Part shown: positions 1-38,686 of the stretch, in pieces
Layout of the letters: the number at the start of each line of letters is the position of its first letter
Numbering within the stretch: the stretch's first letter is position 1
Assembly: GCA_045631065.1 (NCBI GenBank)
Contig: JAZQUA010000037.1
Location: 1 to 38,686, forward strand
Direction of reading: 5' to 3'
Origin: Candidatus Enterousia sp.
GTDB lineage: Bacteria; Pseudomonadota; Alphaproteobacteria; Rs-D84
Length of the DNA: 38,686 nt
Translations under genes and position numbers: made by a program
Notes under the pieces: model-generated
The model's database searches: none
Told to the model about the DNA's origin: nothing
Seen by the model: the letters and a program-made list of their open reading frames with translations, nothing else

Positions 1-1677
1 GTAAAAAAATTGCACCCTGATGTTAAATTCGCAGGGGGGCCAGCAATTGAAAATGGGTTCTATTATGACTTTGATACAGAATATCGTTTTTCCGAAGAAG
101 ATTTTGCAAAAATTGAAAAGGAAATGCGCGATTTAATCAAGTCTAATGGTCGTTTTGAACAGCGTAATGTTTCATTGAACGAAGCCAAAGAAATATTTGC
201 GTCCCAGCCATACAAGATGGAATGGTTGAATGAATATGATGCCGCGGGCGAAGCGTTGTCTATTTATACTTTCCGTGATTTTGTTGACCTGTGTCGTGGT
301 CCACATGTGGAAAGTTCCAAAGATTTGCCAAGGGATTCGTTCAAAATCCGTAATGTTGCGGGTGCATATTGGAAAGGCGATGCAAAAAATAAAATGTTGC
401 AACGTATCTATGTTGATGCATTTGCAAGTAAAGAAGAATTAGAACAATTCTTGAAAATGCAAGAAGAGGCTGCTGCGCGCGATAATCGTAAATTGGGCAA
501 AGATATGGATTTGTTCCATTTTGAACCAGATTATGCACCAGGTTCTGTGTTCTGGCACGACAAGGGTTATAAAATCTATCGCAAATTGATTGAATATTTG
601 CGTGCACGTCAAGAAAGGGCAGGTTATATGGAAGTTAGCACGCCTGCTGTTATGGACAGATGTTTGTGGGAACGCAGTGGTCACTGGGCAAAATATGGTG
701 AACATAATTATTCTGGCAAAACCCAAGATGGTAAAACATTTTGTATTAAACCAATGTCTTGTCCGGGGGGGATGTTGGTCTTTGGTCATGGCTTGCGTTC
801 ATACAAAGATTTGCCACTGTATATGGCAGAATTTGGCAAGGTTTATAGATATGAAGCGGCTGGCGGATTGTCGGGACTTATGCGTGTACGTGAATTTACG
901 CAAGACGATGCACATATTTTCTGTACAGAAGAACAATTGGAAGAAGAAGTTGTTAAAATCTTGCGCTTTATCAAAGATATTTATTCAAAATTTGGTTTTG
1001 ATAATATTTCAATGAAATTGGCAACACGTAAAAATTCTGAATTCCGTATTGGGTCTGATGAAATTTGGGACAAGGCCGAAGGTGCGTTAAAACATGCGCT
1101 GGATACAAATGGTATTGAATATGAAATTGCCGAAGGTGATGCCGCATTCTATGGACCAAAAATTGATAATTATTTAAAGGATTCAATGGGGCGCGTATGG
1201 CAGTGTGGGACTGTGCAATTAGATATGAATTTGCCAGAGCGATTCGATTTAAGCTATGTTGGTGAGGATGGTGAAAAGCATCGCCCAATTATGTTGCATC
1301 GTGCGTTGTTGGGATCTATTGAACGCTTTATGGGCGTGCTGTTGGAATCAACAGGTGGGCATTTGCCACTGTGGTTATCGCCAGAACCAGTTGTTGTCAC
1401 ACCAATTTCTGAAAAGCATGCAGAATATGCAAATGAAGTTGTTAATGCACTGCGCGCTGTTGGTGTGAATACACGTGCAGATTTGCGTGATGAAAAAGTG
1501 AACTATAAAATCCGTGAATTGTCACTGGCAAAAACACCAATCGTTGCAGTTGTTGGTGAAAAAGAAATGGCAGACAAAACAGTTACATTGCGCCGTTTGG
1601 GACAACAAAATCAGGAAACAATACCGCTGTCTGATTTTGTTCAAATGATGCAAGATGCAATTAAAATGCCGTTGTAA
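1..1677 (+). CDS. thrS: Threonyl-tRNA synthetase, C-terminal about 560 aa (5' end outside the window)
   Basis: The frame is open to base 1, and the listed M at position 10 is an internal TTG. Class II aaRS core and anticodon-binding domain motifs are present: GFYYDFD, MSCPGG, FGKVYRYE...GLMRVREFTQDDAHIF, GPKID, HRALLGSIERF. Confidence 0.95.
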   Translation, partial: VKKLHPDVKFAGGPAIENGFYYDFDTEYRFSEEDFAKIEKEMRDLIKSNGRFEQRNVSLNEAKEIFASQPYKMEWLNEYDAAGEALSIYTFRDFVDLCRGPHVESSKDLPRDSFKIRNVAGAYWKGDAKNKMLQRIYVDAFASKEELEQFLKMQEEAAARDNRKLGKDMDLFHFEPDYAPGSVFWHDKGYKIYRKLIEYLRARQERAGYMEVSTPAVMDRCLWERSGHWAKYGEHNYSGKTQDGKTFCIKPMSCPGGMLVFGHGLRSYKDLPLYMAEFGKVYRYEAAGGLSGLMRVREFTQDDAHIFCTEEQLEEEVVKILRFIKDIYSKFGFDNISMKLATRKNSEFRIGSDEIWDKAEGALKHALDTNGIEYEIAEGDAAFYGPKIDNYLKDSMGRVWQCGTVQLDMNLPERFDLSYVGEDGEKHRPIMLHRALLGSIERFMGVLLESTGGHLPLWLSPEPVVVTPISEKHAEYANEVVNALRAVGVNTRADLRDEKVNYKIRELSLAKTPIVAVVGEKEMADKTVTLRRLGQQNQETIPLSDFVQMMQDAIKMPL

Positions 1678-1681
1678 AATT

Positions 1682-1704
1682 ATGGGGCAGGGTATCTGCC
1701 CCAT
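1682..1704 (+). terminator. Hairpin immediately after the thrS stop
   Basis: Perfect 9-bp stem ATGGGGCAG / CTGCCCCAT with loop GGTAT. No clear T-run follows, so it may be a weak terminator or an RNA stability element. Confidence 0.4.
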
Positions 1705-1729
1705 ATAAGTATAAAAGAAAGGAAAGAAT

Positions 1730-1873
1730 ATGAAAAAAGTATTGTTTTTGGTTGCGCTGGTGATAACACCAATGATTTTATCTGGTTGTGCAAATAAGTG
1801 TGAAGTTGAACCAATCGTTGCAGAAAATCATAAACTGATTGTGCCACCAAATTTTGGAAATATGCCCAAATAA
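1730..1873 (+). CDS. Small putative lipoprotein, 47 aa (below the ORF-track cutoff; hand translated)
   Basis: Translation is MKKVLFLVALVITPMILSGCANKCEVEPIVAENHKLIVPPNFGNMPK. It has a signal peptide with lipobox LSGC and an AAGGAAAG Shine-Dalgarno sequence upstream. Confidence 0.5.
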   Translation: MKKVLFLVALVITPMILSGCANKCEVEPIVAENHKLIVPPNFGNMPK

Positions 1874-1891
1874 CTTTTTCGCTATATGCGT

Positions 1892-1920
1892 TTGGTTATT
1901 CTGCTTTTTTGTGGTATAAT
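1892..1920 (+). promoter_or_regulatory. Sigma70-type promoter for the SPOR gene
   Basis: TTGGTT (1892-1897), 17-nt spacer, then extended -10 TGGTATAAT (1912-1920). This lies about 33 nt upstream of the ATG at 1953. Confidence 0.45.
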
Positions 1921-1952
1921 ATCATACGTAAATGTATAGGAGGGTTTAACCA

Positions 1953-2729
1953 ATGAACGAAGATAACAACTTAGATTTATTAGATTTAGATGATAATGAT
2001 ACAATGGATACCTTGCCAGAGGTGCCTGCATTTGCAGCCCCACGACCAAAAAAGCCTTGGTTGTTGCTGACTTTGGGTGTTGTTGTCATTATATTGGCAT
2101 CTTATATTATTATTCGTTCAATTGGTGGTGATTCTTCTTCATCTATCGAAGTTGATTTAGATGCGCCTGTTGTAACATTGGATACAGGAGATGTGCCTGT
2201 TGATATGAATGTTATGCCTGCACCAAAGCCTGCGCCAGTGACCCCACAGCCAGAACAAAAGCCTGTGGAACAACCACAACCAAAACCAGTTCAGGTTGAA
2301 CAACCACAGCCACAGCCTGTGATTCCTGTGCGTGTTGTCGAAGATAGAAAAGAAGTAAAATTTGAACCAGCCAAGGCTGTACAACCAAAACCAGTTGCAA
2401 AGCCTGCTGCAAAACCACAAGCAAAAAAAACACAAACCAAGGTAGCGTCAAAGCCTGCGGTTAAAAAGACAGCACCTGCAACAACGTTTAGTTGGTATGC
2501 ACAGATGGGATCATACAGCACGCGTGCATTGGCCGAAGCCGGACAGCGTAAATTGGTCGCTTCACATGCCAGCTTGTTTAATGGCCAGAAATTTGTTGTG
2601 TTGGCGGCACAGTTGAAAAATGGCACAACAACATACAGATTGCGTGTCGGATTTAATACATCTGCGGATGCAAATGGATTTTGTCGTAATGCCAAGGCAG
2701 ATGGTTTAGATTGTTATGTAACAAAATAA
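1953..2729 (+). CDS. SPOR-domain (septal peptidoglycan-binding) membrane protein with a Pro/Gln-rich linker
   Basis: AGGAGG Shine-Dalgarno sequence. One N-terminal TM helix (WLLLTLGVVVIILASYIII), a PQP/KP-rich low-complexity linker, and a C-terminal SPOR-like domain (FSWYAQMGSYSTRALAE...YRLRVGFNTSADANGFC). Confidence 0.8.
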   Translation: MNEDNNLDLLDLDDNDTMDTLPEVPAFAAPRPKKPWLLLTLGVVVIILASYIIIRSIGGDSSSSIEVDLDAPVVTLDTGDVPVDMNVMPAPKPAPVTPQPEQKPVEQPQPKPVQVEQPQPQPVIPVRVVEDRKEVKFEPAKAVQPKPVAKPAAKPQAKKTQTKVASKPAVKKTAPATTFSWYAQMGSYSTRALAEAGQRKLVASHASLFNGQKFVVLAAQLKNGTTTYRLRVGFNTSADANGFCRNAKADGLDCYVTK

Positions 2730-2746
2730 ATAAAAAGGTGATAATA

Positions 2747-2953
2747 ATGTTTGGACGTTTTGGATGGGCAGAAATATTAGTAATCGTTGTACTGGTCGTT
2801 ATCTTGTTCGGTTCTAACAAGATTCCAGGTATGATGAAAAATTTAGCAGATGGGCTAAATGTTTTTAAGAAAGAAATAAAACAGGAAAAACAGCCTGTAA
2901 AAAAGACAACTGTTACAAAAGCGCCCGCTAAGAAGGTTACAAAAAAGAAATAA
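2747..2953 (+). CDS. tatA: Twin-arginine translocase subunit TatA/E
   Basis: MFGRFGWAEILVIVVLVVILFGSNKIPGMMKNLADG matches the TatA TM plus amphipathic helix, followed by a Lys-rich tail. The internal ATG at 2747 is preferred over the track start at 2711 (GGTGA Shine-Dalgarno sequence). Confidence 0.85.
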   Translation: MFGRFGWAEILVIVVLVVILFGSNKIPGMMKNLADGLNVFKKEIKQEKQPVKKTTVTKAPAKKVTKKK

Positions 2954-2981
2954 AAAATCCCACCGAATGGTGGGATTTTTT
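2952..2981. terminator. Bidirectional rho-independent terminator
   Basis: AAAAATCCCACC-GAAT-GGTGGGATTTTT: a 12-bp stem with an A-run and a T-run flanking it. It lies between the convergent tatA and the 79-aa ORF. Confidence 0.8.
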
Positions 2982-3219
2982 ATCGTTGTTTTTGATTGTC
3001 ATTATGTTCTTTTTGGGTTTTGTATATTTGATATAAACGCTGTGCAGAATAAGCGAATCCAGTAATCCACATTAATAAAATGATAAGGGTTTCACGATCA
3101 TAACCTTTATCAATAAGTTGATTTGTATTGTTGACGATTCCAGCTGTGGCCATACCGTTATATACAATATATATAAGCTCTCTGGGGTTAAATAGATTCT
3201 TTTTGTTTTCTGTACTCAT
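2980..3219 (-). CDS. Hypothetical 79-aa protein with one predicted TM helix
   Basis: ORF only, with no recognisable motif and a weak Shine-Dalgarno sequence. Hydrophobic stretch LIILLMWITGFAY. Confidence 0.3.
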   Translation of the reverse strand: MSTENKKNLFNPRELIYIVYNGMATAGIVNNTNQLIDKGYDRETLIILLMWITGFAYSAQRLYQIYKTQKEHNDNQKQR

Positions 3220-3304
3220 ACTAATATACTTTTGTTTTAGTTAATATGTGGAATTGTATTACGAAAAATAATGTTTGTCAAGTTGTGCGTATCGTGAGAG
3301 ATAA

Positions 3305-3332
3305 ATAAAAAAACCGGCATTTGCCGGTTTTT
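3305..3332 (-). terminator. Rho-independent terminator downstream of dksA
   Basis: ACCGGC-ATTT-GCCGGT stem flanked by an A-run and a T-run, abutting the dksA stop at 3331-3333. Confidence 0.75.
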
Positions 3333-3759
3333 ATCTGTGATTTTCGTATTCTTCTTGCTCTTCAATTGTTAATGTTGCAAGTGGACGTGCCATCATACGT
3401 TTTAAGCCGATTTCTTCACCGGATATTACACTGTAACCGTATTCGCCTGTTTCCATTCTGGCCAACGCGGCATTGATTTTTTGTAGTAGTTTATTGTTAC
3501 GTTCTGATATGCGCAAATCCATCGTTATATCCTGATTATAAGATGCGTTATCCGATTCGTCACCAACACCAACACTTTCTGTTTTTTCTGCCATACGAAC
3601 AGCACTTAGCACAGAATCGCTGTCGCTTAACAGTTCTTCTTTTTGTGTGTTCAGTATATTATAAAAATACGCCAGTTGTTCAGGACACATGTATGGTTCT
3701 GATTTTTTTGGTGTGTATTTAGCTGGTAATTCAATGGTCTTGTAATCCTGTGTTGCCAT
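3331..3759 (-). CDS. dksA: RNA polymerase-binding transcription factor DksA (Cys-less C-terminal region)
   Basis: DksA/TraR-like layout: an N-terminal coiled coil with acidic tip residues, then a C-terminus ETGEYGYSVISGEEIGLKRMMARPLATLTIEEQEEYE. The usual CxxC...CxxC positions read S..S and T..E. Confidence 0.85.
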   Translation of the reverse strand: MATQDYKTIELPAKYTPKKSEPYMCPEQLAYFYNILNTQKEELLSDSDSVLSAVRMAEKTESVGVGDESDNASYNQDITMDLRISERNNKLLQKINAALARMETGEYGYSVISGEEIGLKRMMARPLATLTIEEQEEYENHR

Positions 3760-4082
3760 TACTGTACCCCTTTTAATTCATTTATCCAGTCTGTTAATGT
3801 GTCTTCGTCCATTAAACCTGTGCGTGCTTCGACCAGTTCGCCACCTTTGAATGCCAGTACACTTGGAATGCTGCGAATACCATATTTTACAGGTGTGCGT
3901 CGATTGGCTTCATCAATTTCAAATTTTATAAATGTTACATCTGGGTGTTTCGCAGATGTTGCTTCGAATATTGGGCCAAACATACGGCATGGGCCGCACC
4001 ATGTTGCCCAAAAGTCAACCAATGTAATACCGTTACCGATTAATGTATCGATTGTTGTATCATTTGCATGTTCCAAAGCCAT
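3759..4082 (-). CDS. trxA: Thioredoxin
   Basis: WCGPC active site. The internal ATG at 4082 has a GAAGGAGAAA Shine-Dalgarno sequence. The stop overlaps the dksA ATG (TAATG). Confidence 0.95.
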   Translation of the reverse strand: MALEHANDTTIDTLIGNGITLVDFWATWCGPCRMFGPIFEATSAKHPDVTFIKFEIDEANRRTPVKYGIRSIPSVLAFKGGELVEARTGLMDEDTLTDWINELKGVQ

Positions 4083-4102
4083 CTTTTTTTCTCCTTCTTT
4101 TG

Positions 4103-4130
4103 TTGATATTCGAAGCGAGTGTATTATAAT
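4103..4130 (+). promoter_or_regulatory. Sigma70-type promoter for sufS-sufT-sufE
   Basis: TTGATA (4103-4108), 16-nt spacer, TATAAT (4125-4130), about 28 nt upstream of the sufS ATG. Confidence 0.5.
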
Positions 4131-4157
4131 CATCGTAAAATGCAAGAGAAATCATAA

Positions 4158-5246
4158 ATGAATAAAATCATATACTTAGATGCTGCTGCAACATATCAAA
4201 AACCGGATATGATAATCAGGGCAGAAATGGACTTTTTAAGACATAATTATGCAAATTCTGGGCGGGGTGTTTGTTCGCGTGTAACATATGTTGATAACAT
4301 TTTGCAAGATGCACGTAAATCTGTGGCGGATTTTATTGGTGCAAATGCACATCAGATTGTTTTTACGTCTGGTACGACGGATGCAATAAACAAAATTGCA
4401 AATATGTTGCATTTAACATCTAATGATATTGTTGCTGTGTCCGATTTAGATCATCACAGTGCCAGATTGCCTTTTGTAATGTCTGGGGCAGGGGTGGTTG
4501 TATATCCGTTGGATGAAAATAATAATATTGATATAAATAATATTCCATATGCAGATGTATTTATTATAACAGCAATGTCTAATGTTATTGGTGTGCAACA
4601 AGATGTTGCGCAAATTATAAAATGTGCAAAACAAAAAAATCCAAATGTTATAACAGTTGTGGATGCTGCGCAATCTGTCGTACACAACGAAATTGATGTT
4701 ATGAAATGGGATTGTGATTTCTTGTGTTTTTCTGGACATAAAATTGGGGCTGATACAGGACTGGGGGTAATGTATATAAAAAAACCAGATTTGTATAAAC
4801 CTGTTGTGTTTGGTGGTGGAATGGTGAACAAAATTATTGGTGACAAAATTATTTTTAATGCTGCGCCAGATTTGTTCGAAGCAGGCACATTACCATTAAC
4901 TCAAATTGTAGGCTTGATTCCTGCAATAGAAAATATCAGAAAAAATCGTCCAGATTTAAACTTGATTCGATATATGTATGACGAATTATCAACGATAGAT
5001 AAAATTAAATTTATATCACATCGCGATTCGGCATTATTAGCTTTTGTTGTTGATGGTATGCATGTTTTAGATTTTGGAACATTAATAGGTGCACGCGGTG
5101 TATGTTTACGTGTTGGTAATATGTGTGCATCTTGGATACATCAACACCTTGGAATTGATGGCAGTATTAGAATTTCTGTTGGTGCATACAATACATTTGA
5201 CGAAGTAAAACAAGTAATAGAATATATAAAAGAAATTATAAAATGA
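4158..5246 (+). CDS. sufS: Cysteine desulfurase, SufS-like class V aminotransferase (short, 362 aa)
   Basis: PLP-lysine motif SGHKIG, C-terminal catalytic Cys context RVGNMCASW, and N-terminal YLDAAATYQKP. Confidence 0.85.
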   Translation: MNKIIYLDAAATYQKPDMIIRAEMDFLRHNYANSGRGVCSRVTYVDNILQDARKSVADFIGANAHQIVFTSGTTDAINKIANMLHLTSNDIVAVSDLDHHSARLPFVMSGAGVVVYPLDENNNIDINNIPYADVFIITAMSNVIGVQQDVAQIIKCAKQKNPNVITVVDAAQSVVHNEIDVMKWDCDFLCFSGHKIGADTGLGVMYIKKPDLYKPVVFGGGMVNKIIGDKIIFNAAPDLFEAGTLPLTQIVGLIPAIENIRKNRPDLNLIRYMYDELSTIDKIKFISHRDSALLAFVVDGMHVLDFGTLIGARGVCLRVGNMCASWIHQHLGIDGSIRISVGAYNTFDEVKQVIEYIKEIIK

Positions 5247-5557
5247 TATGTAATAAACAAGATATTATTGATGCATTGAAAAAAATATATGACCCAGAAA
5301 TTCCTGTTAATATTTGGGATATGGGTTTAATTTATGATATCGATTTGGGAAACGATTCGATTGTTATAAAGATGACTTTTACCAGTCCGACTTGTCCAAT
5401 GATGGAAGAGTTATTGGCGCAGGTACATGAAGCTGTGCAATCAGTTTGTGCAGATATGTCTGTTCGTGTGGATTTAGTATGGGATCCGCCTTGGGATTTA
5501 TCGCGTATGTCAGATGAAGCGCGCTTAGAACTAGATTTAACAAATCAAGGGTGGTAA
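5243..5557 (+). CDS. sufT: DUF59/SufT-type Fe-S assembly protein
   Basis: DPEIPVNIWDMGLIYDI and MTFTSPTCPM motifs. ATGA overlap with the sufS stop. Confidence 0.8.
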   Translation: MICNKQDIIDALKKIYDPEIPVNIWDMGLIYDIDLGNDSIVIKMTFTSPTCPMMEELLAQVHEAVQSVCADMSVRVDLVWDPPWDLSRMSDEARLELDLTNQGW

Positions 5558-5559
5558 TT

Positions 5560-5922
5560 ATGACTTTTGATGAAATAAAACGTGTTTTAAGTTTTATTGA
5601 TAATCCTGTTGAAAAACTGGAAATGGTTATGGATTTTGGGAAAAAATTAGAATCTGTTCCAGAAAACGCAACATGTACAGAAATTGTTGGGTGTACTTCG
5701 TTTGTTGAAATTTGTCGTGCAGGTAATCGTTTTTTTGCACGTGCCGATTCGGCAATTGTTCGTGGTATTGCTGCGATAGTAATATCGATTGTCGATGAAA
5801 AAACGCCAGAACAAATTAAAAACATAGATATACTTTCTGAATTCCAAAGTTTAGATTTAAACCTTGGGGCAAGTAGATTAAACGGTTTAAATTCTATGGT
5901 TCGTTTTTTGCATAATTTATGA
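5560..5922 (+). CDS. sufE: SufE-like sulfur acceptor
   Basis: GCTSFVEI (the SufE Cys loop), ADSAIVRGIAA, and SRLNGLNSMV near the C-terminus. The ATG at 5560 lies 2 nt after the sufT stop; the track start is a GTG at 5551. Confidence 0.75.
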   Translation: MTFDEIKRVLSFIDNPVEKLEMVMDFGKKLESVPENATCTEIVGCTSFVEICRAGNRFFARADSAIVRGIAAIVISIVDEKTPEQIKNIDILSEFQSLDLNLGASRLNGLNSMVRFLHNL

Positions 5923-5957
5923 TATTATGTATATGATTTATTGCTGGGGGCTGGGGA

Positions 5958-6251
5958 ATGAGTGATGATGAAAAAATGTTTCAAATAGGTGTTTGCTCTG
6001 TTTGGGCTGTTTTGTTTCTGTCTGTTATTTTACAGGTGGCTTTTCGTACCCAAAATAGACAGATAAATCAAATTAGACGTGATATTGTAAAAACACAACA
6101 ACAGGTTGCTGTGGCAGAAGCTAGATATGCATCATTGGTAAGTCCTGAAAATTTACGCAGTATGGTTGTCACAATTGAACCTAAATCAGAAGTGGTCAGT
6201 TTTAATAAATCGGTTACGATTGAAAATTTACCAGATAGGGTTAAAAAATAA
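5958..6251 (+). CDS. ftsL: FtsL-like small bitopic cell-division protein
   Basis: 97 aa with one TM helix followed by a coiled coil. It sits immediately upstream of ftsI and overlaps its start, which is the typical ftsL position. Confidence 0.55.
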   Translation: MSDDEKMFQIGVCSVWAVLFLSVILQVAFRTQNRQINQIRRDIVKTQQQVAVAEARYASLVSPENLRSMVVTIEPKSEVVSFNKSVTIENLPDRVKK

Positions 6252-7888
6252 TGTTCGAAGTTGGCAAAGACATTTTAAAATATGGTTTTTCTGCGGTGCG
6301 TGGTAATGCGCTTACACGCAGCAGATTAAAAATTGTCTATACGTTGTTTTTATTGGCTTTTGTCGTTTTTGCAGGGCGTACTTTACAACTGGGGATTCAG
6401 GGTGCAGACAGGTCAAGATTGTCAGGTGTTGATAACGAATGGTTGGTGCAACGCGCAGATATTATTGATAGAAATGGTGATATATTGGCTAAAAATGTCG
6501 AATCGGGACATATTATTTTGCGTAATCGTGCTGTACGTGAACAAGATAGGGATTTGGTTGCACAGACAATTCATAATGCGTTACCGTATGAATATTCTTT
6601 GGCGCAAGCAATAGAATTGGTTAATTCTCCAAAACGTTTTATCAGATTGAAAAAGTATGCCAGTGATAATCAACGTAAAATTATTCAGCAGGCAAGATTA
6701 GAAGGATTGGAAATAGAAAAAGTACAAACAAGAAAATATCCTAAACGCAGATTGTTCTCACACCTTGTTGGTTTTGTTGGTGAAGATGGTCGTGGTTTGG
6801 AAGGTGCAGAACGTGTTTATGATGATTATTTAAAAGAAAATAAAGACCCATTGCGTTTATCTGTTGATTCTAGGATTCAATCTGTGTTCTATGAACAGTT
6901 GTCTTTTGCAATGCAAAAATATCAAACCAAGGCTGCGATGGGAATGTTGATGAATTCACGTACTGGTGAAATTATCGCAATGGTATCGTTACCTGATTAT
7001 GATCCTGAAAATCTGCGTGCAGATCCGATATCGCACAGATTGTTTAAACCAATGCGCAGTGTATATGAATTGGGATCAATCTTTAAAATATTCAATACGG
7101 CACTGGCATTGGAAAACGGTATTGATTCTAAAAAGGAATATTATGTTGCCAAGCCGTTCCCGATATATGATAAAAATGGTAGAATTGCAAAAAATATTAC
7201 AGATATTCGCAGTTTTAAACCGCCACGCCCAAGCATTTCTGTCGAGGAAATTATGGTGCATTCTTGTAATGTCGGCAGTGCGCAAATAGCACTGGAGTTG
7301 CCAGATGGGGCGCAAAAAGAATTCTTTGAAAGATTACATATGGATAAGGCGCTGGACCTTGAATTTGGTCGTACAGAGAATACATTGCCACAACGTAAAT
7401 GGGGGCCTGTGGAACGTGCAACTGTGGCATATGGTCAAGGTTATGCTGTGACACCAATGCATTTAATGTTGGCTGTAAACGCAGTTACAAATGGTGGTAT
7501 TTATATTTATCCAACATTACAGAAAAGAAATGTTGGTGTTGTTCATGGCGAACGGGTTTTGGCAGATGAAATTTCTGCAAAGTTGCGTCCAATAATGTTG
7601 CGCGTTGCCGAAGAAACTAGTGGCAAAAGGGCACGCGTTGCAGGTGTGCAAATTGGTGGAAAAACTGCGACCGCCGAAAAGTACACAAATGGTAAAATTG
7701 ATACAAAAAGAAATGTAACTGCATTTGTTGGTGTGTTTCCTGCGAATGCACCACAATATACGATATTGGTTGTCTTGGATGAACCGCATGGTACCAAAGA
7801 ATCTTGGGGATGGCGTACTGCTGCATGGAATGCTGTGCCGGTAACCGGAAAAATCTTGGATAGTATACTGCCGTTGCTATTTGAATAA
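6251..7888 (+). CDS. ftsI: Penicillin-binding protein 3 / peptidoglycan D,D-transpeptidase FtsI
   Basis: N-terminal TM anchor and PBP dimerisation domain. The transpeptidase motifs are SxxK = SIFK and SxN = SCN. The third motif reads KTA (GGKTATAEK) instead of KTG. Confidence 0.9.
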   Translation: MFEVGKDILKYGFSAVRGNALTRSRLKIVYTLFLLAFVVFAGRTLQLGIQGADRSRLSGVDNEWLVQRADIIDRNGDILAKNVESGHIILRNRAVREQDRDLVAQTIHNALPYEYSLAQAIELVNSPKRFIRLKKYASDNQRKIIQQARLEGLEIEKVQTRKYPKRRLFSHLVGFVGEDGRGLEGAERVYDDYLKENKDPLRLSVDSRIQSVFYEQLSFAMQKYQTKAAMGMLMNSRTGEIIAMVSLPDYDPENLRADPISHRLFKPMRSVYELGSIFKIFNTALALENGIDSKKEYYVAKPFPIYDKNGRIAKNITDIRSFKPPRPSISVEEIMVHSCNVGSAQIALELPDGAQKEFFERLHMDKALDLEFGRTENTLPQRKWGPVERATVAYGQGYAVTPMHLMLAVNAVTNGGIYIYPTLQKRNVGVVHGERVLADEISAKLRPIMLRVAEETSGKRARVAGVQIGGKTATAEKYTNGKIDTKRNVTAFVGVFPANAPQYTILVVLDEPHGTKESWGWRTAAWNAVPVTGKILDSILPLLFE

Positions 7889-7902
7889 ATTTAGATTATA
7901 AT
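7874..7902 (+). promoter_or_regulatory. Sigma70-type promoter for recJ, inside the ftsI 3' end
   Basis: TTGCTA (7874-7879), 17-nt spacer, TATAAT (7897-7902). Confidence 0.4.
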
Positions 7903-7931
7903 ATACAGCGATAATAAAAAAAGAGTATAGC

Positions 7932-9680
7932 GTGAGTAGAATAGTGGAAAAATCCATGCTGGGTAAAGCATGGGTGTCGGCATATGATGATATTTGTGGG
8001 ACAAGTGATTTATTAAGTAAGGTTTTGGCCAGCCGTGGCGTTGTGTCTGATGCCGATGTTGAAAAATTCTTGTCGCCCAGTATCAAAGAATATATGCCAG
8101 ACCCATCTGTGCTGAAAGATATGGATGTTGCTGCGTCGCTGATTGCAGATGCGGTACAGAATCATAAAAAAATTGCAATTTATGGTGACTATGACGTTGA
8201 TGGAATTACATCAACTGCTGTGTTTGTAAAATATCTGCGTGCATTGGGTATTGATGTTGTATGGCATCTGCCAACACGTGAAGGTGAGGGGTACGGTTTA
8301 AATAATGACGCAATTGCAGAAATTGTAAAAGATAATGTTGATTTAATGATTACTGTTGATTGTGGTATCAGCGGTGTTCAAGAAGTTAACTTTGCCAAAG
8401 ATGCAGGGTTGATGGTTGTCGTAACAGATCACCATTCGCCAGATGCGGTTATCCCTGATGCAGACGCTGTGGTGAACCCAAAAAGAATTGATGACGAATC
8501 GGGATTGTCTTATTTGGCAGGGGTTGGTGTTGCCTTTTTAACATTGGTTGCTGTTAATCGCGAACTGAAATCACGTAATTTAGATGCTGAACTTGCAGAA
8601 AAAGTTGCTGGTGAAAATTTATTAAATTATTTGGACTTTGTGGCACTGGGGACAATTTGTGATACGATGCCACTGATTGGGTTAAACCGCGCATTTGTTG
8701 CAACTGGATTAAAAGTTTTGGGATTGCGACAGAATTTGGGCTTGCGTGTTTTAATGGATTTGTCGGGTATAAAAAAACCATCTGTATATGCCGCAGGATT
8801 TGCATTGGGACCACGATTAAATGCTGCAGGACGTTTGGATTCTGCATCGCCTGCGTTGGAATTACTGTTGACAGATAATCCGTTAATTGCAAACGATTTA
8901 GCGAATAAATTGCATCAAATGAATCAAGAACGAATCGATATTCAAAATGCAATTATGTTGGCTGCAACAGAAATGGCAGAGAAGTGTTGCCAATCTGGTA
9001 AGTGCAGTTTATTTATTTGTGGTGATAATTGGCATGGTGGTGTAATGGGAATTATCGCAGGCAGATTAAAAGATAAATTCAATTTACCTTCATGTGTTGC
9101 GACTAAATCAGATGGACAAATTAATGGTTCTGGACGTTCTGTGGCAGGAATCGATTTAGGTAAGATAATTCACGATGCGTTGGCAGCAGGTATTGTCAGT
9201 GAAGGTGGCGGACATGCGGCAGCAGCGGGATTTTCATTACCAACAGAAAAAGAAGCAGAATTTTGTGAATTCTTGGAACGTGCAGTATGTGAACAATTAA
9301 ATGGTCAGGTTTTACAACCAGAAATTATTGTTGATGCACAGTTAGATGCGGGTGGTGCAACAATGAAACTGGTAAAGCAATTAAATGCGCTGGAACCATT
9401 TGGTCAAGGAAATCCAGAACCAACGTTGGTTTTACATGGTGCCGTGTTGCGCCATGCGGTGGTAATGGGAAATGGTTCGCATTTGCGCGGTTCAGTTATG
9501 ACAAGTAATGGTTCGCAGTTGGCGTTTGTTGGATTTAATTTGGTGGGGACACCTGTTGGTGATTTTTTACTAGACGATGCGAATACAAATACTAAAATGA
9601 TGTTGTTGGGTAAGTTGAAAGAAAACGAATATAATGGTCGTGTCAGTGTTCAATTTATTCTGGAAGATATGGCAATATAA
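7932..9680 (+). CDS. recJ: Single-stranded-DNA-specific exonuclease RecJ
   Basis: GTG start. DHH motifs DYDVDGITS, VTDHHSP and GGGHAAAAGF. Length is 582 aa. Confidence 0.95.
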   Translation: MSRIVEKSMLGKAWVSAYDDICGTSDLLSKVLASRGVVSDADVEKFLSPSIKEYMPDPSVLKDMDVAASLIADAVQNHKKIAIYGDYDVDGITSTAVFVKYLRALGIDVVWHLPTREGEGYGLNNDAIAEIVKDNVDLMITVDCGISGVQEVNFAKDAGLMVVVTDHHSPDAVIPDADAVVNPKRIDDESGLSYLAGVGVAFLTLVAVNRELKSRNLDAELAEKVAGENLLNYLDFVALGTICDTMPLIGLNRAFVATGLKVLGLRQNLGLRVLMDLSGIKKPSVYAAGFALGPRLNAAGRLDSASPALELLLTDNPLIANDLANKLHQMNQERIDIQNAIMLAATEMAEKCCQSGKCSLFICGDNWHGGVMGIIAGRLKDKFNLPSCVATKSDGQINGSGRSVAGIDLGKIIHDALAAGIVSEGGGHAAAAGFSLPTEKEAEFCEFLERAVCEQLNGQVLQPEIIVDAQLDAGGATMKLVKQLNALEPFGQGNPEPTLVLHGAVLRHAVVMGNGSHLRGSVMTSNGSQLAFVGFNLVGTPVGDFLLDDANTNTKMMLLGKLKENEYNGRVSVQFILEDMAI

Positions 9681-9689
9681 AAGATAGAT

Positions 9690-10643
9690 ATGGAAAATAA
9701 AATAAAAGAATTTTTAGAACGTGTTCGTTCTGCCAAAACAATTGTAATCATGGGACATAAAAACCCGGATGGTGATTCTATATGCAGTGTGTTGGCGTTG
9801 GCACAATTGATTGAACTGAATTTTGGGGTTCAACCATTATGTGTTTATGATGGTAATATTTCTGATAGCTTGGATTATATTCCACATCGTGGTCGGATTA
9901 AATATTTTGAACGTGTCGATATGTCAGTGCCTGTTGATTTAGCAATTGTTATGGACTATGGAAATCCTGCGCATATTGGCGGGCCACAGCCATTTGTTGA
10001 TAATGCAAAATTTGTTGTTGAAATCGATCATCACAAAAATGAGAATACAATAGCTCAGTTGTGTTTGAATGATGATACGGCTGCTGCAACCGCTGTGATA
10101 GTGTATAATATCATTCGTGTTGGCAATTTGATAACAGATTCGTGTGTGTCTGATTTATTGGCGTTGGCGATATTGACAGATACTGGGAATTTTAAATTTT
10201 CCCGAAACGGTGATGCGCTGCGAATAATGGCTGATTTGGTAGATGATGGTGTAAATATTCGTAGTTTGATTGAATTGATGAATAATAAACAACGCAAGGC
10301 CGTACAGTTGGAGGCACGTACTACTGCAGATGCAGAATTCTTTTATCATGGACGATTGGCTTTGGCAACTGTTGCAAAAAAGGATTACAAGTATCTTGAT
10401 GGTCGCGGTGAATTGATATTAAGTTTGTTGGGACAAATCAAGGGTGTTGAATATGTTGTTTTGTTAAAAGAACAAAAGCCAGATCAAATCGGTATTTCTA
10501 TACGCAGTCGCAGAAATCCAATCGATAAAATTGCGGTTGCGCTGGGTGGTGATGGACATGAAAAGGCGGCAGGCGCAATTGTTCGTGATACAACGATGGA
10601 TCAGGTCAAAGCGCGTGTCTTGGAATTATTTAGGGGGGAATAG
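9690..10643 (+). CDS. DHH/DHHA1 phosphoesterase, NrnA-like (oligoribonuclease / pAp phosphatase family)
   Basis: GHKNPDGDSICS, IDHHKN, and C-terminal GGDGHEKAAGA. Confidence 0.8.
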   Translation: MENKIKEFLERVRSAKTIVIMGHKNPDGDSICSVLALAQLIELNFGVQPLCVYDGNISDSLDYIPHRGRIKYFERVDMSVPVDLAIVMDYGNPAHIGGPQPFVDNAKFVVEIDHHKNENTIAQLCLNDDTAAATAVIVYNIIRVGNLITDSCVSDLLALAILTDTGNFKFSRNGDALRIMADLVDDGVNIRSLIELMNNKQRKAVQLEARTTADAEFFYHGRLALATVAKKDYKYLDGRGELILSLLGQIKGVEYVVLLKEQKPDQIGISIRSRRNPIDKIAVALGGDGHEKAAGAIVRDTTMDQVKARVLELFRGE

Positions 10644-10646
10644 GTT

Positions 10647-11264
10647 ATGTTAAAAAGATTCATATTTTTCATATGTGGTATATTTATTTCAATGGCTTCG
10701 TATGCGGCTGTTGATACAGCATTGGTTACAAAAGCGGAAAAATATTTAAATTCGATAACAGGGCTTGCTGGCGATTTTATTCAGACATCTAATGGTCGTC
10801 AAGAAAAGGGTGTGTTTTCTATGTTGCGTCCAGGAAGGGTCAGATTAGATTATGATAATATGCCGGTTCAGTTGATTTCTGATGGTCAAGATTTGTATTT
10901 CTTTGACAAGTCTTTGGATCAAATTACAACAGTACCTTTGACCAGTACGCCTGCGGGAATATTGGTCAGAAAAAATATAGATTTAAAAAATGCAGATATC
11001 AGTGTTGTTGAAACAAGTGACAATAAAAATACTTTTTCATTAAAACTGAATTTGCGTGGCCAAGAAGGTTTGGGACATATGACGGTTGTTTTTGATAAAA
11101 GCCCGGTTAAGTTAAATTCTTGGTCTGTGGTTGATGCAACTGGGGCCAAGACAGATGTTGCTTTTCATGGTTTGTCGGAAAAAACAAAATTTGCCAAAGA
11201 TTTCTTTCAAATATCACGACATAAAACAATTAACACCAGTGGTGGTGACGATTTCTATGATTAA
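10647..11264 (+). CDS. lolA: LolA-like outer-membrane lipoprotein carrier protein
   Basis: Signal peptide (ASYA-AV). GLAGDFIQTS...GVFSMLRPGRVRLDY...LISDGQDLYFFD matches the LolA pattern. Confidence 0.7.
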   Translation: MLKRFIFFICGIFISMASYAAVDTALVTKAEKYLNSITGLAGDFIQTSNGRQEKGVFSMLRPGRVRLDYDNMPVQLISDGQDLYFFDKSLDQITTVPLTSTPAGILVRKNIDLKNADISVVETSDNKNTFSLKLNLRGQEGLGHMTVVFDKSPVKLNSWSVVDATGAKTDVAFHGLSEKTKFAKDFFQISRHKTINTSGGDDFYD

Positions 11265-11266
11265 AA

Positions 11267-11566
11267 ATGTTTGGTATAAGTTGGTCTGAATTTTTTGTGA
11301 TTATATTGGTTGCAGTGTTGGTTATACCATCGCGTATGTGGCCTGATGTTGCACGTTTCCTGGCGCGGATTGTCAAGGCTGTACGTCAGATAATATGGCG
11401 TATAACAGATGTGTCTGAAAATATAAAACAGCAAATTGATTTAGAAAAACCGATTGATGATTTGGTGCGCTCTACGACAGATGATATGCTGAATGAATTT
11501 TCGTCTGTATTATCGGTTAAGAAAAAAAATAAAAAAACAACCGCTAAGAAAAAGGCATCAAAATGA
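11267..11566 (+). CDS. tatB: Twin-arginine translocase subunit TatB
   Basis: MFGISWSEFFVIILVAVLVIPSRMWPDVARFLARIVK, followed by a basic tail. The stop overlaps the tatC start (ATGA). Confidence 0.8.
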   Translation: MFGISWSEFFVIILVAVLVIPSRMWPDVARFLARIVKAVRQIIWRITDVSENIKQQIDLEKPIDDLVRSTTDDMLNEFSSVLSVKKKNKKTTAKKKASK

Positions 11567-12270
11567 AAAAAATGACAATGATGCAACATTTTTCAGAATT
11601 GCGCAGACGTATATTATGGTGTGCTTGTGTTTTTGCAATCGCTTTTATTGGTGGTTGGTATTTGTCGCCATTTATTCAAAATGTATTAACACAACCGTTA
11701 TTGTCTGTTTGGTCAGATGGGTTGTTTCTATATACAGGATTGTCAGATGGTTTAATGGTGCGTTTGTCGCTATCAGGCTTGTTTGCATTGTTCGTAATTA
11801 TTCCTGTGGTATTATGGCATGTGTGGGCTTTTGTTAAACCGGGATTAAAGAAATCTGAACAAAAATTTATTTTTCCTGTTTTAATTATGTCGCCAATATT
11901 ATTTGTGGCGGGTGCTGCGTTTGCTTTTTATTTTCTGTTGCCAATCGTATTTCGTTTTTTTGTAGATTTAAATCAGACAGCAGATGTTCCGAATGTATTG
12001 TTGCCAGCTGTGCGTGATTATTTGCGATTCGCAATCGGGTTATTAAAAGTATTTGGTATTGCGTTTCAATTGCCGTTAGTATTAGTTTTATTAAACAGAA
12101 TAGGGGTGTTGAAAAAATCATTGGTTGTAAAATTCAGAAGATATGCCATTGTGTTAATTGTTTTGTTTGCGGCCATATTAACGCCACCAGATGTTGTGTC
12201 ACAACTGTTGTTGGCAATACCAATGTGGTTATTGTTTGAATTTAGTATTTTATTTATGCGCCAAGACTAA
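11563..12270 (+). CDS. tatC: Twin-arginine translocase subunit TatC
   Basis: HFSELRRRIL N-terminus and a six-TM profile. Length is 235 aa. Confidence 0.9.
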   Translation: MKKMTMMQHFSELRRRILWCACVFAIAFIGGWYLSPFIQNVLTQPLLSVWSDGLFLYTGLSDGLMVRLSLSGLFALFVIIPVVLWHVWAFVKPGLKKSEQKFIFPVLIMSPILFVAGAAFAFYFLLPIVFRFFVDLNQTADVPNVLLPAVRDYLRFAIGLLKVFGIAFQLPLVLVLLNRIGVLKKSLVVKFRRYAIVLIVLFAAILTPPDVVSQLLLAIPMWLLFEFSILFMRQD

Positions 12271-12275
12271 ATTTA

Positions 12276-12284
12276 TGATATAAT
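12276..12284 (+). promoter_or_regulatory. Extended -10 element (TGATATAAT) only 7 nt upstream of the next ATG
   Basis: TG at 12276-12277 and TATAAT at 12279-12284. The ATG is at 12292 and no Shine-Dalgarno sequence lies between them. Confidence 0.3.
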
Positions 12285-12291
12285 ATAGTCT

Positions 12292-13611
12292 ATGAAAAAA
12301 ATCATTTTGATTTTGTCAGGTGTTTTGTTAACGCAAAATGCGTGTGATTTGCAACCCAGGGTAATGTCTTTCCCGGATACGGTTGGTGAATTTATTTCAG
12401 CGCGATATCCTGCATTGTTGGCAGATCCATACGCAAATCCAGAAATATATAATTCTGCTGCAACAGATTATGGGGTATATGCATCACCGAAACTGTATGG
12501 CACAGAAACAAATGATGATTATGTTGAATATGCCAGTGTTAATGATTATGTTGTGCCGCCACAATCAGCAGAAAATGTTGCTGCATTATATGGTCAGGAA
12601 ATTGTTGCAGATGAAACGCCTGATGATTATATCAGTGTTCCAAAATATGCATCTGAAGAAAAACAAAAATCTGTTGATAATATTGTGGTTGTGCAAGCTG
12701 GTGATACTTTATATGGATTGGCAAAAAAACATAATATGTCGGTTCAAGATTTAGCAAATGCGAATAATTTGTCGGAACCGTATCAATTGTCAGTTGGACA
12801 AAAGTTGTTGTTGTCAGAAAAAAATGAAAAGTCGGATGATACAACCGATGTTTTGGAAATATCACGACCTGTCAGTGGTGTAAAAACAACAACACGTGTT
12901 GAATTGCAAGAAATTATTGTTGCGCGTGGTGATACACTGTATTCAATATCAAGAAAATATTCTGTGCCAGTTAATGATTTGGCTGTTATGAATAAATTGA
13001 CGCCGCCTTTTGAATTGTCTGTTGGACAAAAACTGCGTGTGCCTGATTTCGAATCTGTAAAAACACCAGTAAAATCAGAAAAAACAAATGTTGTTAGTAA
13101 CCAAAAAGAAACAAAAAATATTATAAAAACAGATGTTGCATCAACGCAACAATCTGTAAAGGCGTCAAAGGAACCTGTTAAAAAGATTTCGTCTGATCCA
13201 ACAAAAAAATTACCAACAATTAGCGCACGTTCTTCGTCAAAGTTTGCATGGCCGGTGCGTGGAAAAATATTATCTGCATATGGTGCAAAATCAAATGGTT
13301 TGTTTAATGATGGAATAAATATCGCTGCAAGTCGTGGCGCAGATGTCAAGGCGGCTGAAAATGGTGTTGTTGCATATGCTGGTAATGAGGTAAAGGGTAT
13401 GGGAAATCTTGTTATTATTCAGCATGCAGGTGGATGGATGACTGTATATGCGCATATGGATTCAATGAATGTACGTCGTGGACACAAGGTTTCTGTCGGA
13501 CAAAAAATAGGAACTGTGGGTGAAACGGGTAAGGTAGATAGTCCACAATTACATTTTGAAATTCGTAAGGGTACCAAGGCCTATAATCCATCTAGTTATT
13601 TGAAAAAATAA
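12292..13611 (+). CDS. NlpD-like murein hydrolase activator / M23 peptidase with two LysM domains
   Basis: Two LysM repeats (VVVQAGDTLYGLAKKHNMSVQDLANANNL and IIVARGDTLYSISRKYSVPVNDLAVMNKL). C-terminal M23/LytM domain (GINIAASRGADVKAAENGVVAYAG...VIIQHAGGWMTVYAH...PQLHFEIR). Confidence 0.85.
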   Translation: MKKIILILSGVLLTQNACDLQPRVMSFPDTVGEFISARYPALLADPYANPEIYNSAATDYGVYASPKLYGTETNDDYVEYASVNDYVVPPQSAENVAALYGQEIVADETPDDYISVPKYASEEKQKSVDNIVVVQAGDTLYGLAKKHNMSVQDLANANNLSEPYQLSVGQKLLLSEKNEKSDDTTDVLEISRPVSGVKTTTRVELQEIIVARGDTLYSISRKYSVPVNDLAVMNKLTPPFELSVGQKLRVPDFESVKTPVKSEKTNVVSNQKETKNIIKTDVASTQQSVKASKEPVKKISSDPTKKLPTISARSSSKFAWPVRGKILSAYGAKSNGLFNDGINIAASRGADVKAAENGVVAYAGNEVKGMGNLVIIQHAGGWMTVYAHMDSMNVRRGHKVSVGQKIGTVGETGKVDSPQLHFEIRKGTKAYNPSSYLKK

Positions 13612-13693
13612 TTTTTGTTTTTGTGAATACTGTCATCTCTGATTTTAATGAAACTTATGTTACAGTTTTATTAAATAGCTAAGGAGATGATAT

Positions 13694-14920
13694 ATGAAAA
13701 AATTTGTTTTTATTTTATGTGCAATATTGGTTGTCTTGTTGGTTATATGGCTGGTGATGAAGTTTAATAAACTTATATCGCCAAATTGTAAATATAATGC
13801 ATCAACACTGGATGAACAAATAACGATTTATGATATTGATGATTTAGAAAAACGCGCATCTGCAATTATTCCAAAGGGTGGTTTTGATTATATATATGGT
13901 GGCGCAGATACAGAACAAACAATGCGCGATAATATTGCCTGTTTTGATAATGTTGATATTTATCCGCGTGTGTTAACAGGTGTTGATATGCCGGATATTT
14001 CAACCAGTATTTTGGGAATAGACATTTCTTTGCCTGTTATTGTGGCGCCGGCTGCTGCGCATGGTCTGGCGCATGTTTCGGCCGAAGCCGGTACTGCGCG
14101 TGGGGCCGCAGCCAGTGGTACGATTATGAGTGTAAGTAACTATGCCAGTAGTACATTAGAAGAAATTGCAGCTGCGGGTAATGGGGCGCCACAATGGTTT
14201 CAATTATATCTTAGCAAGGATGATAAGTTTAATCGTCAGATTATAAAGCAAGCCGAAGATTTAGGGTATCGTGCAATAATTTTGACAGTTGATGCGCCTG
14301 TCGGAGGAAATAGAATCAGAGATGCACAAAATAATTTTAAATTTCCATTGGCATTGCCGAATGTTGCACAGAAAAGTGGTCCCACAAAAGGGCAGGGAAT
14401 TGGAACAATATTTGCAGCAGCACAAAATAGACTTACACCATATGATGTTATACGTGTTAAAAGGATGACAAAATTGCCTGTGATTGTTAAAGGTGTTCAA
14501 CACCCAGATGATGCAGAAATTGCAATTGCATCCGGTGCAGATGCGATATGGGTGTCTAATCATGGGGGGCGCCAGTTGGATGGAACTTTTTGTGCTTTTG
14601 AAGTTTTAGCAGATATTGCAAAGCGTGTGAATAAACGTGTGCCAATTATATTTGATAGCGGTATTCGTCGTGGTACCCATATATTCAAGGCAATTGCGTC
14701 TGGGGCAGACATTGTTGCAATTGGACGGCCTGTGATTTATGGGTTGGCGTTGGGTGGTTGGCGTGGTGTTGTATCTGTCTTTGATTATTTAAAAACTGAT
14801 TTGCGTCGTGTTATGACATTGGCAGGTGCGCAGACAATTGATGATATAAAACATATGAAATTGCGTTTGTCGCAACGTAATTGTGATAAAGACTTGCATT
14901 TACCAGAAAAAAGTCTATAA
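13694..14920 (+). CDS. FMN-dependent alpha-hydroxy-acid oxidase/dehydrogenase (L-lactate oxidase / LldD / glycolate oxidase family) with an N-terminal TM helix
   Basis: Family motifs include SNHGGRQLD, DSGIRRG and PQWFQLY. An extra N-terminal hydrophobic segment FVFILCAILVVLLVIWLV is present. Confidence 0.85.
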   Translation: MKKFVFILCAILVVLLVIWLVMKFNKLISPNCKYNASTLDEQITIYDIDDLEKRASAIIPKGGFDYIYGGADTEQTMRDNIACFDNVDIYPRVLTGVDMPDISTSILGIDISLPVIVAPAAAHGLAHVSAEAGTARGAAASGTIMSVSNYASSTLEEIAAAGNGAPQWFQLYLSKDDKFNRQIIKQAEDLGYRAIILTVDAPVGGNRIRDAQNNFKFPLALPNVAQKSGPTKGQGIGTIFAAAQNRLTPYDVIRVKRMTKLPVIVKGVQHPDDAEIAIASGADAIWVSNHGGRQLDGTFCAFEVLADIAKRVNKRVPIIFDSGIRRGTHIFKAIASGADIVAIGRPVIYGLALGGWRGVVSVFDYLKTDLRRVMTLAGAQTIDDIKHMKLRLSQRNCDKDLHLPEKSL

Positions 14921-14951
14921 TTACCCCCGTTCTGATAAGAAATTCAGTTCT

Positions 14952-15027
14952 GGATGCGTAGCTCAGTTGGTAGAGCAACTGACTCTTAATCAGTGGGTCC
15001 AGGGTTCGAGTCCCTGCGCGTCCACCA
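14952..15027 (+). tRNA. tRNA-Lys (anticodon CTT), CCA encoded
   Basis: The cloverleaf folds by hand: acceptor GGATGCG/CGCGTCC, D stem GCTC/GAGC, anticodon stem ACTGA/TCAGT with loop CTCTTAA, T stem CAGGG/CCCTG with TTCGAGT. Length is 76 nt. Confidence 0.95.
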
Positions 15028-15035
15028 AAATAATA

Positions 15036-15057
15036 AACCGCCGTGTGCGGTTTTTTT
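15036..15057 (+). terminator. Rho-independent terminator after tRNA-Lys
   Basis: ACCGC-CGTGT-GCGGT followed by T7. Confidence 0.75.
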
Positions 15058-15166
15058 ATATGTTTTTTTGCAGGGATTCATACCTATATAAATATTTAAA
15101 TAAGATTGATAGAATTGTATTGTCGACATGAAACTTTGAATCTATAAACAAATAAAAGGAGAAGAA

Positions 15167-15778
15167 ATGAAAAAATTAGCAATTTCAACATTGGCTGTGT
15201 TGATCGCATGTCCTGCATTCGCAATCAATCACCCAGATCAGGGCAGTTCTTGGCAAATGTGGGGTATGGATCCATATGTTGGATTAAGAGGTGGTTTAAG
15301 CTATACAAACTTAAACTATAAATATGATGGCAATAAAGAATCTATTACAGATTGGATTTTTCAAGGTCGTGCAGCACTTGGTTTAGAAGTATGCGATACA
15401 GTTCGTTCAGAAATGGAATGGACATATTATGGCAAAACATCTGATAAAGCAAATTTTGGCCCAGCAGGTAATGTTGATGTAGATGCAAAATTGCAAACAT
15501 TGTTGTGGAATAACTATATGGAATTTGGTCCATATAAAATGGTTCGTCCATTTGCGGGTCTTGGTATAGGTATGGCATTTGCAGATGTTAAACGCGATGG
15601 CGCATTGGTGCCACATCACAGTGAAAGCAAAACACGTGTTGGTGCAATGGCAACAATGGGTGTAACATTTGATATGGAACGCTTTGCGGTCGATTTGGCG
15701 GCTCGTTATACATATGTAGATATCCAATCAGGGTTGCATAACTTTGGTGGTGATGTCGGTATCAGATTTATGTTCTAA
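15167..15778 (+). CDS. Small outer-membrane beta-barrel protein (OmpA-like / Omp25-type surface antigen family)
   Basis: AAGGAG Shine-Dalgarno sequence, signal peptide ending AFA, an alternating aromatic/Gly pattern, and a C-terminal GIRFMF ending in Phe. Confidence 0.7.
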   Translation: MKKLAISTLAVLIACPAFAINHPDQGSSWQMWGMDPYVGLRGGLSYTNLNYKYDGNKESITDWIFQGRAALGLEVCDTVRSEMEWTYYGKTSDKANFGPAGNVDVDAKLQTLLWNNYMEFGPYKMVRPFAGLGIGMAFADVKRDGALVPHHSESKTRVGAMATMGVTFDMERFAVDLAARYTYVDIQSGLHNFGGDVGIRFMF

Positions 15779-15784
15779 GAATAA

Positions 15785-15809
15785 AAGCACCCCAATTGGG
15801 GTGTTTTTG
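15785..15809 (+). terminator. Rho-independent terminator after the OMP gene
   Basis: CACCCC-AATT-GGGGTG followed by T5. Confidence 0.75.
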
Positions 15810-15816
15810 TTTAAAA

Positions 15817-15845
15817 ATAAAATCCCACATTTTGTGGGATTTATT
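15817..15845 (-). terminator. Rho-independent terminator after the Dps-like gene
   Basis: ATCCCAC-ATTTT-GTGGGAT with an A-run on the plus strand, which is a T-run on the minus strand. Confidence 0.7.
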
Positions 15846-15846
15846 A

Positions 15847-16203
15847 TTAAGATAATTTTGCCAAGGCTAATTTATTTAAAAATCCTTCTTCAATTCCACT
15901 AAGCAAAGAATTCATACCTTCGTTTGTGTCATCATCATTTTGTAATTTTTCTAGTAATGAAATAATATTTTCGCATGATTTTACTAAGTCACGATTTACA
16001 AACTTAGGGGTTAATAAGTCTGCTTTGAATACAGATTTGTTATCAGATGCCATAAAGTATGTTTCTGATATTTCATCAACCCATGTATCAATGTCTTCGG
16101 ATAATCTGTCAAACAATAAGTGTTGTGAATAGTTGTCCGTTGACCAGTGATTAATCTTGCATGCGTATTTAAATGCAATTAAATGTTGAAGTAATTCATA
16201 CAT
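15847..16203 (-). CDS. Short ferritin-fold / Dps-like protein (118 aa)
   Basis: AAGGAG Shine-Dalgarno sequence. LLQHLIAFKYACKINHWSTDNYSQHLLFDRLSEDIDTWVDEISE follows the Dps helix A/B pattern (HW...H..FD...VDEI.E). The protein is about 40 aa shorter than canonical Dps. Confidence 0.45.
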   Translation of the reverse strand: MYELLQHLIAFKYACKINHWSTDNYSQHLLFDRLSEDIDTWVDEISETYFMASDNKSVFKADLLTPKFVNRDLVKSCENIISLLEKLQNDDDTNEGMNSLLSGIEEGFLNKLALAKLS

Positions 16204-16392
16204 GTTTTTTCTCCTTTGTTTGGTTAGGTATATACAATTTATCAGATTGTGTTTTTTCGTTGCATAGGTGTTTATTCAAAATGTGCTGTACGTTGTGAAT
16301 CTTGGGGTTCTTAGGGAATCAAACCTACGGAAAATAATATAAAACATAGTAAAATTATTATCGTACCAACAAAAAAACAAAGGAGAAATTAA

Positions 16393-16953
16393 ATGACAAA
16401 TTTAATTAAAAAAACATGTGTGTTCGCATCTGTTTTGGGTGCTGCTGCAATATTGGCGGGCTGTTCTAGTTGCCCAACACAACATCATAATAAAAAAGCA
16501 ATGCATCATAATAAACAATATGTACAGCCTGTTGAAATGATTGAATCTGATACAATAGTTGTTTATCAAACCTATGAAAATGCAGATGTTAACCATTTGT
16601 ATGCAAAAATGTACACACACAGCAGTCATGGTGGTGAATCCAGAATGGGACATATTAAATTCCGTGATACAGATAGTGGCTTGAAAATGGAAGTCGATTT
16701 GAAAGATATGCGCCCAGGCGTGCCATATACTGTAAAACTGTATCAATGTAGTTCTTGTCATAATGATGTAAAATGCTGTCAATCTGAAAACACATTGGAT
16801 ATCAAAATGCCTATGTTGGAAACAGGTAAAAGCGGTAAGTTGAATCAGACTTATATGCTTCAAGGTTTAAGTGCTGCACAGTTGAATGGTGCCAATATTT
16901 ATCTGGAACGTGACGGTGGTTACAAGGCCGGATGGGGAAAATTAGAAAAATAA
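16393..16953 (+). CDS. Lipoprotein with a Cu/Zn-superoxide-dismutase-like (SodC-like) domain lacking the metal-ligand histidines
   Basis: Lipobox LAGC and AAGGAG Shine-Dalgarno sequence. GHIKFRDTDSGLKMEVDLKDMRPGVPYTVKLYQCSSC aligns to the SodC pattern G.I.F.DT..GL.....L..L.PG.HGFHIHE.G.C, but with YTVKLYQ in place of HGFHIHE. Confidence 0.45.
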   Translation: MTNLIKKTCVFASVLGAAAILAGCSSCPTQHHNKKAMHHNKQYVQPVEMIESDTIVVYQTYENADVNHLYAKMYTHSSHGGESRMGHIKFRDTDSGLKMEVDLKDMRPGVPYTVKLYQCSSCHNDVKCCQSENTLDIKMPMLETGKSGKLNQTYMLQGLSAAQLNGANIYLERDGGYKAGWGKLEK

Positions 16954-16975
16954 TTTATTGTTTTGTGCATGAATG

Positions 16976-16997
16976 CCCCGATTATATCGGGGTTTTT
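16976..16997 (+). terminator. Rho-independent terminator after the SodC-like gene
   Basis: CCCCGAT-TAT-ATCGGGG followed by T5. Confidence 0.8.
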
Positions 16998-17043
16998 ATA
17001 TTTTTGCTTTTAGAGTGTGTTTATATATGCTATATAGGTATAT

Positions 17044-18591
17044 ATGTATAAACAATTTTTATTTTTACTGTGTTCGTTTGTGCCGTTTTATAGTGTTTTG
17101 GCAGAAACTTTTTATATGGATATAAAAGGAGAAAATAAAAGTTTTGCAGAAGATGTTTTTGTCGCAGAAAATATCCCTGTTGTTTTTGAAAATGTATTTA
17201 TAACGGATACTTTATCGGTTGAAAATCATGGTGTGTTCTCGGTAAATTCAATGAATGTTTGTGCCAGGTGTGATTTGTTTTTTGAAAACTTTAACACAAT
17301 CAATATTAACAGCGTTGATTTGAATGATGATTCCAGAATATTTCAAATTGTGTCAGATGTTAATAATATGAATCCAATTAATATTGGTGCTGAATATACA
17401 GTTTTGGTCGGTGGAAATAATGATTTTTCTTTGTCTGACATTGTTGATGTTGTATCTGGTTCTGGAAATATTGTGTTAGAAAATACAACGTTGCATATAA
17501 ATTCTGTGCCATTAAATACGTCTAAAAATATTGAAATTAAAGAAAACGTAAAATTCATAATCAGTGATATTGCTGATTTATATAATATCACATTGCTTGA
17601 TAATATTACAGGTGGCGCAACAGCGCGTTTTATATCAAATAATGATGATGTTATGTATGTAACGGTTGGAGAAATTGCAGATGGAAAACTGTTTATAAAA
17701 CATATTCGTGAAACAGATTATAATGTAATTTTTAATAATGATATGGGTGTGTTTTTAAATTCACTGCGTATGGATAATAAAAATAATAAACTGATGTATG
17801 CATTGGATTCTGCCACAGATAAAAATTCCTTGTATTCTGTTATGTCTAAATCAGTGTTGTTTAATCCTGATGTCTTAGTAAAACCATTACAGATAATTAA
17901 TAAAATAAATATGATGTCAATTGATAATGGTTTTGCAAATAGTGTGGATGTAAATGTGTTTGGTGTTATGTCTGATGATTTCTATACATATGGTTCTGAT
18001 ATAGGCTTGGCAAGTGTTATACAAAATAAATTTAAATTATCGCTGGGCGCGCAAATTGCAAATATAGAATATTCATCTGGTTTTAATGAATTTTCAGGTG
18101 TTGTTTATGGATTAAATTTGCAGGCTGCATATTTATTTAGTAATAAAATGTTTCTGCATATAGATTCTGGATTATCATTTGCACAATTTGATATCACGAA
18201 TGTTATGTACAACGATAAGATGATTTCTAAACCAAATTCATTATTTGGTTATGTGGTACTGGATACGGGTTATGAACTAAACTTCGATTCGTTTTCTGTT
18301 GTGCCTGTGGCAGGTATTGGTATGCAATTTTATGATTTAAATGGTATAAAATATTCTGATTTTGTTGGGCGTGTTGGTGGTGCTGTTGAATATAAATTTG
18401 CTGTTTCTGATTTAGAATATGTGTATGGCGTGTCTGTAATTGCAGACACAGATTCTTCATTGTCTTTATCCGGTAAAGTTGGGTTTATGTCGCCAACAGA
18501 TATGATTGGTGGATATGTTGAATTATCGACTATCCTTGTGGAAGACAGTGTGTCTTATAAAGCATCTGTTAATGCAAAAATCCTGTTCTGA
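17044..18591 (+). CDS. Autotransporter-like outer-membrane protein (Asn/Ile-rich passenger plus C-terminal beta-barrel)
   Basis: Signal peptide (FYSVLA-ET). The C-terminal ~250 aa have alternating hydrophobic beta-strand periodicity and end in KILF (terminal Phe). The gene looks visibly more AT-rich than its neighbours. Confidence 0.55.
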   Translation: MYKQFLFLLCSFVPFYSVLAETFYMDIKGENKSFAEDVFVAENIPVVFENVFITDTLSVENHGVFSVNSMNVCARCDLFFENFNTININSVDLNDDSRIFQIVSDVNNMNPINIGAEYTVLVGGNNDFSLSDIVDVVSGSGNIVLENTTLHINSVPLNTSKNIEIKENVKFIISDIADLYNITLLDNITGGATARFISNNDDVMYVTVGEIADGKLFIKHIRETDYNVIFNNDMGVFLNSLRMDNKNNKLMYALDSATDKNSLYSVMSKSVLFNPDVLVKPLQIINKINMMSIDNGFANSVDVNVFGVMSDDFYTYGSDIGLASVIQNKFKLSLGAQIANIEYSSGFNEFSGVVYGLNLQAAYLFSNKMFLHIDSGLSFAQFDITNVMYNDKMISKPNSLFGYVVLDTGYELNFDSFSVVPVAGIGMQFYDLNGIKYSDFVGRVGGAVEYKFAVSDLEYVYGVSVIADTDSSLSLSGKVGFMSPTDMIGGYVELSTILVEDSVSYKASVNAKILF

Positions 18592-18595
18592 TAAT

Positions 18596-19903
18596 TTATT
18601 TTACAAATTTACCACGTAATGATGCCTTGTTTGCATTTGTGATACAAATGTTTGCCAAAATTGGGGCAGGGGTATCATCGGTGTTTTTTTCAACAACGCA
18701 TTGTTGCATATAAGGGGTACGGTAAATCAGGTGATTGCCTGTTTTGTCTGGACCTTCCAGCAGACATTCCATTGTTTTATCAATGCAGCTGATGTTGAAT
18801 TCTCGTTGAACTTCATTTAAATAAGTGTCCAGTCTTGCAAGACGTTCTGCTTTGATGTTTTCAGGAATTTGATCTGGCATTAATGCAGCAGCTGTGTGTG
18901 GTCGTGGTGAATATTTAAATGAATAAGAATTGATGTATTTTATTTGTTCCGCGATTCGCATTGTTTGTTCGAAATCTTCATCTGTTTCGCCTGGGAATCC
19001 AACAATAAAATCAGATGATATTTGTATGTCTGGACGTGCGATTCGCAGTTTGCGAATAATGTCTGTGTACAGTTCCAATGAATAAGGACGATTCATACGC
19101 GTCAGAACATTTTGTGAACCACTTTGAATAGGCATATTTAAAAATGGTAATAATTTTGGTTCTGTTGCAAACATTTCGATTAAATCATCTGTCATTTCGG
19201 TTGGATAACTGGACGTAAATCTGATGCGTTTTACCGATTCGATTTTAGCAGCTTGACGTATTAAATCAGACAGACGATATGTGTTATCATTTTCATCTGT
19301 ATATTTATATCCGTTTACATTTTGACCCAAAAAGCATATTTCAACTGCGCCAGTGTTTGCAGCATGAATCGTGTCGCGAATACAGTCATCAAATTTACGT
19401 GATATTTCGCGACCGCGTGTGTACGGAACGATGCAGTATGTGCATACGTGATTGCATCCTTCTTGGATTGGAATGTATGCAACAGTTGGTGATTTTTCCA
19501 TTTGTGGTAATTCATCAAATTTTTCCAAACCGCCTAAATCAATGTTGAATAATTTTGCATCTGGGTTTTCTAAAATTTGTGGCAGTTTATGATAGCTTTG
19601 TGGTCCCAGAACGAAATTCAAATCTGGGATTCTGCGGAATGCATCACTGCCCGATTCGCGTGCAACACAACCGACAATGCCAAATAGGGCAGATGGCTTT
19701 TTTGCGCGTCTGATACGTCCCAGTGCAGAAAAAACTTTATCTGTTGCCTTGGCGCGAACAGCGCACGTATTTAATATGATTATGTCAGCATCGCCAACAT
19801 TGTCTGTACGGCACATTCCGCGGTGTTCAAGCATTGCGGCAATACGCCAACCATCATATACGTTCATCTGACAGCCAAAAGTTTGTATAAAGAATTTTTT
19901 CAT
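18596..19903 (-). CDS. miaB: tRNA-i6A37 methylthiotransferase MiaB
   Basis: N-terminal FIQTFGCQMNVYD, radical-SAM motif CNHVCTYCIVPYTRG, and a C-terminal TRAM domain. Confidence 0.95.
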   Translation of the reverse strand: MKKFFIQTFGCQMNVYDGWRIAAMLEHRGMCRTDNVGDADIIILNTCAVRAKATDKVFSALGRIRRAKKPSALFGIVGCVARESGSDAFRRIPDLNFVLGPQSYHKLPQILENPDAKLFNIDLGGLEKFDELPQMEKSPTVAYIPIQEGCNHVCTYCIVPYTRGREISRKFDDCIRDTIHAANTGAVEICFLGQNVNGYKYTDENDNTYRLSDLIRQAAKIESVKRIRFTSSYPTEMTDDLIEMFATEPKLLPFLNMPIQSGSQNVLTRMNRPYSLELYTDIIRKLRIARPDIQISSDFIVGFPGETDEDFEQTMRIAEQIKYINSYSFKYSPRPHTAAALMPDQIPENIKAERLARLDTYLNEVQREFNISCIDKTMECLLEGPDKTGNHLIYRTPYMQQCVVEKNTDDTPAPILANICITNANKASLRGKFVK

Positions 19904-19907
19904 GATT

Positions 19908-20075
19908 TTATTTGTGTTTTGTATTGTTGTATATTTGTTGTATGCGTTTTTGTTGTGTTTTACAGTAAGAATGTCTTATATAATTATTTCTGTGATGTTT
20001 TTCGTGACAGCGGACTTTTGCTTGTGCTTCAAATATAGCCATCTCTCGCATCATTCTAATTAAATCGTTTAACAT
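19908..20075 (-). CDS. Hypothetical 55-aa basic Cys/His-containing protein (hand translated; below the ORF-track cutoff)
   Basis: Translation is MLNDLIRMMREMAIFEAQAKVRCHEKHHRNNYIRHSYCKTQQKRIQQIYNNTKHK. The ATG lies 5 nt after the ORF142 stop with GAGG upstream. The stop lies 4 nt before the miaB ATG. Confidence 0.4.
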   Translation of the reverse strand: MLNDLIRMMREMAIFEAQAKVRCHEKHHRNNYIRHSYCKTQQKRIQQIYNNTKHK

Positions 20076-20080
20076 TTTTC

Positions 20081-20509
20081 TTACCTCGTCTTGTTTCGAA
20101 TTTTTTGATACGAATGTTTGTTATATCTTTGTTGTATTCGATTAAAATGTTTAACCGTATTTTGTGTATGATATCTACGAGCGTTTTTTTCGCTTACAGG
20201 TATTCCGGATTTAGAGGGTATTAATTTAGTTGGTGCTTCTAACATTTCAGGAATGCATTCTAATATCATTTCTTCCTCTGTCCGAAGTTTTTCAAGTTCT
20301 GATAAAAGCCCCTGTTGCGTATCATCCGATAACTGCTGTGCAATTGATATTTCAGGTTCAGGTAATATTGGTCTGGTTATGCTTTCTTGTGTTTCTGGAA
20401 TAACTATTACCTTTTCCTTGATGTGGTTATCTGTCCGAAATTTTTCAATTTCGGACAGTAATTCTTGTTTCATATCATCCACTAATTTATGTGCAAAGAT
20501 AATTATCAT
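20081..20509 (-). CDS. Hypothetical 142-aa protein with an internal duplication and a basic tail
   Basis: Repeated LLSEIEKFRTD / LLSELEKLRTE modules and a tail NRIQQRYNKHSYQKIRNKTR. The true start may instead be M13 (MKQELL). Confidence 0.5.
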   Translation of the reverse strand: MIIIFAHKLVDDMKQELLSEIEKFRTDNHIKEKVIVIPETQESITRPILPEPEISIAQQLSDDTQQGLLSELEKLRTEEEMILECIPEMLEAPTKLIPSKSGIPVSEKNARRYHTQNTVKHFNRIQQRYNKHSYQKIRNKTR

Positions 20510-20512
20510 ATC

Positions 20513-20686
20513 TTATTTTTGTTTTATGCGTTGATTGCGCAGTTGTTGCATACGTGCTTTGCTAACTTTTGCAGCTGTTTGTGTGTGTTTTTGTGATACT
20601 TTGGTGCCTGTGTCTGGAACATTAACTGTGCCATATACAACACCTGTTACATGATTGTTTTCAACGATTGCGATTATTTGTGTCAT
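20513..20686 (-). CDS. Hypothetical 57-aa protein (hand translated; below the ORF-track cutoff)
   Basis: Translation is MTQIIAIVENNHVTGVVYGTVNVPDTGTKVSQKHTQTAAKVSKARMQQLRNQRIKQK. It lies 17 nt downstream of the gatB stop with AAAGGA upstream. It is in the same frame as ORF142, separated from it by TAA-GAT. Confidence 0.4.
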   Translation of the reverse strand: MTQIIAIVENNHVTGVVYGTVNVPDTGTKVSQKHTQTAAKVSKARMQQLRNQRIKQK

Positions 20687-20703
20687 GTTTTTTCCTTTTT
20701 GTT

Positions 20704-22224
20704 TTATGCTAGTTTTTTGCGTAATAATTCGTTAACAACGGCTGGGTTTGCAGTGCCAGATGTTGCTTTCATAACATTGCCAACAAAGAAGCCTAATAGC
20801 CCAACCTTGCCAGATTTGTATTGTTCAACCTGGGATGGATTGGCCGCAATTATATCATCGATGATTTTTTCAATTGCGCCAGTGTCTGTCATTTGTTTCA
20901 TACCAAATTTGTCAGCGATTTCACGTGGTGTTCCCGATTCGCCATCCAACATTTTGATAAATATTTCTTTGGCTTGTTTTCCGTTAATTGTATTTTCAGA
21001 AATCATTTCAACCAACTGTGCAATATCAGATGGTGTAATGATACGCATGCTATCCACAATGCCAGATTTTTCATTTTTTTCATCCCAGTTTTCTGGATGT
21101 GCAAATAATTCACTTATCATCCAGTTCGCTATTGCTTTGGCATGTTTTGTATTGCTGCCTACTGCTGTATCAAACCAGTGTGATATATTTGTGTTTTCTG
21201 TTAATCTGGCCGCATCATATTCAGATAGCCCAAATTCCGCCGTATAGCGCGCGCGTGTCGCAGATGGCAATTCTGGCATGTTCTTGCGGATGCTTTCAAT
21301 TTGTTCGTCTGAAATTTCAATCGGTAGTAAGTCTGGATCTGGGAAGTAACGATAATCCAGTGCGTCTTCTTTGGAGCGCATTACAGATGTTGTGCCTTCG
21401 CCTTGATTATATCTCATTGTGTCTTGACTGACAGTGCCGCCATTTTCATATGCATCAATTTGACGACGTGCCTCAAATTCAATGGCGTTTTTAATGAATT
21501 TAAAGGATACCATATTTTTGGTTTCAGTTCTGGTGCGGAATTCTGTTGAACCAACAGGGCGTACAGATACATTTACGTCTGCGCGCATTGATCCTTCTTC
21601 CATATTTGCGCGGGATACACCCAGTGCGCGTGCAATTTCGCGAATTTCACGCAGATAACGTTCTGCTTCGTCTGGGGATGAAATGTAAGAATTGTTTTCT
21701 GGATTTTTTGTGTCCAAGAAAGTTACAATTTCCAACAAGGCAACGCCTGTACGGTTATAGTCAGCAAAGGATTTTGTTGGGTGTACATCATGTTTTAATT
21801 TTCCTGCATCTTGTTCCAAGTGTGCGCGTTCAATTAAAATCTTTTTTGGATTTCCATCGTCGCCCATAATTTCAACCCAGCCACGACCAACAACAGGTGG
21901 TTCGTCCGCTGGTTGTGAAATCTGATAGCCTTGGGGCAGGTCAGGGTAGAAATATTGTTTACGTGCAAAACGACTGTGCCGGGAAATTTCAGCATTCAAA
22001 CCCAATCCCATTTTAATTGCCTGTTCAACACAGTATTCGTTTAATACAGGTAACATGCCTGGCATTGCAACATCAATCATTGAAACCTGGGTGTTTGGGG
22101 ATACCGTCGGGTTATAGTCTGCAGATGCACCGCTGAATAATTTTGATTCGGATAACACTTCGATATGTGTTTCCAAGCCAATTACTAATTCCCAATCGCC
22201 TGTTTTGCCTTTTATTGTGAACAT
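20704..22224 (-). CDS. gatB: Asp-tRNA(Asn)/Glu-tRNA(Gln) amidotransferase subunit B
   Basis: WELVIGLETHIEV, PGMLPVLN, and a C-terminal YqeY-like tail (GFFVGNVMKATSGTANP). Length is 506 aa. Confidence 0.95.
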   Translation of the reverse strand: MFTIKGKTGDWELVIGLETHIEVLSESKLFSGASADYNPTVSPNTQVSMIDVAMPGMLPVLNEYCVEQAIKMGLGLNAEISRHSRFARKQYFYPDLPQGYQISQPADEPPVVGRGWVEIMGDDGNPKKILIERAHLEQDAGKLKHDVHPTKSFADYNRTGVALLEIVTFLDTKNPENNSYISSPDEAERYLREIREIARALGVSRANMEEGSMRADVNVSVRPVGSTEFRTRTETKNMVSFKFIKNAIEFEARRQIDAYENGGTVSQDTMRYNQGEGTTSVMRSKEDALDYRYFPDPDLLPIEISDEQIESIRKNMPELPSATRARYTAEFGLSEYDAARLTENTNISHWFDTAVGSNTKHAKAIANWMISELFAHPENWDEKNEKSGIVDSMRIITPSDIAQLVEMISENTINGKQAKEIFIKMLDGESGTPREIADKFGMKQMTDTGAIEKIIDDIIAANPSQVEQYKSGKVGLLGFFVGNVMKATSGTANPAVVNELLRKKLA

Positions 22225-22238
22225 TTTTTCTTTTTCCC

Positions 22239-22267
22239 TTGCTTTTTTGTTTTTTGTATCTTATTAT
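22239..22267 (+). promoter_or_regulatory. Sigma70-type promoter for tRNA-Phe with a GC-rich discriminator
   Basis: TTGCTT (22239-22244), 17-nt spacer, TATTAT (22262-22267), then TTGTCCCGCG before the tRNA 5' end at 22280. Confidence 0.4.
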
Positions 22268-22279
22268 TTGTCCCGCGTT

Positions 22280-22355
22280 GGCTAGGTAGCTCAGTTGGTA
22301 GAGCAAGGGACTGAAAATCCCTGTGTCGGCGGTTCGATTCCGTCCCTAGCCACCA
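22280..22355 (+). tRNA. tRNA-Phe (anticodon GAA), CCA encoded
   Basis: Acceptor GGCTAGG/CCTAGCC, D stem GCTC/GAGC, anticodon stem AGGGA/TCCCT with loop CTGAAAA, T stem GGCGG/CCGTC with TTCGATT. Length is 76 nt. Confidence 0.95.
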
Positions 22356-22369
22356 TCTCCTTTCTTATT

Positions 22370-22392
22370 GCGACCATGGCGGTCGTTTTTTT
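22370..22392 (+). terminator. Rho-independent terminator after tRNA-Phe (plus-strand specific)
   Basis: CGACC-ATGGC-GGTCG followed by T7. There is no T-run in the minus-strand sense. Confidence 0.7.
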
Positions 22393-22424
22393 ATTGCCAA
22401 AGAAGATGATATTTTTATTCATTG

Positions 22425-23891
22425 TTATTTTCCCATAATTGTTGTTGGGCGGTTGTCAACAGATGCTGCTGATTCAATATGTTTTGCCAATTGCAGAACG
22501 CGCATATCTGCAAAACGTGGACCAACAACCTGCATTCCCAGTGGCAGACCGTTTTGTGCCAGACCGCATGGTACACTGCATGCAGGGATGCCTGCCAGAT
22601 TCATTGCAACTGTGAATAAATCCAATGCATAGAATTCCAATGGTGACAGTGATGCATCCAATGGCATCGCGGTACCTGCGGATGCAGGGCATACGATTAA
22701 GTCGCATTGTTCAAATGCAGAATTAAAGCTGTCTGCAATCATACGACGCACGCGTGCAGCCTGCATAAAATATACGTCATACGATTCGCTGGACAGTACC
22801 GCTGTGCCAATAATCATACGACGTTTTACTTCGTCGCCAAAGCCAGCAGCACGTGTTTTTTTGTATGTGTCATATATGTCTTTGCCTTCGACCCGCAGAC
22901 CGTAACGCATACCGTCATAACGTGCTAAATTCGAAGATGCTTCGGCTGGGGCGATAATATAGTAAGCGGCCAATGCATCCAAAATGTTTGGAATTGAAAC
23001 TTCAACAATTTCTGCGCCCATAGACTTTAAATCTGCAATACGTTTTTCAAATAATGATTTCATGTCATCTGATATTTCAACGTCTGCAAATTCTTTGATA
23101 ATACCAATACGTAGTTTTTTTCCGTTGCCCAAAATTGGTTCCAGTGATTTTGTGCAGTTAAAACCATTTGTTGCACTGGTTGAATCTTTTGGATCGTGAC
23201 CTGCCATACATGATAACATTAATGCTGCATCATCAACCGTACGTGTAATGGGTCCTGGTGTGTCCAAAGAAGATGCAAATGCAACACAGCCCCAACGTGA
23301 ACACAGACCGTATGTAGGTTTCATACCAACCATACCGGTAATTGCCGCAGGAAAACGAATTGAACCACCTGTGTCTGTGCCTGTTGCGCATAATGCCAAA
23401 CCGCCAGCAACTGCAGATGTTGAACCGCCAGATGAACCACCAGCAGTTAAATGTTTTTCCAACTGCCATGGATTGACAGGCGCACCAAAGAAACTGGTCT
23501 TGCTGAAAGTTCCCATCGCAAATTCGTCTAAATTTGCCTTGCCCAGTAATACAGTGCCAGAATCAATCAATTTTTGAGAAACAGTCGATTCGTATTCAGG
23601 TACAAAATTTTCCAGTATACGTGATGCAGCAGTTGTGCGAATGCCACGTGTTGCAAACAAGTCTTTCATTGCCATTGGAATCCCGTCCAGTGGTAATGCG
23701 TTGCCCGCTGCACGTCTGGCATCAGATGCAGCAGCGTCTGCCATGGCGCGTTCTGGGGTAACGGTAATATAGCAATTTAAATCAGCGCCGTATTGTTCAA
23801 TGCGGTTTAAGTATGCTTTTGTTAATTCAACAGACGTGATTTCACCACTGTTTAATTTTTCTAAGGCTTCGGTTATTGTTAGATTTATCAT
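22425..23891 (-). CDS. gatA: Glu-tRNA(Gln)/Asp-tRNA(Asn) amidotransferase subunit A
   Basis: Amidase signature GGSSGGS...GTDTGGSIR. The start is set at MINLTITEAL (23891). The track ORF extends 33 codons further upstream into the preceding gene. Confidence 0.95.
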   Translation of the reverse strand: MINLTITEALEKLNSGEITSVELTKAYLNRIEQYGADLNCYITVTPERAMADAAASDARRAAGNALPLDGIPMAMKDLFATRGIRTTAASRILENFVPEYESTVSQKLIDSGTVLLGKANLDEFAMGTFSKTSFFGAPVNPWQLEKHLTAGGSSGGSTSAVAGGLALCATGTDTGGSIRFPAAITGMVGMKPTYGLCSRWGCVAFASSLDTPGPITRTVDDAALMLSCMAGHDPKDSTSATNGFNCTKSLEPILGNGKKLRIGIIKEFADVEISDDMKSLFEKRIADLKSMGAEIVEVSIPNILDALAAYYIIAPAEASSNLARYDGMRYGLRVEGKDIYDTYKKTRAAGFGDEVKRRMIIGTAVLSSESYDVYFMQAARVRRMIADSFNSAFEQCDLIVCPASAGTAMPLDASLSPLEFYALDLFTVAMNLAGIPACSVPCGLAQNGLPLGMQVVGPRFADMRVLQLAKHIESAASVDNRPTTIMGK

Positions 23892-24304
23892 TTTTGCTTT
23901 CCGTAGTGTTGTGGGAACAATGCTGTGCCCAGTGTGTTTTTTATAAATTCGTCTTGGCATTTGCCGCCACGTAAATTGCGCGCGCAGCATTTTGCTTTTG
24001 CTAAATCATCATTTTTACATTTTGCACATTGTGGTTTATAGTCAGGAAAGAACATGCCGGTTATATTTAGATTGCCATGTTTTTGTCCATATGTTTTAAA
24101 TGGTTCAAAATTCACAATGTCTGTGTAACTTACTTGTAATGATTTAAGACACGCTTTTTTTGTAGAGCGGCTGTTTCTGAATTGTTCGATTAATTCAAGC
24201 GCTTTGCTTTGTGTAATGCAGCCAAGCTTGATTGTTTGTGGAAAATCATTATATTGCTCGTACACTAAAAAATTGACAGGAATATTGTTTGTTTTTTTAG
24301 ACAT
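23888..24304 (-). CDS. Uncharacterised Cys-rich 138-aa protein, paralogue of the next ORF
   Basis: GAGGAA Shine-Dalgarno sequence. The stop overlaps the gatA ATG (ATGA). C-terminus is CAKCKNDDLAKAKCCARNLRGGKCQDEFIKNTLGTALFPQHYGKQK. Confidence 0.6.
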   Translation of the reverse strand: MSKKTNNIPVNFLVYEQYNDFPQTIKLGCITQSKALELIEQFRNSRSTKKACLKSLQVSYTDIVNFEPFKTYGQKHGNLNITGMFFPDYKPQCAKCKNDDLAKAKCCARNLRGGKCQDEFIKNTLGTALFPQHYGKQK

Positions 24305-24316
24305 GATATTCCTCTG

Positions 24317-24715
24317 TTATTTTTGTTTTTCATTTGCATAGTGTTGTGGAAACAACACTGCGCCCACAGTTCTGCGGACGAATTCATCTTTGCATTTTCC
24401 GCATTGCAAATTATCAAAGCAACTTTGTGTTTTTTCATAAGTTGATTTATTAAAAACATTAAGGTTGGGTTGACATCTTAGCTTGTCAATATGCGCCATA
24501 CCATTAAGTGTTAATTCACTATGTGCACTGGTGTGTCTTGGTATGTTTAAAATGCTTGTTTGCATATTAACATTAAAACATTGTGCAACACACGTTGCCA
24601 ATTTAATATCTGTATTTTTTAACAGGCTTAATAATTCAACCACGTCATTTGCAGACACTTCCAACTTTAAATTAGTTAAGTATGGAATAATTATTCTTAT
24701 TCTTGAATCTTTCAT
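24317..24715 (-). CDS. Uncharacterised Cys-rich 132-aa protein, paralogue of the previous ORF
   Basis: The ATG lies 3 nt after the gatC stop. C-terminus is SCFDNLQCGKCKDEFVRRTVGAVLFPQHYANEKQK. Confidence 0.6.
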   Translation of the reverse strand: MKDSRIRIIIPYLTNLKLEVSANDVVELLSLLKNTDIKLATCVAQCFNVNMQTSILNIPRHTSAHSELTLNGMAHIDKLRCQPNLNVFNKSTYEKTQSCFDNLQCGKCKDEFVRRTVGAVLFPQHYANEKQK

Positions 24716-24718
24716 TTC

Positions 24719-25021
24719 TTATTCCCCATCCATTACTTTTGGTACTGCAAAATAACCACGTGATGTGCCAGAATTATCAGGGGTGTTTGCCAAAACTAAA
24801 TCACGAATATTTCCATCCGTTACAACGTCTTCGCGTTTTGGTAATTTATGTTCCGATGGATTTAACATAGGTTTAACGCCAGTTGTGTCAATTTTTTGTA
24901 GTTTTTCCAACCATTCAACGACTGAATCAATATTCATTTCCGCCAGTTTTTCATCAGATATTTCAATTTTGATTAAATCTGCGAATTTTTGTAATTGTTG
25001 CTTGCTAAATGCCATTTTCAA
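24719..25021 (-). CDS. gatC: Asp/Glu-tRNA amidotransferase subunit C
   Basis: About 100 aa. LAEMNIDSVVEWLEKLQKIDTTGVKPM...REDVV is typical of GatC. The start may instead be the ATG at 25015. Confidence 0.9.
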   Translation of the reverse strand: MKMAFSKQQLQKFADLIKIEISDEKLAEMNIDSVVEWLEKLQKIDTTGVKPMLNPSEHKLPKREDVVTDGNIRDLVLANTPDNSGTSRGYFAVPKVMDGE

Positions 25022-25052
25022 TCCTATATTTGTAAAGTAAAGGAATTATACA

Positions 25053-25502
25053 ATGATTTTGGCAGATTTCAAGGCTTTTCCGCGCACAGGACGTTTTTTA
25101 GGTGTTGACTGGGGGTTGACCAGAATAGGGGTTGCAGTATCTGACCCGTCTGGTGAATTTGTTTTTACTAGACCTGTGGTGGTTGTGGCACGTGGTGCAG
25201 CAAATCATGCAGATGTTGTTGCGCAAATTGCCAAGGAAGAAGGGGTTGTTGGTATTGTTGTTGGACTGCCTGTTCGAAATGATGGGACGGAATCTGATAC
25301 AACAAAAATGGTGCGTGATTTTGTAAGTAACTTGGTAACTAAAACAGATTTGCCGATTTGTATGATAGAAGAAAATTTAACGTCTGTTGTTGCCCAGGAA
25401 TCTATGGGGCGGGTCAGGGTGCATGACATTAAACAAAAGTTAGATTCTGAATCAGCACGTGTGATTTTGGAAAATGCAATTGCAATAATAAAACGGGCGT
25501 AG
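25053..25502 (+). CDS. ruvX: YqgF/RuvX putative pre-16S rRNA nuclease (Holliday junction resolvase-like)
   Basis: GVDWGLTRIGVAVSD and GIVVGLP motifs. Length is 149 aa. Confidence 0.9.
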   Translation: MILADFKAFPRTGRFLGVDWGLTRIGVAVSDPSGEFVFTRPVVVVARGAANHADVVAQIAKEEGVVGIVVGLPVRNDGTESDTTKMVRDFVSNLVTKTDLPICMIEENLTSVVAQESMGRVRVHDIKQKLDSESARVILENAIAIIKRA

Positions 25503-25515
25503 TGCCCGTTTTTTA
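25490..25515. terminator. Bidirectional terminator shared by the convergent ruvX and the AI-2E permease gene
   Basis: ACGGGC-GTAGT-GCCCGT flanked by an A-run and a T-run. It overlaps both stop codons. Confidence 0.7.
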
Positions 25516-26556
25516 ATCTTCGTTTTTATCTGGTATATTACCGTCTGCGGATAATAATACTGCGACCCATCTGGTTGAATCGAATTGTGCACATATAATA
25601 TAAATTGCAACCAATAATGGAACACTGAAAAACATTCCTGCAATACCCCATATTATTCCCCAAAATACCAAATTTATTAATATTGCCAAGGTTGATATAT
25701 TTAATGTTTTTCCAGTTAATTTTGGTTCAAGTAAGTTTCCAAAGAGAATTTGTAGTGTTATCAGACCGACTGCTGTTAATATCGGTTGTTGCAAGTTTGG
25801 TGCCATCGCCAGTGAATATAGTATCGGCAACGCACAAGCAATAATCGCGCCAATGGTTGGTATATAGCTGGTTACGAATACAATAAATGCCCATACACCT
25901 GCAAATTCAACGTCAATCAATTGTAACCATACAAATGATAAAAGACCTGTGATTGCAGATATTGTTGTTTTTACGAATAGATATTTTTTCATATTTGAAT
26001 CAATGCTATCTAAAATATAACGTGATTTCTTATACTGGCGTTTATTGTTAAACAGTGCTGAAAATTTTTGATTAAATGTGCTTTGTTCTATAAACATGAA
26101 AATCATATATACAAATACCATTCCCATAGATGTTGCCGCAGAAGCAACAGAAGCGCCAATGTTTGCAGCAATTTTAGTGATGTTTGGTATCATGCTGGCA
26201 TCAAATTTTATGCCAACCACACCTGATAAATATGCGCCAAATTGTGTTAGTTTGTCTTGTAACATCGGTAACATAGATGCCAGTTCTGAAAACATAGGCT
26301 TAATTTGTGTTATAAACAAATAAATAACAAAGCATATTGTTGCAAGGCTGGCAATATTTGCAATCCAATTAAATATATGCCAGTACGCTTTTTCTGGTTT
26401 TGTTTCTGGATTTTTTACAGGCAGGACTTTGCGGTAATAGTCAGATATTGCATTCATTAAATACCATAAAAATGCTGCAATTAGTAATGGTATTAATATT
26501 GAACGCCCCAGCCATAAAAATAAAATAAGACCTGCAAATACAATAATTCCGTTCAT
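25513..26556 (-). CDS. AI-2E family transporter (PerM/YhhT-like permease)
   Basis: 347 aa with a multi-TM profile and the family-typical C-terminal half (GAIIACALPILY...LLEPKLTGK...GIIWGIAGMFFSVPL). Confidence 0.85.
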   Translation of the reverse strand: MNGIIVFAGLILFLWLGRSILIPLLIAAFLWYLMNAISDYYRKVLPVKNPETKPEKAYWHIFNWIANIASLATICFVIYLFITQIKPMFSELASMLPMLQDKLTQFGAYLSGVVGIKFDASMIPNITKIAANIGASVASAATSMGMVFVYMIFMFIEQSTFNQKFSALFNNKRQYKKSRYILDSIDSNMKKYLFVKTTISAITGLLSFVWLQLIDVEFAGVWAFIVFVTSYIPTIGAIIACALPILYSLAMAPNLQQPILTAVGLITLQILFGNLLEPKLTGKTLNISTLAILINLVFWGIIWGIAGMFFSVPLLVAIYIICAQFDSTRWVAVLLSADGNIPDKNED

Positions 26557-26558
26557 TT

Positions 26559-27476
26559 TTATTGTCCTTGGGTTGTGATTGATTGTGTGTCTGATATGCT
26601 GATTTCAACGCTTTGTTTTGGTGCGGTTGCATATACAACACTGAATACAATAATCATGATTATGTTGATAATTACAGCGGTGGTTGCATATCTTTTGTGC
26701 ATAACTTTTTCAAATTTTTTTGAACCGATTTGCATTGACCATATGCCAAAAATTAATGCAAGTGTGAATGTTAATAATGTTGGTGCCAGCCCTATAAAGA
26801 AGCTAGATACAATGGTTATAAATACAAACATAGAAATGGTATTTATGTTGCTTGATAATGTCCAATTAATTAATTTAGAGTACCATTTTGATTTGATTGG
26901 TTGTGATGGTTTTTTTTCAGGTTTTGTGTCCAGTAAATATCCAGGTGTCCACAGCATTCCAAAACCAAATGGAAAACTGCAAATGATTTTCCAGTTTGGT
27001 ATATTGAACTGTTGTATACGGCGGATTTTAACATAAAAATTGATAACAGCTGTTCCAAACAAGAAGGAAAAATATAGCGCAATCAGTATTATAATAAATA
27101 GCAAAGATCCAGAATGTGCACCATCAATCATCATCAGTTTGAAAAATAATTCTTGTTGATGTGATATTAATAAGTATGTAGATATAGAAAACATCAGAAA
27201 CAGTAAAATTATTTGTGCATTATGTATTGCGATAAAAGATGGTTTATCCATTTTTATTTTTGGTAATTTACGAATCGTTAAATATACGCTGATACCAAAT
27301 GCGATTGATAATAATATAAACAATGGGGTTTGTGGTATTGCAGATTGGACCGGTAAAAATAATTTTAATACCAAAGAATATCCAAGAATCATCAAGGTCG
27401 TAATCGAGAATAACAGTATTGCGAATTTAAATGGTGCATTAAATAACCATGTAAATAATGTTGGTGTTTTTTTCAT
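26559..27476 (-). CDS. Hypothetical polytopic membrane protein (305 aa)
   Basis: GGGGGAAAA Shine-Dalgarno sequence. At least 7 hydrophobic segments and no recognisable motif. The stop lies 2 nt before the AI-2E ATG. Confidence 0.6.
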   Translation of the reverse strand: MKKTPTLFTWLFNAPFKFAILLFSITTLMILGYSLVLKLFLPVQSAIPQTPLFILLSIAFGISVYLTIRKLPKIKMDKPSFIAIHNAQIILLFLMFSISTYLLISHQQELFFKLMMIDGAHSGSLLFIIILIALYFSFLFGTAVINFYVKIRRIQQFNIPNWKIICSFPFGFGMLWTPGYLLDTKPEKKPSQPIKSKWYSKLINWTLSSNINTISMFVFITIVSSFFIGLAPTLLTFTLALIFGIWSMQIGSKKFEKVMHKRYATTAVIINIIMIIVFSVVYATAPKQSVEISISDTQSITTQGQ

Positions 27477-27499
27477 TGATTTTCCCCCTTTGTATTCTG

Positions 27500-28177
27500 T
27501 TATTGTATCACAATCTGACCATCAGATAAAGTGATAGTGTCTGTTGGTGAAATCATGTCTGTAAAAGACTGTTGATGACTGATAAATAAAAATGTTGTGT
27601 CTGGCATTGATTTAATTGTATCTGCAATTAATTGCTGTGTTTTTGCGTCTGCGCCAGAATCCGGTTCGTCAAGAATCGCAAGTTTTGGTTGCGTCATTAT
27701 CAGTTGAAGTAACATTATCTTTTTGCGTTCGCCACCAGAAAAACCAACGTTTACACTGCGATTCAACCATTGTTGTGGTATGTTTAATTTTGTGCGTGCA
27801 GATTCTAGCTTTTCAAGAAATTCACCCATTGATAAATCATGACCTGATTGGAAATGTGTATGTGCAATGCATGAGTGTTTAAGAAAGCTTAGTACACTTA
27901 AACCTGGAATTTCTGGAACGTGTTGGGAACCTAAAAATATACCCATTAATGCACGTGTTGTTGTGTTTTCGTTTGTGATGTCAGAACCATTAAATATTAT
28001 GGCGCCTGATTTTATTGTGTACGTTGGATTTCCTGCGATTGTGTTTGCAAGTGTTGATTTGCCAGAACCGTTATGACCAGATAACAAAACGCGTGCACCG
28101 GTATTTATTTTTACTGATATGTTGTGCAATAATTCGCGATTCGATAATGTTACAGTTAAATCATTTATTTCCAGCAT
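27500..28177 (-). CDS. sufC: Fe-S cluster assembly ATPase SufC
   Basis: Walker A GHNGSGKST, ABC signature FSGGERKK, Walker B AILDEPDSGAD. The gene follows sufB with a 3-nt gap. Confidence 0.9.
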   Translation of the reverse strand: MLEINDLTVTLSNRELLHNISVKINTGARVLLSGHNGSGKSTLANTIAGNPTYTIKSGAIIFNGSDITNENTTTRALMGIFLGSQHVPEIPGLSVLSFLKHSCIAHTHFQSGHDLSMGEFLEKLESARTKLNIPQQWLNRSVNVGFSGGERKKIMLLQLIMTQPKLAILDEPDSGADAKTQQLIADTIKSMPDTTFLFISHQQSFTDMISPTDTITLSDGQIVIQ

Positions 28178-28180
28178 ATT

Positions 28181-29509
28181 TTAATCCTTTGATAATGCTA
28201 ATTGTATTAATTGTTTTGATTCGACCAAAAATTCCATTGGCAGTCTTGATAATACAGGTGTTGCAGTTGCGCCAATGATAAGTGCGATTGCTGTATCTGT
28301 TTCAATTCCTGCCATGTTTAAATAATTTAATGTTGCGGCATCAATTGTGCCGGTTGATGCTTCGTGTGATTGCTTATTGTTTGTACCGTTGTGAATAATA
28401 CGGGGCAGGGTGTTTGCAACTGCTGTGCTGTCCAGCAGTCTGCTGTCGCATTTTGATGCGTTTGTGCAATCGTTGCCAGAAAAAGATACCAGGCTTCGGA
28501 ATGTTTGTTGTGATATGTCAGATGCAACACCATATGAAACAATGTTTGATGTGCTGTTGTTGCCAACGTGAATCATTTTTGTGCCGGTATCTGCCATTTG
28601 TGCGCCCCGCGTAATGGATAAAGAATAAAAGTCGCTAAAAGAATTATCGCCCATCAATATTGTTGATGGATATTTCCATGTCAGGGCAGATCCAACTTCG
28701 ACCTGGGTCCAGAGTAGTTTTGCGTGTTCATCACAACGGCCACGTTTTGTGACGAAATTTAAAATTCCGCCAGTATTTTTTTTACCATCAAAAGTGCCTG
28801 TAAACCAGTTTTGTACAGTTGCATATTTTACAGTCGCATTGTCGTGTACAATGATTTCAACAACGCCACTGTGCAGTTGATGATTTGTTCTGCGTGGTGC
28901 GCTGCAACCTTCCATGTACGATAATTCAGAACCAGTATCTGCGATAATTAATGTGCGTTCAAATTGTCCAATTTTTGCTGTTTCAATGCGAAAAAAACTG
29001 GCCAAATCAATTGGGCATTTTGTGTTCGGAGGAATATAAACAAATGTGCCATCTGAAAAAACAGCCGCATTTAGTGCTGCAAAGAAATTGTCTGTTTTTG
29101 GTACAACGCTGCCAAGGTATTTTTTTACCAGTTCCGGGTGTTGTTTAACGGCATCTGAAAAAGGCAAAAATATTATGCCGTGTTTTTCAAGTTCTGCTGT
29201 GTATGATGTGTGGACTGAACGGCTGTCAATAACTGTGTCTGTTGCCATACCAAGCAGGGCTTTTTTTTCACTGTCTGGCAACCCCATTTTGTCATAAATT
29301 TTGGATAGGTCAGAATTGTCGATAGGTTTTGGTTCGTTGTAGTAATTCAACGAATCATAGTTTATGGGTGCATAGTCTATTTCTGCCCAGTGTGGTTCGG
29401 ACATTTTTTTCCAAGCATTGTATGCATCTAATCGCCATTGCAGTAACCATTCTGGCTCTTCTCGATTTGCTGAAATTTTACGGATAAGATTTTCTGACAG
29501 TTTCACCAT
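28181..29509 (-). CDS. sufB: Fe-S cluster assembly scaffold SufB
   Basis: EPEWLLQWRLDAY, YMEGCSAPRR..QLHSGVVEI...VQNWF, KCDS, and C-terminal LPMEFLVESKQLI. The ATG at 29509 lies 4 nt after the upstream stop. An alternative start at 29551 would overlap the upstream ORF. Confidence 0.9.
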   Translation of the reverse strand: MVKLSENLIRKISANREEPEWLLQWRLDAYNAWKKMSEPHWAEIDYAPINYDSLNYYNEPKPIDNSDLSKIYDKMGLPDSEKKALLGMATDTVIDSRSVHTSYTAELEKHGIIFLPFSDAVKQHPELVKKYLGSVVPKTDNFFAALNAAVFSDGTFVYIPPNTKCPIDLASFFRIETAKIGQFERTLIIADTGSELSYMEGCSAPRRTNHQLHSGVVEIIVHDNATVKYATVQNWFTGTFDGKKNTGGILNFVTKRGRCDEHAKLLWTQVEVGSALTWKYPSTILMGDNSFSDFYSLSITRGAQMADTGTKMIHVGNNSTSNIVSYGVASDISQQTFRSLVSFSGNDCTNASKCDSRLLDSTAVANTLPRIIHNGTNNKQSHEASTGTIDAATLNYLNMAGIETDTAIALIIGATATPVLSRLPMEFLVESKQLIQLALSKD

Positions 29510-29513
29510 ACGA

Positions 29514-30056
29514 TTAATTGTTTTGTGTTGCCAACTGTTTTGCCTGGGCAAAGAATGTTAATGATTGACCCAGCAGGCCGTCTGTAAATGTTGCAGATAA
29601 TAAGCCATCTGGTTCTGTCGTTGTCAGGTGGTGTAAAAATGTGTCTGCACGATGCATATAGTTGTCGATGTTGCGTGCAACTTCGGAGTCCAGTTTTATG
29701 CAACGACGTAATTTTTCTAGTGTGAATGGATTCTTGGCATATTCGTCCATAATGCCCCCCAATGCACGCCACAGTGGGTGTTCAGGTGTGTTGCGTGGCA
29801 TGATATCGATTGCTGCCATGACAGGAATCAGACTTTGTAGTAAATCCTGATAAATCATTTCTGCGTTTTCTGTAACAGCATTTGTCGCAGATTTTGTTTT
29901 TAAAACAGATTGGATTTTTGAAATCAGGTTATACTGGTGTTCCAGTGTTTTTGTAATTCCCGCTATTTTTGTATTCATTGTGTGTGCGTACACTGCGATC
30001 CCAATTATTAATGCTAAAATTAATCCAAGCGCAATAAAAGTTATGATGTTTTGCAT
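29514..30056 (-). CDS. Hypothetical 180-aa protein with an N-terminal TM helix; first gene of the sufBC transcription unit
   Basis: AGGGG Shine-Dalgarno sequence. TM helix IITFIALGLILALIIGIAVYA, with a helical remainder and no recognised motif. Confidence 0.55.
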   Translation of the reverse strand: MQNIITFIALGLILALIIGIAVYAHTMNTKIAGITKTLEHQYNLISKIQSVLKTKSATNAVTENAEMIYQDLLQSLIPVMAAIDIMPRNTPEHPLWRALGGIMDEYAKNPFTLEKLRRCIKLDSEVARNIDNYMHRADTFLHHLTTTEPDGLLSATFTDGLLGQSLTFFAQAKQLATQNN

Positions 30057-30091
30057 GTTTTATACCCCTAAAAAGTTAAAATTTCCAGAAT

Positions 30092-30100
30092 AGTATAACA
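30092..30100 (-). promoter_or_regulatory. Candidate extended -10 (TGTTATACT on the minus strand) for the ORF180-sufBC operon
   Basis: Plus strand AGTATAACA at 30092-30100. The -35 is weak. It lies about 35 nt upstream of the ATG at 30056. Confidence 0.3.
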
Positions 30101-30124
30101 TCTTTTTGCGATTCGTGCGATTTT

Positions 30125-30136
30125 ATATTCGAATAT
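30125..30136. promoter_or_regulatory. Perfect 12-bp palindrome ATATTCGAATAT in the divergent control region (candidate operator)
   Basis: Read directly from the sequence. It is preceded by the direct repeat GCGATT-CGT-GCGATT (30108-30122). Confidence 0.3.
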
Positions 30137-30159
30137 TTGTTTTTAGCCGTTTTTAGGTC

Positions 30160-30188
30160 TTGCACAGATTCGGTCAAATTGTTATAAT
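30160..30188 (+). promoter_or_regulatory. Sigma70-type promoter for the TcpQ-like/secretin pair
   Basis: TTGCAC (30160-30165), 17-nt spacer, TATAAT (30183-30188), about 44 nt upstream of the ATG at 30232. Confidence 0.5.
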
Positions 30189-30231
30189 AATAAACAATTA
30201 AAGGAATATTATAGGGAAAGGAAGTCTTAGT

Positions 30232-31161
30232 ATGTTTCGTAAAGTTTTGATTTTTGCAATGTTTGCAACTGCAGCAGGCTATTGCTTTGCTGCGGAAACT
30301 CTGCCTCAGGTTGTTACATCAGAAGTTTTTTATGAACAAGAAAAAGTTGTTGATGAAGGACAATGGCAACAGGTTGATACAACAACTTATGATGTCGTAG
30401 AAACGTATGAAACGTACAGGGAAATTCCTGCATGGCCGTTGGTGGGGTCTGATGCTGATGTCGAAGTTTCTTGTACAGGTGGTGTTGCGTCAAAGAAAAA
30501 GCAAAGTGATAATATTCGTATCGTATCCAAAATAGGCACAGATTTGGTGGTTGAAAATAATTTTAATTTGGGTGTTCGTGGCAATGAATGGTCTGGTGGT
30601 GCAAATATGTTGCATGGTACACAAATTCCAGTTGGATTTGCAGACGAATGTAATGATGAATCCGAAATGCCATTGTTGCATCGCGAAGTTTTGGAAGATG
30701 ATGGTGGTAATGTTTTGACTGTATCTCGCAGTGGACGCAAGAATTGTGGTAAATATGCAGATACTTATGATGCTTTTGCTGCAAAAATGGGAATGAAGGT
30801 TGAAAATGTAACCGAAGATACAACTGTTATAGAAGAAGAAACAGAAATAGAAGTTGCAGAAGTTGCAGAGTCTGCGGATGCCGAGGCGCCTGTTGTTATG
30901 ACAGATCAGGTTCGTTCGTGGGTTGTTGCAAATGGCCAGACATTACGTGAAGTTTTACAGAATTGGTGCAACAAAGAAGGCTGGGATTTGGTTTGGGCAA
31001 CATCTCGTGAATATCCAATAGAAGCAAGTGCTGTATTCAAAGGTCGTTTTGTTGATGTTGCATCTGCGTTGGTTCGTAACTTTGGACGTGCGACACCAAT
31101 TCCATATGCCAAGTTTTATAAAGGAAATCGTGTTTTGCTGATTACAACATCAGAAGAATAA
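30232..31161 (+). CDS. Secreted protein with a C-terminal TcpQ/PilL-like domain (candidate secretin partner)
   Basis: GGAAAGGAAG Shine-Dalgarno sequence and a signal peptide (AAGYCFA-AE). An acidic linker follows. The C-terminus WVVANGQTLREVLQNWCNKEGWDLVWATSREYPIEASAVFKGRFVDVASALVRNF...NRVLLITT matches my recollection of the TcpQ-type domain. Confidence 0.55.
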   Translation: MFRKVLIFAMFATAAGYCFAAETLPQVVTSEVFYEQEKVVDEGQWQQVDTTTYDVVETYETYREIPAWPLVGSDADVEVSCTGGVASKKKQSDNIRIVSKIGTDLVVENNFNLGVRGNEWSGGANMLHGTQIPVGFADECNDESEMPLLHREVLEDDGGNVLTVSRSGRKNCGKYADTYDAFAAKMGMKVENVTEDTTVIEEETEIEVAEVAESADAEAPVVMTDQVRSWVVANGQTLREVLQNWCNKEGWDLVWATSREYPIEASAVFKGRFVDVASALVRNFGRATPIPYAKFYKGNRVLLITTSEE

Positions 31162-31195
31162 TCATAAGTATCGTATGACGTAGGAGAATATAAAT

Positions 31196-32821
31196 ATGAT
31201 AAAGCCAATGAAAATCTTTGTAATGTGTGCAGTGTTGTTGGGATTGTCTGGTTGTGCAACCAAAGAATCTGCCAAGGTTGCTGCAACGGTTGATAATGAT
31301 TTTGTAAATGCATATGATGCGTTTGAAATGGCAAAAAATCCACGTGCCAAGGTTGCCAGTGGCGATACTGTTTCTATGTCTGATGGTGTTTGGTTGGGAA
31401 ACAAATCTGTTGTTTTAGAACATCGTAATAATTTGCCATCTATGTTTGAAACAGATACAGGTGTTACTATATTATTAAATGAACCTGTGTCGTTGCAGGT
31501 CTTGGCAAATGATATTTATTCTGTAACAGGAATTCCTGTAAAGATTGATGGGCAAATTTCCGCTGAAAAATTAAAAAAATTGGTTAATGTTGCATATACT
31601 GGAAAGTTGTCTGGTTTATTATCTCAGGTTGCAACAGATTTAGATTTATTGTGGTACTATGATAAGAATTCAATTGTTTTCTATGAAACAGAAACAAAAA
31701 CATTTACTTTGTATGCATTGGGAACCGAAGTTGCATATCAAACATCTGTATCAACAGACAATTCAAATGAAGTTTCATTGGAATCTACATTAAAAGAATG
31801 GGACGAAGTTGAAAGCGCTATTTCTTCAATTATTGGAAAAAGCGATAATGCAGACTTTACTGTATCACGCAGCTTGGGTACAATTACTGTAACTGCATCC
31901 CCATCTGTGTTGGCGCGTGTTGGTGAATATATAGAACGTCAAAATAAAAGATTGTCTCAACTGATAACTATTGATGTAAAGGTTTTGCAAGTAACAATTT
32001 CAAATGATTCTGCGTTTGGTTTGAATTTGGCAGCAGCGATTAATTCAACAGCCGGATTGAATATTGTTGCAAATCCAAAAAATAATCTTGCATCGACAGA
32101 GGCCAGTTCAATGAATATCGCGGTGTTGTCAAATGCAGTATCTGCATTGACGGGTGCAACTCATACCGAAGGTGGTGCAACTGTCGAAGGTGCATATACG
32201 CAAAATGATATTATGAACGGTTCGTTATCTGGTGCTGCGGGTTCAAATGCATTGATTCAATCTTTGGCAAAACAGGGTAAGGTATCATTGGTAACAAATG
32301 TTGGTGTTACAACACGTTCGAATCGTGTTGCACCGGTCAGCAATACACGCACCACAGGTTATATTAAACGTTTCGAATCAAGAAACTTTACAACTGTTGA
32401 ATCAAGTACGGTTGATCAAGACGATTTGGAAACAGGCTTTACAATGCAATTGTTGCCAAATGTATTGGAAAACGGCAAAATTTTGTTGTTGTTCCGTATG
32501 TCTGTTCGTGAATTGTTGCGTATGTCAACACAGACAATTGGCGAAGTAACATTGCAGTTGCCAGAAGTAGAAGAACGTAGCTTTATGCAAGAAGTTATTA
32601 TGGAATCAGGCCAAATGTTGGTTGTGTCCGGATTTGAAAAACAGAAAAGTCAAGATACACGTTATGGTTTGGGCGATCCTGACTTTATGGCATTGTCTGG
32701 TTCACGCGAATCTGCTGCAAGTCGTGAAGTTCTGGTTGTTATCTTGACACCACAGGTATTGATTAGTCCGATGGATACAGAAAGAACTATACAGCAGCAT
32801 TGGGGTGCCCCACTAAACTAA
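31196..32821 (+). CDS. Outer-membrane lipoprotein secretin (type IVb pilus TcpC/BfpB/PilN-like)
   Basis: AGGAG Shine-Dalgarno sequence and lipobox LSGC. C-terminal secretin domain: ITIDVKVLQVTISNDSAFGLNL ... FTMQLLPNVLENGKILLLFRMSV ... LQLPEVEERSFMQEVIMESGQMLVVSGF ... REVLVVILTPQVL. Confidence 0.8.
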   Translation: MIKPMKIFVMCAVLLGLSGCATKESAKVAATVDNDFVNAYDAFEMAKNPRAKVASGDTVSMSDGVWLGNKSVVLEHRNNLPSMFETDTGVTILLNEPVSLQVLANDIYSVTGIPVKIDGQISAEKLKKLVNVAYTGKLSGLLSQVATDLDLLWYYDKNSIVFYETETKTFTLYALGTEVAYQTSVSTDNSNEVSLESTLKEWDEVESAISSIIGKSDNADFTVSRSLGTITVTASPSVLARVGEYIERQNKRLSQLITIDVKVLQVTISNDSAFGLNLAAAINSTAGLNIVANPKNNLASTEASSMNIAVLSNAVSALTGATHTEGGATVEGAYTQNDIMNGSLSGAAGSNALIQSLAKQGKVSLVTNVGVTTRSNRVAPVSNTRTTGYIKRFESRNFTTVESSTVDQDDLETGFTMQLLPNVLENGKILLLFRMSVRELLRMSTQTIGEVTLQLPEVEERSFMQEVIMESGQMLVVSGFEKQKSQDTRYGLGDPDFMALSGSRESAASREVLVVILTPQVLISPMDTERTIQQHWGAPLN

Positions 32822-32850
32822 AAATAAATTATAATAATTCATCTAAAAAC

Positions 32851-32902
32851 AAATCGGGAATCTCATGTAGCGTTTGTACACTACGATTCCCGATTTTTTT
32901 TT
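32851..32902 (+). terminator. Long bulged hairpin plus T-run after the secretin gene (also copy 1 of the repeat array)
   Basis: Outer stem AAATCGGGAATC / GATTCCCGATTT. Inner stem GTAGCGT / ACACTAC with one mismatch. A run of T residues follows. Confidence 0.65.
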
Positions 32903-33076
32903 ATCTAAATCATTCTAATTTATTTTTCGCTAATCACGAACAAGTTGATGGTTCATGTAACTTTTGTACACTACGGTTTCGGGTTTGTGTGTATCTATAC
33001 TATTATCTTTAATTTTTTGCTAATCACGAGTGGGGTGCAGGCAATTTATGTAGTGTCAAGTACACTACATTGCCGG
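32851..33076. repeat. Tandem array of about 90-nt repeats (2.5-3 units) with a conserved core (C/T)ATGTA-N6-8-GTACACTAC
   Basis: GTACACTAC occurs at 32876, 32966 and 33060 (spacing 90 and 94 nt). GCTAATCACGA occurs at 32929 and 33019 (spacing 90 nt). The linker segments TATCTA...TTTTT(C)GCTAATCACGA align between units. Confidence 0.8.
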
Positions 33077-33079
33077 CAT

Positions 33080-33109
33080 AAAAAAATCCCCTTGCTGGGG
33101 AATTTTTTT
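33080..33109. terminator. Bidirectional terminator downstream of the minus-strand 145-aa ORF
   Basis: A7-TCCCC-TTGCT-GGGGA-A2-T7, abutting the stop at 33108-33110. Confidence 0.65.
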
Positions 33110-33545
33110 ATCTGGCTTTTATACTGTTTAATATTATCAGTCGCTTTTCAATTTCGTGTTGTAAATCACGACGTGTTGCATGATTTAAATGTTTTTTGTA
33201 ATCAGTTGTTTTGTATTGTGGAAAAATATATGTTTCTGCTGATGGGTATAATTGAACAACGGGTTTGTTTGTTTCTTTGTCCAGGTATTCAATAATTGTT
33301 GTCGCTATTTTTTCGCCCAGTTTATGTGTGTTTTCAATATGTCTTTGTGCCATTTCGTTGGCATAAGGATTTGGAAATTCTTTGGATTTAATCCAGCCTG
33401 TATTGGTTTCTTGTTTTTGACCGTTAATTGTTATTAAGGCCATTGGGGTAAATTTTTGATACGCAAACAAACCCATATCTATCATGCCGTTAAATGCGAT
33501 GGTATATGTATTTTTCTTCTTTTTGCTGGGTTTCATATTATTCAT
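33108..33545 (-). CDS. Hypothetical 145-aa protein
   Basis: The start is set at MNNMKPSKKKK (33545) because a strong promoter and the parE terminator lie inside the longer track ORF. No recognised motif. Confidence 0.5.
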   Translation of the reverse strand: MNNMKPSKKKKNTYTIAFNGMIDMGLFAYQKFTPMALITINGQKQETNTGWIKSKEFPNPYANEMAQRHIENTHKLGEKIATTIIEYLDKETNKPVVQLYPSAETYIFPQYKTTDYKKHLNHATRRDLQHEIEKRLIILNSIKAR

Positions 33546-33576
33546 TTTTATATGCCTATATTTTTGTCCGAACGCA

Positions 33577-33604
33577 AATATAGTACATAAAACATAGGTG
33601 TCAA
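33577..33604 (-). promoter_or_regulatory. Strong sigma70-type promoter for the 145-aa ORF
   Basis: Minus strand reads TTGACA (33604-33599), 16-nt spacer, TATATT (33582-33577). Confidence 0.55.
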
Positions 33605-33616
33605 GTATATAGGAAT

Positions 33617-33645
33617 AAAAAAACGGATAATGTATCCGTTTTTTA
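33617..33645 (-). terminator. Rho-independent terminator of parE
   Basis: ACGGATA-ATG-TATCCGT flanked by an A-run and a T-run. It overlaps the parE stop codon. Confidence 0.7.
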
Positions 33646-35622
33646 TACAAACAAGTCTTTTACGAATTGCGCGTGTTCTGTTATGAACTTGAATCTAAAT
33701 TCTGGTTTTTTGCCCATCAGTTCAGAAACGATTGTTCGGGTTTTTTCTGTGTCTTCGGCACCTTCATCTGTACGTGGAGGTAATTCAACACGAATCAATC
33801 TGCGTGTCTTTGGTGACATTGTCGTTTCTTTTAATTGATTTGGCATCATTTCGCCCAAACCTTTGAATCGAGATATTTCAACGCGTTTGTTTTTATATTT
33901 TGTTGCTTTTAAATTTTCCAGCTCTTCATCGCTATCAACATAAATTGATTCTGTGCCACATGTTAATTTGTATAACGGCGGGCAAGATAAATACAAATGT
34001 CCACCATAAATTAGTTGTGGCATATATTGATAAAAGAACGCCATTAACAGTGATGCAATATGGCTGCCGTCAACGTCAGCATCAGTCATAACGATAATTT
34101 TTTCATATCGCAGTTTATCTTCGTTCCAATCTTTGGCAGTGCCTGCACCAATGATATCAATCAGTTCGTTTAATTCTTTGTTTGCACCGAAACGTTCGTC
34201 TGAATTTGATATAACATTTAATACCTTGCCACGTAATGGCATAATGGCCTGGGTTGCGCGGTCACGCGCTTGCTTTGCAGTGCCACCAGCGGATTCACCT
34301 TCGACAATAAATAATTCTGTGCCGGCGATTCCATGTTTTGAACAATCTGCCAATTTTGCGGGCATACGAATACGTTTCGTTGGTGTTTTGCGTGCAACGT
34401 CTTTGACTTGTTTTGTTTTTATACGGGCGTTTGCAAGATTTATCACAAAGTCTAATAATGCATTTGCCGTCTTAGGGTCAGATGCCAAGAACATTTCCCA
34501 AGGATCGCGTAGCGCATTTTCTGTGTATCGTGCAATTTCTGGGTTTGATAATTTTTCTTTGGTTTGTCCCAAGAATTGAGGTGTTTTGTAAAAAACAGAT
34601 ACGATTGCAGCAACAGAATCAAATACGTCTTCGCCTATAATTGTTGCAGCAGATTTGTTGTTAACTTTTTCGCCATATGCTTTTATCCCTTTGGTTATTG
34701 CGGATTTAAAGCCCGTTTCGTGTGTGCCACCATCAATTGTCGCAATTGTATTACAGTATGATGAAAAGAATCCATCATCAGATGCAGCGCCATTTTCATC
34801 TGTTAAAAATGTTAATGCCCATTCAACACGACCGCTGTCATCTGGGAAATCAACGCTGCCACTGAAAATTCGTGGTAAAATTCGTGGTTTGGAATCTGTT
34901 TTTTCGGCCAAGAAATCTGCAACACCATTTGGGTAATAAAATGTCTTTGTTGCAGGTATATTCATATCTTCGGTCAATAATTCTGGGTTACATTGCCAGT
35001 CAATTTTTATCCCACGTGACAGGAATGCCTTGGCGCGTGCCATACGATAAATTTTTATAGGTTTAAATACAGCGTTTGCACCAAATATATCATCATCAAT
35101 TGTAAAACGGATTTTTGTTCCATGTGCCTTGGTTGCATCCATACGTTGCATCGAACTGGTTGGCAGACCGCGTGAAAAAGTCTGATGCCAATTATATCCA
35201 TCGCGTGCAATATCAACAATCATTTCTGATGACAGGGCATTTACAACAGCAGATCCAACACCATGCAATCCACCACTGGTTTTATATACATTATTATTAA
35301 ATTTTCCCCCAGAATGCAGTGTTGTTAAAATAACCTCTAGTGCGGATTTCCCAGGATATTTTGGATGTTCATCTACTGGGATTCCACGACCATCGTCTGC
35401 AATTTCAATGGTCTTGGAATCAATTAAATTCACAGTAATTTTCTTGGCAAAGCCGGCCACAGCTTCGTCAATAGAATTGTCCATAATTTCAATAGGCAAG
35501 TGGTGCCAGGCTTTTTCGTCTGTGCCACCAATATACATTCCAGGACGTAAACGAACAGGTTCCAAACCTTCTAGAACCTGAATGTCTGACGCATCATATG
35601 TGTTAGTATTTTTCTCTGTCAT
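33643..35622 (-). CDS. parE: DNA topoisomerase IV subunit B
   Basis: GHKL ATPase motifs LEGLEPVRLRPGMYIGG, DNSIDEA, DDGRGIP. Toprim motifs EGESAGG, DADVDGSHI. The 659-aa length fits ParE rather than an ~800-aa GyrB. Confidence 0.85.
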   Translation of the reverse strand: MTEKNTNTYDASDIQVLEGLEPVRLRPGMYIGGTDEKAWHHLPIEIMDNSIDEAVAGFAKKITVNLIDSKTIEIADDGRGIPVDEHPKYPGKSALEVILTTLHSGGKFNNNVYKTSGGLHGVGSAVVNALSSEMIVDIARDGYNWHQTFSRGLPTSSMQRMDATKAHGTKIRFTIDDDIFGANAVFKPIKIYRMARAKAFLSRGIKIDWQCNPELLTEDMNIPATKTFYYPNGVADFLAEKTDSKPRILPRIFSGSVDFPDDSGRVEWALTFLTDENGAASDDGFFSSYCNTIATIDGGTHETGFKSAITKGIKAYGEKVNNKSAATIIGEDVFDSVAAIVSVFYKTPQFLGQTKEKLSNPEIARYTENALRDPWEMFLASDPKTANALLDFVINLANARIKTKQVKDVARKTPTKRIRMPAKLADCSKHGIAGTELFIVEGESAGGTAKQARDRATQAIMPLRGKVLNVISNSDERFGANKELNELIDIIGAGTAKDWNEDKLRYEKIIVMTDADVDGSHIASLLMAFFYQYMPQLIYGGHLYLSCPPLYKLTCGTESIYVDSDEELENLKATKYKNKRVEISRFKGLGEMMPNQLKETTMSPKTRRLIRVELPPRTDEGAEDTEKTRTIVSELMGKKPEFRFKFITEHAQFVKDLFV

Positions 35623-35696
35623 AGCAACACTATTATTATAACATTTTTAAATTTTTCGCAAGCCCAAAGAATTTAAGCACAATAATAATTTATGGG

Positions 35697-35726
35697 CTTG
35701 ATTTTTTTATTTGCTGTCTTATATAT
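35697..35726 (+). promoter_or_regulatory. RpoH (sigma32)-type heat-shock promoter, alphaproteobacterial form
   Basis: CTTG (35697-35700), 17-nt spacer, CTTATAT (35718-35724). This matches the CTTG-N17-CYTATNT consensus as I recall it. It lies about 35 nt upstream of the dnaJ ATG. Confidence 0.5.
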
Positions 35727-35759
35727 TTGGTAACAATAAAATTACCATGGAAATATAAA

Positions 35760-36890
35760 ATGAATAAAAATCCGTATGAAGTTCTTGGGGTTGCACGTGA
35801 TGCATCTGATGCTGATATTAAAAAGGCTTATCACAAGTTGGTTATGAAATATCACCCAGATAGAAATCCTGATAACAAAGAAGCAGAAGAGAAGTTTAAA
35901 GAAGTTAATAACGCCTTTGATATTTTGAAAGATCCGCAAAAGCGTGCTGCATATGACAGATTTGGTGATGCTGCATTTGCCGGTGGTAATGCATCTGGTG
36001 CTGGTTTTGGCGGAAATCCATTTGGTAATGGTGCATTCCATTTTGATATGGGTGGTGGCGCCGGTATGGAAGATATCTTGCGTGAAGCAATGCGCGGATT
36101 TGGTTTTGGTGGCGGATTTGGCGGTGGACCACAACGTGGTGCGCCACAGCGTGGTGGACGTGATTTATTAGATGAAGTTGTTATTGATTTAAAAGATGCT
36201 TACTTTGGCAAAACGCATACGGTTAAATTTTCTAGTAATGTGACATGTGAAAAATGTCATGGTAATGGTACCGATGATGGCAAGCCTGCGCCTGTATGTA
36301 ATCGTTGTGGCGGCAGTGGTTTTGTTCAGACACGTCAAGGATTTTTTGTAACCGAAGAACCTTGTCCAGAATGTAATGGACTGGGACGCAAAATTAATAA
36401 AAAGTGTTCTGAATGTGATGGGACAGGTACACAACATAAACAGCGCACATTGGAAGTAAAAATTCCTGCGGGTATCGAAGATGGCGCAAGACTGCGCTTG
36501 GCAGGTCAGGGTGAGGCTGGTGCCAATGGTGGGCCTGCGGGGGATTTCTATTTGGATGTACGTATCAGACCTGATAAAATATTTGAACGTAATGGCAGCG
36601 ATTTAATCATGCGTGTAGATGTTCCGTTTACAACATTGGCATTGGGTGGTGAAATAGAAATCGAAACAATTGACGATAAAAAGTTGGCGGTCAAGGTGCC
36701 GGCTGGAACACAGGTTGGTGAAAAGTTGCGTGTTCGTGGGCATGGTATGCCTTCTGTTCGTCGTGGTGGTACATTTGGTGATTTGTATATTGATATCGCA
36801 ATAAAAATTCCAACAAAATTATCCGATAAACAAAAGAAGTTGTTGAACGAATTTGCTGATTTAAAGTCTGATAAAAAAAGTTGGTTTTAG
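35760..36890 (+). CDS. dnaJ: Molecular chaperone DnaJ (type I)
   Basis: J domain with YHPDRNP, a Gly/Phe-rich region, and four CxxCxGxG zinc motifs ([32 protein letters not shown]). The start is the ATG at 35760 within the longer track ORF. Confidence 0.95.
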
Positions 36891-36896
36891 ATGGAT

Positions 36897-36924
36897 AAAA
36901 AACCGCCGTGTACGGCGGTTTTTA
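36897..36924. terminator. Bidirectional terminator between the convergent dnaJ and pgsA
   Basis: A-run-ACCGCCG-TGTA-CGGCGGT-T5. Confidence 0.8.
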
Positions 36925-36934
36925 TTGTCTTGGT

Positions 36935-37534
36935 TTATTTTATCTTTTTCAGGTGTCCCAGGAATGTTATTGTATATTGTGTTGCTGACCAAATAGATGA
37001 CAGTAATGATAACCATAACCCCCATATGCCGATTTGTGGCAAAATATAAATTAAATACATCAGTGTACGGCTGTCTGATTCAGGTGTAACCAATGTGCCA
37101 ATAACAAATATAAGTAAGAAAGCTGTAATTGAAATCATTTGTAATGTTGTTTTAATTTTGCCCATTGAAAAGCGTGCTTTTGGAACGGGCATTTCTATTT
37201 TTTGTGTACCCAAGAATTCGCGTAATCCAGATATATATAATTCGCGTGCAATCATAATTATAATTGGAACCACAACAAACCACACAGGCATCATAATTGC
37301 CAGCATTATAAATGTGTTCACAACTAATAATTTGTCGCCTATGTGATCCATTACACCACCGATTTTTGTGCAAACGTTGTATTTGCGTGCCAAGAAGCCG
37401 TCAAACCAATCTGATATTGCGCCCAGTACAAATAATATAAATGTTGTCCAATACATATTTAACATCAGTGTTGGGATAATCGCAAATGCCGCAGCAATAC
37501 GGAATGCGGATAAAAAGTTCACAAAAAATTTCAT
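36935..37534 (-). CDS. pgsA: CDP-diacylglycerol--glycerol-3-phosphate 3-phosphatidyltransferase
   Basis: CDP-alcohol phosphatidyltransferase motif DWFDGFLARKYNVCTKIGGVMDHIGDKLL. Length is 199 aa with a multi-TM profile. Confidence 0.85.
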   Translation of the reverse strand: MKFFVNFLSAFRIAAAFAIIPTLMLNMYWTTFILFVLGAISDWFDGFLARKYNVCTKIGGVMDHIGDKLLVVNTFIMLAIMMPVWFVVVPIIIMIARELYISGLREFLGTQKIEMPVPKARFSMGKIKTTLQMISITAFLLIFVIGTLVTPESDSRTLMYLIYILPQIGIWGLWLSLLSSIWSATQYTITFLGHLKKIK

Positions 37535-37573
37535 ATGTTTTCTCCTTTGGTTATAAATATATGAATAACATAA

Positions 37574-38686
37574 TTATATCACTTCTGTATGAAAATGGGC
37601 ATATATTTTTTCAGCGGCATTTTTCCCCAGCCCAGGTACGTGTTTAAGTGCATTGATATCTGCATCTATTATTGCGCGTACAGAACCAAAATGTTGCAGC
37701 AGTGCGCGTTTTCTGGTTGGGCCAATTCCATCAATTTCATCCAGTACAGATGCAGTCATTTTTTTTGCGCGTACATTGCGATGGTATGTAATGACGAATC
37801 TGTGTGCTTCATCACGAACGGTTCGTAACATTAAAAACAGCGGGCTGTCTTTTGGCATGTCGAAATATTCTGAACCGTCTGGCATAATAAAGTGTTCATC
37901 ACCATCACGAACAATACCTTTTGTTACGCCGATAACTGGTATGCCATTCGCGCGGCGGTTGGCAATGTTCCATTGTGCTAGGCCACCGTCAACAATTATT
38001 AAATCCAGTTTAGGTCCACGTGTAACTGCGCGGTCAATGAATTCAGACATCATTGCGATGTCGTTGCCTGCGCGTGTTTTATCGTGTAATTTAAAGTGTC
38101 TGTAACCTGACTTTTCAAATCCGTTATGTCCGAATGTTATCATTGCCCCAACAGGATTTTTCCCGAATAGGTGTGAGTTGTCAAAAACACCAACAAGATT
38201 AACTTTTATCCCCAACCATTTTTCCATGTCGGATACATTTCTGTTCCAGTCAATGTTTTTTGTATATGGCTGTTTCTGTCGTATACCGCGATTTGATGTA
38301 TGGGTAAGTGCGGCGATTTTATCACGAATAATAGCGGCGTTTTCATAATCTGTATTGTTTGCATATTGTCGCATTTGTTCGGTTAAATCGTTAATGATTG
38401 GTTGGCTGTCGCCGGTTAATATTTTTCGCGCTGTACGAACGTTTTCTGCATATTTTTCTTTGTCTGGATAGCAACATGGTGCGCTGCAACGTCCAATTTG
38501 ATGTAACAGGCAAGGACGTGTTCGGTTCCGCATTTGTGTGTCTGTACAGGTGCGTATTTGACAGACTTTTTGAATGGTTTTTATTGTTTCGTTTAATGCA
38601 GAAACCGAAGGATATGGTCCGTATACGTCGCGGCGTTGTGATATTTTGCCTCGAAATTTTAAAAGACGGGGAAATTCGCTGTTGGT
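37574..38686 (-). CDS. uvrC: Excinuclease ABC subunit C, C-terminal about 370 aa (5' end outside the window)
   Basis: The frame stays open upstream of the listed M to the window end (TNSEFPRLLKFRGKISQRRDVYGPYPS...). RPCLLHQIGRCSAPC, the endonuclease V-like domain, and the C-terminal HhH (IDGIGPTRKRALLQHFGS) are present. Confidence 0.95.
   Translation of the reverse strand, partial: TNSEFPRLLKFRGKISQRRDVYGPYPSVSALNETIKTIQKVCQIRTCTDTQMRNRTRPCLLHQIGRCSAPCCYPDKEKYAENVRTARKILTGDSQPIINDLTEQMRQYANNTDYENAAIIRDKIAALTHTSNRGIRQKQPYTKNIDWNRNVSDMEKWLGIKVNLVGVFDNSHLFGKNPVGAMITFGHNGFEKSGYRHFKLHDKTRAGNDIAMMSEFIDRAVTRGPKLDLIIVDGGLAQWNIANRRANGIPVIGVTKGIVRDGDEHFIMPDGSEYFDMPKDSPLFLMLRTVRDEAHRFVITYHRNVRAKKMTASVLDEIDGIGPTRKRALLQHFGSVRAIIDADINALKHVPGLGKNAAEKIYAHFHTEVI

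Follow-up and report, generated by a model that had tools for sequence, protein, structure and literature searches.

Why do two small genes of no recognised family stand between gatC and gatA, whose adjacency is among the most stable known for bacterial genes? The window analysed here, a stretch of 38,686 nucleotides (38.7 kb) from Candidatus Enterousia, carries two same-strand ORFs of 132 and 138 aa in this slot, and we asked what they encode and what keeps them there.

Layout and selective constraint of the gatC-gatA slot

The gene string runs sufB/C ... gatC-A-A-gatA-gatB-...-miaB, the two A positions being ORF132 (labelled A2) and ORF138 (A1). On the minus strand, gatC (24719-25021; Pfam GatC, E=4e-12) starts with a TTG at 25021 or, following the call made in relatives, an ATG at 25015, ends in a TAA at 24719-24721, and is 84 to 96% identical across Enterousia loci. 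ORF132 (24317-24715, minus strand) begins with an ATG at 24715, 3 nt past the gatC stop and downstream of a Shine-Dalgarno-like GGGGA (24723-24727), and ends in a TAA at 24317-24319. A 12-nt spacer (24305-24316, CAGAGGAATATC, minus strand), in which GAGGAA can be read directly as the Shine-Dalgarno motif of the next gene, separates it from ORF138 (23888-24304, minus strand; ATG at 24304), whose TGA (23888-23890) overlaps the gatA ATG (23889-23891) as ATGA. The last codons of ORF138 (23888-23902) coincide with the gatA translation-initiation region: GGAAAG at 23897-23902, 5 nt, then the ATG. On the same strand, gatA (22425-23891; Pfam Amidase, E=3e-139) encodes 488 aa, as it does in all relatives, and gatB occupies 20704-22224. 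This packing, with its 3-nt and 12-nt spacers, GAGGAA and ATGA, had been described in an earlier sequence-only reading of the window, whose statements about the sequence all proved correct.

The best sigma-70-like promoter match (25045-25072, minus strand; TTGAAA-16-TATAAT, 11/12) lies upstream of gatC, the only place where a promoter was seen; although a consensus match only, it is likely the promoter of a gatC-ORF132-ORF138-gatA transcript. A terminator search within the slot returned no site with a convincing T-tract, and a search for structured RNAs and riboswitches returned a single match, the tRNA-Phe(GAA) gene (22280-22355, plus strand) that lies antisense in the gatA-gatB spacer and is kept in 13 related loci. 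As read from these signals, ORF132 and ORF138 are co-oriented operon members with gatC and gatA, with Shine-Dalgarno motifs of their own and no internal terminator. GatC, GatA and GatB are normal in length and domains, with no obvious defect needing compensation.

The earlier reading also placed gatC, ORF132 and ORF138 in a single frame. This is true in the window, but the relation is not kept in relatives and so is coincidence; the read-through polyprotein that it brought to mind was rejected on the same grounds. A second nest of small ORFs occurs in the same gene string (19908-20686, minus strand), where the lineage-specific o57 (20513-20686), o142 (20081-20509) and o55 (19908-20075) lie between gatB and the miaB-like gene, without kinship to the four-Cys family described below. 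A C-terminal KQK recurs in ORF132 (EKQK), ORF138 (YGKQK), o57 and the 426-aa and 214-aa ORFs of relatives, and in these nested ORFs a shared protein-level signal is not separable from A-rich DNA before the next start.

ORF132 and ORF138 are paralogues, as proposed earlier, with 29% identity over 117 residues (BLASTP, E=7e-15). In the best 28-nt stretch of their 3' ends, 24 of 28 bases agree and the other four differ by transitions, just as a hand alignment had given. Third-codon-position identity across the 28-codon motif is just 14/28, so the 3' ends are conserved at the protein level, and recent gene conversion between them is ruled out. The dN/dS was 0.17-0.28 for ORF138, 0.12-0.26 for ORF132 and 0.04-0.11 for gatCAB, and it stayed below 0.33 for N- and C-terminal parts alike in all 12 pairs, with no sign of positive selection. 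The dN of the ORFs is 3-10 times that of GatC, GatA and GatB, and the slot gene is under purifying selection that is about 3-5 times more relaxed than that on gatCAB. Homologues were found in dozens of related genomes and intact orthologues in more than 40 loci, and GC3 of the ORFs equals that of the flanking genes. Judged by their conservation, both ORFs are genuine genes, far beyond chance.

A four-cysteine family of Rs-D84

A profile search returned 212 clusters at E≤1e-3 (the family clusters, more than 200, were defined at 50% identity), and metagenome contigs were scanned with a degenerate DNA pattern. ORF132 (hmmsearch, E=1.4e-32) and ORF138 (E=2.4e-42) both match the profile and carry the four Cys of the family, and they are its only copies within the window by profile search. 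Every named source is a MAG of gut Alphaproteobacteria (Candidatus Enterousia, order Rs-D84, genomes below 1 Mb), and database copies with a source name are without exception labelled 'hypothetical protein'. By this distribution of its sequences, the family is restricted to Rs-D84/Enterousia and previously undescribed.

Members are about 120-170 aa long, and among 147 divergent members on which residue statistics were based (alignment A3, mean column identity 17%), 144 keep all four Cys. In ORF138 these are C52, C93, C107 and C116 (spacing 41/14/9 residues), with which Cys42, Cys81, Cys99 and Cys108 of ORF132 align; G114, C116 and Y134 of ORF138 are invariant across the family. The conserved C-terminal module, residues 99-132 in ORF132 (nt 24320-24421), has the signature C-x2-N-[LI]-x2-G-K-C-x-D-x-F-[IM]-R-x-T-[LI]-G-x2-L-[FY]-P-x2-Y followed by a basic tail, and the Asp of GKCxD (D118) is Cys in 15/147 members and Asn in 7/147. 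The median pI is 8.9, the C-terminal residue is K or R in 141/147, and the sequences as read hold no signal-peptide-like N-terminal hydrophobic stretch. The earlier suggestion of metal binding is made plausible by the retention of the four Cys and the exchange of Asp for Cys, and the family is probably metal-binding. One member (P0050) is associated with an RNA-polymerase alpha-CTD-like domain, either as a fusion or by nesting next to it, and family C, found in the slot of some relatives, matches PF03118 (E=9e-10), also alpha-CTD-like. This association hints at a connection to transcription or DNA, and the fusions may be adjacent-gene read-through.

The AF2 model of ORF138 (pLDDT 86.7, pTM 0.79) predicts one compact domain, with a four-stranded beta-beta-alpha-beta-beta sheet on three C-terminal helices. 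Foldseek searches with two AlphaFold models (pLDDT 78 and 86.7) against the PDB, and with the first also against BFVD, returned nothing below E=0.02 or above a query-normalised TM of 0.32 for either model, and the best match of the pLDDT 86.7 model stood at E=0.23 with TM<0.27. Among PDB sequence profiles, the best matches were the BAG1 ubiquitin-like domain (E=0.08) and lysozyme (E=0.8). Pfam, NCBIfam, PHROGs and PADLOC placed neither ORF in a family: Pfam gave 0 families at E≤1, Pfam and PHROGs gave no recurrent weak match across the 147 members, and PADLOC-DB matched ORF132 to nothing and ORF138 just to MTase_II (E=0.023, 12 bits), which does not support defence or toxin-antitoxin membership. 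Assignment to a known family fails, in keeping with the earlier failure to recognise one, and the predicted fold is without a match among the solved or viral structures searched.

Several known systems resemble the family in part. GatC (PF02686) and yeast mitochondrial GatF are small scaffold subunits of tRNA-dependent amidotransferases, and ORF132 and ORF138, coupled between gatC and gatA, are likewise small proteins in or functionally tied to gat genes. However, the four-Cys proteins are predicted to form a compact sheet-plus-helix domain and have no sequence kinship to these subunits: Pfam gave no match to GatC, and hhalign against an alignment of 35 GatC sequences gave a probability of 0.2%. 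They also have a normal gatC for a neighbour, and family members occur away from gat genes too. A derivation from duplicated gatC and kinship with the remaining small ORFs of the string were both rejected, as hhalign probabilities were no higher than 0.5%. The WhiB-like (Wbl) proteins of Actinobacteria offer an analogy only: they too are small, confined to one lineage and present as several paralogues in a genome, and they likewise combine four invariant Cys with a C-terminal part that is helical, includes a conserved turn with Gly and ends in a basic tail. Their Cys pattern is C-x(14-22)-C-x2-C-x5-C, whereas the family has the 41/14/9 spacing, a predicted N-terminal beta-sheet and no PF02467 match, and the WhiB motifs, the G[VI]WGG turn among them, are missing from alignment A3.

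Beta-grasp [2Fe-2S] ferredoxins and ubiquitin-like proteins share with the model a small size, four conserved Cys and an N-terminal beta-beta-alpha-beta-beta arrangement, and the weak Foldseek and PDB-profile matches were to ubiquitin-like, DIX, Ras-binding and ferredoxin domains, all insignificant (E≥0.08, TM<0.3). No Pfam match to PF00111 was found and 1rfk_B scored E 1.8 and TM 0.16-0.21 in Foldseek; unlike these ferredoxins, the family carries its Cys mostly in the C-terminal helical part, is without the CX4CX2C loop and is basic, not acidic. For a C4 zinc ribbon of the DksA-TraR type, a second Cys follows C93 by 3 residues in just 19/147 members; a weak DZR match (E=0.07) appeared in one relative only. 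Free-standing homing-endonuclease genes and 'morons' of phage genomes are also small packed ORFs between conserved essential genes that vary in presence and number among relatives, but the four-Cys genes lie on a cellular chromosome, have no nuclease domain (no nuclease profile match of HNH/GIY-YIG type, the 147 members included), are absent from viral collections, and have a core copy that is ancient and vertically inherited. No family copy turned up in IMG/VR (two scans), the INPHARED phages or the PLSDB plasmids, and a phage, plasmid or mobile origin was rejected on the lack of such matches and on the native GC3.

Occupancy of the slot and copies elsewhere

Of 24 species genomes, 23 contain a copy of the ORF138 type between gatC and gatA, and at locus L049 GatA is just 60% and GatC 56% identical, yet the gatC-A-gatA order is kept. 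By this comparison, residence in the slot predates the split of lineages whose GatA proteins are now just 60% identical. At clade level, the ORF138-type tree is in broad agreement with that of GatA, and inheritance of the slot gene is mostly vertical; tree incongruences occur for L011 and L012, where secondary cassettes are patchily distributed. ORF132 orthologues are confined to the window's own clade (L004-L007 and L050), and we regard ORF132 as a clade-specific tandem paralogue. Among family loci, from sampling that was partly biased, 43 of 57 are gat-linked, and the late-picked divergent representatives with enough flank (P0178, P0179, P0039, P0211 and P0120) are all gat-linked too. The sequence-only reading had staked its case on homologues in relatives, selection and novelty, and it came through on each: homologues were again gat-linked, dN/dS is about 0.2 and a known-family match is absent. 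Because these genomes keep synteny over the whole region, a passenger cannot be told from a partner by its position alone.

The content of the slot varies among close relatives. Family copies number from 0 to at least 5, in company with unrelated small ORFs, and families B and C and ORFs of 214 and 426 aa are also found. Tandem paralogue arrays occur at L030, L038, L042 and L048, and comparison of L002 with L018 reveals short-tract recombination mosaics; spacers measure 3-15 nt, and no repeats or recombination sites were found in the slot. At L027, known from a single MAG in which an assembly or strain artefact is possible, the gene body is deleted and exactly the last 17 codons are left before the gatA ATGA, with the gatA ribosome-binding site. 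GatC and GatA of this locus are 92% and 89% identical to those of the window, similar to neighbours and with no unusual change.

Copies also stand away from the gat genes. Three follow accC in tandem at L031 and L032 and two at L037, with queH about 3 kb from these accC-linked copies; one lies beside fabD/pheT at L036, one stands alone between TspO-like and TolC-like genes at L040, one sits in a glycosyltransferase region at L033, and one follows an outer-membrane protein gene at L029 as an ACP-like fusion.

Possible roles of the slot gene

We give about even credence to the reading in which the family serves as a small module of general use, metallo-binding or regulatory, that exploits essential, constitutive operons as platforms for its expression, rather than as a subunit dedicated to GatCAB. 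The platforms would be gatC-gatA and the 3' end of accBC, and in the window ORF132 and ORF138 would be expressed as two paralogues of one family. The four near-invariant Cys and the Asp or Cys of GKCxD would be the ligands of a metal (Zn or an Fe-S cluster), which may cross-brace the predicted sheet to the helices, and the basic surface and Lys/Arg-ended tail could bind a partner that is polyanionic, be it nucleic acid or an acidic protein. Through translational coupling, the proteins would be synthesised at a constant ratio to GatC and GatA. At its 3' end, the ORF138-type gene may have come to serve as the gatA ribosome-binding site, which would lock the gene in place; the survival of exactly the last 17 codons at L027 supports such a lock-in. 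Copies after accC, beside fabD and standing alone, the 0 to at least 5 copies in the slot and the loss at L027 argue that the module is not Gat-specific. Against the metal part counts the 41/14/9 spacing, which fits no known Zn or Fe-S motif; against the platform part counts the fact that most of the sampled diversity lies, translationally coupled, in a slot between two subunits of one complex, and a gene coupled between two subunit genes is classic for complex subunits.

The slot protein could instead be dedicated to GatCAB or the transamidosome, as an accessory or a fourth subunit, which we consider somewhat unlikely. It would bind GatC/GatA or mischarged tRNA and aid assembly, tRNA hand-off or the regulation of amidation, with paralogues elsewhere diverged to other partners. 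Its role would be analogous to that of yeast mitochondrial GatF or of Helicobacter pylori Hp0100 (QueH), a protein larger than 130-140 aa that is not known to be encoded inside the gatCAB operon. Retention of the slot in 23/24 species genomes and at L049, renewed gat linkage in the late-picked representatives, coupling with both neighbours, which implies stoichiometric synthesis, and a basic character and Lys tail that suit tRNA binding all favour such a role. A precedent for a lineage-specific Cys-containing accessory recruited by GatCAB comes from Hp0100, which is summarised in PMC8406222 as stimulating GatCAB, stabilising a transamidosome and nucleating a tRNA-independent Asn-transamidosome. 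Here queH is separated by a few kb from accC-linked copies, but neither ORF nor any of the 147 members matches QueH/DUF208 (PF02677), and the link to GatCAB is one of genomic position. With copies after accBC, beside fabD or on their own, slot copies ranging from 0 to at least 5, a deletion at L027 without unusual change in GatC or GatA, dN 3-10 times that of GatC/A/B, subunits normal in length and domains, and no GatC homology, the earlier suggestion of an accessory factor in Asn/Gln-tRNA formation is neither shown nor favoured. Its boldest form, which we think unlikely, makes the slot protein a metal-dependent (Zn/Fe-S) fourth component of GatCAB or the transamidosome in Rs-D84, with a fold that has no solved match; it would tie the formation of Asn/Gln-tRNA to the metal or redox state, or assume the task of tRNA hand-off, and its paralogues would have joined further essential complexes, for example acetyl-CoA carboxylase.

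The same cysteines, with the Asp/Cys interchange at position 118, could belong to a lineage-specific Fe-S protein that serves nearby Fe-S tRNA-modification enzymes as electron donor or cluster carrier, its clients being the MiaB-like radical-SAM enzyme with which the string ends and, downstream of the accBC nest, QueH. The beta-grasp likeness of the predicted N-terminal part, with its weak matches to ubiquitin-like and [2Fe-2S] ferredoxin domains, the presence of sufB/C and miaB in the same string, the proximity of queH to accC-linked copies, and several paralogues adjoining different enzymes, as is typical of ferredoxins, point this way. We nevertheless hold it improbable: the Cys spacing is unlike that of ferredoxins, Nfu or A-type carriers, Pfam gave no Fer2, Fer4 or Fe-S_biosyn match, the Foldseek similarity is insignificant (E>0.2, TM<0.3), a basic pI is unusual among ferredoxins, the family genes do not adjoin miaB or queH, and they evolve too fast for core redox carriers. 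Conflict-driven or selfish slot ORFs, whether mobile or homing-like cassettes, orphan immunity genes or partner-directed effectors diversified in an arms race, are very improbable, given dN/dS below 0.33 in both halves, an A1 tree broadly congruent with GatA, native composition, zero copies in phages, plasmids and viral contigs, no nuclease, toxin or defence domain, no evident secretion signal, and 3-15 nt spacers free of repeats and recombination sites. The idea was fed by the variable slot content of close relatives, the tandem arrays, the high divergence relative to the flanks, patchy secondary cassettes, the incongruent L011 and L012 and the mosaics between L002 and L018, and bacteria of Rs-D84 are believed to depend on partners (PMC12306168); the hitch-hiking cassette envisaged earlier does not hold in a mobile sense, by the same tree, GC3 and missing viral and plasmid copies. 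That the ORFs are chance frames, decaying pseudogenes or annotation artefacts, as the uniform label 'hypothetical protein' might invite one to think, has a negligible likelihood and is effectively refuted by the conservation statistics: orthologues are intact in more than 40 loci at a dN/dS of about 0.2, Cys, Gly and Tyr residues do not vary in an alignment of 17% mean column identity, the AlphaFold model has high confidence, and retention in genomes below 1 Mb argues against junk (PMC12306168).

The slot houses an orphan family long resident between gatC and gatA, in genomes of less than 1 Mb that are otherwise shedding dispensable genes. If its product is a GatCAB partner, indirect tRNA aminoacylation would gain a new component; if it is not, the family would be a clean example of new small genes fixed via translational coupling to an essential operon, the 3' end of the newcomer turning into the ribosome-binding site of the gene next to it. 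Either way, a protein of 138 aa offers a concrete and cheap target for learning about the uncultured, partner-dependent Rs-D84 lineage.

Gene order and selection in the gatC-gatA interval

On the minus strand of the window, the genes from gatC to a MiaB-like radical-SAM gene form a tightly packed string: gatC (24719-25021; Pfam GatC, E=4e-12), ORF132 (24317-24715), ORF138 (23888-24304), gatA (22425-23891; Pfam Amidase, E=3e-139), gatB (20704-22224), three small ORFs (19908-20686) and the MiaB-like gene (18596-19903). The junctions are as the sequence-only reading had described them. The TAA of gatC is followed after 3 nt by the ATG of ORF132, with GGGGA upstream of that ATG; the 12-nt spacer CAGAGGAATATC separates the TAA of ORF132 from the ATG of ORF138; and the TGA of ORF138 overlaps the gatA ATG (ATGA), with GGAAAG 5 bases upstream. 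The single reading frame shared by gatC, ORF132 and ORF138 is also real in the window, and is coincidental, since relatives do not keep it. The top promoter-like site in the region (TTGAAA-16-TATAAT) lies directly upstream of gatC, and no convincing terminator was found inside the gatC-gatA slot. The divergent starts of ruvX (plus strand, 25053) and gatC (minus strand, 25021 or 25015) are ~31-37 nt apart, so close that, within 25015-25072, the best gat promoter match overlaps the ruvX 5' end.

An antisense tRNA-Phe(GAA) gene in the gatA-gatB spacer (22280-22355, plus strand) divides the gat genes into one unit from gatC to gatA and another from gatB to miaB. This arrangement was found in 13/13 Enterousia-like loci checked; at a distant locus, L049, the antisense tRNA-Phe is absent there and gatA and gatB abut. 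The small ORFs that separate gatB from the MiaB-like gene (57, 142 and 55 aa) are lineage-specific and have no Pfam match. The 57- and 55-aa families are conserved genus-wide (hhalign 99.9% and 90.5% with the corresponding ORFs of the related locus L002). The 142-aa ORF is optional; dN/dS of the 57-aa ORF is 0.3-0.97.

ORF132 and ORF138 are paralogues (BLASTP E=7e-15, 29% identity across 117 residues). A hand alignment of their 3' ends made in the sequence-only reading is exact, with 24 of 28 bases identical and all four differences transitions. Within the conserved motif, just 14/28 third codon positions are identical, indicating that likeness is kept at the protein level and ruling out recent gene conversion. 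In a word-indexed search ORF138 had 23 homologues and ORF132 had 7, and a scan of GTDB species genomes gave 24 loci, all from 'Candidatus Enterousia' or unnamed Alphaproteobacteria metagenome-assembled genomes from animal guts. Against orthologues, Nei-Gojobori dN/dS was not near 1: it was 0.17-0.28 for ORF138 and 0.12-0.26 for ORF132, compared with 0.04-0.11 for gatC, gatA and gatB from the same pairs. Splitting the comparison at Cys107 gave values below 0.33 for both halves in 12 pairs, with no sign of positive selection. Both ORFs thus evolve by purifying selection, 3-5 times more relaxed than that on the amidotransferase genes, and their GC3 (0.26 and 0.31) matches that of flanking genes (0.25-0.34). 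Together, these data show that ORF132 and ORF138 are real, paralogous, operon-embedded genes, translationally juxtaposed to gatC and gatA.

Signature and predicted fold of the four-Cys family

The family had gone unrecognised in the sequence-only reading, and indeed neither ORF has a match in Pfam, NCBIfam, PHROGs or PADLOC. When 1.84 billion representative proteins were searched exhaustively with the family profile, 212 clusters scored E<=1e-3 (96 at E<=1e-10), nearly all of 120-170 aa. In an alignment of 147 members (17% mean column identity; ORF138 numbering), C116, G114 and Y134 are invariant, C52, C93 and C107 each occur in 99% of members, G126 and P131 are conserved at 93%, and 144/147 members carry all four cysteines. 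The signature is C-x2-N-[LI]-x2-G-K-C-x-D-x-F-[IM]-R-x-T-[LI]-G-x2-L-[FY]-P-x2-Y, followed by a short basic tail (KQK in 60 members, KTK in 16, KVK in 10 and KQR in 8); the C-terminal residue is K or R in 141/147, and the median pI is 8.9. Of the 147 members, 15 have Cys and 7 have Asn in place of the Asp of GKCxD; metal-ligand positions typically show such Asp/Cys interchange.

Similar basic tails (KQK, KQR, KTK, NTK, xQR) occur at many loci on lineage-specific small ORFs of several unrelated families, for example on the minus strand of the window at 2980-3219, 20513-20686 (the 57-aa ORF, ending KQK) and 23888-24715, and are absent from the window's housekeeping genes. They may represent either a protein-level signal or A-rich DNA upstream of the next start.

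An AlphaFold2 model built with the 147-sequence alignment was confident (pLDDT 86.7, pTM 0.79). It places strands at 8-14, 23-30, 57-65 and 74-82, a helix (32-44) separating the two strand pairs, and C-terminal helices at 100-112, 119-129 and 131-137. Foldseek found no significant neighbour for this model in the PDB (best E=0.23, TM<0.27) or for a first model (pLDDT 78) in the PDB and BFVD, so that the fold is unmatched in the libraries searched; the weak matches were ubiquitin-like or beta-grasp domains. PDB sequence profiles gave at best E=0.08; in Pfam and PHROGs, no weak match recurred across all 147 members. The nearest comparisons, namely GatC/GatF, Hp0100/QueH (PMC8406222), WhiB-like proteins, beta-grasp ferredoxins and free-standing homing-endonuclease genes, hold by analogy only, and tests of membership placed the family in none of them. 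The family is new and, judging from the model, so is its predicted fold; these proteins fit none of the curated families, solved structures or described systems.

Ancient residents of the slot and copies elsewhere

The slot departs from the usual direct gatC-gatA adjacency in 24/24 species genomes, and in 23 of them it holds an ORF138-type gene ('A1'). ORF132 ('A2') is an addition in the window's clade; in other clades the additional slot gene is another family member, one of family 'B' (92 aa) or an ORF of 214 aa. Some relatives also have in the slot a family 'C' protein, a stand-alone RNA-polymerase alpha-CTD-like domain (PF03118, E=9e-10) with a C-terminal coiled coil (L010 7102-7584, L015 8447-8929, L022 8433-8906, L026 8433-8948). 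Tandem family members fill the slot of other contigs, with three in L030, L042 and L048 and at least five in L038. At L049, whose GatA and GatC are 60% and 56% identical to those of the window, the genes still run gatC, family member (131 aa), gatA, gatB, indicating that the insertion is old. In neighbour-joining trees, A1 follows GatA at clade level, and the secondary slot genes are clade-specific and somewhat patchy. These results show that ORF132 and ORF138 are ancient slot residents, mostly vertically inherited.

The single species genome that lacks an ORF138-type gene, the metagenome-assembled genome of L027 (JAFVSL010000008.1), retains exactly its last 17 codons (KNTLGAILFPQHYGKQK*; 8003-8053), preceding and overlapping the gatA start (ATGA). 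This argues that the A1 3' end serves as the gatA translation-initiation region, and that the A1 protein is dispensable at least in L027, whose GatC (92% identity) and GatA (89%) are as close to those of the window as its neighbours' are.

Several further features of these loci were observed. Between the otherwise near-identical loci L002 (5593-6612) and L018 (offset +2000), 33 of 38 substitutions in 1.7 kb fall in three patches, at the gatC 3' end, the four-Cys 3' motif and the 5' end of the paralogue that follows; from the sequences, this looks like short-tract recombination between strains. One clade has a 426-aa ORF between gatA and the antisense tRNA-Phe (L002 8377-9657, L018 10377-11657), which ends KQK and has only a faint ATP-grasp match (R2K_3, E=0.15). 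The database protein P0050 is a family member fused to an alpha-CTD-like domain.

By choosing divergent representatives and reading their contigs, we also found copies away from the gat genes. Three tandem copies directly follow accB-accC, upstream of tRNA-Val and metG, in L031 (79.9-kb contig) and L032 (409 kb), and two occupy the same site in L037 (290 kb). One copy lies between fabD and pheT (L036), a stand-alone gene with large intergenic regions lies between TspO-like and TolC-like genes (L040), a 319-aa member lies in a glycosyltransferase region (L033), and in L029, downstream of a gene for an outer-membrane protein, family members are fused to a weak ACP-like N-terminal domain. The ACP-like members (GMDSLD; PP-binding E=0.008) recur as a second locus type (L029 1155-2421, L028, L039, L053, L056; P0175) with a downstream ORF beginning with a CxxCxxxC motif; in P0175 this Cys-rich domain and a family member form one fused protein. 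Whether homologues are again gat-linked had been left as a question by the sequence-only reading, and most are: in a sample biased towards A1, 43 of 57 family-bearing loci are gat-linked, 3 accC-linked, 3 elsewhere and 8 too short to tell. A pattern scan of JGI metagenomes, independent of the N-terminal part, gave at least 11/18 gat-linked.

Possible roles of the family

We lean, at about even odds, towards a small, general-purpose module, metallo-binding or regulatory, for which essential operons serve as expression platforms and which is locked in place via the gatA ribosome-binding site. The four Cys, with Asp/Cys118, would ligate Zn or an Fe-S cluster, tying the sheet to the helices; structural disulfides are unlikely, as the proteins lack a signal peptide. 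The basic surface and tail would bind a polyanionic partner, coupling to GatC and GatA would set expression, and A1, by supplying the gatA ribosome-binding site, would be locked in place.

The evidence is split on the earlier proposal of an accessory factor for Asn/Gln-tRNA formation. The location between genes for two subunits of one complex, the age of this arrangement and the concentration of most family diversity in the slot all speak for a dedicated GatCAB accessory. Synteny extends over the whole region in these genomes, so that position alone shows no more than retention of the gene. Family members at accBC, at fabD and at stand-alone sites, a slot copy number from 0 to at least 5, unrelated small ORFs nesting in the same slot, the L027 deletion, change at 3-10 times the rate of GatC/A/B and the lack of any deficiency in GatC, GatA or GatB speak against such a role, which we rate as less likely than the general module. 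A role in supplying MiaB or QueH with Fe-S clusters or electrons seems improbable. We consider it still less probable that these are conflict-driven or selfish genes; no family members were found in IMG/VR, INPHARED phages or PLSDB plasmids.

Ca. Enterousia is a member of Rs-D84, an uncultured order. Its genomes, mostly <1 Mb, are missing the TCA cycle and respiration as well as parts of glycolysis, and a partner-dependent lifestyle has been proposed (PMC12306168). That a non-essential-looking family is kept in such reduced genomes argues for function, and we give hardly any credence to non-functional ORFs. Not paradigm-shifting without biochemistry, an ancient orphan family that splits gatC and gatA in minimal genomes is nonetheless notable.

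Follow-up and report, generated by a model that had tools for sequence, protein, structure and literature searches.

A lipoprotein secretin and its TcpQ-like partner in Candidatus Enterousia point to a type IVb pilus-like machine with a split operon

What is an outer-membrane secretin gene doing among housekeeping genes, with no pilus machinery beside it? The question is raised by two genes in the window, the whole stretch of 38,686 nt that was analysed (Candidatus Enterousia sp., GCA_045631065.1, contig JAZQUA010000037.1, positions 1-38,686, forward strand). The source genus belongs to the order Rs-D84, and the organism is a gut bacterium with a genome below 1 Mb. The first gene (30232..31161) encodes a 309-aa TcpQ/BfpG-type secretin partner, identified by ORF calling and by Pfam and PDB matches; the second (31196..32821), called from its ORF and from Pfam and NCBIfam matches, encodes a 541-aa PilN/BfpB-type lipoprotein secretin. 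Both are on the + strand, to which all feature coordinates below refer, and are spaced by 34 nt. The pair is flanked by sufB and the gene for a 659-aa ParE-type topoisomerase subunit. Pfam analysis of every large ORF in the window revealed housekeeping genes only, with no pilin, peptidase, ATPase or platform protein; the window also contains lolA (10647-11264). No tRNA or integrase was found at the flanks of the pair, the G+C content is native, and an Rfam search of the pair region gave only chance matches below threshold. A previous sequence-only reading had described two ORFs of these lengths and spacing with their own promoter and terminator, housekeeping suf and parE flanks, and a window without any other pilus gene, and all of this is present as described. 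It had also regarded the pair as an orphan module. We instead consider it probable, at roughly 85%, that the pair encodes the secretin complex in the outer membrane for a pilus-like machine of type IVb (R64 PilL-R/BFP/TCP class), chromosomal and inherited vertically, the operon of which has been split in two.

The 541-aa protein contains a secretin (pore-forming) domain at residues 357-522 (32264..32761; Pfam Secretin, PF00263, E 6.8e-13, 49 bits against a cut-off of 27.5), and residues 341-541 show a median identity of 94.5% over 54 species. The best NCBIfam model was that of the PilN-family type IVB secretins (TIGR02520, 233.9 bits). The equivalog cut-off of 287.65 was not reached, which explains why the protein is named 'hypothetical' by PGAP. 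The next-best models were MshL (97 bits, cut-off 250) and SctC (27 bits, cut-off 238), and the CpaC, GspD and PilQ models gave no match. A lipobox, L17-S-G-C20, in which Cys20 is the predicted lipidated residue, could be read off the sequence (31244..31255). Cys20 is invariant in Enterousia, three outgroups and one plasmid PilN, and the +2 residue after it is Ala, consistent with sorting to the outer membrane. The LSGC lipobox and the C-terminal secretin domain claimed from sequence alone were both borne out, the latter by the Pfam and PilN-family model searches.

The complex of BfpB and BfpG has been characterised in structure and role, including the region of BfpB that binds BfpG (PMC12531336). 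The Enterousia secretin aligned with BfpB (9u5s_A) in three collinear HMMER segments between residues 31 and 522 (E 1.6e-43), and the collinearity spans the LG, N0, N3 and secretin regions. It also shares 26-28% identity with plasmid PilN over 96% of its length, and carries a lineage-specific insertion of ~45 aa and a conserved C-terminal tail. In the 9u5s_A alignment, the segment SGDTVSMSDGVWLGN falls on the BfpG-binding region. Residues 55-72, SGDTVSMSDGVWLGNKSV (31358..31411), align with BfpB SSDMVSKTDSIYIGNSSF, the BfpG-binding region of the LG domain, and are predicted to be the partner-binding region; W66 and L67 within them are invariant in six of six aligned secretins.

The C-terminal domain of the 309-aa protein (residues 225-309, 30904..31158) is a TcpQ (N0-like) domain, expected to act as the ring subunit that binds the secretin. 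Pfam TcpQ (PF10671) covers residues 228-305 with an E-value of 6.8e-18 and 65 bits against a cut-off of 27, so that the TcpQ/PilL-type domain proposed earlier is confirmed by the Pfam search. The domain also matches the BfpG chain 9u5s_R (E 8.7e-16) and has a median identity of 91.7% over 54 species. When the family profile was searched against the PDB, BfpG was the only match, and NCBIfam returned no family at E <= 0.1 for the protein, PilL models included. A signal peptide occupies residues 1-20, with a cleavage site, read off the sequence, at about CFA and AE. After a short conserved motif (residues 25-36) come an acidic linker of variable sequence, the conserved middle domain (residues ~66-185, 30427..30786), in which over 50 positions are invariant among 64 sequences, and a hypervariable acidic linker (residues ~186-224) ahead of the TcpQ domain. 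The N-terminal 200 residues contain 42 D/E against 15 K/R; the sequence-only reading was right in calling them acidic and unrecognisable, as they match no family, but they are not featureless, given the conserved block at residues ~66-185. Cys140 and Cys172 of the middle domain are invariant within the genus, and the domain can still be aligned in outgroup L104, to which residues 98-309 are 49% identical. Pfam, NCBIfam and PDB searches with the middle domain gave no match, and neither BfpG nor TcpQ has a counterpart to it. AlphaFold2 modelled only the TcpQ domain of the whole protein (pLDDT 64-84, the rest below 50), and the middle domain by itself also stayed below 50. With this extra domain and its acidic linkers, the 309-aa protein exceeds the size of small single-domain partners (~110-150 aa); partner proteins of the outgroups have 223-387 aa. 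A partner is needed for the TcpC-type secretin complex (PMC12531336), and by homology the 309-aa protein would bind and stabilise the secretin. Both the TcpQ and the secretin match lie above their Pfam cut-offs. Judged from these homologies, the pair is a type IVb lipoprotein secretin of the TcpC/BfpB/PilN type with a TcpQ/BfpG-type partner, in a predicted transcription unit of its own.

The predicted promoter of the pair was located by a consensus scan at 30160..30188 and consists of TTGCAC (-35), a 17-nt spacer and TATAAT (-10), with TG ahead of the -10 element. Across 55 distinct orthologous upstream regions, each position of a 30-nt block, CTTGCACAGATTCGGTCAAATTG.TATAATA, reaches at least 90% conservation, in contrast to the variable flanks; this argues for more than a chance consensus match. 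Conservation of the block, spacer included, suggests that an operator may overlap the promoter. No regulatory motif common to this promoter and the PilO locus described below was found. An intrinsic terminator follows the secretin gene (32855..32902), with a stem CGGGAATC/GATTCCCG (32855-32892) and then nine T. Its loop is internally paired and longer than a simple terminator scan allows; the inverted repeat and the fold of 32822-33110 (z = -6.2 against shuffles) both support it. Promoter and terminator had each been recognised in the first reading, and both withstood these checks.

The pair looks orphaned because the window is only 38 kb long. Elsewhere in Enterousia genomes, a second, conserved locus has the order lpxK-lpxC-lipoprotein-PilO-PilP-ATPase-platform...gyrB. 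It encodes a PAP_PilO protein, a PilP-family protein, a single T2SSF platform protein and an ATPase of 541 aa, which has a tetracysteine motif and by score is closest to GspE/PilB (top model GspE). The small lipoprotein upstream of PilO was considered as a PilM; it has no similarity to PilM and is parted from pilO by a terminator and a promoter, and we therefore do not count it in the system. A conserved 180-aa divergent neighbour was likewise rejected as a cassette member, being absent from the outgroups. The two loci complement each other: none of the 26 species representatives sampled has a secretin within 10 kb of the motor locus, and 53 of the 54 pair loci have neither PilO nor the ATPase within 10 kb. 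The link between them is drawn from congeneric genomes, in two of which both loci lie on a single contig. On the L075 contig (JAZRIB010000007.1) they are ~9 kb apart; on Ga0310690_10000071 ~127 kb separates them, and there they share a strand and have flanking synteny like that of the window. These two contigs come from independent assemblies and were found by tblastn of the flanks and by a metagenome scan. The pair also occurs on two near-complete contigs, ERZ1026780.1-NODE-1 (935,024 bp) and OIXQ01000001.1 (851,330 bp), and assembly GCA_036308225.1 encodes a secretin identical to the one in the window. Other routes added no same-genome link. Proximity of GenBank accessions placed secretin and ATPase proteins in the same assembly in none of 10 clusters, and exact-protein look-ups of the ATPase variants P0512, P0410 and P0460 gained nothing. 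A chimeric-query scan of species genomes found no assembly common to both halves among the best 80 matches; the query joined a secretin of one subclade to an ATPase of another, to which the missing overlap is partly ascribed. A motor locus lacking its own secretin, the kind of split system that the sequence-only reading had itself named as refuting it, thus occurs at the level of the genus, and on two single contigs it accompanies the pair, so that the description of the pair as an orphan no longer applies.

In the closest outgroups (L009/L010, L099, L100, L104), with 36-65% secretin identity, the genes form one contiguous cassette, TcpQ-secretin-PilO-PilP-ATPase-platform. This contiguous arrangement is ancestral, and the gene order is that of plasmid pMsip01, which carries an R64-type type IVb operon. 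In Enterousia, both reading frames of the pair are intact and its synteny is fixed. The median identity of the secretin over 54 species (90.3%) compares with 90.1% for GatB, 82.5% for SufB and 94.2% for ParE. The pair is under strong purifying selection, which argues that it is neither a remnant nor a co-opted channel.

In the reading that we prefer, the type IVb machine with a split operon, the 541-aa protein would be lipidated at Cys20, carried by the Lol pathway to the outer membrane and multimerised there to give a gated secretin channel. Sec would export the 309-aa protein; its N0-like TcpQ domain would bind the conserved strand-linker-strand segment just past the lipid anchor of the secretin, and the protein would encircle the N3 ring in the periplasm as a hoop, in the manner of BfpG on BfpB. 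The other half of the machine, with the motor and the inner-membrane parts (PilO, PilP, the GspE/PilB-type assembly ATPase and the T2SSF platform), would come from the locus between lpxC and gyrB and build a fibre of pilins, or a pseudopilus, that runs through the channel. We infer the physical complex and its stoichiometry, the coupling between the loci and what the machine does for the cell. Attachment to host mucus or to a partner cell is the most likely role; transport of DNA or protein is possible in a seemingly partner-dependent organism.

A motif scan for pilins, minor pilins and prepilin peptidases found none in the window or in ~180 related loci, although its positive controls, plasmid pilin and PilV, were recovered. 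Using plasmid pilin, PilM and PilV in tblastn, together with precomputed Pfam lists, also gave no pilin or peptidase in the related loci. These searches covered the loci around the genes. Near either locus there was no retraction ATPase, recognisable major pilin or PilV adhesin. Such findings are compatible with a split machine of another kind, a type II-like secretion or DNA-uptake apparatus that has a short pseudopilus and extends no pilus. This version also accommodates the single GspE/PilB-like ATPase with GspE as its top model, the presence of comEC in L099, two genes downstream of the cassette there, and that of dprA between the half-loci in L075. Other type IVb systems (TCP, CFA/III) secrete soluble proteins too, which counts in its favour. 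The lack of nucleotide and amino-acid biosynthesis in Enterousia (PMC12306168) does so as well. All the characterised homologous systems (BFP, TCP, R64 thin pilus) nevertheless make pili, the comEC and dprA adjacencies are each confined to single lineages, and the missing pilin may reflect short, divergent genes located elsewhere; we regard such an apparatus as rather unlikely, if still worth keeping in mind. A bolder proposal, which we hold to be doubtful, is a minimal six-gene envelope machine derived from a type IVb system and kept by Enterousia and related reduced alphaproteobacteria, without canonical pilin or prepilin peptidase and with a new periplasmic domain on its partner protein; it would serve a partner-dependent life through attachment or uptake of DNA or metabolites in place of classical pilus roles. 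If this were true, the conserved promoter with its spacer would mark a dedicated regulator.

The sequence-only reading had proposed a stand-alone outer-membrane channel with no pilus machine of its own, which may have been co-opted for another export or uptake function. A 38.7-kb window without a pilus gene, the promoter and terminator belonging to the pair, the failure to find a pilin in the loci searched and the extra conserved domain on the partner protein would all fit such a channel. Against it stand the secretin-less PilO-PilP-ATPase-platform locus in the genus, with both halves on two contigs, the contiguity of all six genes in the outgroups, and a partner-binding segment and TcpQ domain kept as in working type IVb systems. 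These bring the proposal close to refuted, and we judge it very improbable.

A remnant of a type IVb pilus or ICE had been its other suggestion, and we weighed this as the decay of a thin-pilus (PilL-PilV) locus from a conjugative plasmid or an ICE. The nearest annotated relatives are indeed PilN proteins of conjugative plasmids, and in L099, L011 and L106 the cassette has T4SS genes (traG, trbC, virB4) in its vicinity, which hints at an ancient origin of the cassette from a conjugative element. Decay is contradicted by two intact frames, a secretin conserved like GatB over 54 species, fixed synteny, native composition, the absence of an integrase or tRNA junction, and the conserved promoter. 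Enterousia genomes are below 1 Mb, densely coding and free of accumulated pseudogenes (PMC12306168), and useless genes are therefore expected to be lost; a present-day remnant is extremely unlikely. Assignment to a Tad/Flp (type IVc) pilus, as implied by JGI labels of some orthologues ('Flp pilus assembly secretin CpaC') and by the PGAP label 'TadA' on the ATPase, can practically be dismissed, since no CpaC/RcpA model matched, PilN and then MshL were the top models, the secretin, a lipoprotein, is paired with a TcpQ protein, and the second locus encodes PAP_PilO and PilP-family proteins, only one T2SSF platform and a GspE/PilB-like 541-aa ATPase.

The main value of a type IVb machine with a split operon is one of correction, in that it explains an apparent orphan secretin. 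In public databases the secretin is named 'hypothetical' or 'CpaC' and the ATPase 'TadA', and a genomic survey of Rs-D84/Enterousia reported no pili for the lineage (PMC12306168). A genome of less than 1 Mb that is short of most biosynthesis would still keep a type IVb machine conserved like its tRNA-amidotransferase. Being retained and conserved in a reduced genome, the machine is a leading candidate for partner attachment or feeding by these uncultured gut bacteria, for which the type IV pili of Saccharibacteria offer a parallel. The extra conserved domain of the TcpQ-like protein adds a small new variation on the BfpG/TcpQ theme.

Among known systems, the thin-pilus operons of R64/IncI1 plasmids and ICEs (pilL-pilV), for example that of Methylovorus pMsip01, have the same order of TcpQ-family protein, PilN, PilO, PilP, ATPase and T2SSF as the unsplit alphaproteobacterial cassette, with ~27% identity in PilN and 32-36% in the ATPase to the plasmid proteins. 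Whereas the R64-type cassette is uncut, that of Enterousia is cut between pilN and pilO, and no homologue of pilS (pilin), pilM, pilT/U or pilV and no shufflon follows the platform gene. Unlike these operons and the ICE loci, the Enterousia system lies off mobile elements, and its TcpQ-like protein matches no PilL model. The BFP system of EPEC (BfpB-BfpG, PDB 9u5s) likewise has a secretin that is a lipoprotein built of LG, N0, N3 and secretin regions, with homology over the full length, and its small N0-like partner in the periplasm is a homologue of the C-terminal domain in the TcpQ-like protein. The partner-binding hydrophobic linker is also kept, as W66-L67 in Enterousia and Tyr47-Ile48 in BfpB. 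BfpG has ~114 aa and one domain, whereas the Enterousia partner has 309 aa, with a middle domain and two acidic linkers; the Enterousia genes are, unlike those of BFP, chromosomal, in a housekeeping context and with the pair apart from the rest of the machine, and no bfp-like pilin, peptidase or retraction ATPase lies near the pair. The tcpQ-tcpC genes of Vibrio cholerae are part of a complete tcp operon on a pathogenicity island, whereas the Enterousia pair is a separate unit far from its motor genes in a non-pathogenic gut symbiont with a reduced genome. With TCP, the pair nevertheless shares a TcpQ domain in the partner and the same arrangement, the partner gene first and the lipoprotein secretin second.

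The TcpQ-like protein (ORF1; 30232-31161, plus strand; 309 aa) and the secretin (ORF2; 31196-32821, plus strand; 541 aa) are encoded in the same orientation with 34 nt between them, and a purine-rich ribosome-binding site precedes each. A Sec-type signal peptide (MFRKVLIFAMFATAAGYCFA, followed by AE) opens ORF1, and Pfam places a TcpQ domain at the C-terminus (aa 228-305, E 6.8e-18); ORF2 has its lipobox at L-S-G-C20 and, by Pfam, a secretin domain at the C-terminal end (aa 357-522, E 6.8e-13). The promoter TTGCAC-17-TATAAT lies upstream of ORF1 (30160-30188, plus strand), and a terminator hairpin (32855-32892, plus strand; stem CGGGAATC/GATTCCCG, then nine T) begins 34 nt past the ORF2 stop codon. 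Across every large ORF of the window, Pfam identified only housekeeping genes (thrS, dksA, trx, sufS/E, a PBP, recJ, lolA, tatC, gatCAB, ruvX, sufBC, a ParE-type subunit, dnaJ, pgsA and uvrC) and no pilus component besides the pair. The G+C content of the pair is native (38-40% vs 37.6% in the window), and no tRNA or integrase was found at its borders. These ORFs, domains, signals and surroundings confirm the pair that the sequence-only reading had described, with its own promoter and terminator and no pilus machinery nearby.

The top curated model for ORF2 was the PilN-family type IVB secretin TIGR02520, whose score of 233.9 bits falls under the equivalog cut-off of 287.65; the MshL and SctC models scored far lower. 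Among all PDB sequences, the sole entry matched was BfpB, the secretin of the EPEC bundle-forming pilus (9u5s_A, E 1.6e-43), which aligned in three collinear segments over aa 31-522 corresponding to the lipid-anchored LG region, N0, N3 and the secretin domain. Plasmid PilN was 26-28% identical to ORF2 across 96% of its length. Residues 55-72 of ORF2 (SGDTVSMSDGVWLGNKSV) align with the BfpB LG segment bound by BfpG; neither the aromatic-aliphatic linker W66-L67 nor the lipidated Cys varies among Enterousia, three outgroup lineages and one plasmid PilN. An insertion of ~45 aa between N3 and the pore domain (aa ~297-340; 32084-32215, plus strand) is specific to Enterousia. Residues 226-309 of ORF1 match BfpG itself, the partner chain of the same structure (9u5s_R, E 8.7e-16). 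BfpG and TcpQ are N0-like proteins; 17 BfpG copies clamp the periplasmic N3 ring of the secretin by β-strand pairing with a strand-linker-strand segment of its LG domain, and pilus biogenesis requires the BfpG-BfpB interaction (PMC12531336). The BfpB and BfpG matches, the conserved segment and Cys and the PilN alignment show that the original identification of both proteins was right: by homology, ORF2 is a pore-forming lipoprotein of the BfpB/PilN class with a conserved binding segment, and ORF1's C-terminal domain is a predicted ring subunit of the BfpG/TcpQ type.

The N-terminal part of ORF1 had been called acidic and unrecognisable. Alignment resolved it into a short conserved motif (aa 25-36) and, after a variable acidic linker, a middle block that is strongly conserved (aa ~66-185; Cys140 and Cys172 do not vary within the genus); a second acidic linker, hypervariable and with large indels, precedes the TcpQ domain. 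The region is not acidic and unrecognisable throughout. The alignment of the middle block extends to the outgroup L104. The block had no match in Pfam, NCBIfam or the PDB, and AlphaFold2 gave no model of it. The partner protein represents a modest architectural novelty.

The nearest secretin beyond the genus cluster (P0242, 42% identity) lies in housekeeping surroundings within a contiguous TcpQ-secretin-PAP_PilO-PilP-like-T2SSE ATPase-T2SSF platform cassette (loci L009/L010), and this six-gene cassette recurs in the outgroup loci L099, L100 and L104. The closest outgroup, L104, has the cassette between rpsD and gyrB; there the secretin shares 65% identity with ORF2, and the 305-aa partner has the ORF1 middle domain. 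Unrelated housekeeping genes come after the platform gene in the unsplit outgroups. The L009 ATPase used as query retrieved an abundant ATPase family (~52% identity) from gut Alphaproteobacteria, always in the context DUF374-lpxK-lpxC-small lipoprotein-PilO-PilP-ATPase-platform...gyrB; no TcpQ or secretin was found in these contexts. The domains of this second locus are PAP_PilO, the PilP family (sub-threshold), an ATPase best matched to GspE/PilB, and T2SSF. A secretin-ATPase chimera searched against species genomes detected at least 54 pair loci and at least 26 ATPase loci, with MAGs named Candidatus Enterousia among both. In one Ca. Enterousia sp. pair locus (L075, JAZRIB010000007.1), local tblastn across all flanks also revealed lpxK-lpxC-lipoprotein-PilO, which begins ~9 kb downstream of the pair on the same strand and still continues where the sequence covered ends. 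When metagenome contigs were scanned with a chimera as well, both loci appeared on Ga0310690_10000071 (223,596 bp); there the pair has the synteny of the window (gatA, sufC, sufB, 180-aa gene, parE), and lpxK-lpxC-lipoprotein-PilO-PilP-ATPase-platform-gyrB lies ~127 kb away on the same strand. Because both loci occur on each of these contigs, the system in congeners is simply split, and the earlier reading of the pair as an orphan falls. From the congeners we infer that the pair is half of a split operon, the ancestral cassette having been cut between the secretin gene and pilO, with its right flank gyrB remaining with the motor half. Each half is under its own promoter.

The small lipoprotein (108-143 aa) always lies between lpxC and pilO in Enterousia (L011, 7491-7931; L097, 7523-8116); its gene has its own terminator, followed by the pilO promoter (TTTGCCA-N17-TGTTATAAT), and the protein showed no similarity to PilM. 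Public annotation of the orthologues is inconsistent: for the secretin, PGAP gives 'hypothetical protein' and JGI, in some orthologues, 'CpaC', and in PGAP the ATPase is 'Flp pilus assembly complex ATPase component TadA'. We rejected a Tad identity, the gene content being type IVb (PilN/PilO/PilP).

In the proposed mechanism, the secretin would be delivered to the outer membrane via Lol (lolA is present in the window), would form a ~1:1 ring with its partner and would align with the PilO/PilP/ATPase/platform complex from the second locus, a fibre or pseudopilus passing through the channel. BFP, TCP and the R64 thin pilus suggest, by analogy, adhesion to a partner cell or mucus as the default reading of its function. 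Enterousia (order Rs-D84) has genomes of about 0.75-1.0 Mb without most biosynthetic pathways and has been proposed to live in dependence on a partner (PMC12306168). A machine for secretion or DNA uptake is conceivable instead: the ATPase is single and GspE-like, no retraction ATPase lies nearby, one outgroup (L099) has comEC two genes downstream of its cassette, and L075 has dprA between its half-loci. In the window and ~180 related loci, a motif scan detected its controls (plasmid pilin and PilV) but neither a pilin or minor pilin nor a prepilin peptidase, and tblastn with plasmid pilin, PilM and PilV gave no match in the loci examined. Type IV secretion genes are also close to pilus loci: in Enterousia, virB4 is found ~5.5 kb upstream of the PilO locus, and in L099 trbC and traG/virD4 immediately precede the cassette; these genes, comEC and dprA are at L011 61-2484, L106 1-1832, L099 6612-9215 and 17496-19133, and L075 12362-13384.

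Each protein has more than 1000 homologues, all in uncultured gut and rumen 'Alphaproteobacteria' MAGs, and a GTDB species-genome scan identified the lineage as Candidatus Enterousia. The order sufB-180-aa gene-TcpQ-like-secretin-small ORF-parE is kept on contigs up to hundreds of kb. Across 54 species representatives, median amino-acid identity to the window was 90.3% for the secretin (94.5% in its pore domain), values perhaps slightly inflated as the species were picked as best secretin matches; it was 90.1% for GatB, 87.2% for GatA, 82.5% for SufB, 94.2% for ParE, and 91.7% and 66.5% for the TcpQ domain and the N-terminal part of the TcpQ-like protein. The 30-nt promoter block CTTGCACAGATTCGGTCAAATTG.TATAATA, including the 17-nt spacer, is invariant in 55 distinct Enterousia upstream sequences (species or strains), while the intergenic DNA around it varies; this phylogenetic footprint supports the promoter, and the invariance may point to an operator overlapping it. 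The decaying remnant that had been entertained fits none of these conservation features.

A second conserved block (GATTCGTGCGATTTTAT, 30110-30126) lies upstream of the promoter and has the hexamer GATTCG in common with the spacer (30167-30172). The two look like paired operator sites for a regulator; they lie in the intergenic region between the pair and the divergent 180-aa gene. That gene (29514-30056, minus strand) encodes a protein with one N-terminal transmembrane helix and sits beside the pair in 52 of the 54 species (median identity 79%), even in the rearranged L075; the unsplit-cassette outgroups lack it, and it has no family match. Downstream, intergenic 32822-33110 folds far more stably than shuffled sequences (z = -6.2). 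A hairpin element is repeated there (32863-32939 and 32953-33029, 78% identity), a third related hairpin at ~33040-33075 has the core GTAG..CACTAC of the other two, and a bidirectional terminator follows (33078-33111); no Rfam family matched 32863-33111.

Inserted between gatC and gatA are two small paralogues (138 and 132 aa; 23888-24304 and 24317-24715, minus strand), which share the Cys-rich C-terminal motif C..NL.(C)GKC.DEF....G..LFPQHY; related strains have one such ORF (L006) or none (L007, L008) at this site. A 515-aa secreted protein (17044-18591, plus strand) without a Pfam match ends in ...AKILF, as in an outer-membrane β-barrel, and may be an autotransporter-type surface protein.

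The apparent orphan has an ordinary explanation, a split operon, and the pair is a new type IVb secretin/partner family member, from a lineage without previously reported pili. Unlike plasmid PilN, the alphaproteobacterial secretins have an extra conserved C-terminal tail (SPxDxE....WGAPL; in ORF2 SPMDTERTIQQHWGAPLN, aa 524-541, 32765-32818, plus strand). Plasmid type IVb operons, such as that of the Methylovorus plasmid pMsip01, have a six-gene order identical to that of the outgroup cassettes.

Follow-up and report, generated by a model that had tools for sequence, protein, structure and literature searches.

An intergenic repeat array beside a Candidatus Enterousia secretin gene is one locus of a dispersed, lineage-specific palindrome family

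What is the repeated, foldable sequence that lies behind a secretin gene in Candidatus Enterousia, and does it belong to that gene, to its neighbor, or to something wider? The window, i.e., the whole stretch of 38,686 nt analyzed here, contains a secretin gene (ORF 31196-32821, plus strand, with a Pfam Secretin match and a TcpQ-like gene upstream) that forms a convergent pair with a 145-aa ORF on the minus strand, whose stop codon is at 33108-33110. The 286-nt gap between the two holds a repeat array, for which an earlier note, made from the sequence alone, had offered three options: an sRNA family, a REP-like element, or a repeated operator for a neighboring gene. We found that the array belongs to a family of palindromes, with a unit of ~108 nt, that is dispersed over many loci and specific to this lineage; of the three options, the REP-like element came closest and the repeated operator had to be given up.

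The tandem ~90-nt array with its recurring core was recovered with all the features ascribed to it. It occupies 32820-33077 and comprises one complete and two partial copies sharing a conserved core of 22-23 nt (Table 1). Tandem Repeats Finder reported a period of 90 over 32863-33029 (1.9 copies, 77% matches), and a repeat search detected a 77-nt direct repeat with 90-nt spacing and 78% identity in the secretin gap. The motif GTACACTAC is found at 32876, 32966, and 33060 and at no other site in the 38.7 kb, where ~0.10 matches are expected by chance and three copies were reached in 0 of 100 shuffles. The linker GCTAATCACGA occurs at 32929 and 33019; since two or more matches also arose in 6 of 100 shuffles, its recurrence is weak evidence when taken alone.

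On the window's plus strand, the array was predicted to fold at -80.8 kcal/mol (z = -6.9), and the prediction reproduced the hairpins that had been described. Thus, the two-tier hairpin of copies 1 and 3, with a G:C to C:G swap that keeps the pairing, could be read in both the sequence and the fold: the outer stems (CGGGAATC/GATTCCCG in copy 1, GGCAAT/ATTGCC in copy 3) differ yet are complementary, and the bulge (TCAT/TTAT) and the inner stem GTAG(C/T)GT/ACACTAC are both present. The hairpin of copy 1 is real but had been drawn too short, as the palindrome has arms of 43 nt each (32820-32862 and 32885-32927) that are 86% complementary. Copy 2 had been credited with a decayed outer stem, which is not what the relatives indicate: its right arm, GGTTTCGGG, has an intact partner, CCCGAAACC, in the sister strains L002-L004, and on this comparison the left arm in the window is best read as replaced by copy 1 plus linker, not decayed by mutation. 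With a covariance model of the family, the scores were 115.8 bits for copy 1 (E = 1e-26), 30.6 bits for copy 2 (E = 2e-4), and 26.3 bits for copy 3 (E = 0.003), and nothing in the rest of the window scored beyond these three units.

Table 1. Features of the secretin-145-aa ORF gap, in window coordinates
Feature	Position	Strand	Basis or remark
Secretin TAA stop codon	32819..32821	+	Overlapped by the left end of unit 1; ORF call, Pfam Secretin
Unit 1 left outer arm, type A, AAAAATAAATTATAATAATTCATCT, ending in ATCT	32820..32844	+	Alignment columns 5-28 conserved; inverted repeat
Unit 1 middle stem, left arm, AAAAACAAATCGGGAATC	32845..32862	+	Pairs with 32885-32902; variable, compensated tier
Core 1, TCATGTAGCGTTTGTACACTAC, bulge TCAT and mini-hairpin GTAGCGT/ACACTAC	32863..32884	+	Commonest family variant (50/164 instances)
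Unit 1 middle stem, right arm, GATTCCCGATTTTTTTTT	32885..32902	+	Inverted repeat, predicted fold
Unit 1 right outer arm, ATCTAAATCATTCTAATTTATTTTT	32903..32927	+	Its ATCT is in direct orientation with the left-arm ATCT
Linker 1, CGCTAATCACGA	32928..32939	+	Replaces the next unit's left outer arm in arrays
Junction before core 2, ACAAGTTGATGGT	32940..32952	+	No pairing with unit 2 right arm; sister strains have CCCGAAACC
Core 2, TCATGTAACTTTTGTACACTAC	32953..32974	+	Sequence, core pattern
Unit 2 middle stem, right arm, GGTTTCGGGTTTGTGTGT	32975..32992	+	Partner lost here; CCCGAAACC/GGTTTCGGG intact in L002, L003, L004
Unit 2 right outer arm, type B, ATCTATACTATTATCTTTAATTTTTT	32993..33018	+	Sequence, family alignment
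Linker 2, GCTAATCACGA	33019..33029	+	Repeat of linker
Unit 3 left stem, GCAGGCAAT	33037..33045	+	Pairs with 33069-33077 in predicted fold
Core 3, TTATGTAGTGTCAAGTACACTAC, 23 nt, perfect inner stem	33046..33068	+	Sequence, core pattern
Unit 3 right stem, ATTGCCGGC	33069..33077	+	Unit cut off, without right outer arm
Native bidirectional intrinsic terminator, AAAAAAATCCCCTTGCTGGGGAATTTTTTT	33080..33109	.	Overlaps the 145-aa ORF stop; outside the repeat family

Two familiar kinds of repeat were considered for this gap and rejected. A DNA-uptake sequence, which the pilus secretin next door might suggest, does not fit a 9-mer confined to this one gap of the 38.7-kb window, and a CRISPR array does not fit inter-core sequences that are the element's own arms, mutually complementary and recurring across loci.

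The earlier note had proposed a pattern search for the core across relatives. When one genome per species was scanned with the pattern TCATGTARNNT(2-3)GTACACTAC, at least 118 stretches matched, at least 112 of them in 55 assemblies of Candidatus Enterousia or uncultured Alphaproteobacteria, and the host assemblies were those of animal-gut bacteria; the other six matches were isolated, in unrelated taxa, and without arms. The loci analyzed held 164 core instances, while nhmmer returned 242 matches, a figure that includes opposite-strand matches of the same copies. Candidatus Enterousia belongs to the alphaproteobacterial order Rs-D84, with genomes of <1 Mb and ~90% coding density (PMC12306168). 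A MAG of ~0.9 Mb carries at least 6-8 loci with the strict core, and more with variant cores, the density of arrays being about one per 40-80 kb. At gathering score, Rfam recognized only two tRNAs in the window, and the array region attracted at best far-sub-threshold models of long-hairpin miRNA precursors. The plasmid and phage collections contained no match to the family, and among viral contigs there was a single chance match, located within a coding-like region and lacking the arms. Nothing on repeats was found in the Enterousia literature, literature searches gave no comparable element, and the family appears to be so far undescribed.

A full unit is an imperfect palindrome of ~108 nt that folds into a three-tier hairpin. 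The outer arms are AT-rich and conserved, bear directly oriented ATCT motifs, and fall into two principal types, A (AAATAAATTATAATAATTCATCT ... ATCTAAATCATTCTAATTTATTT) and B (AAAATAAAATCTAATGGCATATCT ... ATCTATACCATTATCTTTTATTTT). The middle stem, ~18 bp long, is variable in sequence with its pairing kept, and 81 distinct left arms were counted in 105 units. The apex is formed by the conserved core of 22-23 nt, in which a bulge of 4 nt accompanies a GTAG...CTAC mini-hairpin; the apical pairs TGTA/TACA are invariant in 106/106 units. The core also holds an ATG-TAG or ATG-TAA "start-stop" at the hairpin apex, which some core variants lack.

The note had further suggested building a covariance model and looking for covariation in additional copies. 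In 106 full units, 95.0% of the cells were paired, a value reached by 0 of 500 shuffles, compared to 74.7% after shuffling; the covariation score was 0.543, compared to 0.167 for shuffles and no more than 0.106 for slid-partner controls, and compensatory double changes were present at 24 of 32 pairs, several columns displaying four pair types. The arms gave 92 distinct arm pairs, in which the pairing was 88% Watson-Crick. Compensation can also be followed in place: at the rpsM-rpsK locus, GTTGTT/AACAAC (L021) stands against GATGTT/AACATC (L057), and in the sister strains L002-L004 the stem CCCGAAACC/GGTTTCGGG differs from the copy 1 stem by four compensatory double changes in nine pairs. The claim of a structured, repeated element whose pairing is maintained by compensatory change was therefore borne out by the family units. 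About 30 orthologous loci underlie all counts over units and arrays, so the cells are not independent of one another. Moreover, covariation alone is no proof of RNA, since arm-to-arm correction by template switching could keep the pairing without selection.

A unit may stand alone or be joined head-to-tail with others, the longest array (L082) having five. Within arrays, a linker stands in place of the following unit's left outer arm; it is often CGCTAATCACGA, which recurs in arrays and as a 3' tail (e.g., in L020, L030, L032, L092, L108, L115, and L121), and other kinds include GCAAGGGG-type mini-hairpins and truncated left arms. A few copies (L027, L116, L018) have the core inverted relative to the arms. 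A nested insertion, with the ATCT motifs on either side of the inner hairpin as target duplications and the outer arms as a separate palindrome, was rejected, as no clean empty outer palindrome was seen in 0.9 Mb.

The occupancy of a site varies among strains. Five contigs (L001-L005) encode an identical secretin protein and differ in the gap behind it: L001 is an empty site, in which only the bidirectional terminator is left in the gap and the 145-aa ORF still adjoins it, L002-L004 each carry two units, both complete in L002, and the window has three, its unit 1 being matched by L005. The full right arm of unit 3, ATTGCCGGCACTACTTTTATCTAAATCATTCTAATTTATTTT, is retained in L002, whereas in the window, L003, and L004, GGCA is joined straight to the terminator. 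Further empty/filled orthologous pairs are L104 vs. L021 and L049, L086 vs. L111, and L025 vs. L124; at two empty/filled loci, the native terminator was kept downstream of the insert, and at one, the gene's last codons were replaced. Direct repeats at the clean pairs are A/T-rich and measure 6-7 nt (L001/L002) or 9-10 nt (L104/L049), but they are indistinguishable from microhomology or palindromic ends, most copies have none, and no consistent target-site duplication emerged among the empty/filled comparisons. We infer from these sequences that the three units of the window derive from an L002-like ancestor with two. The site would first have been a bare terminator as in L001; two units would then have been inserted, giving the L002 state; a deletion from the last unit's right stem to the terminator could have produced the L003/L004 state; and replacement of the first unit's left arm by a full type-A unit plus linker, via recombination within the core, would have led to the window. 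Homologous recombination and deletion alone could also yield the differences between strains.

We next consider where the units lie, using gene contexts derived from simple ORF calls on all loci. Of 110 arrays, 104 had an upstream gene, i.e., one on the 5' side of the core strand, that was co-oriented with the unit. Where the flanking genes were in tandem, the co-oriented upstream gene prevailed by 41 to 4, while convergent contexts accounted for 46 arrays and divergent ones for two. In ~85% of arrays, the left end of the unit overlaps the TAA stop of the co-oriented gene and, likewise in ~85%, stop codon and core are 35-47 nt apart, a distance equal to the length of the left arm. The stop was TAA in 85 of 88 arrays and occurred in three registers, at or inside the left arm, so that in some genes the element itself supplies the final codons. 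About 30 orthologous gene ends are occupied, among them the rpsM-rpsK spacer and the ends of rpsK and efp, and at one and the same gene end the arm and stem types often differ between species.

Copy 1 has the A-tract, GC stem, and T-tract seen in native terminators of this genome. It is plausible that it terminates the secretin transcript, as the note had thought, yet a canonical bidirectional terminator stands just downstream, at 33080-33109. Across the family, the terminator form fits unit 1 and AAAAACAAATCGGG-type stems, whereas most stem types are followed by ATCTA... and not by a T-run. A canonical terminator-like site within 150 nt downstream was present for 29% of arrays and 35% of element-free ORF ends, values that do not discriminate between the two. 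Since units sit between rpsM and rpsK in the ribosomal-protein gene cluster, strong termination is not a general rule.

The orientation of the units follows replication as well as transcription. GC skew on the core strand was positive in 72 of 73 loci. When the skew was split into a coding-strand component and a residual, the residual, with the coding-strand effect removed, was still positive in 46 of 48 loci (mean +0.14), and only 57% of coding bases were on the core strand. The window's baseline skew behaves alike, at ~+0.23 over plus-strand genes and about -0.03 to +0.12 over minus-strand genes. Arrays on one contig point the same way, apart from one odd copy. If GC skew is interpreted in the usual manner, the G-rich core strand is the leading strand, and the units would then lie behind leading-strand genes almost without exception. 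This polarity is not what a function confined to the mRNA would predict, because lagging-strand genes should then bear units in their own orientation.

From the distribution and structure of the copies, we consider it probable that the units form a dispersed, REP/MITE-like palindrome family that spreads strand-specifically between gene ends and acts as a co-transcribed 3' hairpin. The unit would be a non-autonomous element that is copied or recombined between gene ends in a strand-specific manner tied to the replication fork, and its spread possibly acts on single-stranded hairpin DNA. Because it directly follows a stop codon, a unit presumably ends up at the 3' end of the transcript of the upstream gene, where the GC-rich middle stem would most likely make it a 3' hairpin serving as an exonuclease barrier or a partial terminator, not an obligate terminator. 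That the units form an sRNA family is unproven; they have no conserved promoter and are situated in the 3' UTR of the gene upstream. As for a mobilizing enzyme, tblastn with YafM and IS200 TnpA as queries against 0.9 Mb of loci that carry the element gave no RAYT or Y1 transposase match better than E = 0.77, which is a weak negative. The 145-aa neighbor was rejected as a partner protein, since it has no Pfam or NCBIfam match and no HUH motif and is also found beside the empty site.

The two strands of the units do not fold equally well. The strand opposite the core (mRNA) strand was predicted to fold better in 127 of 151 units (-42.4 vs. -34.8 kcal/mol, a mean difference of 7.6), and for the window array the minus strand reached -89.0 kcal/mol (z = -10.45), compared to the plus-strand value given above. 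This difference is due to a small set of conserved mismatches. On the core strand, the outer arms had 161 A.C cells vs. 14 G.T cells; three outer-arm pair columns show T-A, C.A, and C-G on the core strand, which become U-A, U.G, and C-G on the opposite strand, the conserved ATCT/ATCT becomes tandem G.A there, and a C.A in the commonest core on the plus strand is a U.G on the minus strand. In the variable middle stem, by contrast, G.T outnumbered A.C on the core strand by 70 to 32 in one count and by 65 to 52 in another, the latter no significant strand bias (p = 0.27). A C-to-T bias is expected on the leading strand. The middle-stem excess of G.T fits this bias, and because the outer-arm mismatches oppose it, they look conserved and not mutational. 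It may be the opposite strand that functions, as RNA or as single-stranded DNA; alternatively, the irregularities could be recognition features of the core strand. A simple 3'-UTR hairpin model does not predict the folding advantage of the opposite strand.

A bolder reading, which we regard as possible but tentative, is that the units represent a new class of hairpin element that homes to the TAA stops of leading-strand genes, by a mechanism that uses single strands or depends on the replication fork, and is kept as polar "gene-end punctuation" in very small genomes. If this were true, head-on transcripts would meet a strong hairpin, owing to the conserved G.U and tandem G.A pairs, while in the gene's own mRNA it would be weaker, so that operon read-through is spared.

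It is also conceivable, although we think it unlikely, that the functional molecule is the opposite-strand RNA itself (in the window, the minus strand, which reads GTAGTGTAC...TACATGA), either as a family of small antisense RNAs or as a polar terminator that would halt transcription arriving head-on or in antisense precisely where leading-strand genes have their stop codon. The better fold of that strand, the three outer-arm columns that give only G-C, G.U, and A-U on it, the tandem G.A and U.G pairs, and mismatches that look conserved against the C-to-T bias would all be accounted for, and half of the arrays lie between convergent genes. However, the opposite side carries no conserved promoter, tails and linkers are of several unrelated kinds, and Rfam has no match; the wobble pairs of the variable stem are not biased toward it in either count; 41 arrays lie between co-directional genes, with no known transcription from that strand; and the asymmetry amounts to about five fixed mismatches inherited by all copies.

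We assign a similarly low probability to a site that works at the DNA level, in which the core and ATCT would be bound, in replication-oriented fashion, by a chromosomal protein, e.g., one of the nucleoid, gyrase, or recombinase type. Such a site would resemble polar chromosome-organizing motifs or the gyrase and IHF binding of REP/BIME, with the hairpin potential as a by-product or serving cruciform or single-stranded DNA recognition. This would suit the near-total polarity with respect to GC skew, the direct and not inverted ATCT on both palindrome arms, the invariant TGTA...TACA of the core, and the roughly equal tolerance of G.T and A.C in the middle stem, as if neither RNA strand were selected. 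On the other hand, one array per 40-80 kb is a low density for a chromosome-orienting motif, and neither the need for a complementary 18-bp variable stem nor the abutment on stop codons is explained. We know of no candidate protein that would bind such a site.

Very improbable, in our view, are integron attC-like recombination sites marking the 3' ends of mobile gene cassettes. Like attC sites, the units are imperfect palindromes (of ~110 nt) with conserved ends and a variable center, they lie directly 3' of ORFs in one orientation, and their mismatches tell the strands apart and could thereby encode strand choice. Unlike attC sites, they come without cassettes: no ORFs lie between the units of arrays, and the flanks are housekeeping genes in conserved synteny (secretin, rpsM/rpsK, efp). 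The R/L boxes are lacking as well, the R''/R' core sites (RYYYAAC/GTTRRRY) being absent from the arms, and no integrase was seen in the window.

That the array is simply a locally duplicated secretin terminator, or a repeated operator for the 145-aa protein, is scarcely credible: its place directly 3' of the secretin gene and the terminator-like tracts of copy 1 would agree with this, but the unit follows ~30 unrelated genes in 55 genomes, the empty-site strain keeps both flanking genes and the native terminator, and the supposed operator's 145-aa ORF belongs to no Pfam or NCBIfam family.

The chief points of interest of the palindrome family are thus its overlap with stop codons, its replication polarity, and its unusually clean covariation. 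A paired stem that is free to change, stop-codon overlap, and near-total replication polarity are rarely found jointly, and these three properties make RNA function, DNA-level function, and selfish spread testable alternatives. The family persists across at least 55 species-level genomes that are streamlined to <1 Mb, which offers a clean system for studying the survival of palindromic repeats. In practical terms, a covariance model is ready for a structured motif absent from Rfam, and the variable copy number provides a strain-typing marker for an uncultured gut lineage.

Several known systems share some of these properties. The mycobacterial MIRUs are tandem units of 40-100 nt between operon genes, oriented with the genes, whose ends overlap the flanking stop and start codons; they are non-palindromic and contain small ORFs, whereas the present family forms a hairpin and overlaps only the stop codon. 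Rickettsia palindromic elements (RPE) and Correia/NEMIS, ERIC, and BOX elements are palindromic or modular repeats of 100-150 nt in small or compact genomes that are co-transcribed and show presence/absence polymorphism, and they resemble the family as palindromic repeats of small genomes with variable presence. RPEs, however, insert in frame inside genes, and Correia elements have TA duplications and IHF sites; to our knowledge, none of the RPE, Correia, ERIC, or BOX elements combines a compensated variable stem, stop-codon overlap, and replication polarity. A MITE, as a derivative of a DDE transposon, would have terminal inverted repeats and a target-site duplication of fixed length; in the family, the outer arms are inverted repeats, the direct repeats measure 6-7 nt at one empty/filled pair and 9-10 nt at another, and most copies show none.

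The likeness to REP, BIME, and REPIN sequences is broader, as these too are short intergenic palindromes at gene 3' ends and in operons, single or in clusters of modules and linkers, vertically persistent and variable in occupancy. The apex of the family, a small hairpin with GTAG...CTAC feet, resembles the "double foot" REPs, which have the form GT[AG]G ... C[TC]AC (PMC6006769); it is a 7-bp hairpin with a 5' foot GTAG (or GTAA) and a 3' foot CTAC. REPs near stop codons affect translation and mRNA stability (cited in PMC12306157), and in E. coli a stop is found at a distance of 15 nt or less for ~11% of REPs (PMC12306157), in contrast to the stop overlap of ~85% of the family's arrays. Unlike in REPs, the GTAG hairpin, with GTAG itself paired, is nested as the loop of a ~45-bp hairpin, the apex and the outermost arms are conserved while the stem between them varies, the clusters run head-to-tail and do not alternate, and the orientation is almost fully locked to GC skew, and no RAYT gene, which in REP systems is usually flanked by the repeats, was found in the 0.9 Mb of loci.

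Elements of the IS200/IS605 family use the lagging-strand template for insertion, on the 3' side of a short target, and their orientation is tied to replication (PMC6006769). They and the gene-less PATEs share with the family a dependence on hairpins, this replication-tied orientation, and the lack of a regular target-site duplication. They differ in having two separate subterminal hairpins, whereas in the family one hairpin spans the whole element, and in their Y1 transposase and defined 4-5 nt target: no such transposase was found in the 0.9 Mb of family loci, no such target or cleavage site was identified, and the junction with the TAA is not sharp, since it falls in three registers and the number of A residues varies. 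By analogy, insertion of the IS200/IS605 type would nevertheless be the closest precedent for the replication-locked orientation of this palindrome family.

Copies of the dispersed hairpin repeat family occur at loci from other Enterousia or uncultured alphaproteobacterial genomes, including a ribosomal-protein locus, where one member lies between rpsM and rpsK (see the table). This rpsM-rpsK copy is kept in six species and missing from one locus (L104), and at another (L057) it carries an in-place compensatory change. The biggest array seen, with five cores downstream of efp, has core spacings that alternate between 76 and 102 nt.

Within the core, an ATG is followed at once by TAG or TAA (32865-32870, 32955-32960 and 33048-33053 in the window), a pattern present in most family members. 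Where the core varies between G and A, the triplet after ATG stays a stop codon; the pattern is broken in some core variants, which read ATGTAT or ATGTAC. In rare copies the core has the opposite orientation with respect to the outer arms, and AGAT, not ATCT, stands on both sides. Recombination of one hairpin arm with the other would yield such copies. In L102 a core is flanked by arms unrelated to types A and B, and L067 has that left arm alone; this is a half-deleted copy or else another subfamily.

Coordinates of family members and of features in the window; each terminator consists of an A-tract, a GC stem and a T-tract
Feature	Sequence	Position	Strand	Context
Family member	L049	1243-1348		between rpsM and rpsK
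Family member	L049	1790-2067		directly 3' of rpsK
Five-core array	L082	3961-4338		downstream of efp
Inverted core	L027	3469-3582
Inverted core	L116	5709-5822
Inverted core	L018	5155-5256
Core between arms unrelated to types A and B (ATGCCAATCGGTTCGCGGTGTTGCGATTTGAACAACC ...)	L102	5630-5702
Left arm (ATGCCAATCGGTTCGCGGTGTTGCGATTTGAACAACC ...), no core	L067	6879-6922
Canonical bidirectional terminator	window	2950-2983
Canonical bidirectional terminator	window	3309-3332
Canonical bidirectional terminator	window	15035-15053
Canonical bidirectional terminator	window	15820-15842
Canonical bidirectional terminator	window	25490-25512
Canonical bidirectional terminator	window	33080-33109
Canonical bidirectional terminator	window	36898-36923
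145-aa ORF	window	33108-33545	-	downstream of parE/gyrB-like gene

Canonical bidirectional terminators are the usual gene-end signal of the window's genome. Unit 1, a family copy beside the secretin gene, has a middle stem of the AAAAACAAATCGGG type that resembles such a terminator with the core lying in the loop. Just 3' of the array at 3726-3943 of L052 (core strand), the linker motif extends as ACGCTAATCATGAATTTGTGATTAGTG and then a T-run, together a small terminator-like hairpin, so the linker motif GCTAATCACGA may represent what is left, on the 5' side, of a hairpin since lost.

Plus-strand GC skew is strongly positive over the window (1-38686): it is about +0.23 where genes lie on the plus strand and ranges from about -0.03 to +0.12 where they lie on the minus strand. 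The window therefore lies on one replichore, and its replication-linked skew is large and added to the coding-strand effect.

The 145-aa ORF had no match in Pfam or NCBIfam and is kept in all five sister contigs encoding an identical secretin, the repeat-free contig among them. At 30232-32821, a TcpQ-like gene precedes the secretin gene. Type IV pilus genes were reported in a study of Enterousia for another lineage only, UBA9783; in NCBIfam the secretin matches the PilN type IVb pilus secretin best, with a score under that family's cutoff.
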